DNA from: Sporopachydermia quercuum
Taxonomy: Eukaryota
Direction: 5' to 3'
Assembly (NCBI GenBank): GCA_001599295.1
Contig: BCGN01000004.1
Span: 1,551,676-1,615,675, forward strand
DNA: 64,000 nucleotides
Shown here: in pieces, positions 1 to 64,000 of the stretch
Position numbering within the stretch: position 1 is the stretch's first letter
Layout of the letters: the number at the start of each line of letters is the position of its first letter
Program-made: the position numbers and the translations under genes
Notes under the pieces: model-generated
The model's database searches: none
What the model saw: only the letters and a program-made list of their open reading frames with translations
Told to the model about the DNA's origin: nothing

Positions 1-1679
1 TTCTTGTTGTTCTCTGATCAAAGGAACTTCTTCTGCTTTCTTGGTCACTAGGTCGACATCAATAACATTTACCGAATGCCCATTGGCTTTATTGGATTTC
101 TCCACTAGATTTGCCGCGTTGGAACCGTTAAGAGGTCTTCCTTCGCCTTCGCCTTCTGAGATTTCCCGCATGTTGGGATCCATTGCGTTGAGCATTCCTT
201 TAACATCGATACCGGATTGGCTGAGCCAGCCGTCTTGAGGGAAGGTGATACTAACTTCTAAGTACAAATCACCGTGATCTTTCCTCTTAGAAAAGAATGA
301 ACTTGTTTGCTTAGATCGCTGTATAGGCATACCTTCTCCTTCAATAAATATATACTCTCCAGGACGAATAACTTTTGCGGAAGGTGATGTTACTTTGATA
401 GCTCTACCATCTAAATGATAAAGTAACACTCTTGAAAATCCGCAAATAGCTTCAGATAGTGAGATTGTCACACGAGCATGTAAATCATTTTCATATCGAG
501 TGAATGTGTCGTGTGGCACTTGATTGAGTTGCAGTATAATATTACCAGCTTTGAGTCCGTACTAAAAATCAGTTAGTTTATCAATATTGAACATGATATC
601 GACACAGTAGCATCCCAATAATATCCAATATATTAAAAGTTTCATTAGGACATACCTTTTCATCCGCTTCACCTTTTTTGATAATACAATCTTTATCAAA
701 TGAACCAGGCTCTACATAAAACTCTAGTATCTTTCTTTCTGGCGTTAAACCTTTACCCAAACACTTTTTGCATCTATATTTTGAGCTAAAAGTTGAACCA
801 GTTCCTGAGCATTCTTCACATGTGAGGTACTCCATTGTTGTATAGCCAGGTCCTAATCTATGAATCTTCCTGACTTCTCCCTTTCCATCACACTTTTTAC
901 ATCTTCTTTTAGATGCCTTTGGCTTAGCTCCAGTACCATTACATAGAGAACATAGCTTATTCCTAGCACTTTGAATTTTAATCGTTTTTCCTTTGTATAA
1001 ATCTTCTAATGTGATAGCTGCATCAATCGTTGCATCTTCTGTAGTAGTCCGCTTAGGCTTTTTGGCATACGATCTATTAGGGCCTGGTCCTGGTGCTGCG
1101 CCCCCACTCATATTGAAGAAGAATTGGAAAAAGTCATCTGGACCAAAGTCGTTTTCCTCTTCGTAAGCGTACGATCCATTTGCATTGAAATTAGTGTTGA
1201 ATGAGCCTTCTTCAGCTCCAAAATTGTCATAATGTGCTCTTTTGTTGTCTAGACATATATCAAACAAATATGTTAGTAACAATGAACCATACTGTCAGAA
1301 CCTGATCTGACGCCATTACCATATGTTTAGTAACTCAACTTACCATCAGAAAGAATCTCGTAAGCATGCCTTATCTCTTTGAATTTTTCCTCAGCTTCCT
1401 CACGTTCCTCAGGGGACACCTTATCTGGATGGCAGCTTAAAGCGGCTTTCCTATAAGCTTTCTTTATTTCATCACTAGAGGCACTTTTGCTAATACCTAA
1501 AAGTTCATAGTAGTCTGCCACTATTCCGTTTAGTTAGTTTCATGGTCTTCAAAATTATTCAAATCACTTCAATCTAGTTCANGCTTCTGTTATAAGAGTG
1601 TACATCAGAAGAAACCAATCATCACATATGTAAATAAAAAACATATCGTCAAATGTTTAAAGACCAATTGCCACATACT
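1..1679 (-). CDS. Type I Hsp40/DnaJ co-chaperone (Xdj1/Apj1/Ydj1 family, most like Xdj1); 3' end runs off window
   Basis: Coding exons (minus): 1679 (the single A of ATG), 1520-1344, 1248-656, 561-<1. Introns 1678-1521, 1343-1249 and 655-562 all have GTA(T/A)GT donors, ACTAAC branch points and TAG acceptors. Protein has a J domain ([14 protein letters not shown]), four CxxCxGxG zinc repeats and a C-terminal DnaJ domain ([31 protein letters not shown]). Confidence 0.9.
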
Positions 1680-2291
1680 TCTTAACTACTTCGCTTTGGA
1701 ATTTGTACAAATTGTAATTCAATAATCACAATATACGGGTGCACTAGTCACAATCACGTTTGCAACGAATTTACTATCAGAAAAATTCAGCAGTCACTGC
1801 CTAAAACACTGTTATCATCAATGTACTTCACAGGCTTGCTCTATTTTCTTGTTGGATATATATCGAATGATTCTGTATCATAGTATTGGCCTTCTGCCTA
1901 TTAGACCCAATTTGTTTAATATCACTAGAAACATAATTTTTTCTTTGGAGTAATAGTAAACTTTATTTTGTTGGTGGAACAACTGTAAGTCTCACTTCAG
2001 AGAGTAATAGCTAGATTGATACGTGAAGATGGAAATTGTCCCTTAACGGTAGAGTATTTTCTACAATTAATAGACATGATGAAGCAATTTGATGGTAATA
2101 TATCAGCGATTAATATTGTTTATCTGCGGTTTGTTGTGCTTCCAAGAACTATGTTCTTTTCCTCCTGAATTTTTCTGGATTTTATTAGTTCTTATAAACT
2201 TTTTTGTAAGCTCATGCTACAAAAATATCCTTCCATTTCCATTTGAATAATACTAGAGTTCATACCCTATCTCCCGTATGCAAATGTTCAA

Positions 2292-4112
2292 ATGTTCTAC
2301 TATATGGATTATCTATTAAGGTGCTTCTATAAGGCCACAGACTGGAATCTGGATAATATTTATCCCAACATATGTGAAACACCTCGTGCTATATTAAATT
2401 TCAGGGTTCCCGACGGAGTTTCACTGGAGATATCGTCGCAAGCATCAGCCAGTTCAGCCACTTCATACACACTAACCAATCGTGGTTTCGTCCGGGGCTC
2501 AATTGCTTATCTATACTCTTCTACACCGTTGNAAAATGTATCTGGATCAAAAGATATCAGTTTAAAAGATGCGATTGCCAGTTATAGAATACTTGATCTT
2601 CCTAGGTTGCCAGAATTAGCTAAGTATAAAGAAATATGGCTAGGGGGACGAAGAGTTGATAAAGCAGGTAAGTGAGACAGGTATACTGGTAGAATATATT
2701 TCAAGCAACCATGCTTTATTGATATTTTGAAGGGCCATCGTATCAATAAGTTTTCAATGAGAAAAAATTTCTCTAGCGGAATAGGATCCGTCATTGATTC
2801 AATACTAACTTATCAATCTCTTTTATAGATACATTGATGTACGGTCGTATGTATCTACCGGAGAACACACTGGAGGCTATGATAATCAGAAGAGTATCAC
2901 CTACACTGCAGCTATTGGTTACGGCAGCCAGTGACCATAGGTATAAAAACAAAGGAAGCGTATGTCAGCTGTCACTTGATATGGGTCCCTCAGAGCTATT
3001 CTAAATCAACATTCGTATTCAGTTCCTTCAGTTCTTGACCAAACTAACTAAACATTAACTAGATGACATTCTATCTACAGCGAGATTTGGGAAAATTTGC
3101 TCATGAATATATTCTATCAACAAACGAAGCATTAATTGGGTTTAGAGGCGTTTATAACTTTGGATATGACGAAAAAGTGAAAGAAAAGTACAATGAGTCA
3201 TCTGACAAGTCTCAAGTAACTGTTGGTGGTGAAGTATACCTTGGATTACTAAATAAAAGTCCTGGATGTAAGTCTTATATTGAATGAACATTGGAAAATG
3301 TAAATATTGGAATTACTTATACGAATCATTTTAACATAGATTTAATGATAATATGACAAACTCGTGAACACTTTACGTTATGTTTGTTGGGTTATTATGT
3401 TATCTGAATGCTGATTATTTTATTCGTTATTAATGTCCCAGCTACTTATCTTGAGTACTTGTTAAGTTCAATGCATCCAATTACTACTCTAATTATTAAT
3501 CGTTTTTCTTATTTCACTCATTCAACTAACATTTCTCTAGTATCAACCGCGGTTAGGTACACAACCGAATCTGCTTACACAAGCAAACCATTAACTATGA
3601 CTTTTGCTTGTAATCCTTTGATAGGATTCGTCTCGATGACGTATAATGTTCACACATCCTCAGCCTCATCCTTCTGTTCAAAATATGACTTTAATTTCTA
3701 CTCTTATGAGAGCGATTTGTCGATAGGAATGGAAATTTGGAGGAACGGTAATAAATTTGTCAGTGATGACGATTTGATACAATATCAGCAATACGCAAAT
3801 AAAAAGGCCAACACCCATACTTCAACTAGCACTGCAAATACTAATACAACTAATCTCAGGAATATGAATAATAATAACGACGATGCTGTTTCTATTGACA
3901 AAAATTCAAACATAAATACCGAAACGTCAGCTACTAAGGGTCCTTTTACTAATGTTATAAAGGCCAGTACCAGTATAACTGCACGAACTTTGAAACTTCT
4001 ATGGGAAGGCAGATTCAAAGAATTTTTGGTTTCAGCAGGTGTAGCTATGAATCTCAATGATAACTTACCTGTGATACCTAATATTGGAATTCAGCTTCAA
4101 TATAGTTCCTGA
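2292..4112 (+). CDS. MDM10: Mitochondrial outer membrane beta-barrel Mdm10 (ERMES/SAM)
   Basis: Exons 2292-2667, 2829-2959, 3063-3267, 3541-4112 join in frame via GT-AG introns with ACTAAC branch points. Motifs: MDYLLRCFYKATDWN.DN.Y, LMYGRMYLP..LEAM, FCSKYDFNFYSYESDL, LLWEGRFKEFLVSAG, GIQLQYSS C-terminus. Confidence 0.93.
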
Positions 4113-5415
4113 AGGTTCACTTTGAAGCTCCATATAATAGCTGTNAATATAACGTGCGACTAATTTTTCCCATTAGGAAATGCGTATGATATTCTTCTCT
4201 AACATCCAGTAGACCAACCTACAGATCTGATGTTATTACGTAAATATCGCTAGCAATAGCATGATCAGCGAATAAATGAATGGAGCTATGGAGTGCATAA
4301 TTATTCACAATTTTTGCTGATTAGAGATTAAGAATAATCAACATCGTTACCTTTCTTTTTTACATTACAAGTCATCACCTGATAATCGACATAGACGGCT
4401 TTCAAGCTCTGAGCGCTAATTCACTGTCGTAGCGCAGAAGGGGATACCTACAGTATTATATTCAGTACTACCAATAGACAAGAAAATATCAAATGACATC
4501 AGTCATCATATTTTTATGAAATTGCCAATTCAAAGTCTATCTTGTTTGATCATCCTTAAGTTTTTCAACTCTTGTGTCGCCTCCCTCCTGTACCAAGATT
4601 TCTAGAATCGTGATCCAAACTAATGGACTGATTTATTTCTATAACTCTCAAAATATAGGTCTTATTACGCGAGATATACAAGNGGCAATTCATAACAATT
4701 TCAGTAGTTTCATTTAACTCCTATAATAAGTAATATATATCTATCTTCATGGTAACTCCCTACTGTTGATACTCTTGCAGACTTGATTGTCAAGAAAAGT
4801 AAAACCCCCAGCAGATGCTTTTGTAAAGCATAATTAGATGTAAATTCTTGGAAGAGAAATCGAGGACTTGAAAGCTGGATGGTTGAAGTTAGCTTTTTTG
4901 CTATTTAGATCTTTGAATCAAAAGATGTTTCGAAGAATAATGTTAATGTTTTAATAAAGAGATTTTCTTTTCCATAAGTAGGAAAAAGTACTTATAACTG
5001 GTAGAATCAGTAATACAGGTAATGAAACTGTATGCTTGCTTCCACTGTTAACAATGCATGGTAATATGAAGATTCAGTAGAGACGGGATACACATTAAGT
5101 TAACGTATCTAAAGACCGGGATATAAATAATTTCATTCTTTTTAAAGAATAATAGCTGACTTTACTGAAGAAATCGGAATGCTGAAAACAAGTTGTTTGA
5201 ATTAGCTACGGCTAGCCTTATCGAAGCATCTCACATATAACGGCTAATCACGCATCGTGTTGCAGCTGTTAGTCAGAGATAGTCGATTACCTCGTTAATA
5301 ATTGATTAATTTTCTTTCAACTGAGTCAATTCAGTTCAAATAGTTTACAGTCAATATCACCTATTTCAACATATNTAGGAAAACCAGTAGTAACGCACCT
5401 GTTATTTATGTCTTC

Positions 5416-8400
5416 TTATACATAGGTAGGTCTCAACCAGGATCTAACTACTCCTCCATCACCACATACTGTAACACTTGAACAACTAAAGTTCACACAA
5501 CTCAAACTACCAGAAAACACTTCTTGGTTGAATATTGCCTGTATAATTGGTATGTCATTATGGGATCCCAATTCATGAATCCTCACCGCTGCAACTTCTC
5601 CTGCTCCATCTTCTTCTCCAAATTCCTTCCCTGTATCAGATCTATCATCATCCATTGTGAAAGCGCTCAACGAGCTAATATTCCTAGCATGTTGAGCTCT
5701 AAAAACCCCAACAGCTCCATGACCAGAACTAACACTGATACTTCTTTCAGTTTTTCTAGCTCCACCTGCTTTACTATTAACTACGTTTACTTTAGGTCTT
5801 CCCAATAATCTAGGAGAAAAATCCCAAAAGAGCAATCTACCATCATCACCAACCGATCCCAGTCGATAAGTTTCCTGTGATAACTCACAGCGCCATTCAT
5901 CAAATTTAATATCACGAACCCACGACCTATGACCTTGTCCTCTGCAAACAAGGCGCACATTCGGATCCAGTATAACCTCTTCAAGTTTCGCAAGACTAGA
6001 ACTATCATTAGGATCTAATCCGCCATATGGAAAACTATAAATTGATACCATATCATCTTGGCCACCAGCTGCAATGAAACGACCGTCTGGAGACCATGCA
6101 AGAGATAGAACTCCACCATAAAAACTTTGAAACACATGCAAGACAGATTCTCTGTAAAAATCAAAAATACAAAGGTATCCATTAGCGTCAGCAATAGCAA
6201 GATATTTACCATTTGGTGAAAATTTTAGCACAGTGATAGGATCTTTGCTTATTTGGTAGCTGGCTACAATACTGTCATTGAACTTGTCTTCTCTGCTAGT
6301 ATCATATAAGCTTCGTTTGACTTTTACATGCCGTTCCCCGTTACTGTCAGCTTTCTGGAAGCTTCCATGTTTTTTCTGAACATCATGTATATTAGATGAT
6401 TTCCCCAGCACATTGAATACTACGACAGAGCCATCAGTAAAGCCAGCAACGACTAGCTTCTTATCATAAACGAAGTCTCTTATATGGGTATCCCAGATAT
6501 GATTATTTAATTCTGGGAATTGAGTAGCACAAGGCAGATTAGATACTAGAGGCACCCAAGCCACTGCTATACATCCCGAACCAGGGTTTGGTTCAATTTC
6601 TGCTAGGAAACCAGTTTTGGCTCGTTGACCCTGATTCTCATTGAATCTGGTGGCCCTCCCTGCTAAAGCGTCCAGCCAGAGGATTTCCCCTGAAGTAAAT
6701 CCAATGACGATATCCATTCCGCCTAGTCCATTCTTCTGACTTAAAGAGCTGTACAAGGAAATACCTGAAGGGGAATTATTATTGTTGGAATTGCTTCCGC
6801 TAATTGATGTACTGTTTGCCGAGTGTGGATGCACATTGTCATGTGATTTCTTACCACGGTAAAATGAAGACTTAAACGGGTTGAACTTATGACCTGAATT
6901 ACCTAAATAAGACAGTCCAAGTCGCCGGAAAGACTCAGAAGGAACAGCAGGTAATTCACCAGAGTCTTCAAAGTTAACTACTCGAGTTCCCACAGATTGG
7001 TAGTTCAAATCAATGGCACTGATGCGATTCATAGGTTTTGAAAAGGATAAAGAAAATAAGGGTTCTGCCTTCCTTTTGAGCTTGAGAAATTCACCAATGC
7101 TTTTCCGAGATTCGAGACATGTTGAGATAAGGTTCTGCATACAATATTCCACATCGGACGACAATTCATCGGAATATTCGTATCTCTTTAAACTAGAATT
7201 CTCATCTAGTAACAACTGGAGATTACGGCCAAAAGCATAAAACTGAAACTCATCGTCGTATTTGTTACTAGGTGTTTCGGGAACAATCCCAGATAATGCG
7301 ATTTTAACTTCATTTTGCCCATTGCTATTCCGAGATTTTCCGCTCCCTGGTTCGGTAGAATCAGATTCTGATATATTAGATTTGAAGTTAAACCCAAAAA
7401 AGTTAAACCCTGTTCCTTTGGAATTGGATGATTCTGTATTTCGGGTAGAAAGCGGATCAACTCTAGTGGAATGTCTCGAAATACCTGGAGTACTAGGATC
7501 AGCGGATTCTAGAACTGTAGCTAAGCCAAAGGGATCGAATTCAGTTCTTTGCGTTGTTTCATTCTCTTTTTCCAGTTGTTTTTCGGATTCCGTTTCTGAC
7601 ACACCTTCAAAATATTGTTCGGCAAATTTTCCAAGCTTATGGGTATTAATCTGACTTTTACTCATAAATGGGGTTGAATTCGAATATACATTTTCTTTCG
7701 GGGTCGTCCCAAAAGTATTAGTACCTCCCGTCCATTCAGGAGACTGAACTCGATTCAAGTTCCGTAGCGAAAAGCCAGTGGAACTATTAGTGGATGCCCT
7801 AGCAACAGCTGAACTTGATGATCCACTAGTAATGGTCTTCTGTAATGATAATTGGTCATCAGTATCTATTCCCAAATGAGCAGCATCAGATGACCATTTT
7901 TCGGCTCGTTTCATCATTGCTGGGGCTAATAATCCTGAAATTGATCTGTTTCCAACACTGCTCCGTTTGGTATTTCCGCTACTAGTACTAGTACTTCGGT
8001 GAATCCCCAATTGATGCATGCCTATATATCTTGTTCTATTGATAGCAAATACACCATAGACAGTGTAGAAAAAATAATAATTGCTAATTCTGTCCTTTCC
8101 ATCATTGAATTTCATGAAAAACGCATCGTCCAAAAATTCTAACAGTGGAGATGAATAGAATTCCGGTAATAAATTATTCAAACTATTATCCGTGATGGTC
8201 TGTGGTCTAGTGATGGATGTCTGACGAGGTCTTAGTAAACTACCCTCTCTTTTGTTAGCTGTTACTCGTCTCCAATGAACTAGTTTGATACCAATTCCAG
8301 TACAGCCAGGCAATAGATGCGAAAATTGATAAGAATCGGGAGTTAAAGGATTCAGTTGTATGTGATACTGAGCAAACGCTGGGTGAAAGGGAAAGAGGTC

Positions 8401-8880
8401 CAACACTGATTGAGGTTTATTGGCAGTGTCACTTAAATCTTTGACTGCTTCTTCCGCCACAAAAGCTTCGCCCACGCTCTTTTTTTGAACAAACGTATTG
8501 ACAAGTTTATTTAATTTCTTCTCAACAGCGGGAACAACAGCATAATGGGAATTGTGAACAGCACTCAAATAGATATCATCTTTTGGCCAGTATTCCCCAT
8601 CTAGTACTCGGAAAGGCTTCCATAGTGTATCGCATTGTTTTAAATCTTCGTCATATTCTCTCTCACCCCAGGTTTTCGGTTTNCGGAAACTCACAGTCCC
8701 TAGTTCTGGTTCTGGTAGTATGATTTTCTCTTCAGTGTATGTGAATATTGNGTTGTGATCTCCCACGTTGATAGGATAATATCCATGAGGGATTTCGCCT
8801 ACCAAGACAGGATCAACCCCTAGAACCGAACTTTGGAGATTCGTAGGTCTCAGGCCCGTCACACCGAGCATTGAATACAT
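5416..8880 (-). CDS. WD40-repeat protein, CreC/WDR20 (DMWD)-like deubiquitinase cofactor
   Basis: 1154-aa ORF. C-terminal WD repeats FQSFYGGVLSLAWSPDGRFIAAGGQDDMVSIY, CRGQGHRSWV..KFD and YRLGSVGDDGRLLFWDF match the CreC/WDR20 pattern. Long Ser-rich N-terminal part. Confidence 0.75.
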   Translation of the reverse strand: MYSMLGVTGLRPTNLQSSVLGVDPVLVGEIPHGYYPINVGDHNXIFTYTEEKIILPEPELGTVSFXKPKTWGEREYDEDLKQCDTLWKPFRVLDGEYWPKDDIYLSAVHNSHYAVVPAVEKKLNKLVNTFVQKKSVGEAFVAEEAVKDLSDTANKPQSVLDLFPFHPAFAQYHIQLNPLTPDSYQFSHLLPGCTGIGIKLVHWRRVTANKREGSLLRPRQTSITRPQTITDNSLNNLLPEFYSSPLLEFLDDAFFMKFNDGKDRISNYYFFYTVYGVFAINRTRYIGMHQLGIHRSTSTSSGNTKRSSVGNRSISGLLAPAMMKRAEKWSSDAAHLGIDTDDQLSLQKTITSGSSSSAVARASTNSSTGFSLRNLNRVQSPEWTGGTNTFGTTPKENVYSNSTPFMSKSQINTHKLGKFAEQYFEGVSETESEKQLEKENETTQRTEFDPFGLATVLESADPSTPGISRHSTRVDPLSTRNTESSNSKGTGFNFFGFNFKSNISESDSTEPGSGKSRNSNGQNEVKIALSGIVPETPSNKYDDEFQFYAFGRNLQLLLDENSSLKRYEYSDELSSDVEYCMQNLISTCLESRKSIGEFLKLKRKAEPLFSLSFSKPMNRISAIDLNYQSVGTRVVNFEDSGELPAVPSESFRRLGLSYLGNSGHKFNPFKSSFYRGKKSHDNVHPHSANSTSISGSNSNNNNSPSGISLYSSLSQKNGLGGMDIVIGFTSGEILWLDALAGRATRFNENQGQRAKTGFLAEIEPNPGSGCIAVAWVPLVSNLPCATQFPELNNHIWDTHIRDFVYDKKLVVAGFTDGSVVVFNVLGKSSNIHDVQKKHGSFQKADSNGERHVKVKRSLYDTSREDKFNDSIVASYQISKDPITVLKFSPNGKYLAIADANGYLCIFDFYRESVLHVFQSFYGGVLSLAWSPDGRFIAAGGQDDMVSIYSFPYGGLDPNDSSSLAKLEEVILDPNVRLVCRGQGHRSWVRDIKFDEWRCELSQETYRLGSVGDDGRLLFWDFSPRLLGRPKVNVVNSKAGGARKTERSISVSSGHGAVGVFRAQHARNISSLSAFTMDDDRSDTGKEFGEEDGAGEVAAVRIHELGSHNDIPIIQAIFNQEVFSGSLSCVNFSCSSVTVCGDGGVVRSWLRPTYV

Positions 8881-9758
8881 TTAGATGAACTGTCAATTAA
8901 TATGCACAGCCACCTGTTTTTATGATTAGATGTTGCTGATATATGGTAATGAGTTTCAAAAGAAATCAGTAAAATTGTGATGTGAATTGTATTGTATTAC
9001 TGCGGCGGGGGGNAAAGGTACATTCTCAAAACGTATGAGATATGTGGATTGAGCTACTATGACAGTTTTCCGAATCTTATACGTCAATTTATAAACCAAT
9101 TGAGTCGAATAAATTAATCAGTATATTTGTAATCATATAAGAACCAGTGCAATAATACATAATTTCATAAGGTAAGAAATACATTTGGAGCCGATAAGTC
9201 TGTGAAGTGAGTTTTATGGCTAGTTCTCTTCTTGGTAATAATTAGTCACGTAGATAATTCTGTAAACGGAAATCATAAGGTTAGCAAATTTCGGAGATGA
9301 TTAAGCTAAAACATTATCTCCTAAATATGTTATCTTTAAGGTACAGCCAAATTAATCGGGTTCATCGGAATTTCCGACATAGATCAACTGAGAATTTAGA
9401 GATCCGCTTCAAATCAGATTGAGCTAGTTAAAAAAAATTCTCTGTGTCTCTGTCAGACNGCAAGGAAGTACCAAATTAATTAAAGTGTCTTCATTGGCTC
9501 TAAGAGATCATACGAGGCATATGAAGAATTCGCTATTGCTACTGAGATATTTGCTTATACAAGTATAGGATTTTGATGCATTCTTCAAATCTATATCAGA
9601 TATTTTGGTTGCCGAATCAAAAGTTCTGGATTCGGTTTATAAGGCTGATCTCCATCAGCAATGACGTATCATTTCGGATATCCTGCTTTTTACATACCTT
9701 TCTAACCCTTCATCTTATTTTAATTCATTCTATGGCATTTGTCATTTTACATGGTATC

Positions 9759-11375
9759 TTATATCCATGGAGCCTTGGTCACGACTATTGGTTCATCCTT
9801 CCCTCCACTTGAACTACCATCTTTTGATTGTTTGCTATGAATTTTGCCTCCCCATTTGGGAATAATAGTCCTATTGTATGCTGTTGATGGCTCATCCTTA
9901 CTAATGGGAGTAGGTAATCCCCTTCTAGTAGCCCCCAATGGAGTTGCAAAAGAACTATGTTCATGATTTTCTTCACTTTCTTCCTTGCTTATATCGTCAG
10001 TATTATTATCGTTTGATTCATCTATAGCATTAAGCTTTTCTCCAGGTTCTTCTTCATGATCATGCACAGCTAAGTCATTTCCTTGTAGATCCTTCCAAGG
10101 ATAAAGAGCAGTACCAAACCAAAAATGCTGAACAACAGGGAACTTTCCCAAAACTTCAGCATTATACATTTTGATCATTCCTTTATAGATCTTGAGCCAA
10201 TTAGGTACTGCTGATATATCATATAATATAGGNGAATGTTCATAGAATGGACCTTTCTTATAGTGATAGATGAAAGCAATAGCACTAAAATACAGATTAG
10301 AGTGTTTGTAGTTAGAAACTGTTGCTTTTTCTAGTACAGAAGATGGCAAAGGAACTTTTAGCCTCCGAACGAATGGATGGCTTCTCGGTTTATTGAAGGA
10401 AGACTCGGAAGATTCAGACATGGAAGTTATGTCTGTGATTGTTGGATCATATGCTTTAAATTTCATCCGTTCATTTGCTTTTCTACTATCAATCCTGCCG
10501 GATGCTTCTTCGCGCGATAGTGAGATAAATTGGGCAGCGCCAAATATATACGGAAGATGGAAATGATCATCGAGCCCCCAGACTCCATGACTTCCAGCTG
10601 GCTCAAGTGTATACTTTATTATGAGTGCTCGGATAATGTCGAAATATATGTCAAATATTATTAGAATGTCTTGAGGGGTAATCTCACAGGGACTGATAGT
10701 ATCAGAAGTGTTATCACTAGTTGATGAGGTAGTAGAGTAATCATTACTATTGTTAGAATCACGTTTCTTCGGTTTGATGATATTCAGTTGTATCAAGCCA
10801 CCAATAAATGCAAGAAAACTCAATTCATGACCGGTACCAAAGTCAAGCCGAATATTTGACCCAAATGCTGATATGAAATAGTAGTTCAATTCATGTAACG
10901 CACTAGTAAATATGGTCTCGGCCTCTGAGTGATCGGATAAATCATTTCCTTTATGAAACAAATGAAAACAAGCATGTCGTATCCATTTTTTAGAGTGATG
11001 CCGAAGTTTTTCATGTAGTGTTCTAAATGCTAAGTTGCCATACCTTCTTGGCCCTTCCAATGGAGGTGTGTCTTCTATTATTGCTTCTAGTTGTTTAAGT
11101 ATATATAATACCGCTTGCACACCCTTTGTTGTACCGGGTTTCTCAGTATAACCAGTTCGAGTTGGTGTTGGTATTCCGCTGATCAAAAAGCTCAATTCTG
11201 AAATAAAATATTGAATCCGGAAGCAGGCAATTGATTGCATGAACTGATCCACATCCATTGCATTACTAATCTTCTTGGTTGGGCTACTGAATGACAATTT
11301 CCTGACATCACAAACCAACAGTGACTTGGCTGGCGACTCGGAATCAGTAGATAACGGAAGATCAAACTCAGACAT
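9759..11375 (-). CDS. RRD1: PP2A activator / PTPA (Rrd1 type)
   Basis: Motifs [69 protein letters not shown]. First ATG is at 11375 (the ORF track starts at an upstream TTG). Confidence 0.88.
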
Positions 11376-11814
11376 GTTTGATAATATCTGTGATAATGAT
11401 AACAACCGAATACAAATTTACCACTGACGATGATAATGTAATAGATATCTGTCAATCGAATGTCACTTGTGATTTTCGAAATTCTAGTCCTTTAATAACG
11501 GTATAACTCTGCTGTTATAATTCTAGTATAAAATGTAGACGGAAAGAAAAGCTTCAGTAATCCAAACGTACGCTTTTCCTAATACTCATATCAATTGTTA
11601 TACAACACAACACATTCTCAATGAATTACCGGTCGATGGAAGAGATGAGGAATGATCTGTATGTCATATCGCATGAGATGACCCAAAATATGGGAGATAA
11701 TGTAAAACCATAATATCCGTTTCAGAAACACATCTTGAATATATAGATAGATAGCTCTCTCATTTTTCTTTCATAATCATTTCCGAAATTTTACTCAAAT
11801 CGGACATTATTGTC

Positions 11815-11828
11815 TATCCGGGTAATTT
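11815..11828. promoter_or_regulatory. Reb1-type site (CCGGGTAA) in the RRD1/NUP192 divergent promoter
   Basis: TATCCGGGTAATTT contains the Reb1 consensus TTACCCGG on the reverse strand; an identical 14-mer occurs at 61398-61411. Confidence 0.55.
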
Positions 11829-12032
11829 ACAAAGCTTAATACTATTCTCTGTAGCTCATAATAAATAAATACAAAAAACAATAGATCAAAACAATCTAGC
11901 GTTTAGCTCATCATCTGTTATGTAAGCCACCCCTACATTATAATGCCTTTTTGTTGCAGATAAGCCCATACCACTACAGATTCAATAGATGTCTTTATCA
12001 CTAGGGTAATTGATATCAAACTAGAATTCGCA

Positions 12033-15000
12033 ATGGATCCGCTGACCCTGAACTGGTCAAATGTTCAGCTCCAGAGACTTAAATCTGCTTTAGAGCTATT
12101 TCAAAATGATCCATCAACATTAACTACAGGAACGGTGAGAGAAGTAGAAAGTTGTTATGAGGAAGTAAAGAATGACTTGAAGTTTCTCTTTGGGCTTCCG
12201 AAAAGGTCAGATATAGCTGCGAATGCTGTGAAATCAGGTACGGTTTTGTTGATTGGATATTTGGAGCTTATGGCATGTTGATGATATGATTGAAAAAAAG
12301 ACCATTAGCATGTTTGTTCAAGTGATATATGTTTTGATGACTTTTTATTGGTTACTAACTATATAATCTTTAGGCAAGTTTCAAATCAACCAAAGTACAA
12401 TCGAGATCAATGAGTCTTTTCAAAGTGATGTGTTTGCTGTTTCGGAAATTCTCGGAATAGATGAAAGAATTGCAGTGTTATTAGTACTCAATTGTAGGGA
12501 TGATACAAGAAGGCTAGGTCTAACGGCACCACAAGCGGCTGTTGATCTATTTCAAACCCGTCACCAATCAATACTACAAAACTTGATTCTCTTAGTGCAA
12601 ATTTCTAATCAAGCGAACTTGGAAAGAGGCAAATTTATTCAGGAACCTGAATCATCATTCAGACTATTAATACAATCTTTTACTGAGGACCTATTACGTG
12701 ATAAAATGTTTGTCCCAGAAGTAATTAAGTGTTTTTCACTNATTAGGGAATCGATATCTCGGTTGGAAAAAGAGGCTGAGGCTACTAAACTATTGAAAAC
12801 GAATGCGTCTATCGATGTGTATAGATTTGTTAAAAGAAGGATAAGTCACTATCGAGAAGCTTATGATGCATTGGGAGAATTATTGTATGGCATATTAGAA
12901 GCTGGTGGAATGACAGTGGCACATTTCAAATTATTGGCGGATGACCTCTTTCTTGTTTCTTCTGTTTCTGCATCTCTAGTTGTTTATATTCCTACATTAG
13001 TTGGATTTCTCAGTACATTTTATTCTCAAAGCCCTTTGGCATCCCGATACAANTCAGGTGTCTCAGATGGTGAGGCACTACATACTTACTTATGTCGAAC
13101 TTTACCGGATAATCTTTCAGACCGATCAAGACCAAATGAAGAGGTTGGACGAACTACAGATACATTAGCATCATGGTTATGTTTCCTTCAAATGACATTT
13201 CTAGTTTTCTATCAGAGACTGTGTCGAAACAAATCAGCCGGTGATTTCCGAGACTCTTTTCGAAATAAAATTCTGTTTCCTTGTTTGGATGCAGTTTATA
13301 AAGGAGGCATGGAATTATTCCTCCTTCTGGCTAATATGTCAGGAAGAGTACGAAATTCCGTCTTAACAATCGCCCCTTTCTCTGATATAACAGATGTTCT
13401 TACTACCAAAGTTTCGAAACCACCATCTGATGGAACTAACGCCATTTTGAGTCATTTCGTCTTTTATTCCAGTGACAGTTACATCCCCGATCTCACACCA
13501 TCTCAAACTATCTTTGAACGTTGCGCTGAGGCTTTACTAGTCTTTTCCAGTACTGTTATTGATGATTTCCCCTATCTTCTTAAGAAATTGCATGAACGTG
13601 AGGATGANCTGCTGATCAAGCTTCGGGAGGAACAAAACAACAGATCAGCCACCAAATATGACGGGTCGAGTTCTTTCTTTCCTATTGCAAATGTTGCCAA
13701 GTTCATACTAGCGACAGCAATTCTATTAAAGAAAAGACCACAATATGCTGGGGAATATCTTGATCCCAAAGGTATCAAGTACGGATTTTTATGTTGGGCA
13801 GCTGCTTTGGGTTCCAAAACGAATGATTCTTGTTTTTTGCATTTACTTTCCGCTCTTACGTCAGACGAAGGATCTGCAAGAGCTGTTCATAGATTTGCTT
13901 CTGAGCCACCCAGTAATACTGGGTCAGAAGCTCAATCGTCGTTTCTTAGCTCAGAGAATGGATCTGGTACTATATACGACACTGTTTTTAGATCATTCAG
14001 ATCTGTTGAACAAGAATATCGTACCAAATCACTAGAAGATCTACAGGGACCAGGTACTGAAGCCATTGCGCGGGCCAATAGTTTTGCCGAACAATCACGT
14101 TTTATCTATGCTGGAGCTGAATTATTATGGGCTATAGGAAATGAACTTCCTTCTGCTATTCCTGCCTTGCAGCAACAATTCAGAATAGTAGATTTAGTGA
14201 TGAGTTTACTAGCAGTACGTGTATTCAGCAGAAAAGCTCCCTTGCTTCATGTCATAAGAAGTTTCTTCAATAGTTTCCCATCAAGTGCTGTGTGGAGTTT
14301 CTTAGATAGAACCCTATTCTATGTATCATCGGGGCCTAAGCTTGCTGATTATCATGGGATAATTCATAATAAAATTGAAAGTGTATCTGACATATGTGCA
14401 TTCTTAGCAGTGGTTGAGAGAGGACTGAATACTAAGGACCAAGAATATGCTAATGATAAAACTACTGCACTTGCTAAGACAACTATCGCAGCGGAGGGTA
14501 AACCGGTAACATCTTCTGGCAAACCTCCTTTTGAACTACCTTATGGCTCATCTTTAGGGGAATTCAGGGATAAGAAAGGTATTTGGCCATATATCGAATT
14601 TTTATTTACGGATGTGCTTTTCAGACTTCCAGTATTCCGTCTAGGATCTGAAGATAAAGCTACTTTGGAATTGCAAGCCTATTCCACTATTGTTGCCGCC
14701 CTAAAGTTAGGATTCCCATTGCCTCCAAACAAGAATGATCCTCCGGGAACAGGAGATATGTTTGCTCGTGTTTTATCGGAAACCGCAAGTCTCCCTACTC
14801 TCAACTATCTGCTGTCACCTTCAGGATATCGTCAATTGCTTTCACTAGGATATGATCCAATTCAAATAAATCTTTTATCAGGGAATGATAATCGCGTTAA
14901 ATTAGCTGTGCAAAAGTTGGGGACGGTTAAATTAATTTTAGAATTGCAGTCCGAATTCTTTGGTGCTGTTGTACCTACTATCAGATATGGATTGGGTAAT

Positions 15001-17472
15001 ACTGGATTATCATCAGCATTAGAAGAATTTGTTCGTCGGAATGGTAAATCAACATCTTCTGATAATAGATCGCGATTTGCATGGGCTCATAAACTTATCC
15101 GATATGATATCAATAGCATTGATGATGCGTTAGTGCAAAAGCTTGGTTTTGTTGTTGATATTGTATCATTCTTAGGCTCTGCGCACGTTTCTATATGCCG
15201 CGTTGCTTTATCGGTGCTTTCATTAGTAGGAGGGTCCGTGAGAGCCCGATTATTAACTGCTTTAGAACGTGCAGAGGAAAATCATGTTACTATTAGAGCG
15301 TTGATAATTACCCAACTCGAGCGTACTGTAGGTGGAAACGAATCAGAAACGGAAGCAGAAGCAGATGTGAAACTAGGCATTTTGAATTTCATTGCTAGCG
15401 AATTACCAAGACCAGAAGTTACAGAACCCACCGTCGGTCATTTTCTTTTAGGATTTGCCATTCCTCGTAATGGCTCCTTGGATCTTGGTTTACCTATTCA
15501 TTTGATTGAAGAGCTTGGGCAAGAAGCAGACATAGGGTATATCAGGTCTGAGGTTTCCGGTTTGAAAAGTGTAGAGCTTCTGATTGAACAAGCCTTAGAG
15601 GGATTAAACTCTGCTTATGTTGATGGCATGGCAGTATCCATTCTTGCAGTATGTTATAGAATTCTTTTAAAAGTGGCTCAAAATCCAATATCTTCCCAAT
15701 TAACACTTGGATATCTGAGGGGAGCTAATTACTTCCAGCAGTTATTGGCAAGTGAACCAGTGATCTCAAGGTCCACAGTATGGTCAGGTATTCCAGCTGT
15801 AACGTTCCAGGGATTTGTTTCCAGAAGAATTTACTTATTGCGTTTTCTAGCTATTGAGTATCATGCTAGTGCAACTGCGGAAGCTCTTAGTTTAACTAGT
15901 AATTATATGAGGCTATTGACTAGTCATTCCGCACTTCCAACATCATCAAACAATAACTGGGAGGGAGTTGATTTATTAAGTATGCTAGATGTATTGGAAT
16001 ATCTGTCAGAGGACAATTGTAACGATAACAGTAATAGCACCAGTAATGCCAATGGTACCGACAACAGGATTGCTAATCGCAACAGTAATAGTGGAAACAC
16101 CACTCAAAGACATAATCTAGGAATTAACATTACATTACTGCTACAACACTATCTACAGGCATGGTCAGAACTAGTACTTATTCTTATTAATGATAGAACA
16201 GCATTTGCAGCTGGCGAAAGAGTGGCTTTGGTTCTAGAACTACTGCAACAAATAGTTCCTCGTTTGGTTCAGAATTGGGGAATTGGTGATACTTTGTTTG
16301 TTCAGCAATTCTGCTCTCTCTCATTGGCCCTCTTCACTGTTTACACAGAAGACTCTGCGATGGAAGACGCTGGTCCTGGAAGGTGGAATTCCGTGCGTAA
16401 TAATAGTGGCAGTCTTAAAGAGTTGTTTGATGCTTGCCTCGGTTTAATTGCGTATCCAGCAAGTCAGTCGGAAGTTCTGCGTGCTGACCTTTACACACTT
16501 GGCACTAAATACATTTGTTGGAGATTTGGTTTGGCCAATGCCAATATGGAAGACCGGGTATATCAAGCGGCAATTTTATGGCCTACAATTGAAGGATTAG
16601 GAATCAAAATATTTNATCCTGTTTGTAGTGATGCTGTAGATGGTGTTGGAGCTGTTAGATTAACAGCATTGTGTTTACTTGAAAACCTTGTACGAGTTAC
16701 TAGGTTAGCGGGATCTGGTTCAGTGCGAGACCATGTGACTAGCTACATGATTATCGCTCCTTTATTAGACTCACTAGCTAGAACAGATAAGCTATTACAA
16801 GCAGCTGCAGCCAACTTCCCAACTGTAGATTCTGCTAAGGCATCACATCTACAGACAAAAGAAGAGGTTGAATTCGAGTTAGAAGCAGCTAAGACTACTG
16901 TTCAAATACTTACAGGGTTAGCACAAACAAAAGGAGGAGCTCAAGAATTATTGCGTCAAGACGTGTTTCTTAAAGCTTCTAACTTCTTCATCTTCTCTTT
17001 GAATGGGGCAACTGGAGTTGAGCTTTATTTCCCGGCGCTAGAAGAAACAGGCTCAAAGTTAGAAGTAGCTTTGTTGTGCTGGGACGAATCAGAATCCACA
17101 GGGAAGGAACTTTTCTCATTATATGACCTATACATTCCGTGCTTTCAGTTGATAGCAGCAATATTAGTATCCTTAGGTCCAGAGAATCCAATAGCCAGGA
17201 AAAAGGTTCAAAGATTCCTAGCGCTTAATCATAAACTGTTGTTGATGCTGTTATACAGGTATCGTGAAAAGGAAAATAATCGCGGAGGTCTTGATAGTAC
17301 TGTTGATGATGCTGCAATAGTGGAAGATGAAACGGTTGAGGAAAATGACTCTGATCTAACTGTTTTGGTTAAATTAGCTGTATTGATTGTTTCACTGACT
17401 GAATATGATGTTTCAAGCTCCGAATTCAATGTAGCAGGGTTATCAATTTTTAATGGAGAAAGAGTATTTTAG
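12033..17472 (+). CDS. NUP192: Inner-ring nucleoporin Nup192 (Nup205 family)
   Basis: Exon 12033-12237, intron 12238-12373 (GTACGG...TACTAAC...TAG) and exon 12374-17472 join in frame as KSGKFQINQSTIEINESFQ..SEILGIDE. About 1770 aa, predicted helical, with the PTVGHFLLGF motif; adjacent to NSP1. Confidence 0.8.
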
Positions 17473-18139
17473 ATACGGGAAATGAACGGTGAAAGGTTGT
17501 CATGCATGAACAATAATTGGTGAATGGTGTATTAAAATTAATAGGTTGAGTACAATGCACTACGATACATATGGGATTTTTTTTGATTATGCGTCGAATG
17601 GATGATAGTGTTATTTATTTATTGAGTGCTGGTCCTAACGAGTTGTATATACTTTATATGATACAGTATTAAAATCAGATGTAGGTTACTAATTCATGAT
17701 TATAAGAAATAACGAAACCCAAATAACTGGTGTATAAGGATATTAAGAACGAAATTTATGGCAATTCTCGTAAAGTTAAAGAATTCCCCCATAATCCTAC
17801 TTGTTATGAATTCATTCTTTGGCAAAGTGGTTCACTCAGTACTCTGACACTATCCAGTTATTCCATGATAGTTCACTGGATGTATTTTTGCTTTCTTCTA
17901 TTATCACTGACCATATTAGAATTCTTCATACTAAATTCCATTCCGCCAAGTAATCATATCTCACAATCAAACTAAGCAACCATGTTATCGCATCAAACCA
18001 NACCAATTATTTTGCAATGAAAGTACAGTCTCCCTCTCTTCTTTCAATCATTTGATGATTATTCATTTATTATCTTGTTATTTCCATCATTTGACAATTA
18101 CATAATAAACAAACACCTATGTTTATCATACTATACTAA

Positions 18140-20476
18140 TCATAACACTTCCTTTCTTATTTCTTCAATTTTCTCCCTAAACACTTCTGATCGAATATCC
18201 ACGAACTTCAATGTTTCTAAGTGAGAGTTCAGAATTCTCATGATTTGTACTAACAATGGTTCATTAGAGCCAATACTTTGCCCAGTAGTTACAGATGAAT
18301 CTCGCTCTTCTTTCCTTTTAGAAGGAGCATTGATACCAGTTGTGAATGATTCGCCTCCAGCAGAAGTAACAGCGGTCCCTGTTGAGTTTTCTTTCATAAT
18401 TCCCTCTGATAATGTATTGATTTTTTTAATCAGTCCTGATAAAGTTGATTCCAGTCCATCTAATTTATCATCAATAGTTTCTGCCATTTGACCCATTTTC
18501 AATCTATCTTGATCAGCTTGTACTAAAAATGCATTCTCACGAATATAACTACTNGATAATAAAGGATTCAGGTTACCTGACAGATTATTTGCGTCATCAC
18601 CAGCCATAATAGAATCAATTTGAACCTCGCATTCGTCCAAGAGTTTTTCCATATAACTTTGATCATTTGAGATTGAATCAAGAACGGTATCAATTTCATT
18701 TTGGGTAACTTCTAAGCTTGAAACATTATCGTACAATTGGGAGATCTTTTTACTGTTTTTATAAAGCTCGGTATCTGCTTTGTTTAAGAAATTTGCCTGA
18801 GATTCGAATATCTTAGAGTAAGTTGCAATTTGGTCTTTCCATCGTGAAACAATTTCAATCATTGATTTGTTTTCAAATGAAATTGGTTCCACTTTCACTT
18901 GTTCTGTTTTCGTAGGCACTGTGGATGCTGTATTAGAAGTAGATGTGGAAGTGGTACTTGTGGCAGTCTTAGTATCTTCTTTCTTACCAAAGGAGAATCC
19001 TGATGTTGTTGCTTTATTATTTGTAGTTGCATCAGAAGTGCTCTTTGGTTCTTCTTTCTTACCAAAGGTAAATCCTGTACCAGCGGCGGCAGGCTCTTTC
19101 GCAGAAGGAGTAGTGGTGGTAGCGCCATCTTGTTTACCAAAAGAGAATCCGCTTACAGCTGGTTTGTTGGATGTTGATTCTTCTTTCTTGCCAAAACTGA
19201 AACCTGAGGATGGAGTGCTGGTAACATTCGACTTGGCTTCATCTTTCTTTGCTGTTGCGCCAAAGGAAAATCCTGTTGAAGAAGCTGGCTTGCTAGTTTC
19301 GCTGTCCTTCTTTAAACCAAGTGAGAATCCTGAAGGGGCAGCACTAGCTGTTGATGAAGCAGCTGCATCTTCTTTCTTTCCAAATGAAAATCCAGACGAA
19401 GTGATAGGGGCACTTGATGATGATGAGTCAGGTTTACTAGAATCCGTTTTACCGAATAAACCACCAGTACTGCCTGGTGCTGATGTAGTAGCTTCAGAAG
19501 ATTTCAATGAAAAGCCCAATAATGGTTTGCTGGCCGTGGAATCCGTTTTATTTTCGTCTTTCTGTCCAAATGAAAAGCCCAATGATGGTTTGCTGGCTGT
19601 GGAATCCGTTTTATTTTCGTCTTTCTGTCCAAATGAAAAGCCCAATGATGGTTTGCTGGCTGTGGAATCCGTTTTATTTTCGTCTTTTTGTCCAAATGAA
19701 AAGCCCGGTTTCGTTGTACCGTTGCTATTGCCCAGGGAGAATCCCGCCGATAGAGTAGATGTAGTAGGAGCAACCTTTTTCTCAGCAGAAGCACCAAAAG
19801 ATAATCCACCAGCTGAACCAAAAGGAGACACTTTGTTGTCACTAGAGTTAGCAGTGGATCCGAATAAATTGGTTGGTTTATCTTCTGGCTTTTTACCAAA
19901 TAATGATGTAGATCCTGTTGTAGTGCCAGTAGCACCGGTAGAACCGAATGAAAAGGCGCTGGAAGTTCCAGTAGAGCTAGTACTAGTTTCTTTCTTCTCA
20001 GCAGTACCGGCAAAACTAAAAGGAGGCCTACTACTGGTGTTGGCACCAGAATTGCCAAAGCTTAGAGTTGGCTTGCTACTGGAATCAGTAGATGATCCAA
20101 ACAGTGAAGGTTTATTTCCATCTGTGACTATTGTGTTTGGTGCTTGACTTTGATTCTGGGACCCAAAAAGACCCCCAGATGAGGATGTGGTGCCAATTGA
20201 ACCAAATGGCTTGCTTCCAGTACTAGTGTTTCCAAAACTAAACCCAGAAGTTGGTTTGGCAGAATCAGTTCCACCGCCAGTATCTGGTGCCTTAGATCCA
20301 AACGTACTACTGCCAAAGGCAGATGGTCCTGCATTATTTCCTGCGTTGAAACTGAAAGCATTTCCTGGCTTATCCCCTTGCGAGCTTGAGGTATTCCCAA
20401 AGGAAAAAGAGTTGGAGCCAGAGGTTCCTGATCCAAACAATGGTTGGCCAGAAGATCCCTTTCCTGATCCTGACAT
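18140..20476 (-). CDS. NSP1: FG-repeat nucleoporin Nsp1 (Nup62)
   Basis: Many FSFG/FG repeats with charged spacers, followed by a C-terminal coiled coil (ENKSMIEIVSRWKDQ, ADQDRLK, IMRILNSHLETLKFVD). Confidence 0.9.
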   Translation of the reverse strand: MSGSGKGSSGQPLFGSGTSGSNSFSFGNTSSSQGDKPGNAFSFNAGNNAGPSAFGSSTFGSKAPDTGGGTDSAKPTSGFSFGNTSTGSKPFGSIGTTSSSGGLFGSQNQSQAPNTIVTDGNKPSLFGSSTDSSSKPTLSFGNSGANTSSRPPFSFAGTAEKKETSTSSTGTSSAFSFGSTGATGTTTGSTSLFGKKPEDKPTNLFGSTANSSDNKVSPFGSAGGLSFGASAEKKVAPTTSTLSAGFSLGNSNGTTKPGFSFGQKDENKTDSTASKPSLGFSFGQKDENKTDSTASKPSLGFSFGQKDENKTDSTASKPLLGFSLKSSEATTSAPGSTGGLFGKTDSSKPDSSSSSAPITSSGFSFGKKEDAAASSTASAAPSGFSLGLKKDSETSKPASSTGFSFGATAKKDEAKSNVTSTPSSGFSFGKKEESTSNKPAVSGFSFGKQDGATTTTPSAKEPAAAGTGFTFGKKEEPKSTSDATTNNKATTSGFSFGKKEDTKTATSTTSTSTSNTASTVPTKTEQVKVEPISFENKSMIEIVSRWKDQIATYSKIFESQANFLNKADTELYKNSKKISQLYDNVSSLEVTQNEIDTVLDSISNDQSYMEKLLDECEVQIDSIMAGDDANNLSGNLNPLLXSSYIRENAFLVQADQDRLKMGQMAETIDDKLDGLESTLSGLIKKINTLSEGIMKENSTGTAVTSAGGESFTTGINAPSKRKEERDSSVTTGQSIGSNEPLLVQIMRILNSHLETLKFVDIRSEVFREKIEEIRKEVL
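19506..19706. repeat. 63-bp tandem repeat, ~3.2 near-identical copies, inside NSP1
   Basis: Units start at 19506, 19569, 19632 and 19695 (partial), each encoding FSFGQKDENKTDSTASKP(S/L)LG with only a few nucleotide differences. Confidence 0.95.
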
Positions 20477-21147
20477 GGTTGATGCTTGGGATAGGACAAA
20501 CTGAAAGAAAAAAAAAAAGTGATGAACTGTTAGCCAAAAAAATGTCTACTGCAAACCTAGTACAAATTACTGTGTAGTTTTGGGTGAGCTTGATTTTGTG
20601 TTTAAATTACTTTCGCGTTTTATTGAGAGTGGCAGTTATAGAATTGATAGTTTGACATAACTGTTTATCTGATATTCATTGTTATTGTTACTTGATCTCC
20701 GTGATACTTTTTATTGTTTTGTATTGGTATTACCTTATACATTTGTGAACACCTTGACACCAGAGATTACCTTATTGGGATAGTACGGGAGATAGAACTT
20801 TTATATCACGTGAAAGGAAATATGTACGAATAAATGGAACTTTTATAAAGCGCTGAGAATTCATATAATTCGAGTCTGATAATGGGTTAGAGGTATAACA
20901 GACCAGGTATATGACAATAACTCTAGGTCTCTATTAAACATCGGAAACGTTTTGATGTTTGATTGACGTACAGATGGCCTTTTGGTCTTATGATTAGGTG
21001 GAAGGAGGAGGTAGTGGGAGGTAATACAAGTGAATCACAGTACTATATCAGATACGCATAGCAAAGGTTCATATAACAAAAAATTTATAGTTTCAGATAA
21101 TCTTATAAATTGGAAATATATCAATTAAGTATATCATTCTAAATACT

Positions 21148-21897
21148 TTACTTCTTTTGACCTTGAGCAGCAACGGCAGCTGCACCAGCAGCTGCAGCTT
21201 CAGGATCTAAGTAGTAAGCAGGCTTGATAGGCTTCAAGTCATCATCGAGTTCGTAAACAAGAGGGATACCAGTAGGCAAGTTCAAACCAGCAATATCATC
21301 ATCACTGATGCCATCTAAATGCTTAACAAGACCTCTCAAAGAGTTGCCATGGGCAGCAATCAAAACGGTCTTACCAGCCAATAAGTCTTTAGAGATAACA
21401 TCATCCCAATAAGGAAGTAATCTTTCAATCACAAGCTTTAAAGATTCAGTTTTTGGGATGATTTCAGGATCGACGTCCTTGTAACGTTCATCATTTGATT
21501 GAGAAAATTCGGAATCATCGTCAATCGGTGGAGGAGGAACGTCAAAAGATCTTCTCCAGGTTTTGAATTGTTCAGGTCCGTAAGCTTCTAAAGTAGCAGC
21601 CTTATCCTTACCTTGCAAAGCACCGTAGTGACGCTCATTGAGTCTCCAGGTTCTCTTTACATCAATGAAAAGACGATCAGCGTTGTCCAGAGCAATGTTA
21701 GCGGTTTGGATAGCTCTTGAAAGCTTGGAAGTATAAAGAATATCAGGTTTCAATCCTGATTCCTTCAATAAAACACCAGCTCTGGCAGCTTCCTTTTCAC
21801 CAACAGCAGAAAGACGAACATCAACCCAACCGGTGAAAAGGTTCTTTTCGTTCCATTCGGATTGTCCGTGTCTGACGAGAATCAAAGTTTTGGTCAT
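21148..21897 (-). CDS. GPM1: 2,3-BPG-dependent phosphoglycerate mutase
   Basis: Motifs [51 protein letters not shown]. Likely start is MTKTL at 21897, just after a branch point and acceptor. Confidence 0.96.
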
Positions 21898-23029
21898 ATT
21901 GCTGATTTGGTTAGTAANTGATTTCATCAACTGACAATTGATTGATGATCAATTGTTATTACTGTCGACTAGATGATATGGTAAACATAGTCAGTCCTAA
22001 TGATTCGCTTGCTAAGTGATGAGGAATCGGTATTTAATTGCTTTCCTCACATTTTTAAATCATAAGAATGAAAGAAACANACAGCTCACCAATTCAAACT
22101 CCTATGTCTATGTATTTATCCGATCTTTTCCGATGTAAGAACAATTACCACTATTCTATACTTACAAATAAAATTACTTGATAAGTTGGAGGTTATTCAC
22201 TAAGTATCTTTCATACTTGTATTTTTAAGGAATTCAGTCAATTGATTGGTATTTCCTCGAAACTATTGTTGAGCGATCAAGTAATATCTTATTTGTAACA
22301 AGGGAGTAGAAAGACAAGAGAAGANATACAATTGACAAGCGGGTAAAGCTCAAGATGCCAAAAGGGCCTAGGAAACAGAGAAGTTTCAGTGCATTTTTCC
22401 TGTCTTGCTGTGCAGGTAGAGTACTACAGGAAGAAATTATGTGTACATGTAAAAGTTATACGAAATTCAGTATGTACACTGAATGTTGTTCCAATATTGA
22501 GGGTCGACGATGAGATGTTGCACATGGGATTAAGGGTCTGGTNGTATGTGTTATATCTGCATCGAATGAGCAATTGATTTTATGTGATGGCTAAGCTTAT
22601 GGTAATAAGGGATTTCTTAGAGGCAATGGCTAAGATTACACAATGTTCTTGTTAATTAATTGTGCTAACCGAAGATGATCATGTGCTTTTGCCATTTCTG
22701 CCTTTATCTTATTTACTCCTTACCACCAATGTTCAACGATCGTAAAAATGATCTCATAGACGTCTCAAATCAGGCACAGCACATTCATTGTCATTGCATA
22801 ACGATTATTTCCGATCGAATAAAAACCGGAATGTTGTTTCTTTTGGCTGATGGGAACCATTCTTTTACATGGTTTTAACAAATAAGTACCGATCTACAAC
22901 GCAGTTTTATAGAAAATATTGAAATGAAGCGTATACTTCTTTCCGTTATACTCTATTGTATGAATTTATAGAGAATATGGAGTTCATAAAACATTTCATT
23001 AGCATCTCCATATCGTCCTTCCGTGATTA

Positions 23030-24988
23030 CTAGATGAGAGTCAATAATAATGCAGATCCTTTATTACCACCATCAGCTGCTTTGGTAATCACTTTTCTCA
23101 GTTTTTTACATAGTTGAATAACATCTTTCTTTTCATGCTCATCAGAACTTTCAATCAAAGCAACGACAACGAAAGATCCTTCACTTACAGCCCATTGATC
23201 AATCCTACTCTCTATAGCCTGTAATAATAAGGAGCTGAAAGCAACTTCATTACCTTCACTGTCTATCAAATGCATATCAACTTTTTCTAACTTCTTCTCT
23301 TTACCATTCCAGTGACCTTGTTGTATCAGAGTTCTTAATAATCTAGTACTGAATGGAGACTTAATTAAGTGGATTTCATCATCTATATCGCGAGATCCAA
23401 ATGCTTCAGCGATTTTATGTGCAATAGTGTATTTCAATTTATTACATTCTTCAGAGCCAACGGCATACAATAGCGCTTCAGAAACAAATTGTGATCCTAA
23501 GTTATCTCTGATAATAAATGTAGCATTTGCTTCGATTACTTTCAGTATTTCAGGACTGAAATATGAATTCAATTCTTGTAATCTAACTTCACTGTCTTTC
23601 TTAGATGTTGTTTCGCTCAATTGCCTGTATTTGGCAAATTGTTCAACATTGATTTTTGAGAAGTATCTTGGTGACAATCCAAGTAAAATGTATAATAGAG
23701 GTCTTCTTCCGTACTTGTGGAATATTAATTCCATAGCTTTCTCATTATCACCAATTAGTTCAGGAATTAATGACTTAGCTACTAATTTTGTATCATCAAC
23801 GACTTGGAAAAGATTAATCACAACATTGCAGCCGTACTCATCTTTGGCACATTCATAAACGAATTGTTTTAATGATTTGATTAATTGTTTTCTCTCCTTA
23901 GCAACAGCTCTGCTCAAAACGATGCAAGCTACTTGCGAACCTTCATTAGAATGAACGATCTCAGCAAATTGTTCTTGTATCAGATCAATGAATTCTGTTT
24001 TCTCTTCGTCATTCATGTTTAAAGCGTATTGCAGCATAGCAGCATGAATAATAGTGAAACCAATTGATCCTTTGTTCACTGCTGATTTGATTGTATCAAA
24101 CAAATTCTTCATTATAATGCCTCTTTTTGATCCTGATTCATCATTTTGAATTATTTGCTGTAAGGTTTGATTCTCTCCATTATCTTTGAACACAGCAAAT
24201 GATGAGCCATAGAATTCTCTAATCATTTGCTGTTTCTGTTTCGCTGTGGAATAGTCTCTATAACAATCTTCAATAACATAAGCACCTTCTTTGTGTCTCA
24301 TAAGCTTCCTGAACTTACCAAATAACTCATCGATGATATCCTGTCTAACTTCTTTTGACCCATAGTGTAACATTTTAACCAGAAGATACTTTCCATAGGG
24401 ACTTCTAGCTAATTCGTAATAATTCCCTTTTAAAGATTTTGTTATGACTAATCTTTTTTGCTTGTCGCCATACTTGAAGATTGTCTGAATTACTCTTGAT
24501 GAATCATGCTTCAAAACTAATTCACTGATGCAATCTTCGCAATGCTTCCAAATTTCTTCTACTAACTTTTTTCTCTTCTCAGCATTGATATCCTTCTTTA
24601 CACGAAGCTTTTCCCACAATTGTTTAATGTGGTCAATTTCTTGACCATTCTTTCTGCTCAGTTTTCTTTCTTTCTTCAATAACCTTTGCTCTTCATGACG
24701 TGGTTTATCAGATTCGCCTTTTAACCTTTTAGTATCCTTCTCCTCATCTTCATCTTCATCTTCATCTTCATCTTCAACTTCGTCGTCTCCATTTTCATAG
24801 ACTCCTGTGTCTAACTCGTCCTCACTGGAATCACTCATGTTATCTAAGCTGTCATCTGACGATTCATTATCAAGTTCATCATTAGACTCGTACCTGATAT
24901 CAGGACTAGGGTCCTTTGCTTTAGAAGGCTTGGAACCCTTGGTCGACTTGGTCAGTTCGTACTTTCTTTTGGACGTTGTTGGACCCAT
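23030..24988 (-). CDS. PUF6: Pumilio-homology RNA-binding protein Puf6 (60S biogenesis)
   Basis: Acidic N-terminus; IKQLWEKLR, LVLKHDSSRVIQTIFKYG, YGKYLLVKMLHYGS, KLMRHKEGAYVIED, KYGRRPLLY; C-terminus GNKGSALLL. Confidence 0.92.
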   Translation of the reverse strand: MGPTTSKRKYELTKSTKGSKPSKAKDPSPDIRYESNDELDNESSDDSLDNMSDSSEDELDTGVYENGDDEVEDEDEDEDEDEEKDTKRLKGESDKPRHEEQRLLKKERKLSRKNGQEIDHIKQLWEKLRVKKDINAEKRKKLVEEIWKHCEDCISELVLKHDSSRVIQTIFKYGDKQKRLVITKSLKGNYYELARSPYGKYLLVKMLHYGSKEVRQDIIDELFGKFRKLMRHKEGAYVIEDCYRDYSTAKQKQQMIREFYGSSFAVFKDNGENQTLQQIIQNDESGSKRGIIMKNLFDTIKSAVNKGSIGFTIIHAAMLQYALNMNDEEKTEFIDLIQEQFAEIVHSNEGSQVACIVLSRAVAKERKQLIKSLKQFVYECAKDEYGCNVVINLFQVVDDTKLVAKSLIPELIGDNEKAMELIFHKYGRRPLLYILLGLSPRYFSKINVEQFAKYRQLSETTSKKDSEVRLQELNSYFSPEILKVIEANATFIIRDNLGSQFVSEALLYAVGSEECNKLKYTIAHKIAEAFGSRDIDDEIHLIKSPFSTRLLRTLIQQGHWNGKEKKLEKVDMHLIDSEGNEVAFSSLLLQAIESRIDQWAVSEGSFVVVALIESSDEHEKKDVIQLCKKLRKVITKAADGGNKGSALLLTLI

Positions 24989-25120
24989 TATAAGAATGTA
25001 GATTAAGAAGTAGGAATAATAGCTATTCTTTACAAGATAGTGGTTCTATTTCAATAATGAATAAGGGTTTTCGTTAACTTTTTTATGATAAGCTTAATAG
25101 ATAAATAATGCAAACGGATC

Positions 25121-25131
25121 GAAAAATTTTT
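25121..25131. promoter_or_regulatory. RRPE-like element upstream of PUF6
   Basis: GAAAAATTTTT about 130 bp upstream of the ATG of a ribosome-biogenesis gene; resembles RRPE (TGAAAAATTTT). Confidence 0.5.
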
Positions 25132-26189
25132 ACCCCAATAAAAAAAAATTATTACTTAGTGCTGGGTATTACGCTGCATTAGATACTAAATAGAAGTCTG
25201 GAGTATATCGAAGAACGGAAAAGATAATTTCCTTAAACCAAGCTTTGGGGGGTATTCTTGTGAAACTTTCTAAGTCAGATTAAATCTTCAATCGAAGTCA
25301 GTAGTAATTTGAGCAGAATTCTCCTCAAGCGAAGAGAAAACAATGTGAATGATATCTAAATTTTGTAGTTTGTTGAGACATTATAAAGGAAAAAAAGATC
25401 TAAATGCTTGAATATTCTTGGTAAATTTATTTGGTTGTTGTAGTTTTTGTCTATATGTTAGTGTGTCTCCGCTGGGAGTGTCTCATCTAAAGAATGATTT
25501 AAGATTCATATAAAGTTTAAACAAGTTCCACCTGATGCTTTTTTTTTGGCCTTTTAGCCTTCAATTGAACTGAACCTTGGATTCTCAAAAACTATGGCAA
25601 TTATATTCTTTTCAAGAGTTGTTTGAAAATATATATTTGAAAGACTTTGTGAAATTTGGTGTTATTGTGAATAGAACACTTCGATTCTGTTTAAACTTCT
25701 CTTTTGGTATGATGATCTTTACAGGTTATTACTGACTGAGCATATCGAAAGCAAATTTATGGTTCATCAGAAGGTAACGTTAAACTTTGTCTATATGGAA
25801 TGTCGCCGTTCTTTGGCAATTGAGTTTGAACTTAATATGATTTTTCTCGTTGATGGCAAACTCTATTTCCATGTCTTGCTCTGCTTTTCCTTCTTTGCAG
25901 CAAAAACTTCTCTTGAATGACTATTGCCCCTATTGACATTCTTTTCTCTTCTTATATGAATATAATGAGCAGCGATGATGTTTCTATTGTTGTTGTAGCT
26001 GCTGGAGGACTTTCCTTTAGAAAAGTTCAATTTTTAAGCGCTTGGTTCGTTCTTTAAAGAGCACGATTTGGAAAGTATCGGCTAAATTAGTAGAACACCA
26101 TTATTATATGAGATTGCTATTGAGCTTGGGAGTGTTGTATATTCTTTTATATTCACTCTATGTTGTTCGATATTAAGTAATAAATAAAA

Positions 26190-29100
26190 ATGGAGAAAAT
26201 TCAAATATCAATCACTAATATTCATTGTGTCAATTGTGAAGACTCTTTGAAAAGAGTAATCAAACCACTGATTGGTCCTTCTGCGGTTCTCCAGATATCG
26301 GTATCTGAAGGAACTGTCATCATAATTCATAATGAGAATTCTGTACCAAAGATAGTGCCATCTGAAGTTGCAGAAAGAATTTACTATGCTGGATTCTCGA
26401 TTGAGGATATAGATGTTGACAGGTTAGCAATAGATTCTGATACTGACATAGATATTGATGATGACAATAGCTCTTTGTTCGCCTACTACGAGCATGAGCG
26501 AGATCTTGAGTCGGGTAGGTCCAAATTGCATCCCTATAAGCCATGGATCTCAAAAATACCAATTATTGGTCAAAAACTGACAAAAAATCTCACAAAGAAA
26601 CATACAAAGAGTTGNAAGATATGTCAACAGGAATCAGAAGCTGCTGCAACTGATGCCAATGGGTTGGCCAGCAATGAAGCATCAGAATCAACACCTTTGC
26701 TCACCAATAATGAAATTAATAATGATTATAGCTCTTCCGAACCTCAATCCTTGGCTCATAAGAAGAATGTTAATGAATATCAAGCAACATTTTTAATTGG
26801 GGGGATGACATGCGCTAGTTGCGCTTCTACCATTAAATCAACAGTTCTTGATAACTTCTCCGAAGTATCGGAAATTGTAGTTGATCTCATGAGTAAAACT
26901 GCAATTGCAGTTATTTCGGTGAGTGATAGTAACTCTGGAACAAGTGATTTGATTTGTAAAAATACTGCGAATAAGATAATACAGTCAGTTAGAGATGCTG
27001 GTTACGAATGTGATCTTATTGACATTCTGCCAGTTACCGGTCATGTTAAATCGTTCAAAGTAAGTGCGATCATAGGCGGAATTACCTGTGCCTCATGCGT
27101 GAATACAGTGAAACAGAACATTTCAGCCTTGGATTTTGTTATGGAATCTGATTTATCCCTGATTACTAAAGAAGCAGTAATTATAATGCGAGGTGGAACA
27201 TCTACCACCACAGCAGAAGAGGATGAACAGTTGAAAGCAAAGGAACTGAAAGAACTACAGGAACGAGTCGAAGACTCAGGATTTGATTTTGAATTATTAG
27301 ATATTTCTGAACTTAATTACGCCGCTACTCAGAAAGTATCTCGTACTGTAAATCTCAAAATCTCTGGAATGTACTGCAGTCATTGTCCTGAGTCAATCAA
27401 CCAACTATTCAGAACGTATGGTTCATCTGTTGTTGTTAACGATCCTATCACTCAGAAAACACCGTTTATTCGATTTAAATACATACCATCACCACCAAAT
27501 GTGACAATTCGGAGTATTCTCAAGGATATTGAGTCTTTGCCATTAGGCAACAATAGACATTTCTCTGCTCAAGTGATTAAACAAGTTTCATTGGATGAAA
27601 GACTAACTGAATTAAACCATCGAGAAACGTTGAAAATTGTTTCAAGGCTTGTGTTAACTACAATCATTTCTATACCTACTTTTCTTATTGGCATGGTTTA
27701 CATGGACATGGTATCACCAGATAATTCAATCAGAAAGTACTTACATGAGCCATTGTGGGTTGGTAATGTCTCCAGAGCTTCTTGGTTCTTGTTTTTTTTA
27801 TCAACACCTGTTTACTTTTTCGCTGCTGATATCTTCCATAGAAAGGCTATTAAGGAGATTCTCTCGTTATATAAGTTTGGTGTTTCCTGGAGAAGACGGT
27901 TATTGAAATTTGGTTCCATGAATCTGCTTATGTCGTTAGGAACATCAATTTCATATTTTGCTAGTATTGTCCTGATAGTTATAGGTTCGAAGTCAAGCCG
28001 CTCTAGCAATGGTTATACTACTACATATTTTGATTCTGTAGTATTTTTGACTCTATTTTTATTGGTTGGAAGATTATTAGAAGCCTATTCTAAGGAAAAG
28101 ACTGGTGGAATTATAGGTGAACTAACAGCTGGAAAGCCCAAGAAATTGGACCTAATAACTTTCCCAAATGATACCAAGGATATAACAAAAATTCCTTATG
28201 GCAAGCTGGATTTCTCACAATCTGAATCTCAAGAAATACCGGTGGAGTTATTAGATTTATACGANTTAGTTAGAATCAACGTTGGACAATCACCACCAAT
28301 GGATTCAATTATTGTTAACGGCACAACCTATTTTGACGAATCAGCATTAACAGGAGAATCAACACCTGTAAAGCATGGTCCAGGAGAACAGGTTTTTGCT
28401 GGTACCATAAATTGTGGTGAGACTCCTATTGTTGTTAAGATCAATTGTTTAGAAGGTCAAAGTATGTTTGATCAGATAATTAAAATTGTTAGGGAAGGAC
28501 AGCTACATAGAGCACCAATTGAAAGAGTTGCTGACTCTCTTACAGGTTATTTTGTTCCTTTTGTTACTCTCTTAGCCATTTTAACGTGGATTATCTGGCT
28601 TGTGTTAGGCTTATCTGGAGTACTACCTAACTCCTATTTAGATATCGATGTTGGAGGATGGTTAGTGTGGTCGTTACAGTTCTCTATTGCTGTTTTTGTT
28701 ATAGCTTGTCCTTGTGGAATTGGACTGGCTGCCCCTACTGCATTATTTGTTGGCTCGGGATTAGCTGCAAAGTATGGTATTCTAGCAAGAGGAGGTGGAC
28801 AAGCGTTCGAAGTAGCATCTAGGATAAATACAATATGTTTTGATAAAACAGGGACCATTACTGAAGGCGGTGACCCCAAAGTCGCTAACTATCAGTTTTA
28901 TTATAATAACGCCTTGAAGGATACTAAAGCGGTTGAAGAGTATGGTAGAAAACTAGTTCATCAAATAGTTGGGCTTCAACTAGCGAGAGACTTAGAACTA
29001 TCGTCAAACCATCCTTTATCAAAGGCTGTTAAAACATTCTGTGAAGGTTTGATTATTAAGGATTCGCCATCTGAATATTTAACTACCAATAAAGTATCAG

Positions 29101-30050
29101 ATGTTAAGGAGATAGCAGGGAAAGGATTATTTGGTACTGTTGTTCATGATGGTAGTGGTAACAGATCAGCTTTGCCGATTTTAAATTCTATTTGGACTGA
29201 ATTAAATGGTAGTAAGGTGATTGTTGGCAACGAAAAATTAATGAACGATTATAATGTAGAGACATCAACTGCTCAATTAGATGTTTTACATTCATGGAAA
29301 AAACTTGGACAATCCGTTGTATTAGTAGCTATACAACAGAATGCTGAATCTGACTTCCAATTGATACTCGTGATGTCAACACAAGATGTCATAAGAAGAG
29401 AAGCGAAAGCTGTAGTCGATACTTTGAAAAAGAAGGGTATTTCTGTTTGGATGATCACAGGTGATAACTATGTCAGTGCCAAAGCAGTTGCAAGCCAAGT
29501 TGGTATAGATGAAAATCATGTTGTAGCTGAAGTTCTACCAAATGAGAAAGCTGATAAAGTGAGAATGTTGCAAACTGCACCTTTGTCTATTGGTAGTAAT
29601 AAGCGTAACACCGTCGCAATGGTTGGTGATGGAATAAATGACGCACCCTCATTAACTGTTGCTGATGTAGGAATTGCATTAGATTCAACATCCGATATTG
29701 CAATGACTTCAGCTGATTTTNTTCTTTTGTCCAGTTCCAATGCTAAAGATTCAAATGAGGGAAATGGCTCTCCAGATACGCCTAAGAAGGTCAGGCCTGT
29801 TTTGCTGTCAGTATTGACTTTACTTGAGTTATCAAAAACTGTTTTTCAAAGAGTGCATTTTAATTTCGGTTGGGCTTTAATATATAANATGATTGGTATA
29901 CCAATTGCTGCTGGAGTATTTTACCCTCTAAATCATAAAAGATTGGACCCAGTGTGGGCAAGTTTGGCTATGGCATTGAGTTCTATATCTGTTGTGTTGA
30001 GTAGTTTGGCTTTGAAGTTGTTCAAGCCTTCTAAAGTGAAAACTGAGTAG
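26190..30050 (+). CDS. P1B-type copper-transporting ATPase, Crp1/CrpA (copper export) type
   Basis: Multiple HMA CxxC motifs (NIHCVNC, GMTCASC, GITCASC, GMYCSHC), [29 protein letters not shown]. The N-terminal NIHCxxC and [11 protein letters not shown] segments resemble Candida Crp1 more than Ccc2. Confidence 0.9.
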
Positions 30051-30763
30051 AGGAAAAGTCTGAAATTGGGCAAAAGTTGAATTTGTAAATAGTTAGTTAT
30101 TACTAAAAAATTAAATGTAAAAGAAACGAGGACATTTTATGATGTATGAAGATCGAAGGTAATTAACAATATTGTAGTTATCACACGTTACATAATAGCA
30201 TTTTGAATATTTAGACACTGTACTTTCGTTGTTTTCCTCTGCATATGCAAAAAAGTTTGGTGCTATTGGGATTGATTTAACGGTAATCCTATAAACTTAT
30301 TGTCATGAAAAGTGGAATGAATTGAAAGATCATTCAGACAAATAGCCTCTAAAAAGGGAAGATTGTATCCATTTGATAATCGTAAAATTAAATGTTGTTC
30401 ATACTGCATATGAAGCACAAAAATAGTAGGATGAAGAATNCTTGACAATGAATAATAAAAATTGAGTTTCAATGATCATGCACTGGACTCATAGCCCCGC
30501 ATAATATACATGTAGATTATCAAAAGTGATTATATCCTTTTTTGAATACTTCCTAACAGATCACAATATCACCTTTTTATTGTTTACCACTGTAACTGAT
30601 TTTAGCCAGATTGCTAACGAATATTTCTACTTCTGGATTTGATAAAAGCTATACAATTTTTTACACGNCAAGAGAATTTAGATAGATAATATAAAATACC
30701 TACAAGTTGATATTAAAGAGTGCATTTTAGCCTTCAAAGAATTCTCGTCTTTTACTATGGACA

Positions 30764-31160
30764 ATGAAAGTCATCATTGAACAATGGAACAGTGTTAGCA
30801 CATGGACATGGAATGTATCAGAAGACGATGAATTATGTGGCATTTGCAGAGTTCATTTTGATGGCACCTGTCCCTCATGTAAATTTCCAGGCGATGGTTG
30901 TCCTTTAGGTATGTTTCAGTTCAACTTTATTGAGAAACAAGCTCAACTGTCAGGCAAGCTTACTAACTTACGGGATAGTTGTTGGGGAATGTCAACACTT
31001 GTTCCACATGCACTGTATTTACAAATGGCTCGAAGTAGAAACATCTAAAGGTCTGTGTCCAATGTGTCGTCAGCCATTCAAGAATAATGATGGGAAAGAG
31101 GAACAGAGAAATGAAGTTCAGAACGAGAATCAAGACCTAGTCATCCAACAAGCTTTGTAA
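30764..31160 (+). CDS. APC11: APC/C RING-H2 subunit Apc11
   Basis: Exons 30764-30908 and 30979-31160; intron GTATGT...TACTAAC...TAG. Spliced protein: [57 protein letters not shown]. Confidence 0.95.
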
Positions 31161-32161
31161 AGGTAATTGGGATTTTTGCTGCTATTCTTCATAGCAAAAA
31201 CAGCATGAACGTAGCTGGGAACACATCAAAGCAGTCGGTAATCATGACATCTATTGTTCAAGAGGCTCTTTCTATTGGTAGGTTTCCTCATAACTGTAGA
31301 ATGGTATTCATCTATGCCTAGTGCCGTCACGCCTGATGATAAAGATTGTAACATAATCAAGATAAATTATTGCTATCATTTTGCTAACTACAGTTGAACT
31401 ACAGCTTATATGTACATCAGACATCAGCGTCTCAATTCTAAGACCAAAACAAACATCAGCCTATCAGCTATGGAATCTTTTTATCAATACTCTCTTTCCC
31501 AAGCTCCTATCTTGTACTACAGACAATCGGATAGCATCATACATAGCTTATGATGTCGCTACCTAATGAATCAAATTACCTGTAAAACTGATCTAATAGT
31601 AATATCTCCAATCGTACCTGACATTTATTCCTAACACGGTATCCCAGATTGTGCACCCTCACCTAACAATTCTTCAAATCCGATAATATCTCCGACTATG
31701 CTATCCCTGAAATGAGACAGGGGAAAGAGGAATCGAAATCTGTCAAAATAATCATTAAAAAGAGCAATTGATTGATTACTACTACTTTTGATTTGGCTTA
31801 AGAAATTCCGATGGTTCAACTGAATTTTTTCTGACTGGATCCTTTTATTTCTTTGTCAATAGTCAAAAACTCTGTTGATATTTCAAGCAGTTGAACGATT
31901 ACTCAATCAGATAATAAATTCTACACAAAGTAGCATGAGTGCTTCATCACCCTTTTGTATATGATTTGTGTTTCTATTTATATCTCTATTATCTGTTGTT
32001 TCTGTTAACTGAATTTCCACTGGATCAGGAGAATATATGGCAGGACTGTATCAGAAGAGTTGAAATCATCTCAATATTAAACATTAGTGAGGCGCGTTCA
32101 GTGTGTATGCTTACTATAGCAGTGTTCTAGTGGGTGCATTAGAATCGTTCGTTGACAAGCT

Positions 32162-35100
32162 ATGGAAGAGGGAGATAAGGAAGACGTTGAGAAGTCTTCC
32201 CAATCACCGGAAGGAGGAAGTGATGAGAAATCTTTAAAAAGGGATACTAACATCAAGGAAAACACACCAGAAGCAGCCCAAGGGGATGTGGTAAACGAGC
32301 AAGCTGTAGAAACAGGCCCCGTGGTACCTGAAGAACAAGGACCTTCAGAAGTCCAATCTCCAACATCACACACTTCGCCAAAACTTGACACAAGAGAACA
32401 GACAGTAACCGAATCTAACAGTCAAGAGAGAGACACCGGTAATCACGATTCAATTGTAAATACAGACTCCACAAATAAAAGCATTGCAGAATCATCGATT
32501 GCAGATTCCACAAACAATATCAAACCATCACCTAATGGAACTCCACATCTAGTATCATCGTCACCAGAGACATTATCAATAGCAAAGGAACCTTCAAGTT
32601 CCAAAGAATCTATTACATCGAATGAGAATAGCGGCAAATTTCAAACGTACTCAACAGTTACCCTAATATCAGACATTCCTACAAGCAATCCCGATATACC
32701 AGAAACTGAATCAGGCAACCAAGTCACAACCATAGAAGCTTGGGATAACAGTATATATGTTGGAACTTCGAAAGGTGAGATTTTGCACTTCTTCCAAGTT
32801 GAGGATGGTCAATATATCTTGGTGAGTAGACAAAGAGTCCTTGCAACTCGACTGAGACCTGTTAGCCAAATAGTGCTCTTGCCTCAAATAGCTAGAGCTC
32901 TAGTATTATGTCATAATTCTGTTAATGTTTTTTCGTTACCAGAATTTTCGCCAGTGAGTGGAATTGGAAGAATTAAAGATGCGAAAGGATTATCTTTGGA
33001 TGCTGACAAAGTTATCCCAACTGGATCTTCTGACGTAAAGGTATCTGGAGTTCATGTAGCTGTTTTTACCAAAAATACTATCAGACTGATCAACGTGCAA
33101 CCAGATTCACTAAGGCTTTTGAAAGATGTTAGCTATTCTGGTTCTTTGGTTGGGATAAGAAGGTCGTCATTAGTTCTTATTGGTTCAAAAGAGTTCTATG
33201 ACTTAATTGATATTGAGAACTTTCAGAAGATTCCGTTGTTTCCGGTCAACAATGGTACTCCAGAGGATAAAAGTAGCACTAGAGCAGAAGAGAGAATTTC
33301 ACCAATGATGACACCAGTGGGCACTGATGAGTTTCTCCTAGTAGTAGGAACAAAGAAAACTGAACCTGCTATGGGTATGGTTGTTAATACTGACGGTGAT
33401 GTCTCTAGAGGAACTATTGTATGGAACCAATTCCCTTCATCAATTGGTGTAGATTATCCTCATACCGTAGCGATGGTCAACGGGCAACTGGAATTTCATT
33501 CCCTATTTGATCAAACATTAGTTCAAACTCTTAAGGCACCCGAAGGAAGTTTTGTTACCAATGTATCAACTAAATTCTCAGTTAAACATCACGAATTGAT
33601 AGATAAACTTCGAACAGTACCGTTATTTGTCTCAGGGATCGAGCAGCAAGATCTTGTCAGTTCTCGAGAGATTCAGTCCAAAATCCAATCAGAGAAAGAG
33701 ACTATCGAGAAGCTGTCATTTCTAACTTCCAATTTAGTTCTCTTTAAGAAAAATCCTAACTCCGAAGGTGGATCCATTGAATGTCTACAATCTGCACCCA
33801 GAGTAGCTAGTATCGAGGAGAGAATAAAATCAATCTCTAGTAAACCTAACTCTAGACAAATGGTATACTCTGAGATCAATGATGAAATACAATCAATGGA
33901 TGTTAATTCCGAGCTATCTTTCCTAGAATTTGAATATCTTAAGTTATTTATTGGTGTTCATTATCTTGCAGATGAAGATGAAAATATGAAGAATGAATGT
34001 ATAGATGCTTGGTGTGAAGGCAGCCTTGACCCTAGGATATTCTTATATCTTTTCAGCAAGAATGAACCAGACTCTGACGANAGCAGCAAAAAAAACAATC
34101 ATGTTAGTTTGATACCTTTAGTGAAAGACATCCAAGGAAGTGTTTGGATATATAATGGTGTAATGGAGTTATTCAGCTCTCTCAGAGACAAAATTCAAGC
34201 TGTGATGTTCAGTAAGCGCTCGACGTCAGACTCAGAAACAAAAACACATGAATTTTATGACAATATACTGCAAACATTCATAAGCAAATGGTTAGCTAAA
34301 GGAAGATTAGAATCAATTCAAGATCAACAAAACGTCTTAGAAAGCATAGAAAAATTTAACATCATATATTGGCTTTATCATTATTCTACAGAATCTGAGA
34401 AAGAACTATTAAGGAATCACTCGAGATATTTACCTCCGCCAGAATCAACGCTTTACTCTGAGAACCCTGAAGTTAAAATTGAGAGATACAAAGCTCAAGT
34501 TCTGAGGATCATTGAATCTCACATTTCTTTCATTGATACTGACTTTGCATGGGTATATGACTTATTAGTATCAAACAAACAATACTACTTCTTGCTCTTG
34601 ATATATAAGAAGCAAAAGAAACTAGAAGAGTACTGCGAACTGTTCATAAAACTATTGGATCCTATGGAACAAGATATAGTCGACATTGGATTTCCTCACA
34701 GCGAAAATACGTATGATATAAAAGCAGTCTCCATTACTTCCTCGACTGGTCAGAAAACTACAGAAAAGAAAGGTAAACAGAAGAAGAAGAACAAACTCGA
34801 GAAGACTGGAACCATAGAAATCAGAAAGAATGACAAAAATAGTGTAGGGGCAGAGATTTTATTAAGTTTTCTTTGCGAATGTGAAGATACGGCAATAGTA
34901 TGGAAATACGGTTGCTGGTTGTTAGATCATTTTCCTGAACTCGGTATAAAGCTATTCTTATACGGAGATGCAAAAGTCAAGTTTGATGATGAGAAAGTGA
35001 TAGCACTTATAAGAGAACATGCCGAAAAGCCTGGTGAATCCGGAAAGGAGACGAATCTAATTGCAACAGCATGGACAAAGTATTTAGAGGATATTGTATT

Positions 35101-36094
35101 TGAATCTAAGAAATACGCCTATGCTTCCGAACTATTAGAAATCTATCTCAAAGACTTGAGATCAACTTTAGAAGGTAATGAAAAACTGTGCAAGGCAATG
35201 GATGAATTATATTTATCATATAAAAAGTTAGCATTTCCTAAGGCACGATTTCCTGAGTATATTAACTCAGTTATCAATACAGAGCTGGATGATACTAGTA
35301 AGTCTTTCCTACAGGTTCGACTGAAGTTCATTCATCTGATTGAAAAAATGTCTCCAAATGTACCAAGGCATCTCTCTTCACTAGAAAAATGTCGAGTAGC
35401 TTTGAATAGTAACAGTATTCTTGAAAACAGGTTTACTTATGAACTTTTATTGATATACAACAAGTTTGGTCAACATGAATCTATACTTAGGACACTTTGC
35501 TTGGATTTAACTGATTATGTTTCATGCATAGAGTTTTGCTTAAATGGTGGGAGACTTCATTTAGATGAAGAAATCAATGAAGATGTTGTGATATCCCAAG
35601 AGGTGATCATTGGGAAGTTTGTTACTAATTTAAATTTGGAAATGAAACAAGTTATTGACAGCAATTTTGTTCCGAGAATTAAGGAGCTGCTGCACAATTT
35701 GTATCTAATGTTTCTTTCTATTGAAGTGCCCTCTACTAGACTTTTCTGTGTGACAATGCTGCTCGATGTGAGTATATCAGATTCATTATTGGATATTCTT
35801 TACAATCCAAGTGAGTATATGCTCAAGAATAAGAAGCAGATTATCACTAATACTTTAGTTGAGTACCCGTCGTTGAAGTTTACCAGTTCTCTTCTAGAGC
35901 CTGGATTTATACTTAAGAACCTACCTGAAGATTGGCCTCTGAATTGCGTTTCGTCCTACTTTTCTTTTGTCCTACGGGATTTGAGGGATACCAAGAAGCT
36001 AGCATCCTTAGCTAAAGGTCTGGCAAGAAGTGAGATGTCGGAGTACCAAGCAGTATTCAGAGACGTGAAAACTAATAATTTCAGTCAGACATAG
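32162..36094 (+). CDS. VPS3: CNH-domain CORVET subunit, Vps3 (Vps39/TGFBRAP1 family)
   Basis: CNH-like start IEAWDNSIYVGTSKGEILHF, VFSLPEFSP, MGMVVNTDGDVSRGTIVW; C-terminal LKNLPEDWPL. Proximity to PUF6 matches S. cerevisiae, favouring Vps3 over Vam6/Vps39. Confidence 0.7.
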   Translation: MEEGDKEDVEKSSQSPEGGSDEKSLKRDTNIKENTPEAAQGDVVNEQAVETGPVVPEEQGPSEVQSPTSHTSPKLDTREQTVTESNSQERDTGNHDSIVNTDSTNKSIAESSIADSTNNIKPSPNGTPHLVSSSPETLSIAKEPSSSKESITSNENSGKFQTYSTVTLISDIPTSNPDIPETESGNQVTTIEAWDNSIYVGTSKGEILHFFQVEDGQYILVSRQRVLATRLRPVSQIVLLPQIARALVLCHNSVNVFSLPEFSPVSGIGRIKDAKGLSLDADKVIPTGSSDVKVSGVHVAVFTKNTIRLINVQPDSLRLLKDVSYSGSLVGIRRSSLVLIGSKEFYDLIDIENFQKIPLFPVNNGTPEDKSSTRAEERISPMMTPVGTDEFLLVVGTKKTEPAMGMVVNTDGDVSRGTIVWNQFPSSIGVDYPHTVAMVNGQLEFHSLFDQTLVQTLKAPEGSFVTNVSTKFSVKHHELIDKLRTVPLFVSGIEQQDLVSSREIQSKIQSEKETIEKLSFLTSNLVLFKKNPNSEGGSIECLQSAPRVASIEERIKSISSKPNSRQMVYSEINDEIQSMDVNSELSFLEFEYLKLFIGVHYLADEDENMKNECIDAWCEGSLDPRIFLYLFSKNEPDSDXSSKKNNHVSLIPLVKDIQGSVWIYNGVMELFSSLRDKIQAVMFSKRSTSDSETKTHEFYDNILQTFISKWLAKGRLESIQDQQNVLESIEKFNIIYWLYHYSTESEKELLRNHSRYLPPPESTLYSENPEVKIERYKAQVLRIIESHISFIDTDFAWVYDLLVSNKQYYFLLLIYKKQKKLEEYCELFIKLLDPMEQDIVDIGFPHSENTYDIKAVSITSSTGQKTTEKKGKQKKKNKLEKTGTIEIRKNDKNSVGAEILLSFLCECEDTAIVWKYGCWLLDHFPELGIKLFLYGDAKVKFDDEKVIALIREHAEKPGESGKETNLIATAWTKYLEDIVFESKKYAYASELLEIYLKDLRSTLEGNEKLCKAMDELYLSYKKLAFPKARFPEYINSVINTELDDTSKSFLQVRLKFIHLIEKMSPNVPRHLSSLEKCRVALNSNSILENRFTYELLLIYNKFGQHESILRTLCLDLTDYVSCIEFCLNGGRLHLDEEINEDVVISQEVIIGKFVTNLNLEMKQVIDSNFVPRIKELLHNLYLMFLSIEVPSTRLFCVTMLLDVSISDSLLDILYNPSEYMLKNKKQIITNTLVEYPSLKFTSSLLEPGFILKNLPEDWPLNCVSSYFSFVLRDLRDTKKLASLAKGLARSEMSEYQAVFRDVKTNNFSQT

Positions 36095-36677
36095 AATTTA
36101 CTAGCATCATTCTTTTTATATCTATCTTGTATAATTATTTCCCTTCATGCACATATTAATATCATACATTTTCTTGTACTTTTTCTTATATTATCTGTCT
36201 AGTTCACTCTAACACCTGGTAACATCATCAGATTTCCAACTTTACATGTAAATATCATTGTGCAATAAGTGCATATAGATACATATGAATGCATATGTTC
36301 TGCATATCCATCTTCAACAACTCTTTCGCAAACCAAAGGTGAAATGAATGTTCCTTTTTACCTTGCGTTTTCTATTTTCTATACCTTCAACATTATTTCA
36401 TTCTTATACACAGCTGGCCATGATTCACTCTCTTCTTCTCTATAAGTATCAATTGTCTTTCCATGGTCTATCAACAAATACTGGCTTTCTTTTTCCGTCA
36501 GTAATTGATATCAAACAGGCGATTTCTTTTTTCTTCATTGGCATTCATTTCACTCACCCTGAATGAATCATTGTATACTGTTTGATATTTCATTGGTTGA
36601 TTGATTATTTCTGGTAACCTACCAGTCCATTATTGATCATCACTTGGATTGAAGCCACTGAGTCCTCGACCGCTACA

Positions 36678-39600
36678 ATGTTTGCTTACAAATCATTGAC
36701 AGAACCTTCATTGGTTTCCGAGAGCGTTTCGTGTAGATTACTACTACCTGGAGAAGAAAATATAGTAATAGCNAAAAACAACCTCCTACAGATATTCGAT
36801 ATAGTAGAAGCAACAGATATAAATGATACCGGTGATATCAATGAATACAACAACAATGAAAATAGCTCCAATCCAGCAAACATAGAGGACGTCCTACGTC
36901 ATGAAGATTCATTTATCAACAATGAAGTTGAAATGATTCGAACGGCAGAAGTATCGGCTAAAAAGATGAGATTCATTAAACAAATCTATCTCAACGGAAT
37001 TGTTAGAGGTATCNAAACGATAAAAAGACAAGCTAATTCTCAATTGGACTATTTGATCGTTTTGTTTCAACATGCAAAGATTTCTATCTTAGGATGGAAC
37101 GATGAATTGAATGATATCGAAACAATCAGTATGCATTATTATGAGAAAAGTTTGATGGAGTACCATTTCAGAGATTTAGATAATTTCAAGTCAAAGCTGA
37201 TAGTAGAAGAATCAGGAGAATGCTCGTGTTTATTATTTGATCCTGACCAGTTTGCTTTTCTACCTTTTCATCAGTCTGAAAATCTAGAAGGTGATTCTAC
37301 TGCTTTTCATGATGATGACTTGACATTTCACGATATTACTGACAATGGAGACGCGAGTGCCAATGATGTGAAGAATGGTACTGGTGATAAGGATACCAAT
37401 GAAAATGGCACCAGCAATGGTGACAATACAACTTATTTTGATGAGGATGAATACGCCACGATGAAACCTCTATTCAAGCCTAGTTTTATCGTCCCTGGAG
37501 CAAAACTAGACGAAGCTATTTCTCACGTGCTTGACGCTGAGTTCTTATACGACTATCGAGAGCCGACACTAGCTATTATGTTTCAACCTAAAAGAACTTG
37601 GACCGGGAACATCACACGAGTCAAGGACAATGTTAGATTTCTCGTTTTATCACTAGATCTTGAAAACAGATCTTCCACAGCTATTATATCTTGTACAGGT
37701 CTACCTTACGATCTGTCTGAAATAATTCCTTTACCTGCTCCTATAGGAGGCTCATTACTATTAGGAGCCAACGAAATAGTACACATTGATACTTCCGGGA
37801 AACCAAGAGGGGTAGCTGTTAATGAATTTGCAACTTTAGGATCAGATTTCAAAATGGCTGATCAGAGTAATCTTCATTTAAAACTTGAAGGGTCAAAAGC
37901 TATTGCTTTAAATGATAATTCTGGTAAAGTTCTACTTATCACTGACGATGGATTGTTACATTTAATAGAGTTCAATATAGATGGACGTTTAGTAAGAGGT
38001 TTCGAAGTATCAAAATTACAAGATAGTCGTGGTGGAGATATTAGAATTCCTGGCCCCACTACTTTATCATTAGTAATGGATAGAATGCTTTTTGTTGGAT
38101 CCTCTCTGGGTGACTCTTTCCTGTTAGGTTGGAAATATGAGGGCGAGACTTCTGCTAATGATAAACAAGAACTTATATCTGCTGATGTATCTCAATCAAG
38201 AAAAAGCTCATCTATTGCTAATGGGCATGAAAGTAGCAACCTTGACGAAGATGATATTTATGGAGATTTCGATACTATGGAAGACGAAATGTCACATGCT
38301 GAGTTTCGTAATGATTCATTAGCACCCAAGAAAGTCATATTCTATGTTAACGACAGACTCATATCCAGTGGTCCAGTGTCAGACTTTTGCTTCGGCTATT
38401 CAAGAACAAGACATGTTTCAGGGTATTCAAACCCATCTTCTGGTTTATTGGATATAGTATCTAACACTGGTGTAGATAATAACAGTAGACTAACTATTAC
38501 TAATGAATGTATCAAGCCAAGAATCAACGCTGCTATGAGGTTTGATAATTATGACAAACTGTGGACATTGCCTTTACTACAAGCAGGACCTGAACATCAT
38601 TTGCTTGCAGGTAAAGGTAAAACTAATGAAGATAATGCTATAGCTGAGGTCTTACATGAATATTTGATTATCAGCTCCTCAACTAATAAACAGTCTGATA
38701 TTTTCACTATTGATGACTTCAATTTCAAACCTTTGAACAACAGTGGTTTTATTAAGAATGCTCAAACCTTACAATGTGCTACCGTCCTAGATAACAGCTA
38801 TGGAATTCAGGTTACAAGCAATAAGATTATGCTATTTGAAGGAAGATTCAAACAGGTTGTATCCGTGAGTGTCCCTACTGAAAATAGCAGCAATAATGAT
38901 GATTATGTAGTATCATCGGAAATCATTGACTCATATATTCTCATTCTAACTGCCTTGAGGAAAGTTGAATTACTAANTGTTGGATTTAACGCGTCAAAAG
39001 GAAGACCATCGGTAAGACGAGTTAAATTGAATGATCAATTGAGGAGCTTGAACATTGTTGATGGTTCATTTACAAGGTTGAATTTACTGAAGAATGTTAG
39101 TAAATCCAATGGTGTTAAACGCAGTGCCGATGGTAGAGCTGTTACTACCAATGATAAGAATGCATCTATCGCTGCAACTAATAATGATAGAAGTTCACAC
39201 ATATCTACAGAATCTCAACCTACATTGCTGTTAACTACTGATAAGGGTACTATGATCACAGTATCATTGGCAGACCCCAAATCTCTCTTCTATATGAACA
39301 AGCTATCCAATTTAGCTTCACAACTAAGAATTTCTCCTATCTATGAACCAAAAGAAACATCGGATATAGATAACGATGAGCCGACTATCAAACAAGTGCG
39401 TCTAGCGACTATTGGTGATGAAATCTCTTCAGAAGACTATCTGATTGTTCTAACTACTGGTGGCCAAGTATTCATCTACCATGTCTATTCCTACAATAAT
39501 AGCTATAGATTTGGCATAGAAACAGATCTACCGTTATTAGGCACACCTAAAGACGAAGTTGAATGCAATATCAACATTTTACCCGATTTATCGGGTTATT

Positions 39601-41072
39601 CCACAGCTTTCATCACTGGTAAAAGAACACTGATGATTGTTAAATCTCATCAAGGACCTCTTAGAATAATCAATTTCACCAAAACATGGTTCAAAGATCT
39701 TGCTGGTTTCAACACTATCAATTCTGTTGATAATTTCGTTTCTATTGATAGTAAATCAATTCTTAGAGTCGGTGATATACCTAATCAGTATCACTTCAGC
39801 AATAAGCTACCCTTCATCAGAACAGAATTCCTAGGAGAGTCAATCAAAAACATTGCATATCATGAATCTGCTGATGTGTTTGCTATAACTACATATAAGA
39901 AATTGCCATATGATCCATTAAATGAAGATGGAACCTCCATTCCTGGTGTCATTGATGGTTCTACTTCTTCTTATACTTATCAAGGGTCATTGAAGCTCAT
40001 CTCTCCTTATAATTGGAAAATCATTGACGAAGTTGAGTATAGTAAAGATCATATACCGATGGCCATGAAATCAGTATTACTACAGGTTTCTGCTAAATCC
40101 AAACAGAAGAAAGAATTCATTGCAGTTGGAACTAGTAATTATAGAACAGAAGATTTAGCAGGAAACGGATCATTTCATCTTTATGACGTAGTAGAAATTG
40201 TTGCTGATAGAAATCAGCCAGAGAAGAATCGTAAATTCAGATTTATTGTTAAAGAAATCGTGAAAGGAGCCGTGACAGCTTTAACTGATGTGAGCGGTCG
40301 ATTGCTTGTTGCTGAAGGNCAAAAGGTAATTGTCCGGGATTTACAGGAAGACAATACCACAGGACCAGTTTCTTTCTTGGATCTAAATTTGTTTGTATCT
40401 GAAGCCAAAAGTATGGGAAATCTATTGATACTAGGTGATGCTATGAAGTCTATATGGTTTGTTGGTTTTGATGCCGAACCTTACAGAATGCTTTTGTTCA
40501 GTAAGGATTTGAAGAAAGTTGAAGTATCATGTGCTGACTTTTTAGTATCAGATGGAAATACGTACTTTTTGATTGGTGATTCAACTAAGCTGCATTTATT
40601 ACATTATGATCCAGAGAATTCTGCTTCGGTCAATGGATCAATTTTGATTCGTAAAGCAGAGTTTTATCTTGGAGTAAGATCTCAAGCACTGAAACTTATT
40701 CCTAAGGCTAATAACGAAAACAATAATAATGAAGAACAGTCTATTCAAAGTATGGGCGTGACTGTTGATGGTAGGTACTATTTGGTTACACCATTACCAG
40801 AATCCTCTTATCGACGATTGAATGTTATACATCAACAGATAATAGATAAAGAAGCTCATGCAGCAGGATTGAATCCCAGAGCCTTCCGGTTGGCCTCATA
40901 TCCAATTTCATTCAATCAGTCAGCCACTGGACGTCATATACTTGATTTTGATCAACTGAGAAGATTCAATACCATTTCTTCTGCCAGAAGACGGATTATG
41001 GGTAGGAAGATTGGTAGAACAAGCTACGAGTATATATGGAAGGATTTACTAGATGTTGAGCAATCCTTTTAG
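36678..41072 (+). CDS. CFT1: Cleavage/polyadenylation factor Cft1 (CPSF160)
   Basis: Motifs TISMHYYE, FLYDYREPTLAIMF, GLPYDL..IIPLPAPIGG, GDAMKSIWFVGFDAEPYRM, AGLNPRAFR. First ATG at 36678 (MFAY). Confidence 0.93.
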   Translation: MFAYKSLTEPSLVSESVSCRLLLPGEENIVIXKNNLLQIFDIVEATDINDTGDINEYNNNENSSNPANIEDVLRHEDSFINNEVEMIRTAEVSAKKMRFIKQIYLNGIVRGIXTIKRQANSQLDYLIVLFQHAKISILGWNDELNDIETISMHYYEKSLMEYHFRDLDNFKSKLIVEESGECSCLLFDPDQFAFLPFHQSENLEGDSTAFHDDDLTFHDITDNGDASANDVKNGTGDKDTNENGTSNGDNTTYFDEDEYATMKPLFKPSFIVPGAKLDEAISHVLDAEFLYDYREPTLAIMFQPKRTWTGNITRVKDNVRFLVLSLDLENRSSTAIISCTGLPYDLSEIIPLPAPIGGSLLLGANEIVHIDTSGKPRGVAVNEFATLGSDFKMADQSNLHLKLEGSKAIALNDNSGKVLLITDDGLLHLIEFNIDGRLVRGFEVSKLQDSRGGDIRIPGPTTLSLVMDRMLFVGSSLGDSFLLGWKYEGETSANDKQELISADVSQSRKSSSIANGHESSNLDEDDIYGDFDTMEDEMSHAEFRNDSLAPKKVIFYVNDRLISSGPVSDFCFGYSRTRHVSGYSNPSSGLLDIVSNTGVDNNSRLTITNECIKPRINAAMRFDNYDKLWTLPLLQAGPEHHLLAGKGKTNEDNAIAEVLHEYLIISSSTNKQSDIFTIDDFNFKPLNNSGFIKNAQTLQCATVLDNSYGIQVTSNKIMLFEGRFKQVVSVSVPTENSSNNDDYVVSSEIIDSYILILTALRKVELLXVGFNASKGRPSVRRVKLNDQLRSLNIVDGSFTRLNLLKNVSKSNGVKRSADGRAVTTNDKNASIAATNNDRSSHISTESQPTLLLTTDKGTMITVSLADPKSLFYMNKLSNLASQLRISPIYEPKETSDIDNDEPTIKQVRLATIGDEISSEDYLIVLTTGGQVFIYHVYSYNNSYRFGIETDLPLLGTPKDEVECNINILPDLSGYSTAFITGKRTLMIVKSHQGPLRIINFTKTWFKDLAGFNTINSVDNFVSIDSKSILRVGDIPNQYHFSNKLPFIRTEFLGESIKNIAYHESADVFAITTYKKLPYDPLNEDGTSIPGVIDGSTSSYTYQGSLKLISPYNWKIIDEVEYSKDHIPMAMKSVLLQVSAKSKQKKEFIAVGTSNYRTEDLAGNGSFHLYDVVEIVADRNQPEKNRKFRFIVKEIVKGAVTALTDVSGRLLVAEXQKVIVRDLQEDNTTGPVSFLDLNLFVSEAKSMGNLLILGDAMKSIWFVGFDAEPYRMLLFSKDLKKVEVSCADFLVSDGNTYFLIGDSTKLHLLHYDPENSASVNGSILIRKAEFYLGVRSQALKLIPKANNENNNNEEQSIQSMGVTVDGRYYLVTPLPESSYRRLNVIHQQIIDKEAHAAGLNPRAFRLASYPISFNQSATGRHILDFDQLRRFNTISSARRRIMGRKIGRTSYEYIWKDLLDVEQSF

Positions 41073-41469
41073 CTGAATGAAGTTGAAAATAGAATAGTGA
41101 GATAGATGGTTTCTTTATAATGATTTGATAATGTTGTAGATGATTTTGCTAATCCTTTAGAGGAATAATGATGAGCCAAGCTTCTTATTGTATTCTATAA
41201 TCAAGAAATCAAATCATAAAATTTTACGTAATCGAAAATCTGTCTGTATTTAATATCACCTAATCAAATATTAATCCGCATTTAGCATAATGTCCGATAT
41301 AAAATCATCCTTAGTAAAACGGAAACCTTTCAAACACGACAGGCTTTACTTTTTATTCATTATCCAAGCTATAGGTCATATAACAAGCCAAATTTTTTTC
41401 TTTTTTTGATGCCAAATTCTCTTATAAACACATACTAATCCTCAGTAAGAAATCTATTCTTTAGTCAAC

Positions 41470-42162
41470 ATGAGTCTAAAAAAACGTGTCAAGTGGGGAG
41501 ATCAAACATCTCCGGCCTCTGGATCTCCTCCGAGCTCAGCATTGACCCATGAACCTCTTCCAAATACTGGTTTACTATTCACAGTATTACCTATAATAAC
41601 AGTACCTTTAATGTTCTGGCTNGACATCACGGAGCCAGAGAAAACAGTTTCAGCATTAGTAGCTACACTATTCGTTACTACAGCACTTCAATTCACCCAT
41701 GGAGTATTGTATCTAACACCTAATAAGACAAAAAAGAAAGGTAAGGCTAACAATTCATCGACAACATCTAGTGCCATCATTGCTTTGGTGCTAGCTTTCA
41801 CATTAGCTATACCAGTTTATATTGCATTTGTTCTAATGGGTGCTCCAATAGCTACATTTTTTCCACATACATTTCTTATGGCTTGCCATTTTGCTGTGCT
41901 TAATTTGTATCCAATAATTTTGGTATTCAATGTACCATCTGAAAAATGGTTGGATGGATTGATTGGATTTCAACATGAAGTGATGGTTCTTGGAAGTGCA
42001 TCGACCATTGGAGCATGGATTGGGACTATTCCTATTCCTTTAGATTGGGATAGACCTTGGCAGAATTGGCCAATTACAATATTGGTTGGAATTTATGCTG
42101 GTAGGTTGTTAGGTGTTCTAGTAGTTTTATTAACGAAGATTGCTAAGAGTAAATTGTTATAG
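41470..42162 (+). CDS. GPI11: GPI anchor biosynthesis protein Gpi11 (PIG-F)
   Basis: Hydrophobic membrane protein with VLMGAP and GAWIGTIPIPLDWDRPWQNWPI. Confidence 0.92.
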   Translation: MSLKKRVKWGDQTSPASGSPPSSALTHEPLPNTGLLFTVLPIITVPLMFWXDITEPEKTVSALVATLFVTTALQFTHGVLYLTPNKTKKKGKANNSSTTSSAIIALVLAFTLAIPVYIAFVLMGAPIATFFPHTFLMACHFAVLNLYPIILVFNVPSEKWLDGLIGFQHEVMVLGSASTIGAWIGTIPIPLDWDRPWQNWPITILVGIYAGRLLGVLVVLLTKIAKSKLL

Positions 42163-42187
42163 ATTAGAAATAGCGTAAGAAAATGGG

Positions 42188-42243
42188 ATATAATTATAGA
42201 ATCATGTAAAAGGATATATAATTATAGTATCATGTAAAAGGAT
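42188..42243. repeat. 28-bp tandem duplication downstream of GPI11
   Basis: ATATAATTATAG(A/T)ATCATGTAAAAGGAT twice, one mismatch. Confidence 0.85.
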
Positions 42244-42680
42244 AATTGTATTACAGTATGATGCACGTTTGATCTAATGGTTATCCGTGATGCTTATCAT
42301 AAGGTACTACGCGTTCTTGTTCACCTTCAATCAGAAATGCAGGTTTCATATAGTAGCAGTATACTTATAATTTGACCAATAAACTATACATAAAACAAAT
42401 GTATAAGTATATTTGGTATTAGGCTAAAATCTGATTGTTGGCAATTATTGCTACTTAATGCCTAGTGGGTAACTGTTTAATTATTAAATGAAAACTGATC
42501 CTGCAGTAAAGTAAGATTTCTATTGNAAATTCTCTGTAATCCGTGTCGTAATTATATCGTAAAATAAACTTCGTATATCTATCTCCCGTAATTCATTCAT
42601 TTATTCATTAATTCATTTCGTTGTTATTAAACATTACCTTATAGAACTCTTTTCAAATAACCCCTAATTGACCTTCAGGC

Positions 42681-45005
42681 CTATGACTTACTATGATTAC
42701 TATTATACCGTTTAACCATCTCATCAAGCTGCGATACTAATTTCAATAGTTTCTTTCTCTGTTCATGAGCACAGTCCAATCGATAAACCCTAATATTCCC
42801 ATTCACATCTCCAGTAACAATAATTTCTCCTTTATCAAATGACTCAGACTCGTCAACCTCACTGTGAATATCTGCGTCCTCCAACTGACTCTCTGCTAAG
42901 ACATCAAACGGTTTNTTCTTTTGTTCATCTGACTCTACTTCCTTCAGCAATTCTTCTAATCGTGCTTGATGTGCATAATACCTGCTAGTACAAAGATCAT
43001 ACAGTGGATCATCAGTAGCTCTTAAAAGTTCTCGGGTTTTCTCAGGAGCAAATATAGAACATGTTACAACCGATCCTTCACCTCGGAAAGACTCACTAGA
43101 ATCAGTTCTGTACCTGGCTGTGGAAGAAGCATTCGAGTGAAAAAGCGAGGAGTTGCCGTTCTCTGGGGATTCATTAGGATATGCTGGTAATATATAAACG
43201 CGCCCATCATCCGATCCACATACTATATCTTCTCTACGTGAATTAAAGGTAGCGGCAATTTGTTTGGAATCATTTTTTGGTCCAGAATACTTCACTTCCA
43301 ATTCTCCTTTGGAATTATATAGTCTGATTCTTGAGTCGTTAGTTGTTATGAGAGCCATGTATTCATTATCCGGTACTTCATTCTTATCTTCTGAACCAGC
43401 AAACTTTACAAGTTCCTTCTTATAAACACATTGGATTCCTGTAATCTTCGCACCTTTACTGTTTTTCCCTCTTGCGGAACAGACTTTAAAGACCGATCGT
43501 CTTTTAAATCCAGTGTTGCTTATTGAAAATATATAACAAAGTCCTTTGAAAGTACCTACTAAACATTCATTTCCAGAAGGGGAAAAAGAAACTGCAGTTA
43601 CGAAATCGGATACTTTTTGGGTTGCCATTTCTTCATGAGTTTCAATAAACCACAGCTTTATTGTTGCATCGAGTGATCCTGATAAGAAGAACCTATCGTC
43701 TTTTGGATGGAACATTACTGAAGTGACAAACTCATCATGCTCATATGTGTGTAAACACTCTCTGAAGTCCAAATGCCATAATTTAACAGTGCAATCCATT
43801 GATGAGCTAAGCAAGAAGTTGTTCTTAGACCACGAAATGTCAAGAATATCGCCAGTGTGACCTTCAAACTCTGCAACAGGTGCATTCCAGAACACAGGAG
43901 CATATAAATCGTGAGACGAATCATCAGGGTACGAATCATCAGACGAGAAGCTCTGTCTAGACACAGTGATTGGAGATACTGTTAGCGAACTGAGTCGTGT
44001 ATCCTTGGCCGATACATTTGAAGACTTTCTGGAAAGTGAACCATCATAATTTCCTTTAGTTGAACCATGACTTCTTTGTTGGCAGGCATATACCTCCTCA
44101 AGTTGTTTCCTCTCCGAGCGAGTCGTTATGACTTTCCATATTCTAATGATTCGGTCTTTTCCCGCCACAGCAAGATACTTTCCATCTTTAGAGAATTCCA
44201 TCTTCCAAATAGCAGCATCTTCACCCGAGAAGCCGGAATTTGACGATTCTGAGTTCACATTTATAGCAGATGATGCTTCAAATGAATCAGAGTCCCAAGT
44301 AGGTGCATCTACTATTCGGACTCTTCTCTCTCCATTTGAGCCATTCAAAGTTGGGAACTGACCTTGGCTGTGAATTTGGTTCTGTTGAATATCAATAGGA
44401 AAAGAAGAAGCCGAGAATGAATGGTGGAATTCTGCTGGAGCCACAATTTTTCCAGTATAAGTGTTAAAAGCTTCATTCCATTCATCTAAACCAGTTTGAC
44501 TAGGATGTAGAAACTCTTGCGCTTTAAACAGATATTTATAAGCACGATGACCAGGTTTATTACGCTTCATAACTTTTTTATACCTTTTCGGTTCCGCCGG
44601 TGAGATTATGGAGGATATATTATTGTTGCTTTCTGCCGAGATTAGAGAATTAGCATAATGGATTAGAGCCGCCGAACCTGGCATTGCTAAATTAATAGGA
44701 GCTAAAAGTTTTAGAATTGGACTGAGAGCAGATAAAGAAGTTCTCGCCAGTCTTTGAGAAGTTGTTGAACTACTCGTATTAGTCCTCTTGACTACTGGCG
44801 ATACGTTATTTGACATATCATAGGGTACTTTACTATGTCTACCACTTACCGAGAAGACCGAACTAGACTGTGGTGAGGACGTTGGTTGACTCGAGTTCTC
44901 TGCAGGAATATTAGAGCTTGAAAAATCTACTTTAACACCGCTTAGAGGTGTTGTAAGTGTACCTCCAATAAGACTTTCTGAGCCATTTGATGACAAAGTG
45001 TCCAT
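42681..45005 (-). CDS. WD40 protein, WDR44 / yeast Laf1(YMR102C)-Dgr2 family
   Basis: Motifs AIWKMEFSKDGKYLAVAGKD, FEGHTGDILDISWSKNNFLLSSSMDCTVKLW, FVTSVMFHPKDDRFFLSGSLD, LITTNDSRIRLY. Confidence 0.82.
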   Translation of the reverse strand: MDTLSSNGSESLIGGTLTTPLSGVKVDFSSSNIPAENSSQPTSSPQSSSVFSVSGRHSKVPYDMSNNVSPVVKRTNTSSSTTSQRLARTSLSALSPILKLLAPINLAMPGSAALIHYANSLISAESNNNISSIISPAEPKRYKKVMKRNKPGHRAYKYLFKAQEFLHPSQTGLDEWNEAFNTYTGKIVAPAEFHHSFSASSFPIDIQQNQIHSQGQFPTLNGSNGERRVRIVDAPTWDSDSFEASSAINVNSESSNSGFSGEDAAIWKMEFSKDGKYLAVAGKDRIIRIWKVITTRSERKQLEEVYACQQRSHGSTKGNYDGSLSRKSSNVSAKDTRLSSLTVSPITVSRQSFSSDDSYPDDSSHDLYAPVFWNAPVAEFEGHTGDILDISWSKNNFLLSSSMDCTVKLWHLDFRECLHTYEHDEFVTSVMFHPKDDRFFLSGSLDATIKLWFIETHEEMATQKVSDFVTAVSFSPSGNECLVGTFKGLCYIFSISNTGFKRRSVFKVCSARGKNSKGAKITGIQCVYKKELVKFAGSEDKNEVPDNEYMALITTNDSRIRLYNSKGELEVKYSGPKNDSKQIAATFNSRREDIVCGSDDGRVYILPAYPNESPENGNSSLFHSNASSTARYRTDSSESFRGEGSVVTCSIFAPEKTRELLRATDDPLYDLCTSRYYAHQARLEELLKEVESDEQKXKPFDVLAESQLEDADIHSEVDESESFDKGEIIVTGDVNGNIRVYRLDCAHEQRKKLLKLVSQLDEMVKRYNSNHSKS

Positions 45006-47749
45006 CACTATAACATTTACTTATGATTTTGCTTTATCAGCCGCCAGTCCGAGAAATTGACTACAACTAGAGGGTTGTTCATTTAATTCTGCGAGCGATA
45101 AAAGAAATATTCATAATATTTGCTGTTTTATCTTTAATATAGATTTTCCAATAACGAGCCTCTTATTCCTGTTGATACATATATTTCTTTTTTTCGATTA
45201 TGCCTGTCACTGACGATGAGGCTGACGAGTAAACTAACACAGTGTGGTTCAAATATCCAATAGTTAATGAGCTAGTAAACTCTGAATTTAGATCAAAGAC
45301 ATAAAACGATTATATCGATATTTCAAGCTGGTATGAAAATTATTGAATAGTCAACTATAGCAAGCAATTCTCACTGTAATAGTCATTGAGAAGAAGAAAA
45401 AAGTTGAGAACAGATTGAAGAAGAGATCAGCAATAAGGAAGATGCTGATGTAAACGGCAAATAAAATAATGTCACAAATANTAAATGTCTGGAGTTTAAC
45501 AACAGTACAAAGCAAAGAACAGGGTGAACCTAAATATACTTAAGGGATAGTAAAGTTTAGTGCTGTATAAATAATTTAAAAGTACGTGAAAGTTTAATTT
45601 CTTCAATCGACTGTTGCTTATTAAAATGAGCCCAAGGAGAAATAGCCAACCAGAAAGATCTGATTGCTGAATTCTTGGAAGTTGTACCTGAATGTAGTAG
45701 TTTCATAAAAATTATCAAGTTGTAAATTCTATGTTGTTCAGATAATCAAAGTTAGTGTCAAAGGCTTATTCATTTATTATTTTTGTCCCTAGAAAATTGG
45801 AGATAAGGTTTCAAAGTTAATGAAGTCCATTTCTGAAAAACGAGGTTCGACCAGTTTACACGAAATTTATCATTATGAAGAACAATCAATATGTAATAAA
45901 TATACATATATATAATTACTATACACAAATATTTAAACCAGGGTAAATGTAAAGAATCTTTTACAAATAAATACACAGCGTTTTATAGGTGCTTTTCATG
46001 CCAATCTCTCCGTCAACAAATATCTTGATGAATGCAATTAGTAGATTAAAGTTAAACGGTATTTTACCTGGTTCACTAGCGGCTGATTTAAGTAATCCAA
46101 TGCTTCAACATCCAAACCAAACAGACATCTTATCGGCATTCTTCGATCTATTGAGTAAAATGATATGAGAGAATAAGTGAAAAGGCACGAGTCAAATGAC
46201 CGATATTTTATTTGAAGTAAAAGTGAGAGTACATTAGAGATATTATCGACAACCATCATGATTTGTGAATTTTTAAAGATCCTATTAACTAGATTGGGGT
46301 TTCCGGTTAGGAAAGACTGCTGTTTCACTCTGAACCAGTAATAAGCAAGTTGTTTCCTCTGTTCGTAGAATACCTTCAAGTATTTTTATCCAATGTGATT
46401 TGTATAATGAACAGAATTTCAATACTTGAACTATAGGGTCAGATTTTCCATATGATGGTGCTTTGAATTGGTTATATGATCTATTCAATTAGTTATTCTT
46501 TCAACATCTTGGCTTTGATACAACATACTCTAATACCCCCTCAAGAATTTGATGTTATACCAGAGGGATCAATTAGTTGTTGATTTCAACCCCCAAATAA
46601 TGATGTCGGCATTTAATCTTGCACTTTATAAGTATAACTTTTAGCCTTTAAAAATGCAATTATACAACATCTGAAAGGCTGTCATGTCCAGCTGAAAAGT
46701 GCAAGCAAGTAGAGCTCTTTCAGGCATGCACTTACGCAAAAACCAAGAAACAAGCGTTTATGACAGTTTGTCATAATTATAATATACAGAGATCAACAAA
46801 AGATTTAGTTCAAATTTGAGAAGATCAAATTCGAAAATGCATTTCTGTTAATCTTGTGAAGAACATGCAAGGTGCAACAGCTAAACGCCTTTGATCCGTA
46901 CCTGAAAGGAGATTTATAGTCAAGATATTATTAACTATAATAACCTGTCTTATCTTGGAAACTTACTACTCCTTCATCTAATTTCCACTTGAGTTCTGTG
47001 CAACATCCCTATTATTTTCAACTAATTTCAAACGGGTTATAGGTTTCATATTGATGAATGAGACAGCCATGGATATCAATAATCCAATGATTATGGTTTT
47101 TGACAAAACAATCCCCAGCCTTCACTGAAATTAAGGTTGTTGAAAGACTCTAGTACAACCTGTTTACAGTTAAGTTATCAAATCTTATTTTATTTAAGCT
47201 ACTTTAAATTTTTCCGTACAATCAATCCCTCGGAACAAATATGATGATCATGTAATCTTCCAGAGAAAGATTGAAAAAGATTGCTGAAAATTGTGAAAGT
47301 GCGCCTGCACTTTCTAACCAAAAATTGTAAAATATAAAAAGCTTACTTTGTTATAGATTCTGCTAGGTTGTTACAAGTCGCATTCACTAGTAAAACAAGA
47401 ATCTCTTTGTCAGAGACGCCAAGCACTGACCATGACACCACCGAAGTTGTTGAAGGATGAGATAGTTTTAGATTATGTAATTGATATTACATCACCGAGT
47501 TCAAGCATAGTGTTTTCGTTTACGTAATTCATTAATACTCTGATAGTTACTTTCTGATTATATCATCACAAAACTTAGTGATCCCTGTTTATTCCTCCAA
47601 TTAGACGTTTACGCTTCTCGAACATCTTATCATCTTCAAAGCATTGTTCTTTTATGACGATTAACTAAAAATTCATATGCACAATGCATTACATTTATAA
47701 CTGCGTCACAAGCCTAAATTGTCTGTCTTATCCTGTAATCTTTTGCAAA

Positions 47750-48913
47750 ATGATGTCCAAGCGCATAATACCAAGCCTAAGTCTAAGGCTAGGGAGATCT
47801 TATGCTTCTATTTCTCAAACACCATCATCATCAAATCCATCATCAGACAACATAGCCAATGTATCTGAAGCAGTCACAGCTATTCCAACAGTCACAGGAG
47901 CTGGTCCTTTTGCTGATCAGCCAAAGTTTGAAGTATTAGGAAACCCTGCATCATTATTATCAGTTTCTTTACCTGCATCTTCTACGTTATATACCCGACG
48001 AGGTTCAATACTTCTAATCAATGGTGATTTGACAGACTTGGTAACTCAATTATCTGTGAAAGCTTCACATGGAATTGTGGGTATCCCATTGGTATATCAA
48101 AAAGTTCTAGCTGTTTCACCAGTATCAGTTTTGATATCTGGTGCCAAAAAATCATACCAAGAATCATATGCTGTCATCAACCCATCTCCTGACACAGCTT
48201 GGATCTTACCCTCGAGAAGAGCACTTTTAGCGTGGGCTGGTGCTGGAATATCTGTTGCTCCATTAAAAAGAACTTTTGGCACAGTTTTCAGTCGCCATGC
48301 ATATAAAATTGGACATTCTAATCTAGTCATCTCAGGCAAAGGCTCAGCAGCTGTTTCTGGATCAGGACAGCTATTTCAAATTGTTTTGAAAGAAGGTGAC
48401 GAATACACGATTCATCCCAAATCCCTATTAGCTCACTCTGTCCCAATTACTGACGGAAATATCAATTATGAAGTTGCTGGTGAGTTTTCTAAAATTTCAC
48501 ATATAACCAAACCTGAGTTCAATATACCTCTAGTATCACTATGGGAGAAGGTAAAACTATTCTACAAAAATGCTGGTAGTAAAAAGCAATTAGAGCTTGA
48601 AGCTGAAGAGGAAAAGAAATACAATGATTCTGTAGCTGAAGCTGAGAAACTAGCTACTGAAATCAAACAGAAGGATAAAACCGTCGAGGTTGAAGTCATT
48701 CCTCCAACTAAAAGTGTTAAATATGGTCCTGTAATAACATCGTGGTTTGCTGATACTTGGATCTCATTCAAACAGTTTTTTAGATGGGTCATATGGGGTG
48801 ATGATGTTTTTTATAAGGTAAAAGGCCCTGCAACTTTGATTGTTCAGTCTGAGTTCACTCCAAGTGATAGACTTGCTTCTCCAAAGGAACTAGATCAACT
48901 TTTCACTAAATAG
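47750..48913 (+). CDS. AIM24: Mitochondrial protein Aim24
   Basis: Presequence-like MMSKRIIPSLSLRLGRSYAS; PKFEVLGNPASLLSVSLPASSTLYTRRGS; C-terminal FYKVKGPATLIVQS. Start placed at the ATG at 47750. Confidence 0.8.
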   Translation: MMSKRIIPSLSLRLGRSYASISQTPSSSNPSSDNIANVSEAVTAIPTVTGAGPFADQPKFEVLGNPASLLSVSLPASSTLYTRRGSILLINGDLTDLVTQLSVKASHGIVGIPLVYQKVLAVSPVSVLISGAKKSYQESYAVINPSPDTAWILPSRRALLAWAGAGISVAPLKRTFGTVFSRHAYKIGHSNLVISGKGSAAVSGSGQLFQIVLKEGDEYTIHPKSLLAHSVPITDGNINYEVAGEFSKISHITKPEFNIPLVSLWEKVKLFYKNAGSKKQLELEAEEEKKYNDSVAEAEKLATEIKQKDKTVEVEVIPPTKSVKYGPVITSWFADTWISFKQFFRWVIWGDDVFYKVKGPATLIVQSEFTPSDRLASPKELDQLFTK

Positions 48914-49036
48914 AATTCCACGCTTATCTCTTAAGTTCATATTTTGTATATGTTTACATGAATAAAAATTTGATAACTTATTAATTAGTTGGTAACTTAT
49001 AAATATTATTCATTCTCGAGCGACTTCCCATAGTCT

Positions 49037-49046
49037 GTCACGTGAC
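49037..49046. promoter_or_regulatory. Palindromic E-box GTCACGTGAC (Cbf1/Tye7-type) upstream of IPK1
   Basis: Perfect GTCACGTGAC about 220 bp upstream of the IPK1 ATG; a related TCACGTGA lies at 20806-20813 upstream of NSP1. Confidence 0.5.
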
Positions 49047-49266
49047 TGTTGATAGTTTTTGCAAGGCTGTATGTCATTTAGATCAGTCAATTGAGTTTAC
49101 CATCTTGACGAAAGAATCACTTAGTGATAACATTGGCTCCAATTAATCACCAGATACTTTTTATATAACAAGAGACAATTTCCATATCTAATACCTTATA
49201 CTAGTANGCAAAATCACTTATCATTTAAATCATACCTACCTTCCTACAATCAACACAATACGCAGA

Positions 49267-50250
49267 ATGGGAGAATGGACTTTCTTCGCAGAAGGGAATG
49301 CGAATGTGCTATTTGCGTCTCCTGATAGGAGAAATCTACTGAGAGTAAGGAAAGTTACTGCCCCGGGATTATCATCAGAAATCCTAAATAACATAAAATT
49401 ATTNTTTGAGCCTGAACTGAGGCAATTCATTCCTCNAATGGAATTGTTCCCATTGTCACCTTCGTTGTTAAATGATCTGATGAAAGAACTTACAAATCAC
49501 GATACAAGAGACAATTNTCAACTGAAAAGAGACGATCCAAAGGCCATTCTAATTGAAAATATAATTCCTTTTCTATTCAAGAAAGTCCAGCTAAACCAGT
49601 TGGTCACCGTCTACGAGAATACTGATTCTAATGAGCTTGTTGTAGAGTTTAAGCCTAAGTGGCTAGTGCAATCTCCAGCAGCTCCTGAGGGATCAAAAGC
49701 CTGTAGAACTTGTGCATTTAATCTAGTGAGAAATCGGGAAAAGGTAATATGTCCTTTGGATTTGGTATCAGATGATGAAGAAGTAGTGTTCAGAGCTGTG
49801 AAATGTTTGCTAAGAACCAAGAACAACAAATTGTATGAATTCAATAGAGTGCCTNTGGTGGAACTGATTGGAGAATACTTCAACACAAGCAGTATACTGC
49901 ATTTGATAAAACACATACAACTACAAGATAGAGCAGATATATTGAAGAATGATAATACAAACTTATCAGAAAATGAAAAATTAGTGTTTCTAAAGGCTAT
50001 GACTATGCGAGATATTACTATATTCTTAAGAATTAAACCAGAACAAAATATAGGTGATGTTAAGAATGAACCATCAAATCCAGTACATCTTAATTATATT
50101 AACGGCAAAGGATGGAGAATTGAAGCCAAGATATCTGACTTGGATTTGAAAGATGGCTCAGGTAAATGGCAGAAATGGAGAGAGATCGAGCAGAATTTAC
50201 TAGACTCCGATGCTTACTTAATTGTCAATAAATACAGATGCAATGTTTAA
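49267..50250 (+). CDS. IPK1: Inositol-pentakisphosphate 2-kinase
   Basis: Motifs FFAEGNANVLF, VEFKPKWL, CRTCA, CPLDL, AMTMRDITIFL, DLDLK. Confidence 0.88.
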   Translation: MGEWTFFAEGNANVLFASPDRRNLLRVRKVTAPGLSSEILNNIKLXFEPELRQFIPXMELFPLSPSLLNDLMKELTNHDTRDNXQLKRDDPKAILIENIIPFLFKKVQLNQLVTVYENTDSNELVVEFKPKWLVQSPAAPEGSKACRTCAFNLVRNREKVICPLDLVSDDEEVVFRAVKCLLRTKNNKLYEFNRVPXVELIGEYFNTSSILHLIKHIQLQDRADILKNDNTNLSENEKLVFLKAMTMRDITIFLRIKPEQNIGDVKNEPSNPVHLNYINGKGWRIEAKISDLDLKDGSGKWQKWREIEQNLLDSDAYLIVNKYRCNV

Positions 50251-50281
50251 TGATGACATGTTTGAATACGGGCTTCATCTT

Positions 50282-51190
50282 CTATAATACAGAGATTAGT
50301 GACTTCATGCAAATTTCCCCCAGAGAGTTAAGAATGTCGAGTTCATAGCCTTTATTTTGCTTGCGACATGCTAAATACATAGATTCATCAACATATAATA
50401 CTCCTGTGTTCCTATACTTGAATGAATAGATTTGCTTATTGGGGAAAATATTCCTAAACCAGTCAAGCACAATTGTCACAGTCAGTGGCCCTTGTACTAT
50501 TAGATCTTTGTGGTGTTCAGTAGTTTTCGTGTATTCTTTATCGTAATGGATTTTATGGGCATTATATGTCAGGGCAGAATATCGAAATAGCATAGTACTG
50601 GTTAACTGATATTTGAAAACATTAGAATACTCTGATAATCTATCATTCATATTCACAGGTTGCTTATCTGATCCAAAAATAGAATCTGACATTTTATTAC
50701 TGTACATTAGATTTCTTATTTCTTTCAAAACTGGAGATCCATTCTCATCTTTTACTTCCCTTTCAATAGTAACAAATGCCTGACCTCTTATTATGCGACT
50801 CCGTTTGATCTGCTCAATACATTTGAAATCCTTATTGAATACGAGATTTTCGCTATTATTGAAGTAAATTTCTCCTCCTGTCCACATACGCTGCTGAAAA
50901 TACATTCCGTTCACATTTGGCGCTTGATAGTTATCATAGCCATCCCTTCCCAAGCTACTATCACTAAACACAGGATTGAAGTATATCAAATGATAACCTT
51001 CTGGAAGTTTTCCTAACGGTTTGAACGTTGTGTGTGGCCCATTTTTTGGCACGATATCTAGTAATAAAAGTTTTAACTTTTCTCCGTGAGATCTTGACAT
51101 ATCATCAGGCAATTCCCAAGTTTGACCTATGCTGCGTGTGGAGTAGCATCGAGCCAATAGATTGAACTTTCTTGCACTAAGCTCCTTCAT
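50282..51190 (-). CDS. HTD2: Mitochondrial 3-hydroxyacyl-thioester dehydratase (hotdog fold)
   Basis: Motifs GYHLIYFNP, LGRDGYD, RMWTGG, LFRYSALTYNAHKIHYD, VQGPL; presequence-like start at the ATG at 51190. Confidence 0.87.
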   Translation of the reverse strand: MKELSARKFNLLARCYSTRSIGQTWELPDDMSRSHGEKLKLLLLDIVPKNGPHTTFKPLGKLPEGYHLIYFNPVFSDSSLGRDGYDNYQAPNVNGMYFQQRMWTGGEIYFNNSENLVFNKDFKCIEQIKRSRIIRGQAFVTIEREVKDENGSPVLKEIRNLMYSNKMSDSIFGSDKQPVNMNDRLSEYSNVFKYQLTSTMLFRYSALTYNAHKIHYDKEYTKTTEHHKDLIVQGPLTVTIVLDWFRNIFPNKQIYSFKYRNTGVLYVDESMYLACRKQNKGYELDILNSLGEICMKSLISVL

Positions 51191-51723
51191 TTTCCCGAGT
51201 TTTTCACCAAAGCTTGTCAATTACAATACTAAACAGTCATATTATCCATTTGACTCTACAGAAATTTCATATAATATAGACATCATACAAAATACAGCAT
51301 AAAAAAGGATATGGTTCCCATAATTATGCAACTGAGCCAACTCTTCTCATTATCACCAATTCNTCATTTTCCTCATCCCAAGCAAGTGTTAGTACAAATA
51401 GGGTTTACACATATATCCTAAAACGGCAACATGAGAATCTATGCCTGGGATATATGATCGCCTCACAGGGACCTGTAAAGGGACGAAGGGTTATAGCCAC
51501 AAAAAAAATTTATTTGGTGTGTGTGCAAGGAAGTTCAAGCAATTATTACTATATCCTCTATGATTCATGTAGCATCACATATATTCAATAATAGCAGCTG
51601 TTACTTATTCTTACTGGATGAATAATTGATTGCTATTGGTTNCATTAAATGGAATAGTCGTTTTTTTCTTTGTTTTCAGGAGTAATATTCTTTTTTCCTT
51701 TGCGATTAACTCATATCACCAGC

Positions 51724-52608
51724 ATGTTGTCAGAGGAACTCCAGAAACTAAAGTTTATCAAGAATAAACAAAAGAGACAAGAGCTGTTTGCCAAAATAAA
51801 AGACAAACAGAACAAATCAAGACATAAGGAAAGAAGAGCTCGAGCAAAAGAAGAAAGAGAAAATCCGTTGTTGAAGGAAGAAAGATTAGCCCAGAATGTA
51901 ACCCAGACCATAGAATCTAAAAGAGTTTACGATGAAACGGTAGGTGCAGAAGTTGAAGGTGACGATGAATTTTCTAGTTATTTTGACGGAAAATCACCAA
52001 AGATCCTTATCACAACAAATGCGAATGCGAAACGAGTTGCCTACGAGTTTGCAGACTTTCTAATGGAGATTTTACCAAATTCGCAGTTCGTCAAACGTAA
52101 AAGAGAGTTCAACATGAAGACAATGGCCACTTACTGTTCGAACAGAGATTTCACTGATTTGATAGTAATCAATGAGGATAAGAAGAAAGTCACAGGTTTA
52201 ACTTTTTTACATTTACCTGAAGGTCCCTCATTTTACTTTTCGGTCAGCTCATTTGTGGAACCCAAACAAATTGCTGGTCACGGACGAGCAACTAGTCATA
52301 TCCCTGAATTAATCCTCAACAATTTCTCTACAAGACTCGGTAAAACAGTTGGCCGTTTATTTCAATCTCTATTTCCTCAGAACCCGGATTTTATTGGTCG
52401 ACAGGTTGTCACATTGCATAATCAGCGTGATTATATCTTTTTCAGACGGCATAGATATATCTTTAGGAACGAGGAAAAAGTTGGTTTACAGGAACTAGGA
52501 CCTGAATTCACATTAAGACTACGAAGAGTTCGTCGTGGAATTCAAGATGAAGTTGAATGGGAGCATAGGTCTGAAATGGATAAAGAGAAAAGGAAGTTTT
52601 ATCTATAA
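51724..52608 (+). CDS. RPF1: Brix-domain 60S biogenesis factor Rpf1
   Basis: Motifs RAKEERENP, NVTQTIESKRVYDET, HLPEGPSFYF, PELILNNFSTRLG, VTLHNQRDYIFFRRHRY, LQELGP. First ATG at 51724. Confidence 0.94.
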   Translation: MLSEELQKLKFIKNKQKRQELFAKIKDKQNKSRHKERRARAKEERENPLLKEERLAQNVTQTIESKRVYDETVGAEVEGDDEFSSYFDGKSPKILITTNANAKRVAYEFADFLMEILPNSQFVKRKREFNMKTMATYCSNRDFTDLIVINEDKKKVTGLTFLHLPEGPSFYFSVSSFVEPKQIAGHGRATSHIPELILNNFSTRLGKTVGRLFQSLFPQNPDFIGRQVVTLHNQRDYIFFRRHRYIFRNEEKVGLQELGPEFTLRLRRVRRGIQDEVEWEHRSEMDKEKRKFYL

Positions 52609-53576
52609 TCTTCATTTCTCATTTCCTATTTCTCATTTCCTTGTTGTCATATTGCAGTCCTCACTCTCTATCCGAATGTACTTGTATATCCATCTGTCTT
52701 GCATAGAAAAGTTCCCCCCCCCCTAAACTCATACTAATTTTTCTCTTGAAGCTCTGTAGTATCCTAATGTATATACCACCATTTTGTTATCCTTTCTTAT
52801 CCTACCAATCAAATACTAATCGATAGTACTGCATCAATCACACATTCATTGTCTTCATTATCTGTTTCTCATATCACCTGGCAATAGTTCATATTTAGAT
52901 TACCTCATCATTTAATCTCATACGGTATCCAAATTAGGAGTAAACTTTCCACACTAGAGACATTCCAAATTGAGACAATTTACATAAAAACAAACACAAA
53001 GTGAGACGTCAAGTCCATCAAGAGTTTTCACAATTCATACCGTTTTTCCCATTGACAAGAGGTTGTATATATCAATAGAGGGAATGAAAAGCAATGAATG
53101 TAAAGTAATATGGTCACTCAAACTTTGAAAAGTAAGGAAGGAGAATCTAGCAGCTGGTGAATTGATTTATCGGACAGCTTTTTCTTCACGTTGAGCTTTC
53201 TGCTTTTTAAGCTTGTCATTTGTATCATAATAACGATCACCGCTGACTGGATATTGCATTTGGCTTCACAGCAAGTGCAATTTATTCGGTATTGTTACGA
53301 AAAGGATCTAGGTTGTGTTAATCCTAAGCAGAATCCTAATATTGCTTGTTGATATTGATTATAATTTTTCTGATCGGATTTTTTGACAGTTCAACAGGTT
53401 CATAGATCTTCATAATACAGAGCAATCAGGAGTAGATCTTATCAGGGTCACGTTCGAGATTCTAGAACTACGGACGCATTGCAATCAACATAACAACAAC
53501 TATTAATATCTAAGTTGTCTTCTATTTCAGCGTAAAGATTGATTTCGGTTTTTTTGGTGATTTAAACAACTTGTAG

Positions 53577-56500
53577 ATGGATTCGTCGGGAGTCCAACAG
53601 ATTGTCTCCGCATTGGAGACTATTCATAGTCCGTCTACTTCGAATGCTGATAGACAGAAAGCGCAAGAGGTATGTTCGCCATTACTTACATTTGATCTTT
53701 CATCCCACTATAATAAAGCATATTTAGAACTGCTTTATTTTAATGAATAGTATTTTTTTGCNTTTGTTTTTGTTCTATGATTCATATTCCATAGATCTGG
53801 TACTAACATGTTTTATTTATTCTAGTTTCTGGAAACTGTCAAAGCTCAAGAAGATGCACCACTGTGGGGTTGGCAACTGGCGTTACCTGAGCAAGGAAAT
53901 GATCCAGTGGTACGACATTTTGGCCTTACATTAATCCAGCATTCGATACAGTATAACTTCATTTTGTATCCCGAAATAAAACGTCGTGCGGTCCGTGATT
54001 GGGTAGTCGAATTAGCAACTAAAGTCACTGATGGTGATAAACATTTCATAAAAGAGAAAATTGCTTTCCTCTGGGTCGCCTTGGCCAAAAGAGTTTGGGG
54101 AGCTTTCCCCGTAGGTTCTGAAAACGAGTTGGAAGCTGAAGGATTTAAAAATGTGTCTTCCAGTGGTAGAGATGCCAGTGTAGGTGAATCTGCCGAACCA
54201 GATGATACCTCCCAACCAGACACTATTCAACCTGATGGATGGGTAACAATGGATCAAACATTATATGAAATGTGGAATGCTAATAACAGCACCAAAGAGC
54301 TCGTGCTTATTATATTTCGTACTTTGTTCGAGGATCTTTTCATGATAGAAGATCCTGTATCTGCTAAACGAGGAACCATTCTTGGTGCCATTTGCATAGA
54401 AGTAGTTACTTCAGAACATGTTCTAACAGAAACATACTCTTCAAGGGTTCCTTCGCTACGGAAATGTCGTTATGGTTCTGAAGGTTGGATTCGTAGATGG
54501 TCTGATTTATTAGGTGAATGTTTAGCTGTTGGACCTGCTGCTGACGCTCTGTCACAACGGTTCAGTATCAAGGTGCTCCAGACATTGAAAACGTGTCTCC
54601 ACTGGGTTCTACCATTGGAATTGCGTTCCGCTTCGCTATTAGAAAGGTTATCATCTTGCATTGTTATCGATTGTATACCCATTCGAACATTGGCAACCGA
54701 CTGTCTACACGCTCTATTCACCAGAAATTATGCCTCCGATGAAGATTTCCAACAAATCGTTGGAGTAGTGTTTATGTCTCAAGGAATACAGACCTTGGCT
54801 ACGGTATACAACTCCATCACAATAGATCCGGATGATATAGATGAACAAGGTTATGCTTTGTTGAAAAAACTAGTGGAAATGATTGTTGGATTAGGTGAAT
54901 TCCTTAACGTGAGTAAGAAAACTTTACCTAAAGACGCTGACATTGCAAGCTTCTTAGAGCTTGTTTTGTCTTCAACTCAGCATCCAAGTCTTATTATCTC
55001 TGGATTGTCTCTACAGTTTTGGTGTTCAGTGCTTCGAATTGAATTAGTTTTAGGCAATGAAGAAGTAATGGCTGTTGTTCCGAGACTGCTAGAAATAGCC
55101 GCTGATAGATTACTAGCTTATGATGATGTTCCAGAGGATCACGTGGCTCGAAAATTTCTTGAAATCGATTTTGATTCGGCCCCAGATATCTCAGTGTTTG
55201 TAGAAAATTACCGGAAGTTTATGGATGATATAGTTAGATTAGCTGTGTGTCGTAAACCAGAAACAGGTTTACAATGGATAGCTGCAAGATTGAGTATGTT
55301 TTTTCAATCATCTGCTGGTCAAGAGGCTCTTTCTAATGGTAGATTGCCTCATAACCATGGAATGGTATTCATATATGCCCAATCCCAGTTTGCTCTAGTT
55401 GAAGCTGGTCTCAGAGGTCTTACCAGGTGGAAAATATGGTATCAAGGCAGCGATAAACAAGAACTGAGAATGAACTTGGAAACCATTGTAGAACAGATAT
55501 GTAATGAAGTTCTAACATTGAAAATTCCTGATCCTTTACTACTGGGGAAGCATATTCAAACATTGGTGCAATTTGCTCCTTTATTAAAAGCTTCACAACA
55601 GCAATTGATGTTCAGAGTATTAGAAAAAGTGCTAGAAACATGCACATTTGATGCAGGAGATACTACTTTATCTGATGACGATCGTGAGCTTGTTAGAGAC
55701 CTACGCACTCTATGTGGAACAGAATTAAATAGGTTGGCTTATATGATGCCAGAAGCTCTCAGAAATATATACGAAGATCTAGAAAGAGTCATTGCTCAAA
55801 TTCTATCCGGTGACAGAGTAACTGAGCATGAAGCAGTAGCATTCAAATCATTTTTATTAGTTGTTTCTCAGAGATCTGCTATGCCTAATAAAGCAGAGAA
55901 ATTCATTGCAATTGTTGATCCAGAATTAGCTGCTTGGACAGAGAAAAGTACCATGCAAGGCTTGATGGATCTCCCTTGGTTTATGGAAAGAGTAGGCATT
56001 GTTAGAATTGCTGAGTATTTCCGCTCCCGTGGTATTTCTGCTTCGACTGACCTTCTACAGGCCAAAATGGATGCTAGAGGCAGAGAATTGAAATCAGAAT
56101 TAAAGTCTAAATGGTCAGCTCTGTTTCCCATACGTGCCACTAGAATATATATTCAGTATACCATTGAAAAACTTCCACATGACTCCTCTGAATATAAGGA
56201 TTTGCTTGCATTATGGAAACCAAGAGTACAACCTATTTTGCCCCATATCCTTCAGTTAATACGTCAAACACAAGCATATTTCAATCCTGACAACTGGATA
56301 GAATTGCCTTCTGAAGTGCAGTCTTTTGTTAAATATTCAACTATGGAAAGGCTATGGCAAGTAGGTGTTTCCATCAAGAGCAAAGATACATTTGTCGAGG
56401 AGAACGTAAAAGCAATGCATACGTTACGAGATTTTGCAGACTCGGTTGGTCATATCGTCAGCTATACAAGGGAGTACGCATTTCTGACATTGGGATCTAT

Positions 56501-57578
56501 TTCTCAGTTAGAAGAAACTATGTACGAAATACCAGGAATGGCAGAAAACCTATGGTTAGCATTAGCTGGAGATGCTAAAGGTATTACCAGTCATGTTTGG
56601 AGGCATATGATAAACTTGGTAGTGAGAAACGTTGTAAAGAATTGTCCTCATAGATACATCAAGCCGTTCATGACCCAATTCCTCCCATTAGTATTACGTC
56701 AGTTGGATACTTTGCTGAGAGGAAAATGGGAGACAGTATATATTCATGGAGTCCTACTAGTAGGGGATGAGGATGAAGACACACTATCAGCAGAAATGAT
56801 GGAGGAGTATCTGTTGAGACAATTAACAGCTATTGTTGATCGTATGCTCATTGATTTGGTAGGTCCAGTATCAGGACATCACCACCATGGTACAAGTTCC
56901 AGTTCTAATGGGTCGTCAGGAAAGTCAGGTTCCAACTTATCCCCAGAAGCTATAGAGCTCAGAAAGACTGTTTTAACTACTAAGGAGGTTCTGGCACCAT
57001 TCTTACAACTGTGCGTAAATATTGTTGGGTATAGAGATACTCGTTGCAGTTTTAATGCATGTTTGGTGTTAAGAAACGTTCTACCGGAGATAATGCTTGT
57101 CGATCAAGAGGTTGATGCCTTTCTATGTGAAAACTTGATCAAAACTTGTGTGGGTGTTCTTTCCGATTCATATTTCAATGATGTTCATGGAGAAGCAGGA
57201 TATGTGCTTACTATGCTATATACAGTTTTACGTACGAAGTACGATGAGCCAGCAAGCATTCTTGCTGAGCTACTAACAGCTAAAGGTAACATTACCGTCA
57301 AACAAGTTGGTGATTTTGATGAGAAGATTAAGACAATAGGATCTTTACGCCAGCAAAGAGGCCTACTATTAGAATTGATGATGATGGCTAATAAAACAAT
57401 GGAAAACTCAGAAGCCAATGATATGAGAAGTAGAGAAGCTCTACAGAAACAAGCCGATCGTAAAGCTCAGAAAGAAAAAATTCAGTTGATGAAAGAAAAA
57501 CAACAACAGAAGAAAAATTATGATGTTATGGATGATCCTTTTGTCGAGAATGCCTTGTCAGGCATATTTGATCAATAG
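53577..57578 (+). CDS. MSN5: Karyopherin Msn5 (exportin-5)
   Basis: Exon 53577-53669 (MDSSGVQQIVSALETIHSPSTSNADRQKAQE), intron 53670-53825 (GTATGT...TACTAAC...TAG), exon 53826-57578 in frame (FLETVK...VVRHFGL). Motifs HPSLIISGLSLQFW, TLRDFADSVGHIV, EMMEEYLLRQLT. Confidence 0.93.
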
Positions 57579-57960
57579 ATTGGATAGAGTAAAGTAAGTG
57601 ATGATTTAATATTTCAGTAGGTCGCTGAACTCAATCAATAATGAAGCAAGAAAAGTAATTAAATGAGAAATCAGTGGGAAAGAAGAGGGAATAGCTGTTA
57701 TTGGTGTTAATATTGTATTTTTCTTTGGTTTAATGGTCAATCAAAATGTTTCATTCGCATAGAATAGTATTCTTTAATAAATGTGAGTGTTACTATGAAG
57801 AACTTAAAAATCATGTTTATCATGTATTAAGTATATATGTCACGCATTCTATATATATTATTAATACATTGANGTATAATATAAATAACATTATATGGTA
57901 TGCTATGCTGTTCTATGCTTATATCCTTCGACTCCCTAATCATTACTATTGTTACACACA

Positions 57961-59046
57961 TTATTGAGATTCTCTATACTTTTGCCATTTCTCCATCGTT
58001 TCTATAGCACTTTTCCAATTCTTACTCACATCTTGTAATTGAGCTTTCAGCTCAGTATTTTCCTTTTGAAGTTGTTCAATTGTTACTCCATTTTCAACTG
58101 ACCCATTCTTATGTTGAGCCCTATACGTAGACCGCAATGATTCAAATGCTTCATTGGTTTCATTCTTCAGCTCATTATAAGGCTTCAAATTCAATATTTG
58201 CACAGCTAAGTCCAAGTTTTCATTTGATAGCAATTCCTGTGAATCTATCAGCTCCTCTAGACTTATAGATTTATTTGGTTCAGACAACAGTTTGCGAATA
58301 GCGCTATTAACAGAATGTACTAATCCTGAAAGATTTTGATGTTCCTGTGCCAAATGCTTCAATAAAACATTCAAATCTGATAATATAATATCGGTTTCCT
58401 TATCTATAATATTTGGTCTTACTGTAGTTGGATCTAATAGCACTACTTCTTCTCCACTTATCAGTCTTCGACGATTAAGAGAGAAAAGCTTTTCCCTTAG
58501 CTGTGATAAAGTAAAATCTCTTCTTTTGATTTCCTTTATATATTGCGTTTTCATTCCTGATGACGNAGCTTTCAGTTTACTATTGGCTTCCTTCAGTTCA
58601 TTGTTGTTTATTTCTAAATTACGTATAGTGCTTAGAAAGGATATCTTTGCCAATGAATTCTCTTGCAGTTTCTTCTCCAGTAGCATTACTTTATTCTGAG
58701 CCTGACGTTTTTCTTCGTTAGATATTGCCACTTTATTTTGTTCATTGTTGATCTGAGTAATAAAATTTTCTTTCTGTCTTGAGTTTCTTTCTATTGTTTG
58801 AATTAGAAGATATATCAGATTGATCACGTTCTTATCGTTGGCCTTACACTTCTCTGATGCTGTAACTGTCAGTTTAGATTCCACATCATTTACTGTTCGT
58901 TCTTCTTCGACTTCAATTAAATCGTTTAGAGAAACTGAAGGAAAAAATATTTTATCTTTTTTCTTAAGATATCCTTTAGCTTGTAGAGTTGAGTTTAGAA
59001 TTGCTGACGCGTTGTCTAGAGATGATTTATCAATTGAGCTTTCCAT
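57961..59046 (-). CDS. Coiled-coil protein, probable ADIP/SSX2IP family (Msd1/Atg25-like)
   Basis: N-terminal LDNASAILNSTLQAKGYL..NDKNVINLIYLLI followed by a long heptad coiled coil and a WKSAIETMEKW end; family assignment from recalled pattern only. Confidence 0.55.
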   Translation of the reverse strand: MESSIDKSSLDNASAILNSTLQAKGYLKKKDKIFFPSVSLNDLIEVEEERTVNDVESKLTVTASEKCKANDKNVINLIYLLIQTIERNSRQKENFITQINNEQNKVAISNEEKRQAQNKVMLLEKKLQENSLAKISFLSTIRNLEINNNELKEANSKLKAXSSGMKTQYIKEIKRRDFTLSQLREKLFSLNRRRLISGEEVVLLDPTTVRPNIIDKETDIILSDLNVLLKHLAQEHQNLSGLVHSVNSAIRKLLSEPNKSISLEELIDSQELLSNENLDLAVQILNLKPYNELKNETNEAFESLRSTYRAQHKNGSVENGVTIEQLQKENTELKAQLQDVSKNWKSAIETMEKWQKYRESQ

Positions 59047-59751
59047 TTCTTGACAGAATTAGTGAATGGGCATTTGTCGAAGACCGAACGCTATATGATA
59101 AGAAATACACTCGAATAGAATAGATAGTTGATTTATATAGTCGCAATCCAAGTTTCTCAGTTTTGATCATTAAGCAGTGAAAATGAATTATGTTTTATGA
59201 TGTCTTATTTGGTTGATTGATGAGACAAGAGAGAAGATAGATAGCTATGATTGTAGGACGCGTCGCATAGAGATGCATGTATATGTATGAAGCTGCATGA
59301 TGAATGTAATGCAATGCATTGGAAGGGGATAAGACAAATGTGATTGGATAAAGGGAAAAAGATGTCGAGGTTATGGGAATAGTTAGAAATTATGATGAAC
59401 TTGAAGGATACTTTTATTATTTTAATAACAGATAATTTTTTCATTGTTTTAATGTTCTCATAAACACCTGTCTTAGATATTTTGCCTTTATTTATATCAA
59501 CGCGTGTGGAGTCTCTGTACAATTATGCATGTAGTGCATGAGTTTGAAGTAGGTGCAGTCTTCATATTCATTGAGAAGCTTCTTGATTGTCTATGATCTA
59601 CAATTGAACTGATTTCCACTCTATTTTATATCATTAGGTAAACGTAAGCGTAATATGCGGAAAAACGGAACTTCTTCGTTTAATGTGTCCGTCTCATTGA
59701 AACAACTGAATGCATCTTCAAATAGCATTTACCCTAGAACAAATCAATACG

Positions 59752-59778
59752 CATTCCTGCATGANTCATGCAGGAATG
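59752..59778. repeat. Perfect 27-bp palindrome (13-bp arms, 1-nt N centre) containing ATGANTCAT
   Basis: CATTCCTGCATGA-N-TCATGCAGGAATG read directly from the sequence. Confidence 0.9.
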
Positions 59779-60103
59779 TAAACTTAATTCTTGATGTTCA
59801 ACAAATCCCTTACAATCTACAAAGCAGATAGCTAAGACCTCCATATAAATGAGTTCAATAAAACATAACAAAAACAAACCTTTAGAGATTATAAATATAT
59901 AGCCAGTATTCTTAAATCTTCAATAGAAAAAAAGATATCATATACAATTCAAGAAAACTCCTAATAGGCCATTTCCATAATTTCTTCAAGTTCAAATCAC
60001 ACATGAAACTCTTTATAACATGTTCACACCAAAACAAACCTTTGAATATCTAAAGAAATGCTAAAATTTTAAGGAAAATATAATTGTAATGCTGTAAACA
60101 GGT

Positions 60104-61132
60104 TTAATGAGAATCGTGGATTTCTTCCAAAACAAACCATTCGTCTTCGGCAGGGGCAGCTTCTCCATCTTCGGCTTTAATTCCTTCAACTTCAACAGCA
60201 GAAGCAGTGTATGATTCTAATTCACTGGCACCTTCAGCTTCAATCTTAGGAGCAGCAGGCGCAATAGGAGAAGACCATGGTTTGACATTTCCTTCGGCAT
60301 CCTTAGGGGAGATAGGAGTAGGCTTGAATGACTTAAGCTCCTTGAGGTAAAGGTCTTGGATGAGATCTATGAATTCTTGTTAGCACATGAACAACACGAT
60401 TGAGCGTGCTGTCTCAAAGCTTCAGTTCCAATCGGTAATGGTTTTTCTTAATACATACTTGATCTCACAGCAGCGGCAGAGAAAGCTCTGACATTTCTGG
60501 CAGCAACGCGCTATATGTTGTTAGTATTCAATTGTAATCGTAAACAATGAGAAAACCTGAGGGTATTCTTTATTGATATAGGTCCTTGTATTACATTTCC
60601 TCTAATTCTCCTGGTTGATGATTAATAGGTAAACCATTAATCAAGGCACTGTCTAATATAATTCACTGTCTAACATAGTTCATTCAACACACCGACCGGC
60701 GCAACAAGGTCCACTTTCGTCAATTGAAGGTATCGTGTCCTCTGACACGTTAACAAACAATGAAATAGCAATTCAAACAATTTCCTTATGCCAGGCTTAA
60801 CTCTCAGTACATTTTGTTCTCGATATCATCGTTCCTATCTTCCGAATCTATAACCCCTGAATACCACACATCTCCAGTGACCACCAACCAGAACACTCCA
60901 ACAGCAATTGCCATCAATTGAACTTATTTCTAATTCAGACAAACATTCATCATTAAACCAACAATTATCTCCCACCAATTACTGTCGAATATCTATCGAA
61001 AATGTTGCTACCCCAAGAAACAAAACATATTATCATTCATTGAATCACCTAATCAACTATTGAACCTATCCCTAAATCAATCAATCAGCAATCATAACTT
61101 ACTGTAGAAACTTTGATAGATTGTGACAACAT
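60104..61132 (-). CDS. ATP14: Mitochondrial ATP synthase subunit h (absent from ORF track)
   Basis: Exons 61132-61103 (MLSQSIKVST), 60510-60459 (RVAARNVRAFSAAAVRS) and 60366-60104 (NLIQDLYLKELKSFKPTP..DAEGNVKPW..EDEWFVLEE). Introns 61102-60511 (GTAAGT..TACTAAC..TAG) and 60458-60367 (GTATGT..GCTAAC..TAG). Confidence 0.92.
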
Positions 61133-61397
61133 TGTAACTAATTATTTCAGAAAATTATCCAATGCTTTCTGTACTAATGCTGGTGGTTATTTTTCTTCAA
61201 TCGTATCATCAAACTTTCTTTCTTTCTAGTGCTCTTCTAGCTGATATCCCCATCTCGACTGCTAGCAAGTAAGAAAGGAGCTCTCCCTATTCTATTTCCA
61301 TTCAGTCAATCAACGTTCAGCTTCGGCCACAGTAATGAGATAGTTTGTTATTGGTGTTTGGGTGTTAAGTTTACTAGGAGGGGGTTTCGGGAGGTTT

Positions 61398-61411
61398 TAT
61401 CCGGGTAATTT
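61398..61411. promoter_or_regulatory. Reb1-type site in the ATP14/YHC1 divergent promoter
   Basis: TATCCGGGTAATTT, identical to 11815-11828. Confidence 0.55.
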
Positions 61412-61720
61412 CCAGATGAGAAGGTTTGGGAGAGACACGGGGGTCATTCTCGTGACAGTGAATGTGAAGTATAACAGAAAAAAAGGAATAGGAGATAGAA
61501 ACATATATGATTGATGGCATCTTGCTCTACTGTTACCGATTGATCTGCTGTGTTATTAATTGATTTGCTACGTGGGAACTATTGTATATTATCACTGAAG
61601 ATCTGTTTGTCTGTTGATGTTCTAACCGCTAAGTGAAATAGAATTGTTGAGCTCAGAAAAATAATTGGGGGAGCGCAATAGAAAGTGTAACATATTGAGA
61701 TTGTGCAAAAAAAAAATATA

Positions 61721-62351
61721 ATGCCTAAGATAAGTATTTTATTTGATAATGATTGATTTATATTAGATGGTTGAATTACGTGGAAAACAAAAATTTATCT
61801 GTAACATTGGTATTAACATATTGGTTGCTTTACTATTTCTGCGATTACTGTCAAGTGTTTCTCACACACGATTCGAGAAGTGTCAGGAAAGCTCATAGTA
61901 TTGGGAAGAACCATGTGAAACTAGTGAGTGATTATTATGAAGGTACGTTTGAATGTTATTAAATGTGGGATTTACAATGTAGAATATTTTAATAGAGTAA
62001 TGCATACTAACTTTTATTGCAGCGCGAGCTAAAGAATTGGGTTTACTACAGAGTTCTGTTATTTTCCAGGCGGGAGAAGATCAAGATATCTCGGTACAGA
62101 AGTATAATTTGGGCGCACCTGGCCTCTCAACAGGACATAAGAAGATACACAGAGGAAAATTCAATCGAAATAACAAGTTTGCGCCAAAAGAACAAGAAAA
62201 ACCGGATGATCCTTATGAGCTTCTGAAAACTAGAGTTCTTCCTCCTCCCCCTCCATTGGTTGTTGGAGGAACTTCAATCCCATTACCTACACCACAGTAT
62301 GCATACGTTCCACCAGTGATCGAGTTGAAGAATGTCAAATATCCTGAGTAG
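61721..62351 (+). CDS. YHC1: U1 snRNP protein C (U1-C), ~148 aa, three exons
   Basis: Exon 1 61721-61729 (MPK); exon 2 61834-61942 ([36 protein letters not shown], the U1-C zinc finger); exon 3 62023-62351 (Pro-rich LPPPPPL tail). Intron 2, 61943-62022, is GTACGT..TACTAAC..CAG. Intron 1 is AT-AC. Confidence 0.9.
61730..61833 (+). other. Non-canonical AT-AC intron (U2-type signals) in YHC1
   Basis: AAG|ATAAGTATTT ... TATTAAC (61811-61817) ATATTGGTTGCTTTAC|TATTTCTGC; removal gives exactly MPK-YFCDYC. Confidence 0.75.
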
Positions 62352-63183
62352 TCGAACCGGATATTAAAGAAAAAACCACAGTTAATACGGAACTTAAACA
62401 ATCAAGAGATCTAATACCAAGAATAGCTAGAAGGAACCAGAACTATGGCACCATAGGTTCTTTGATCACAAGAAACTGAATTCTCAATTCCATTTCAGCT
62501 GAGACTTGGCAAAAGGCATACAACAATCTTTGAAATCTCAATGCCTCAAACCGACATGGATTATCTACAATTCCTGTGATCTTCGGTGTAGCAGATCCCC
62601 TACCTCCTCTTGTCCTATATCAGGGCGGCGATCTACTTGGGAAGCATCACATCTCATTCTATGAGAAATTTGACCTGCGATTACATCATCACTATTTACA
62701 TACCACTTAAAACGGTAGATGTTGCCGGGTAACAGATACTTCAATTACATAATCGAACTGTGTAGAAGCCATAGCTAAAACATTGGGAACACACATTATG
62801 AAAGAATTTTTCTTACTGTTTACATGTAGAAAACATAAATGTATAGTAAATCACAACACCCATTAGAGAATTTCACAAATGGATTGCTTGTCCCTTTTTT
62901 CTTCTTACATTTTCATAGAGATGATATAAATATATAAAGGAATACTCAAATACGATCTGTTATTTTAGTAGTAATATATTATAAATCAACGTTGGTTAAT
63001 CTGAAGAACTTAGACTGGGGCAATTTCGCTGGACAAAGTTTGGTTTTGTAAGATATTTATTGTTGTAGAATAGCTTAGTGTTAGATCAATATACAGTGAT
63101 ATATTAGCACCGAACTAGGTTTAACGTCATATCGAGTGATTTGAACAAAGTACACATATTAAACAATAATATACATATACAAA

Positions 63184-64000
<817 letters not shown>

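What the first reader, a model, noticed from the sequence alone, without database searches (positions are those of the whole stretch)
61721..61860. Natural AT-AC intron with U2-type signals in the U1-C (YHC1) gene: candidate splicing-fidelity autoregulation
Seen in sequence: ATG CCT AAG is followed by ATAAGT, the local GTAAGT donor with G1 changed to A. A TATTAAC branch point at 61811-61817 is followed by TTTAC at 61829-61833, a YAG acceptor with the last G changed to C, and then TAT TTC TGC GAT TAC TGT. Removing 61730-61833 gives MPKYFCDYC..LTHDS.SVRK.H..G.NH, the typical U1-C start and spacing. The zinc-finger frame has no ATG between its upstream TGA (61750-61752) and the finger, and there is no AG between the branch point and the first Cys codon. 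The retained-intron transcript stops after 11 codons (TGA 61754-61756). Established: in S. cerevisiae, first- and last-nucleotide intron mutations (G1A with terminal G-to-C) suppress each other in the major spliceosome; U12-type AT-AC introns use an ATATCCTT donor, absent here; U1-C stabilises the U1/5' splice-site duplex. Inference: an inefficient non-canonical intron could make U1-C synthesis a sensor of U1 snRNP stringency or abundance, coupled to NMD. Two matched changes are unlikely to be sequencing errors.
Basis: partly seen in the sequence, partly recalled or inferred. Interest (0 to 1): 0.92.

Follow-up and report, generated by a model that had tools for sequence, protein, structure and literature searches.

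The report
AT-AC intron in yeast U1-C gene
The gene for the splicing protein U1-C in this budding yeast can only be read if its first intron, which starts with AT and ends with AC instead of the near-universal GT and AG, is cut out by the ordinary spliceosome, and the same oddity sits in the same gene of other, distant fungi.

Summary
ATG CCT AAG (61721-29) is followed by ATAAGT, a TATTAAC branch site and a TTTAC end. Removing 61730-61833 gives the canonical U1-C start MPK|YFCDYC and, with a normal second intron, an intact 148-codon gene. No usable GT-AG route exists: the only AGs in the intron are at 61733 and 61765.

New comparative evidence makes sequencing error very unlikely. A diverged yeast-like metagenome contig (L001) has the same phase-0 intron with the same ATAAGTATT donor, an ACTAAC branch site and an AC end. 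Two filamentous-ascomycete-type contigs (L063, L081) have ATAAGT...AC introns one base further on in the same gene. In read-through ORFs from databases, A-type 5' ends go with C-type 3' ends in 8 of 8 cases, and G-type with G-type in 14 of 14.

My best reading is a natural U2-type AT-AC intron, recurrent in ascomycete U1-C genes. No RNA data could be obtained, so splicing itself is inferred. It has circumstantial support only: the recurrence, one transcript-like contig that retains the intron, and an early stop on retention. I found no published report of this.

The parts
61721..61729 (+). Exon 1 of the U1-C (YHC1) gene: ATG CCT AAG = Met-Pro-Lys
   Evidence: In 152 of 248 fetched homologues the protein starts at M1 with the first Cys at residue 6, and MPK is the commonest start, in 51 of the 80 such proteins among the first 150 hits. 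The A-rich leader, ATG, CCT, AAG and ATAAGTATT are 85.7% identical over 42 nt to L001.
61730..61833 (+). Intron 1, 104 nt, phase 0, AT-AC termini with U2-type signals
   Evidence: Its removal gives MPK|YFCDYC. It is 23% G+C, and its only AGs are at 61733 and 61765.
61730..61737 (+). 5' splice site ATAAGTAT (the local GTAAGT donor with A at +1)
   Evidence: The same ATAAGTATT is found in L001, and ATAAGT in L063 and L081. Local GT introns use GTAAGT (GSP1) or GTACGT (intron 2).
61811..61817 (+). Candidate branch site TATTAAC (branch A at 61816, 17 nt before the intron end)
   Evidence: It is a one-base variant of the local TACTAAC/CACTAAC. L001 has ACTAAC at the equivalent place, with its branch A 13 nt before the end. 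Its use as the branch point is inferred.
61832..61833 (+). 3' terminal AC (in TTGCTTTAC|TAT), replacing YAG
   Evidence: The four AT-AC introns end in TTAC, TCAC, CTAC and GCAC.
61834..61942 (+). Exon 2: the U1-C zinc finger YFCDYC...LTHDS.SVRK.H..G.NH...DYYE plus the first base of the next codon
   Evidence: Pfam PF06220 at E 1.2e-17, profile positions 4-38. 665 homologues at E<=1e-3.
61943..62022 (+). Intron 2, 80 nt, canonical: GTACGT ... TACTAAC (62005-11) ... CAG, phase 1
   Evidence: The junction is supported by alignments of the spliced product with yeast Yhc1 proteins that run through it.
62023..62351 (+). Exon 3: poorly conserved Pro-rich C-terminal part, with TAG stop at 62349-51
   Evidence: The spliced CDS is 447 nt (148 codons plus stop). 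No Pfam hit and no word-index homologue.

Best explanation
This is a genuine spliceosomal intron of the rare U2-type ('type II') AT-AC class. It interrupts the U1-C (YHC1) gene of a budding yeast (Saccharomycotina) right after its third codon.

Proposed mechanism (inferred):
- U1 snRNA pairs with AAG|AUAAGUAU at every position from -2 to +8 except +1. This unusually long complementarity compensates for the A-C mismatch.
- U2 pairs with UAUUAAC.
- At exon ligation the first-nucleotide A and the last-nucleotide C form the non-Watson-Crick pair that G and G normally form. So only the AC, not an AG, is a competent 3' end.

The product is a normal 148-residue U1-C. Transcripts that keep the intron stop after 11 codons. 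The AT-AC state is old and stable: it is shared with a diverged yeast and paralleled in filamentous ascomycetes. At the least it is kept because changing either end alone would block the second step. Whether cells also use its presumed inefficiency to set U1-C levels is open.
For: Shown in sequence:
- Exact ends, frame and absence of downstream AG.
- The spliced CDS is an intact 148-codon ORF that aligns from residue 1 with Nadsonia, Ascoidea, Wickerhamomyces and Saccharomycopsis Yhc1.
- Exon 2 lacks exactly Pfam positions 1-3.

Alternatives fail. All 9 formal GT/GC-AG routes from an upstream ATG use the AG at 61765-66, have poor donors and add 24 or more unrelated residues.

Independent DNA:
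- L001 (zinc finger 72% identical, otherwise unalignable C-terminus, no second intron) has ATG CCT AAG|ATAAGTATTC...ACTAAC...ATCAC|TAT TTC TGT, a 65-nt intron at the same phase-0 site.
- L063 and L081 have AAA T|ATAAGT...CTGAC...AC|TC TTC.
- Of the 80 metagenome loci, 18 have an intron at this place: 15 GT-AG, 1 GC-AG and 2 AT-AC. L081, from the separate genome scan, adds a third AT-AC locus besides the window.

Protein read-throughs. A-type 5' ends (MPKYK, MPKYE, C[QR]NIS) pair with C-ending 3' ends in 8 of 8 cases. G-type 5' ends (MPKCK, C.NVS and the like) pair with G-ending 3' ends in 14 of 14. One further case is ambiguous.

From papers (passages read):
- An engineered AT-AC intron splices in S. 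cerevisiae, and metazoan U2-type AT-AC introns have a strong /ATAAGT consensus (PMC5029451).
- The first and last intron nucleotides pair at exon ligation, and A-C can replace G-G (PMC11585973).
- U2-type AT-AC introns number 24 of 608,562 U2-type introns in five species (PMC1557818).
Against: - There is no RNA evidence. No RNA run was listed for this locus, so the junction ATGCCTAAG|TATTTCTGC is inferred.
- No whole genome is held. I could not exclude a second, intron-free YHC1 copy, nor check directly that U11/U12/U4atac/U6atac are absent.
- TATTAAC is not the local consensus branch site.
- L001 also offers a nested in-frame GT-AG route (ATAA|GTATTC ... CCCAG|ATCAC) that would add three residues. 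The annotated Yhc1p of Blastobotrys (Trichomonascus) vanleenenianus begins MPKIRYYTCDYC, which would fit such a route in that species. That annotation used RNA-seq hints and manual curation.
- The yeast site (phase 0) and the filamentous-fungus site (phase 1) differ by one base, so common ancestry of the two is not shown.
Confidence: 0.85

Rival explanations
1. Autoregulatory device (the first reader's idea, an addition to the best explanation rather than a replacement). The mismatched, slow AT-AC intron makes U1-C output depend on U1 snRNP or U1-C activity. Unspliced transcripts stop early and are degraded by NMD.
For: - The same rare intron type recurs in the same gene in two ascomycete subphyla: 4 AT-AC among 20 intron-bearing loci counting the window and L081. 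The published background is 24 of 608,562.
- L063 looks like a transcript. Contigs of similar size and naming series are spliced copies of genomic contigs. L063 has an uninterrupted 184-codon reading frame after the first Cys, yet it keeps the AT-AC intron.
- Retention gives a stop after 11 codons.
- U1-C hydrogen-bonds the 5'SS backbone from -2 to +3 and gives extra stability to mismatched sites, including a +1 mismatch (PMC4383343, passages).
- Cross-regulation among U1 snRNP proteins by splicing is known in human cells (PMC3798272, abstract in the listing).
Against: - Nothing was measured.
- If U1-C helps its own mismatched 5'SS, the loop is positive, not homeostatic.
- Conservation needs no regulatory role, because GT-AC and AT-AG intermediates are defective, which locks the pair in. 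AT-AC ends are reported to be more conserved than GC-AG ends in general (PMC7072748, passage).
- Many fungi have GT-AG or no intron at this site: 62 of 80 loci have none.
- Some genomic loci have only intron 1 (the L013 group), so L063 could be genomic.
Confidence: 0.18
2. Assembly or sequencing error: the true ends are GT and AG.
For: The window carries 46 isolated N bases, so the assembly is not perfect.
Against: - Two matched changes would be needed.
- No N lies beyond 59765.
- Three independent contigs from other organisms show the same matched AT...AC ends in the same gene.
- The 5' and 3' end types covary without exception in 22 read-through ORFs.
Confidence: 0.01
3. A different gene model: a GT-AG or GC-AG intron from another start or exon, a non-AUG start, or an N-terminally extended U1-C.
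For: - Nine formal GT/GC-AG routes exist through the AG at 61765-66.
- L001 and perhaps B. vanleenenianus allow a nested in-frame GT-AG route.
Against: - All nine routes add 24 or more unrelated residues in front of a finger that starts at residue 4 in most homologues.
- Their donors are poor (the best is GTAAGA) and no CTAAC-type branch site precedes 61766.
- The nested route needs an AG about 5 nt before the AC, and the window has GC there.
- The exact MPK codons directly abut ATAAGT.
Confidence: 0.03
4. A U12-type (minor-spliceosome) AT-AC intron.
For: The ends are AT-AC. TATTAAC shares TTAAC with the U12 branch consensus TCCTTAAC (consensus recalled).
Against: - The donor is ATAAGT, not ATATCCTT.
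- L001 has a plain ACTAAC branch site.
- Yeasts are reported to lack the minor spliceosome (PMC5029451, passage).
- No snRNA of any kind was found in the window, which says little.
Confidence: 0.02
5. A decaying or non-functional copy (pseudogene), with the working YHC1 elsewhere.
For: The rest of the genome could not be searched.
Against: - All three exons are open. The zinc-finger ligands and the invariant residues of the family are kept.
- The same architecture is kept in L001 with an intact 286-residue product, counted as 3 residues plus 283 from the first Cys.
Confidence: 0.03

Closest known systems
Metazoan U2-type ('type II') AT-AC introns, e.g. human SCN4A/SCN5A (Sheth et al. 2006, PMC1557818; passages read)
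   Same: AT-AC ends combined with an otherwise consensus U2-type donor. The /ATAAGT consensus is described in PMC5029451. These introns are very rare and conserved across species.
   Different: Here the intron lies in Ascomycota that are thought to lack the minor spliceosome altogether, in a gene with yeast-type TACTAAC-like branch signals. It recurs in one particular gene, that of a U1 snRNP protein.
Engineered G1A plus last-G-to-C actin intron of S. cerevisiae (Parker and Siliciano 1993; seen only as cited in PMC5029451 and PMC11585973)
   Same: The same pair of changes. It shows that the yeast major spliceosome can splice AT-AC through a first/last nucleotide interaction.
   Different: That intron is a laboratory construct. 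This one is a natural, apparently obligatory intron of what should be an essential gene.
Natural AT-AC intron nested in the S. cerevisiae RPL30 intron (Gould et al. 2016, PMC5029451; passages read)
   Same: An endogenous AT-AC splice in a budding yeast.
   Different: The RPL30 event accounts for 1-2% of transcripts, is non-productive, and its 5' site does not resemble ATAAGT. Here the AT-AC splice is the only route to the protein and has a perfect ATAAGT.
U12-type AT-AC introns
   Same: The terminal dinucleotides.
   Different: There is no ATATCCTT donor and no TCCTTAAC branch site. The lineage is reported to lack the U12 machinery.
Feedback control of snRNP proteins by unproductive splicing: human U1C/U1-70K cross-regulation (PMC3798272) and U11-48K/65K (PMC5473595); abstracts in the listing only
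   Same: A gene for a 5'-splice-site-recognition protein whose expression could depend on a splicing decision.
   Different: Those systems use alternative exons or enhancers, not non-canonical intron ends. No regulation has been shown here.

Membership tests
U2-type (type II) AT-AC intron | Intron begins with AT and ends with AC | tested here: met
   61730-31 AT and 61832-33 AC. Only these ends restore MPK|YFCDYC.
U2-type (type II) AT-AC intron | Donor matches the U2-type consensus except at +1 (ATAAGT) | tested here: met
   AAG|ATAAGTAT. The same hexamer is present in L001, L063 and L081. The consensus is as described in PMC5029451.
U2-type (type II) AT-AC intron | U2-type branch site at normal distance | tested here: inconclusive
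   TATTAAC lies 17 nt from the end and is a one-base variant of the local TACTAAC. L001 has ACTAAC. Actual branch use is not testable here.
U2-type (type II) AT-AC intron | Actually spliced, and by U1/U2/U4/U5/U6 | not testable with these tools
   No RNA run was listed and no genome is held.
U12-type AT-AC intron | Donor /ATATCCTT | tested here: not met
   The donor is ATAAGTAT.
U12-type AT-AC intron | Branch site TCCTTAAC 10-15 nt from the 3' end (consensus recalled) | tested here: not met
   GTATTAAC, with the branch A 17 nt from the end. L001 has AAACTAAC.
U12-type AT-AC intron | Genome encodes U11, U12, U4atac and U6atac | not testable with these tools
The window itself has no Rfam hit.
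U1-C / Yhc1 (Pfam zf-U1, PF06220) | Significant match to the zf-U1 profile with the C2H2 ligands | tested here: met
   E 1.2e-17, 63.8 bits against a cut-off of 22. C3, C6, H21 and H27 of exon 2 fall in invariant alignment columns.
U1-C / Yhc1 (Pfam zf-U1, PF06220) | Finger at the very N-terminus (M-x-K/R, two aromatic residues, Cys at residue 6) | tested here: met
   This holds only after removal of 61730-61833. 152 of 248 homologues have this layout.
Splicing-factor gene autoregulated through unproductive splicing and NMD | The unspliced or alternative isoform carries a premature stop | tested here: met
   TGA at 61754-56 after 11 codons.
Splicing-factor gene autoregulated through unproductive splicing and NMD | The isoform ratio responds to the level of the encoded protein | not testable with these tools
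   This needs experiments.

The most novel reading that the evidence does not exclude
The AT-AC first intron of the U1-C gene is an ancient feature of Ascomycota that selection has maintained. Because U1-C itself stabilises mismatched U1/5' splice-site duplexes, the +1 mismatch makes U1-C production a read-out of functional U1 snRNP. Intron retention with an early stop acts as the off state. In some Dothideomycetes the device is elaborated by a 6-nt micro-exon placed between the AT-AC intron and a GT-AG intron.
Probability: 0.15. Interest if true: 0.88.

Novelty: new member of a known kind. Interest (0 to 1): 0.68.

Why it matters
Budding yeasts are the reference system for splicing chemistry. 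There, the A-C first/last nucleotide pair is known from engineered mutants and from one rare cryptic event.

A natural, obligatory AT-AC intron in a presumably essential gene shows that the major spliceosome uses this pairing in the wild. It does so over long evolutionary times and in lineages without a minor spliceosome.

It sits in the gene for the protein that clamps U1 onto 5' splice sites, and it recurs there in distant fungi. That gives a concrete, cheap experiment on spliceosome self-regulation.

There is also a practical side. Standard gene callers miss or distort these genes, for example annotated proteins starting MPKCDYC or MPKIRYYTCDYC. U1-C annotations in many fungal genomes are therefore probably wrong.

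Tried and rejected
- **RNA evidence:** The look-up of sequencing runs listed no RNA holder, so read laying could not be used.
- **Whole genome:** none is held. I therefore made no search for minor-spliceosome snRNAs, a second YHC1 copy or other AT-AC introns.
- **Word-index protein searches:** exon 3 and the read-through ORF 61753-61959 found nothing.
- **Window RNA scans:** the Rfam and tRNA scans of the window were empty.
- **Earlier findings of this scan:** five look-ups gave nothing relevant.
- **Spliced partner for L063:** I looked among the 80 loci for a spliced same-species partner and found none (best 83% identity).
- **Literature:** seven searches found no report of an AT-AC intron in U1-C/YHC1, or of a constitutive one in budding yeasts. 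Two hits were false ('KS-AT-ACP' domains).
- **T. vanleenenianus paper:** its held supplementary text files (7) do not mention the YHC1 locus tag. Its intron-pattern figure could not be seen.
- **Left unresolved:** I could not resolve P0155 (Penicillium capsulatum: A-type 5' end, unclear 3' end) or the exact model behind P0144.
- **Rejected readings:** sequencing error, upstream-exon models, a U12-type intron and a pseudogene (see rivals).

Full report
**1. The observation.**
- ATG CCT AAG occupies 61721-29 and is followed directly by ATAAGT (61730-35).
- TATTAAC lies at 61811-17 and TTTAC at 61829-33.
- TAT TTC TGC GAT TAC TGT starts at 61834.
- In the zinc-finger frame the nearest upstream stop is TGA at 61750-52, and no ATG follows it.
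- The only AG dinucleotides between 61730 and 61840 are at 61733 (inside ATAAGT) and 61765.
- Read without splicing, the ATG frame stops at TGA 61754-56 after 11 codons.
- The pattern ATGCCNAARATAAGT occurs once in the window, against 0.01 expected from 100 shuffles.

**2. The gene.**
Exon 2 (61834-61942) matches Pfam zf-U1 (PF06220) at E 1.2e-17. It covers only profile positions 4-38 of 38. Complete yeast Yhc1 proteins match positions 1-38 with residues 1-38, so exactly three N-terminal residues are missing from exon 2.

A full HMMER scan with exon 2 found 665 homologues. Counting a later search as well, 152 of 248 fetched proteins start at M1 with the first Cys at residue 6. Another 26 show the same five residues inside a longer read-through ORF. 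MPK is the commonest start: 51 of the 80 proteins whose finger motif begins at residue 4 among the first 150 hits.

A second, canonical intron follows: 61943 GTACGT ... TACTAAC 62005-11 ... CAG 62022, phase 1. Exon 3 runs to TAG at 62349-51.

Joined by coordinates, the three exons give a 447-nt ORF of 148 codons. It aligns from residue 1 with Yhc1 of Nadsonia, Ascoidea, Wickerhamomyces and Saccharomycopsis, and the alignments run through the second junction.

The organism is a budding yeast by these affinities and by its gene structure. It has long ORFs, few introns, GTAAGT/GTATGT/GTACGT donors, TACTAAC-type branch sites and 36.5% G+C. I could not place it more exactly.

**3. Is there another way to make the protein?**
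I enumerated every ATG from 60900, every GT or GC donor and every AG acceptor that keeps an open frame into the finger. Nine routes exist.
- All nine use the AG at 61765-66.
- All nine add 24 or more unrelated residues in front of a finger that is N-terminal throughout the family.
- Their donors are poor (the best is GTAAGA).
- No CTAAC-like branch site precedes that AG.
- Exon 2 contains no Met.

So the AT-AC excision is the only route to a normal U1-C.

**4. Related sequences.**
No eukaryotic genome collection was on hand. I scanned metagenome contigs with an alignment of U1-C fingers. This gave 416 tblastn-confirmed stretches, of which the best 80 were kept.

L001 is part of a 10.3-kb contig. 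Its finger is 72% identical, and its C-terminal part is Asn/Gln-rich, long and unalignable. It carries ATG CCT AAG | ATAAGTATTCC ... ACTAAC ... CCCAGATCAC | TAT TTC TGT, a 65-nt intron at the same phase-0 site with the same nine-base donor and an AC end. It lacks the window's second intron. Between the two organisms only 42 nt around the start codon and donor align at the DNA level, at 85.7%. So the matched ends have survived much divergence.

Of the 80 loci:
- 62 have no intron between MPK and the first Cys;
- 15 have GT-AG;
- 1 has GC-AG (L025);
- 2 have AT-AC (L001 and L063).

In the filamentous-fungus type the intron lies one base later (phase 1: ATG CCN AAR T | ... | TC TTC TGC). L063 reads AAA T|ATAAGTCAG ... 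TACTGAC ... CAACTAC|TC TTC.

A scan of prokaryote genome contigs gave one fungal-looking contig inside an assembly labelled as a bacterial MAG (L081). It reads ATG CCG AAA T | ATAAGT ... GCTGAC ... GATGCAC | TCTTCT | GTAGGG ... CCCAG | GT GAT TAT TGC. That is an AT-AC intron, a 6-nt micro-exon and then a GT-AG intron, which together restore MPKFFCDYC.

In none of the four AT-AC introns is there an AG that could serve a GT-AG alternative, except the nested one in L001 discussed in section 7.

**5. Read-through ORFs as a second, independent sample.**
Many database 'proteins' are ORF calls or faulty gene models that read through this intron. Their residues reveal the intron ends.

- MPKCK or C[QRL]NVS means ...AAR T|GTAAG.
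- MPKYK, MPKYE or C[QR]NIS means ...AAR T|ATAAG or ATGAG.
- V before FCDYC means G|TC, and L or H there means C|TC or C|AC.
- Q or H/Y before the micro-exon SS/SF means CAG or CAC/TAC.

A-type 5' ends go with C-type 3' ends in 8 of 8 cases (P0028, 35, 55, 58, 70, 128, 144, 240). G-type 5' ends go with G-type 3' ends in 14 of 14 (P0020, 24, 32, 66, 76, 85, 94, 98, 100, 153, 154, 157, 160, 232). One case is ambiguous (P0155).

This is inference from codons, and third positions are not seen. L063 and L081 confirm both patterns in DNA.

Named sources place A/C-type cases in Dothideomycetes: Aureobasidium melanogenum, Microthyrium microscopicum, Lineolata rhizophorae and 'Dothideomycetidae sp. 11243'.

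**6. What it is.**
These are the defining features of U2-type ('type II') AT-AC introns: AT-AC ends with an otherwise consensus U2-type donor. Sheth et al. counted 24 such introns among 608,562 U2-type introns in five animals and plants. They mention only hypothesised fungal cases, in xylanase genes (PMC1557818, passages).

[quoted passage not shown] They also state that no endogenous AT-AC intron had been reported in yeast before their rare RPL30 event (1-2% of transcripts), that an engineered one splices in vivo, and that yeasts lack the minor spliceosome (PMC5029451, passages).

A recent review explains the chemistry. The first and last intron nucleotides form a non-Watson-Crick pair at exon ligation, and A-C can stand in for G-G (PMC11585973, passages).

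The U12-type signals are absent. These are ATATCCTT and TCCTTAAC, the latter recalled.

From the recalled 5' end of yeast U1 snRNA, AAG|AUAAGUAU would pair at nine of the ten positions from -2 to +8. This extended complementarity would be the expected compensation for the +1 mismatch. This step is inference.

**7. Points against, and loose ends.**
- No RNA run was listed, so splicing is inferred, not seen.
- No genome is held. A second YHC1 copy and the absence of minor-spliceosome snRNAs could not be checked.
- TATTAAC departs from the local consensus by one base.
- In L001 a nested GT-AG route (ATAA|GTATTC ... CCCAG|ATCAC) is in frame and would insert three residues.
- The annotated Yhc1p of Blastobotrys (Trichomonascus) vanleenenianus starts MPKIRYYTCDYC, which is what such a route would give. 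Pfam aligns it only from residue 5.
- That genome was annotated with Augustus, RNA-seq intron hints and manual curation (PMC13130702, passages). I believe, from recall only, that its hint filter keeps only canonical introns by default. So this model may be a work-around or may be real.
- The window cannot use this route: it has GC where the AG would be.

**8. Regulation.**
In its favour:
- The rare intron type recurs in this one gene in two subphyla.
- Retention gives an early stop.
- Kondo et al. show that U1-C hydrogen-bonds only the backbone of the 5' splice site from -2 to +3. They also show that it gives extra stability to mismatched sites, including a +1 mismatch (PMC4383343, passages).
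- L063 looks like a transcript that has kept the AT-AC intron.

On the last point, short contigs in the collection are demonstrably spliced copies of genomic contigs. L079 against L066 and L054 against L053 each have two introns removed, at 96-100% identity. L063 has an uninterrupted 184-codon frame after the first Cys.

Against it:
- L063 might be genomic, since the L013 group has only intron 1.
- A U1-C-assisted donor would give positive rather than homeostatic feedback.
- AT-AC pairs should be evolutionarily 'locked', because either single reversion is defective. A survey found AT-AC ends more conserved than GC-AG ends in general (PMC7072748, passages).

I put the regulatory reading at about 0.15-0.2.

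**9. Novelty.**
Seven full-text searches found no report of an AT-AC intron in U1-C/YHC1, or of an obligatory one in a budding yeast. The library holds open-access papers only.

The kind is known, so I file this as a new member of a known kind. Its notable points are its place, its conservation and its recurrence.

**Verdict.**
| Item | Value |
|---|---|
| Observation | confirmed |
| U2-type AT-AC intron | about 0.85 |
| Autoregulation | open |
| Interest | 0.68 |

Noticed in passing
L081:1385-1498: In a Pezizomycotina-type U1-C gene the AT-AC intron (1385-1440) is followed by a 6-nt micro-exon TCTTCT (1441-46) and a GT-AG intron (1447-98). Read-through ORFs with HS[SF]VG (P0128, 167, 223, 226, 240, 244) show the same layout. 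P0232 shows a GT-AG version (Q-SS-VN). Annotated proteins starting MPKCDYC (P0123, P0231) seem to skip the micro-exon.
   Followed up: partly
L081 (whole locus): A 52-kb contig filed under a MAG labelled Polyangiales bacterium carries an intron-bearing fungal U1-C gene. It is probably eukaryotic contamination of that assembly.
   Followed up: no
L001:1436-1500: A GT-AG intron (ATAA|GTATTC ... CCCAG|ATCAC) is nested in frame inside the AT-AC intron and would add three residues. The annotated Yhc1p of Blastobotrys (Trichomonascus) vanleenenianus (P0016, MPKIRYYTCDYC) looks like the product of such a route. This could be alternative splicing or an annotation work-around.
   Followed up: partly
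L063:41-90: A 1045-nt, transcript-like contig keeps the 50-nt AT-AC intron while the rest of its U1-C reading frame is uninterrupted. It is possibly an intron-retaining mRNA.
   Followed up: partly
L025 (about 1430-1500): One locus has a GC-AG intron (AAA T|GCAAGA ... CCAG|TC) at the same phase-1 site. So three kinds of termini occur at this one position among ascomycetes.
   Followed up: no
window 1582-59765: There are 46 isolated single N bases, about one per 1.4 kb, and none after 59765. They may be ambiguity codes at heterozygous or low-quality sites.
   Followed up: no
window 63220-64000: A GSP1/Ran gene with an intron splitting the P-loop (GGTGK|TTFVKRH): GTAAGT at 63256, CACTAAC, TAG ending at 63501. 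It gives the local canonical splice signals.
   Followed up: partly
window 61924-61929: A second good donor, GTGAGT, lies 19 nt upstream of the intron-2 donor. Its use would delete VSDYYE and shift the frame. It could be an unproductive alternative 5' splice site.
   Followed up: no
window 61730-61760 and L001:1436-1465: The first ~30 nt of the two yeast AT-AC introns remain alignable beyond the donor hexamer (ATAAGTATT..A.TTGAT..T..TT), while the rest of the introns does not align. Both are AT-rich, so this may be chance.
   Followed up: no
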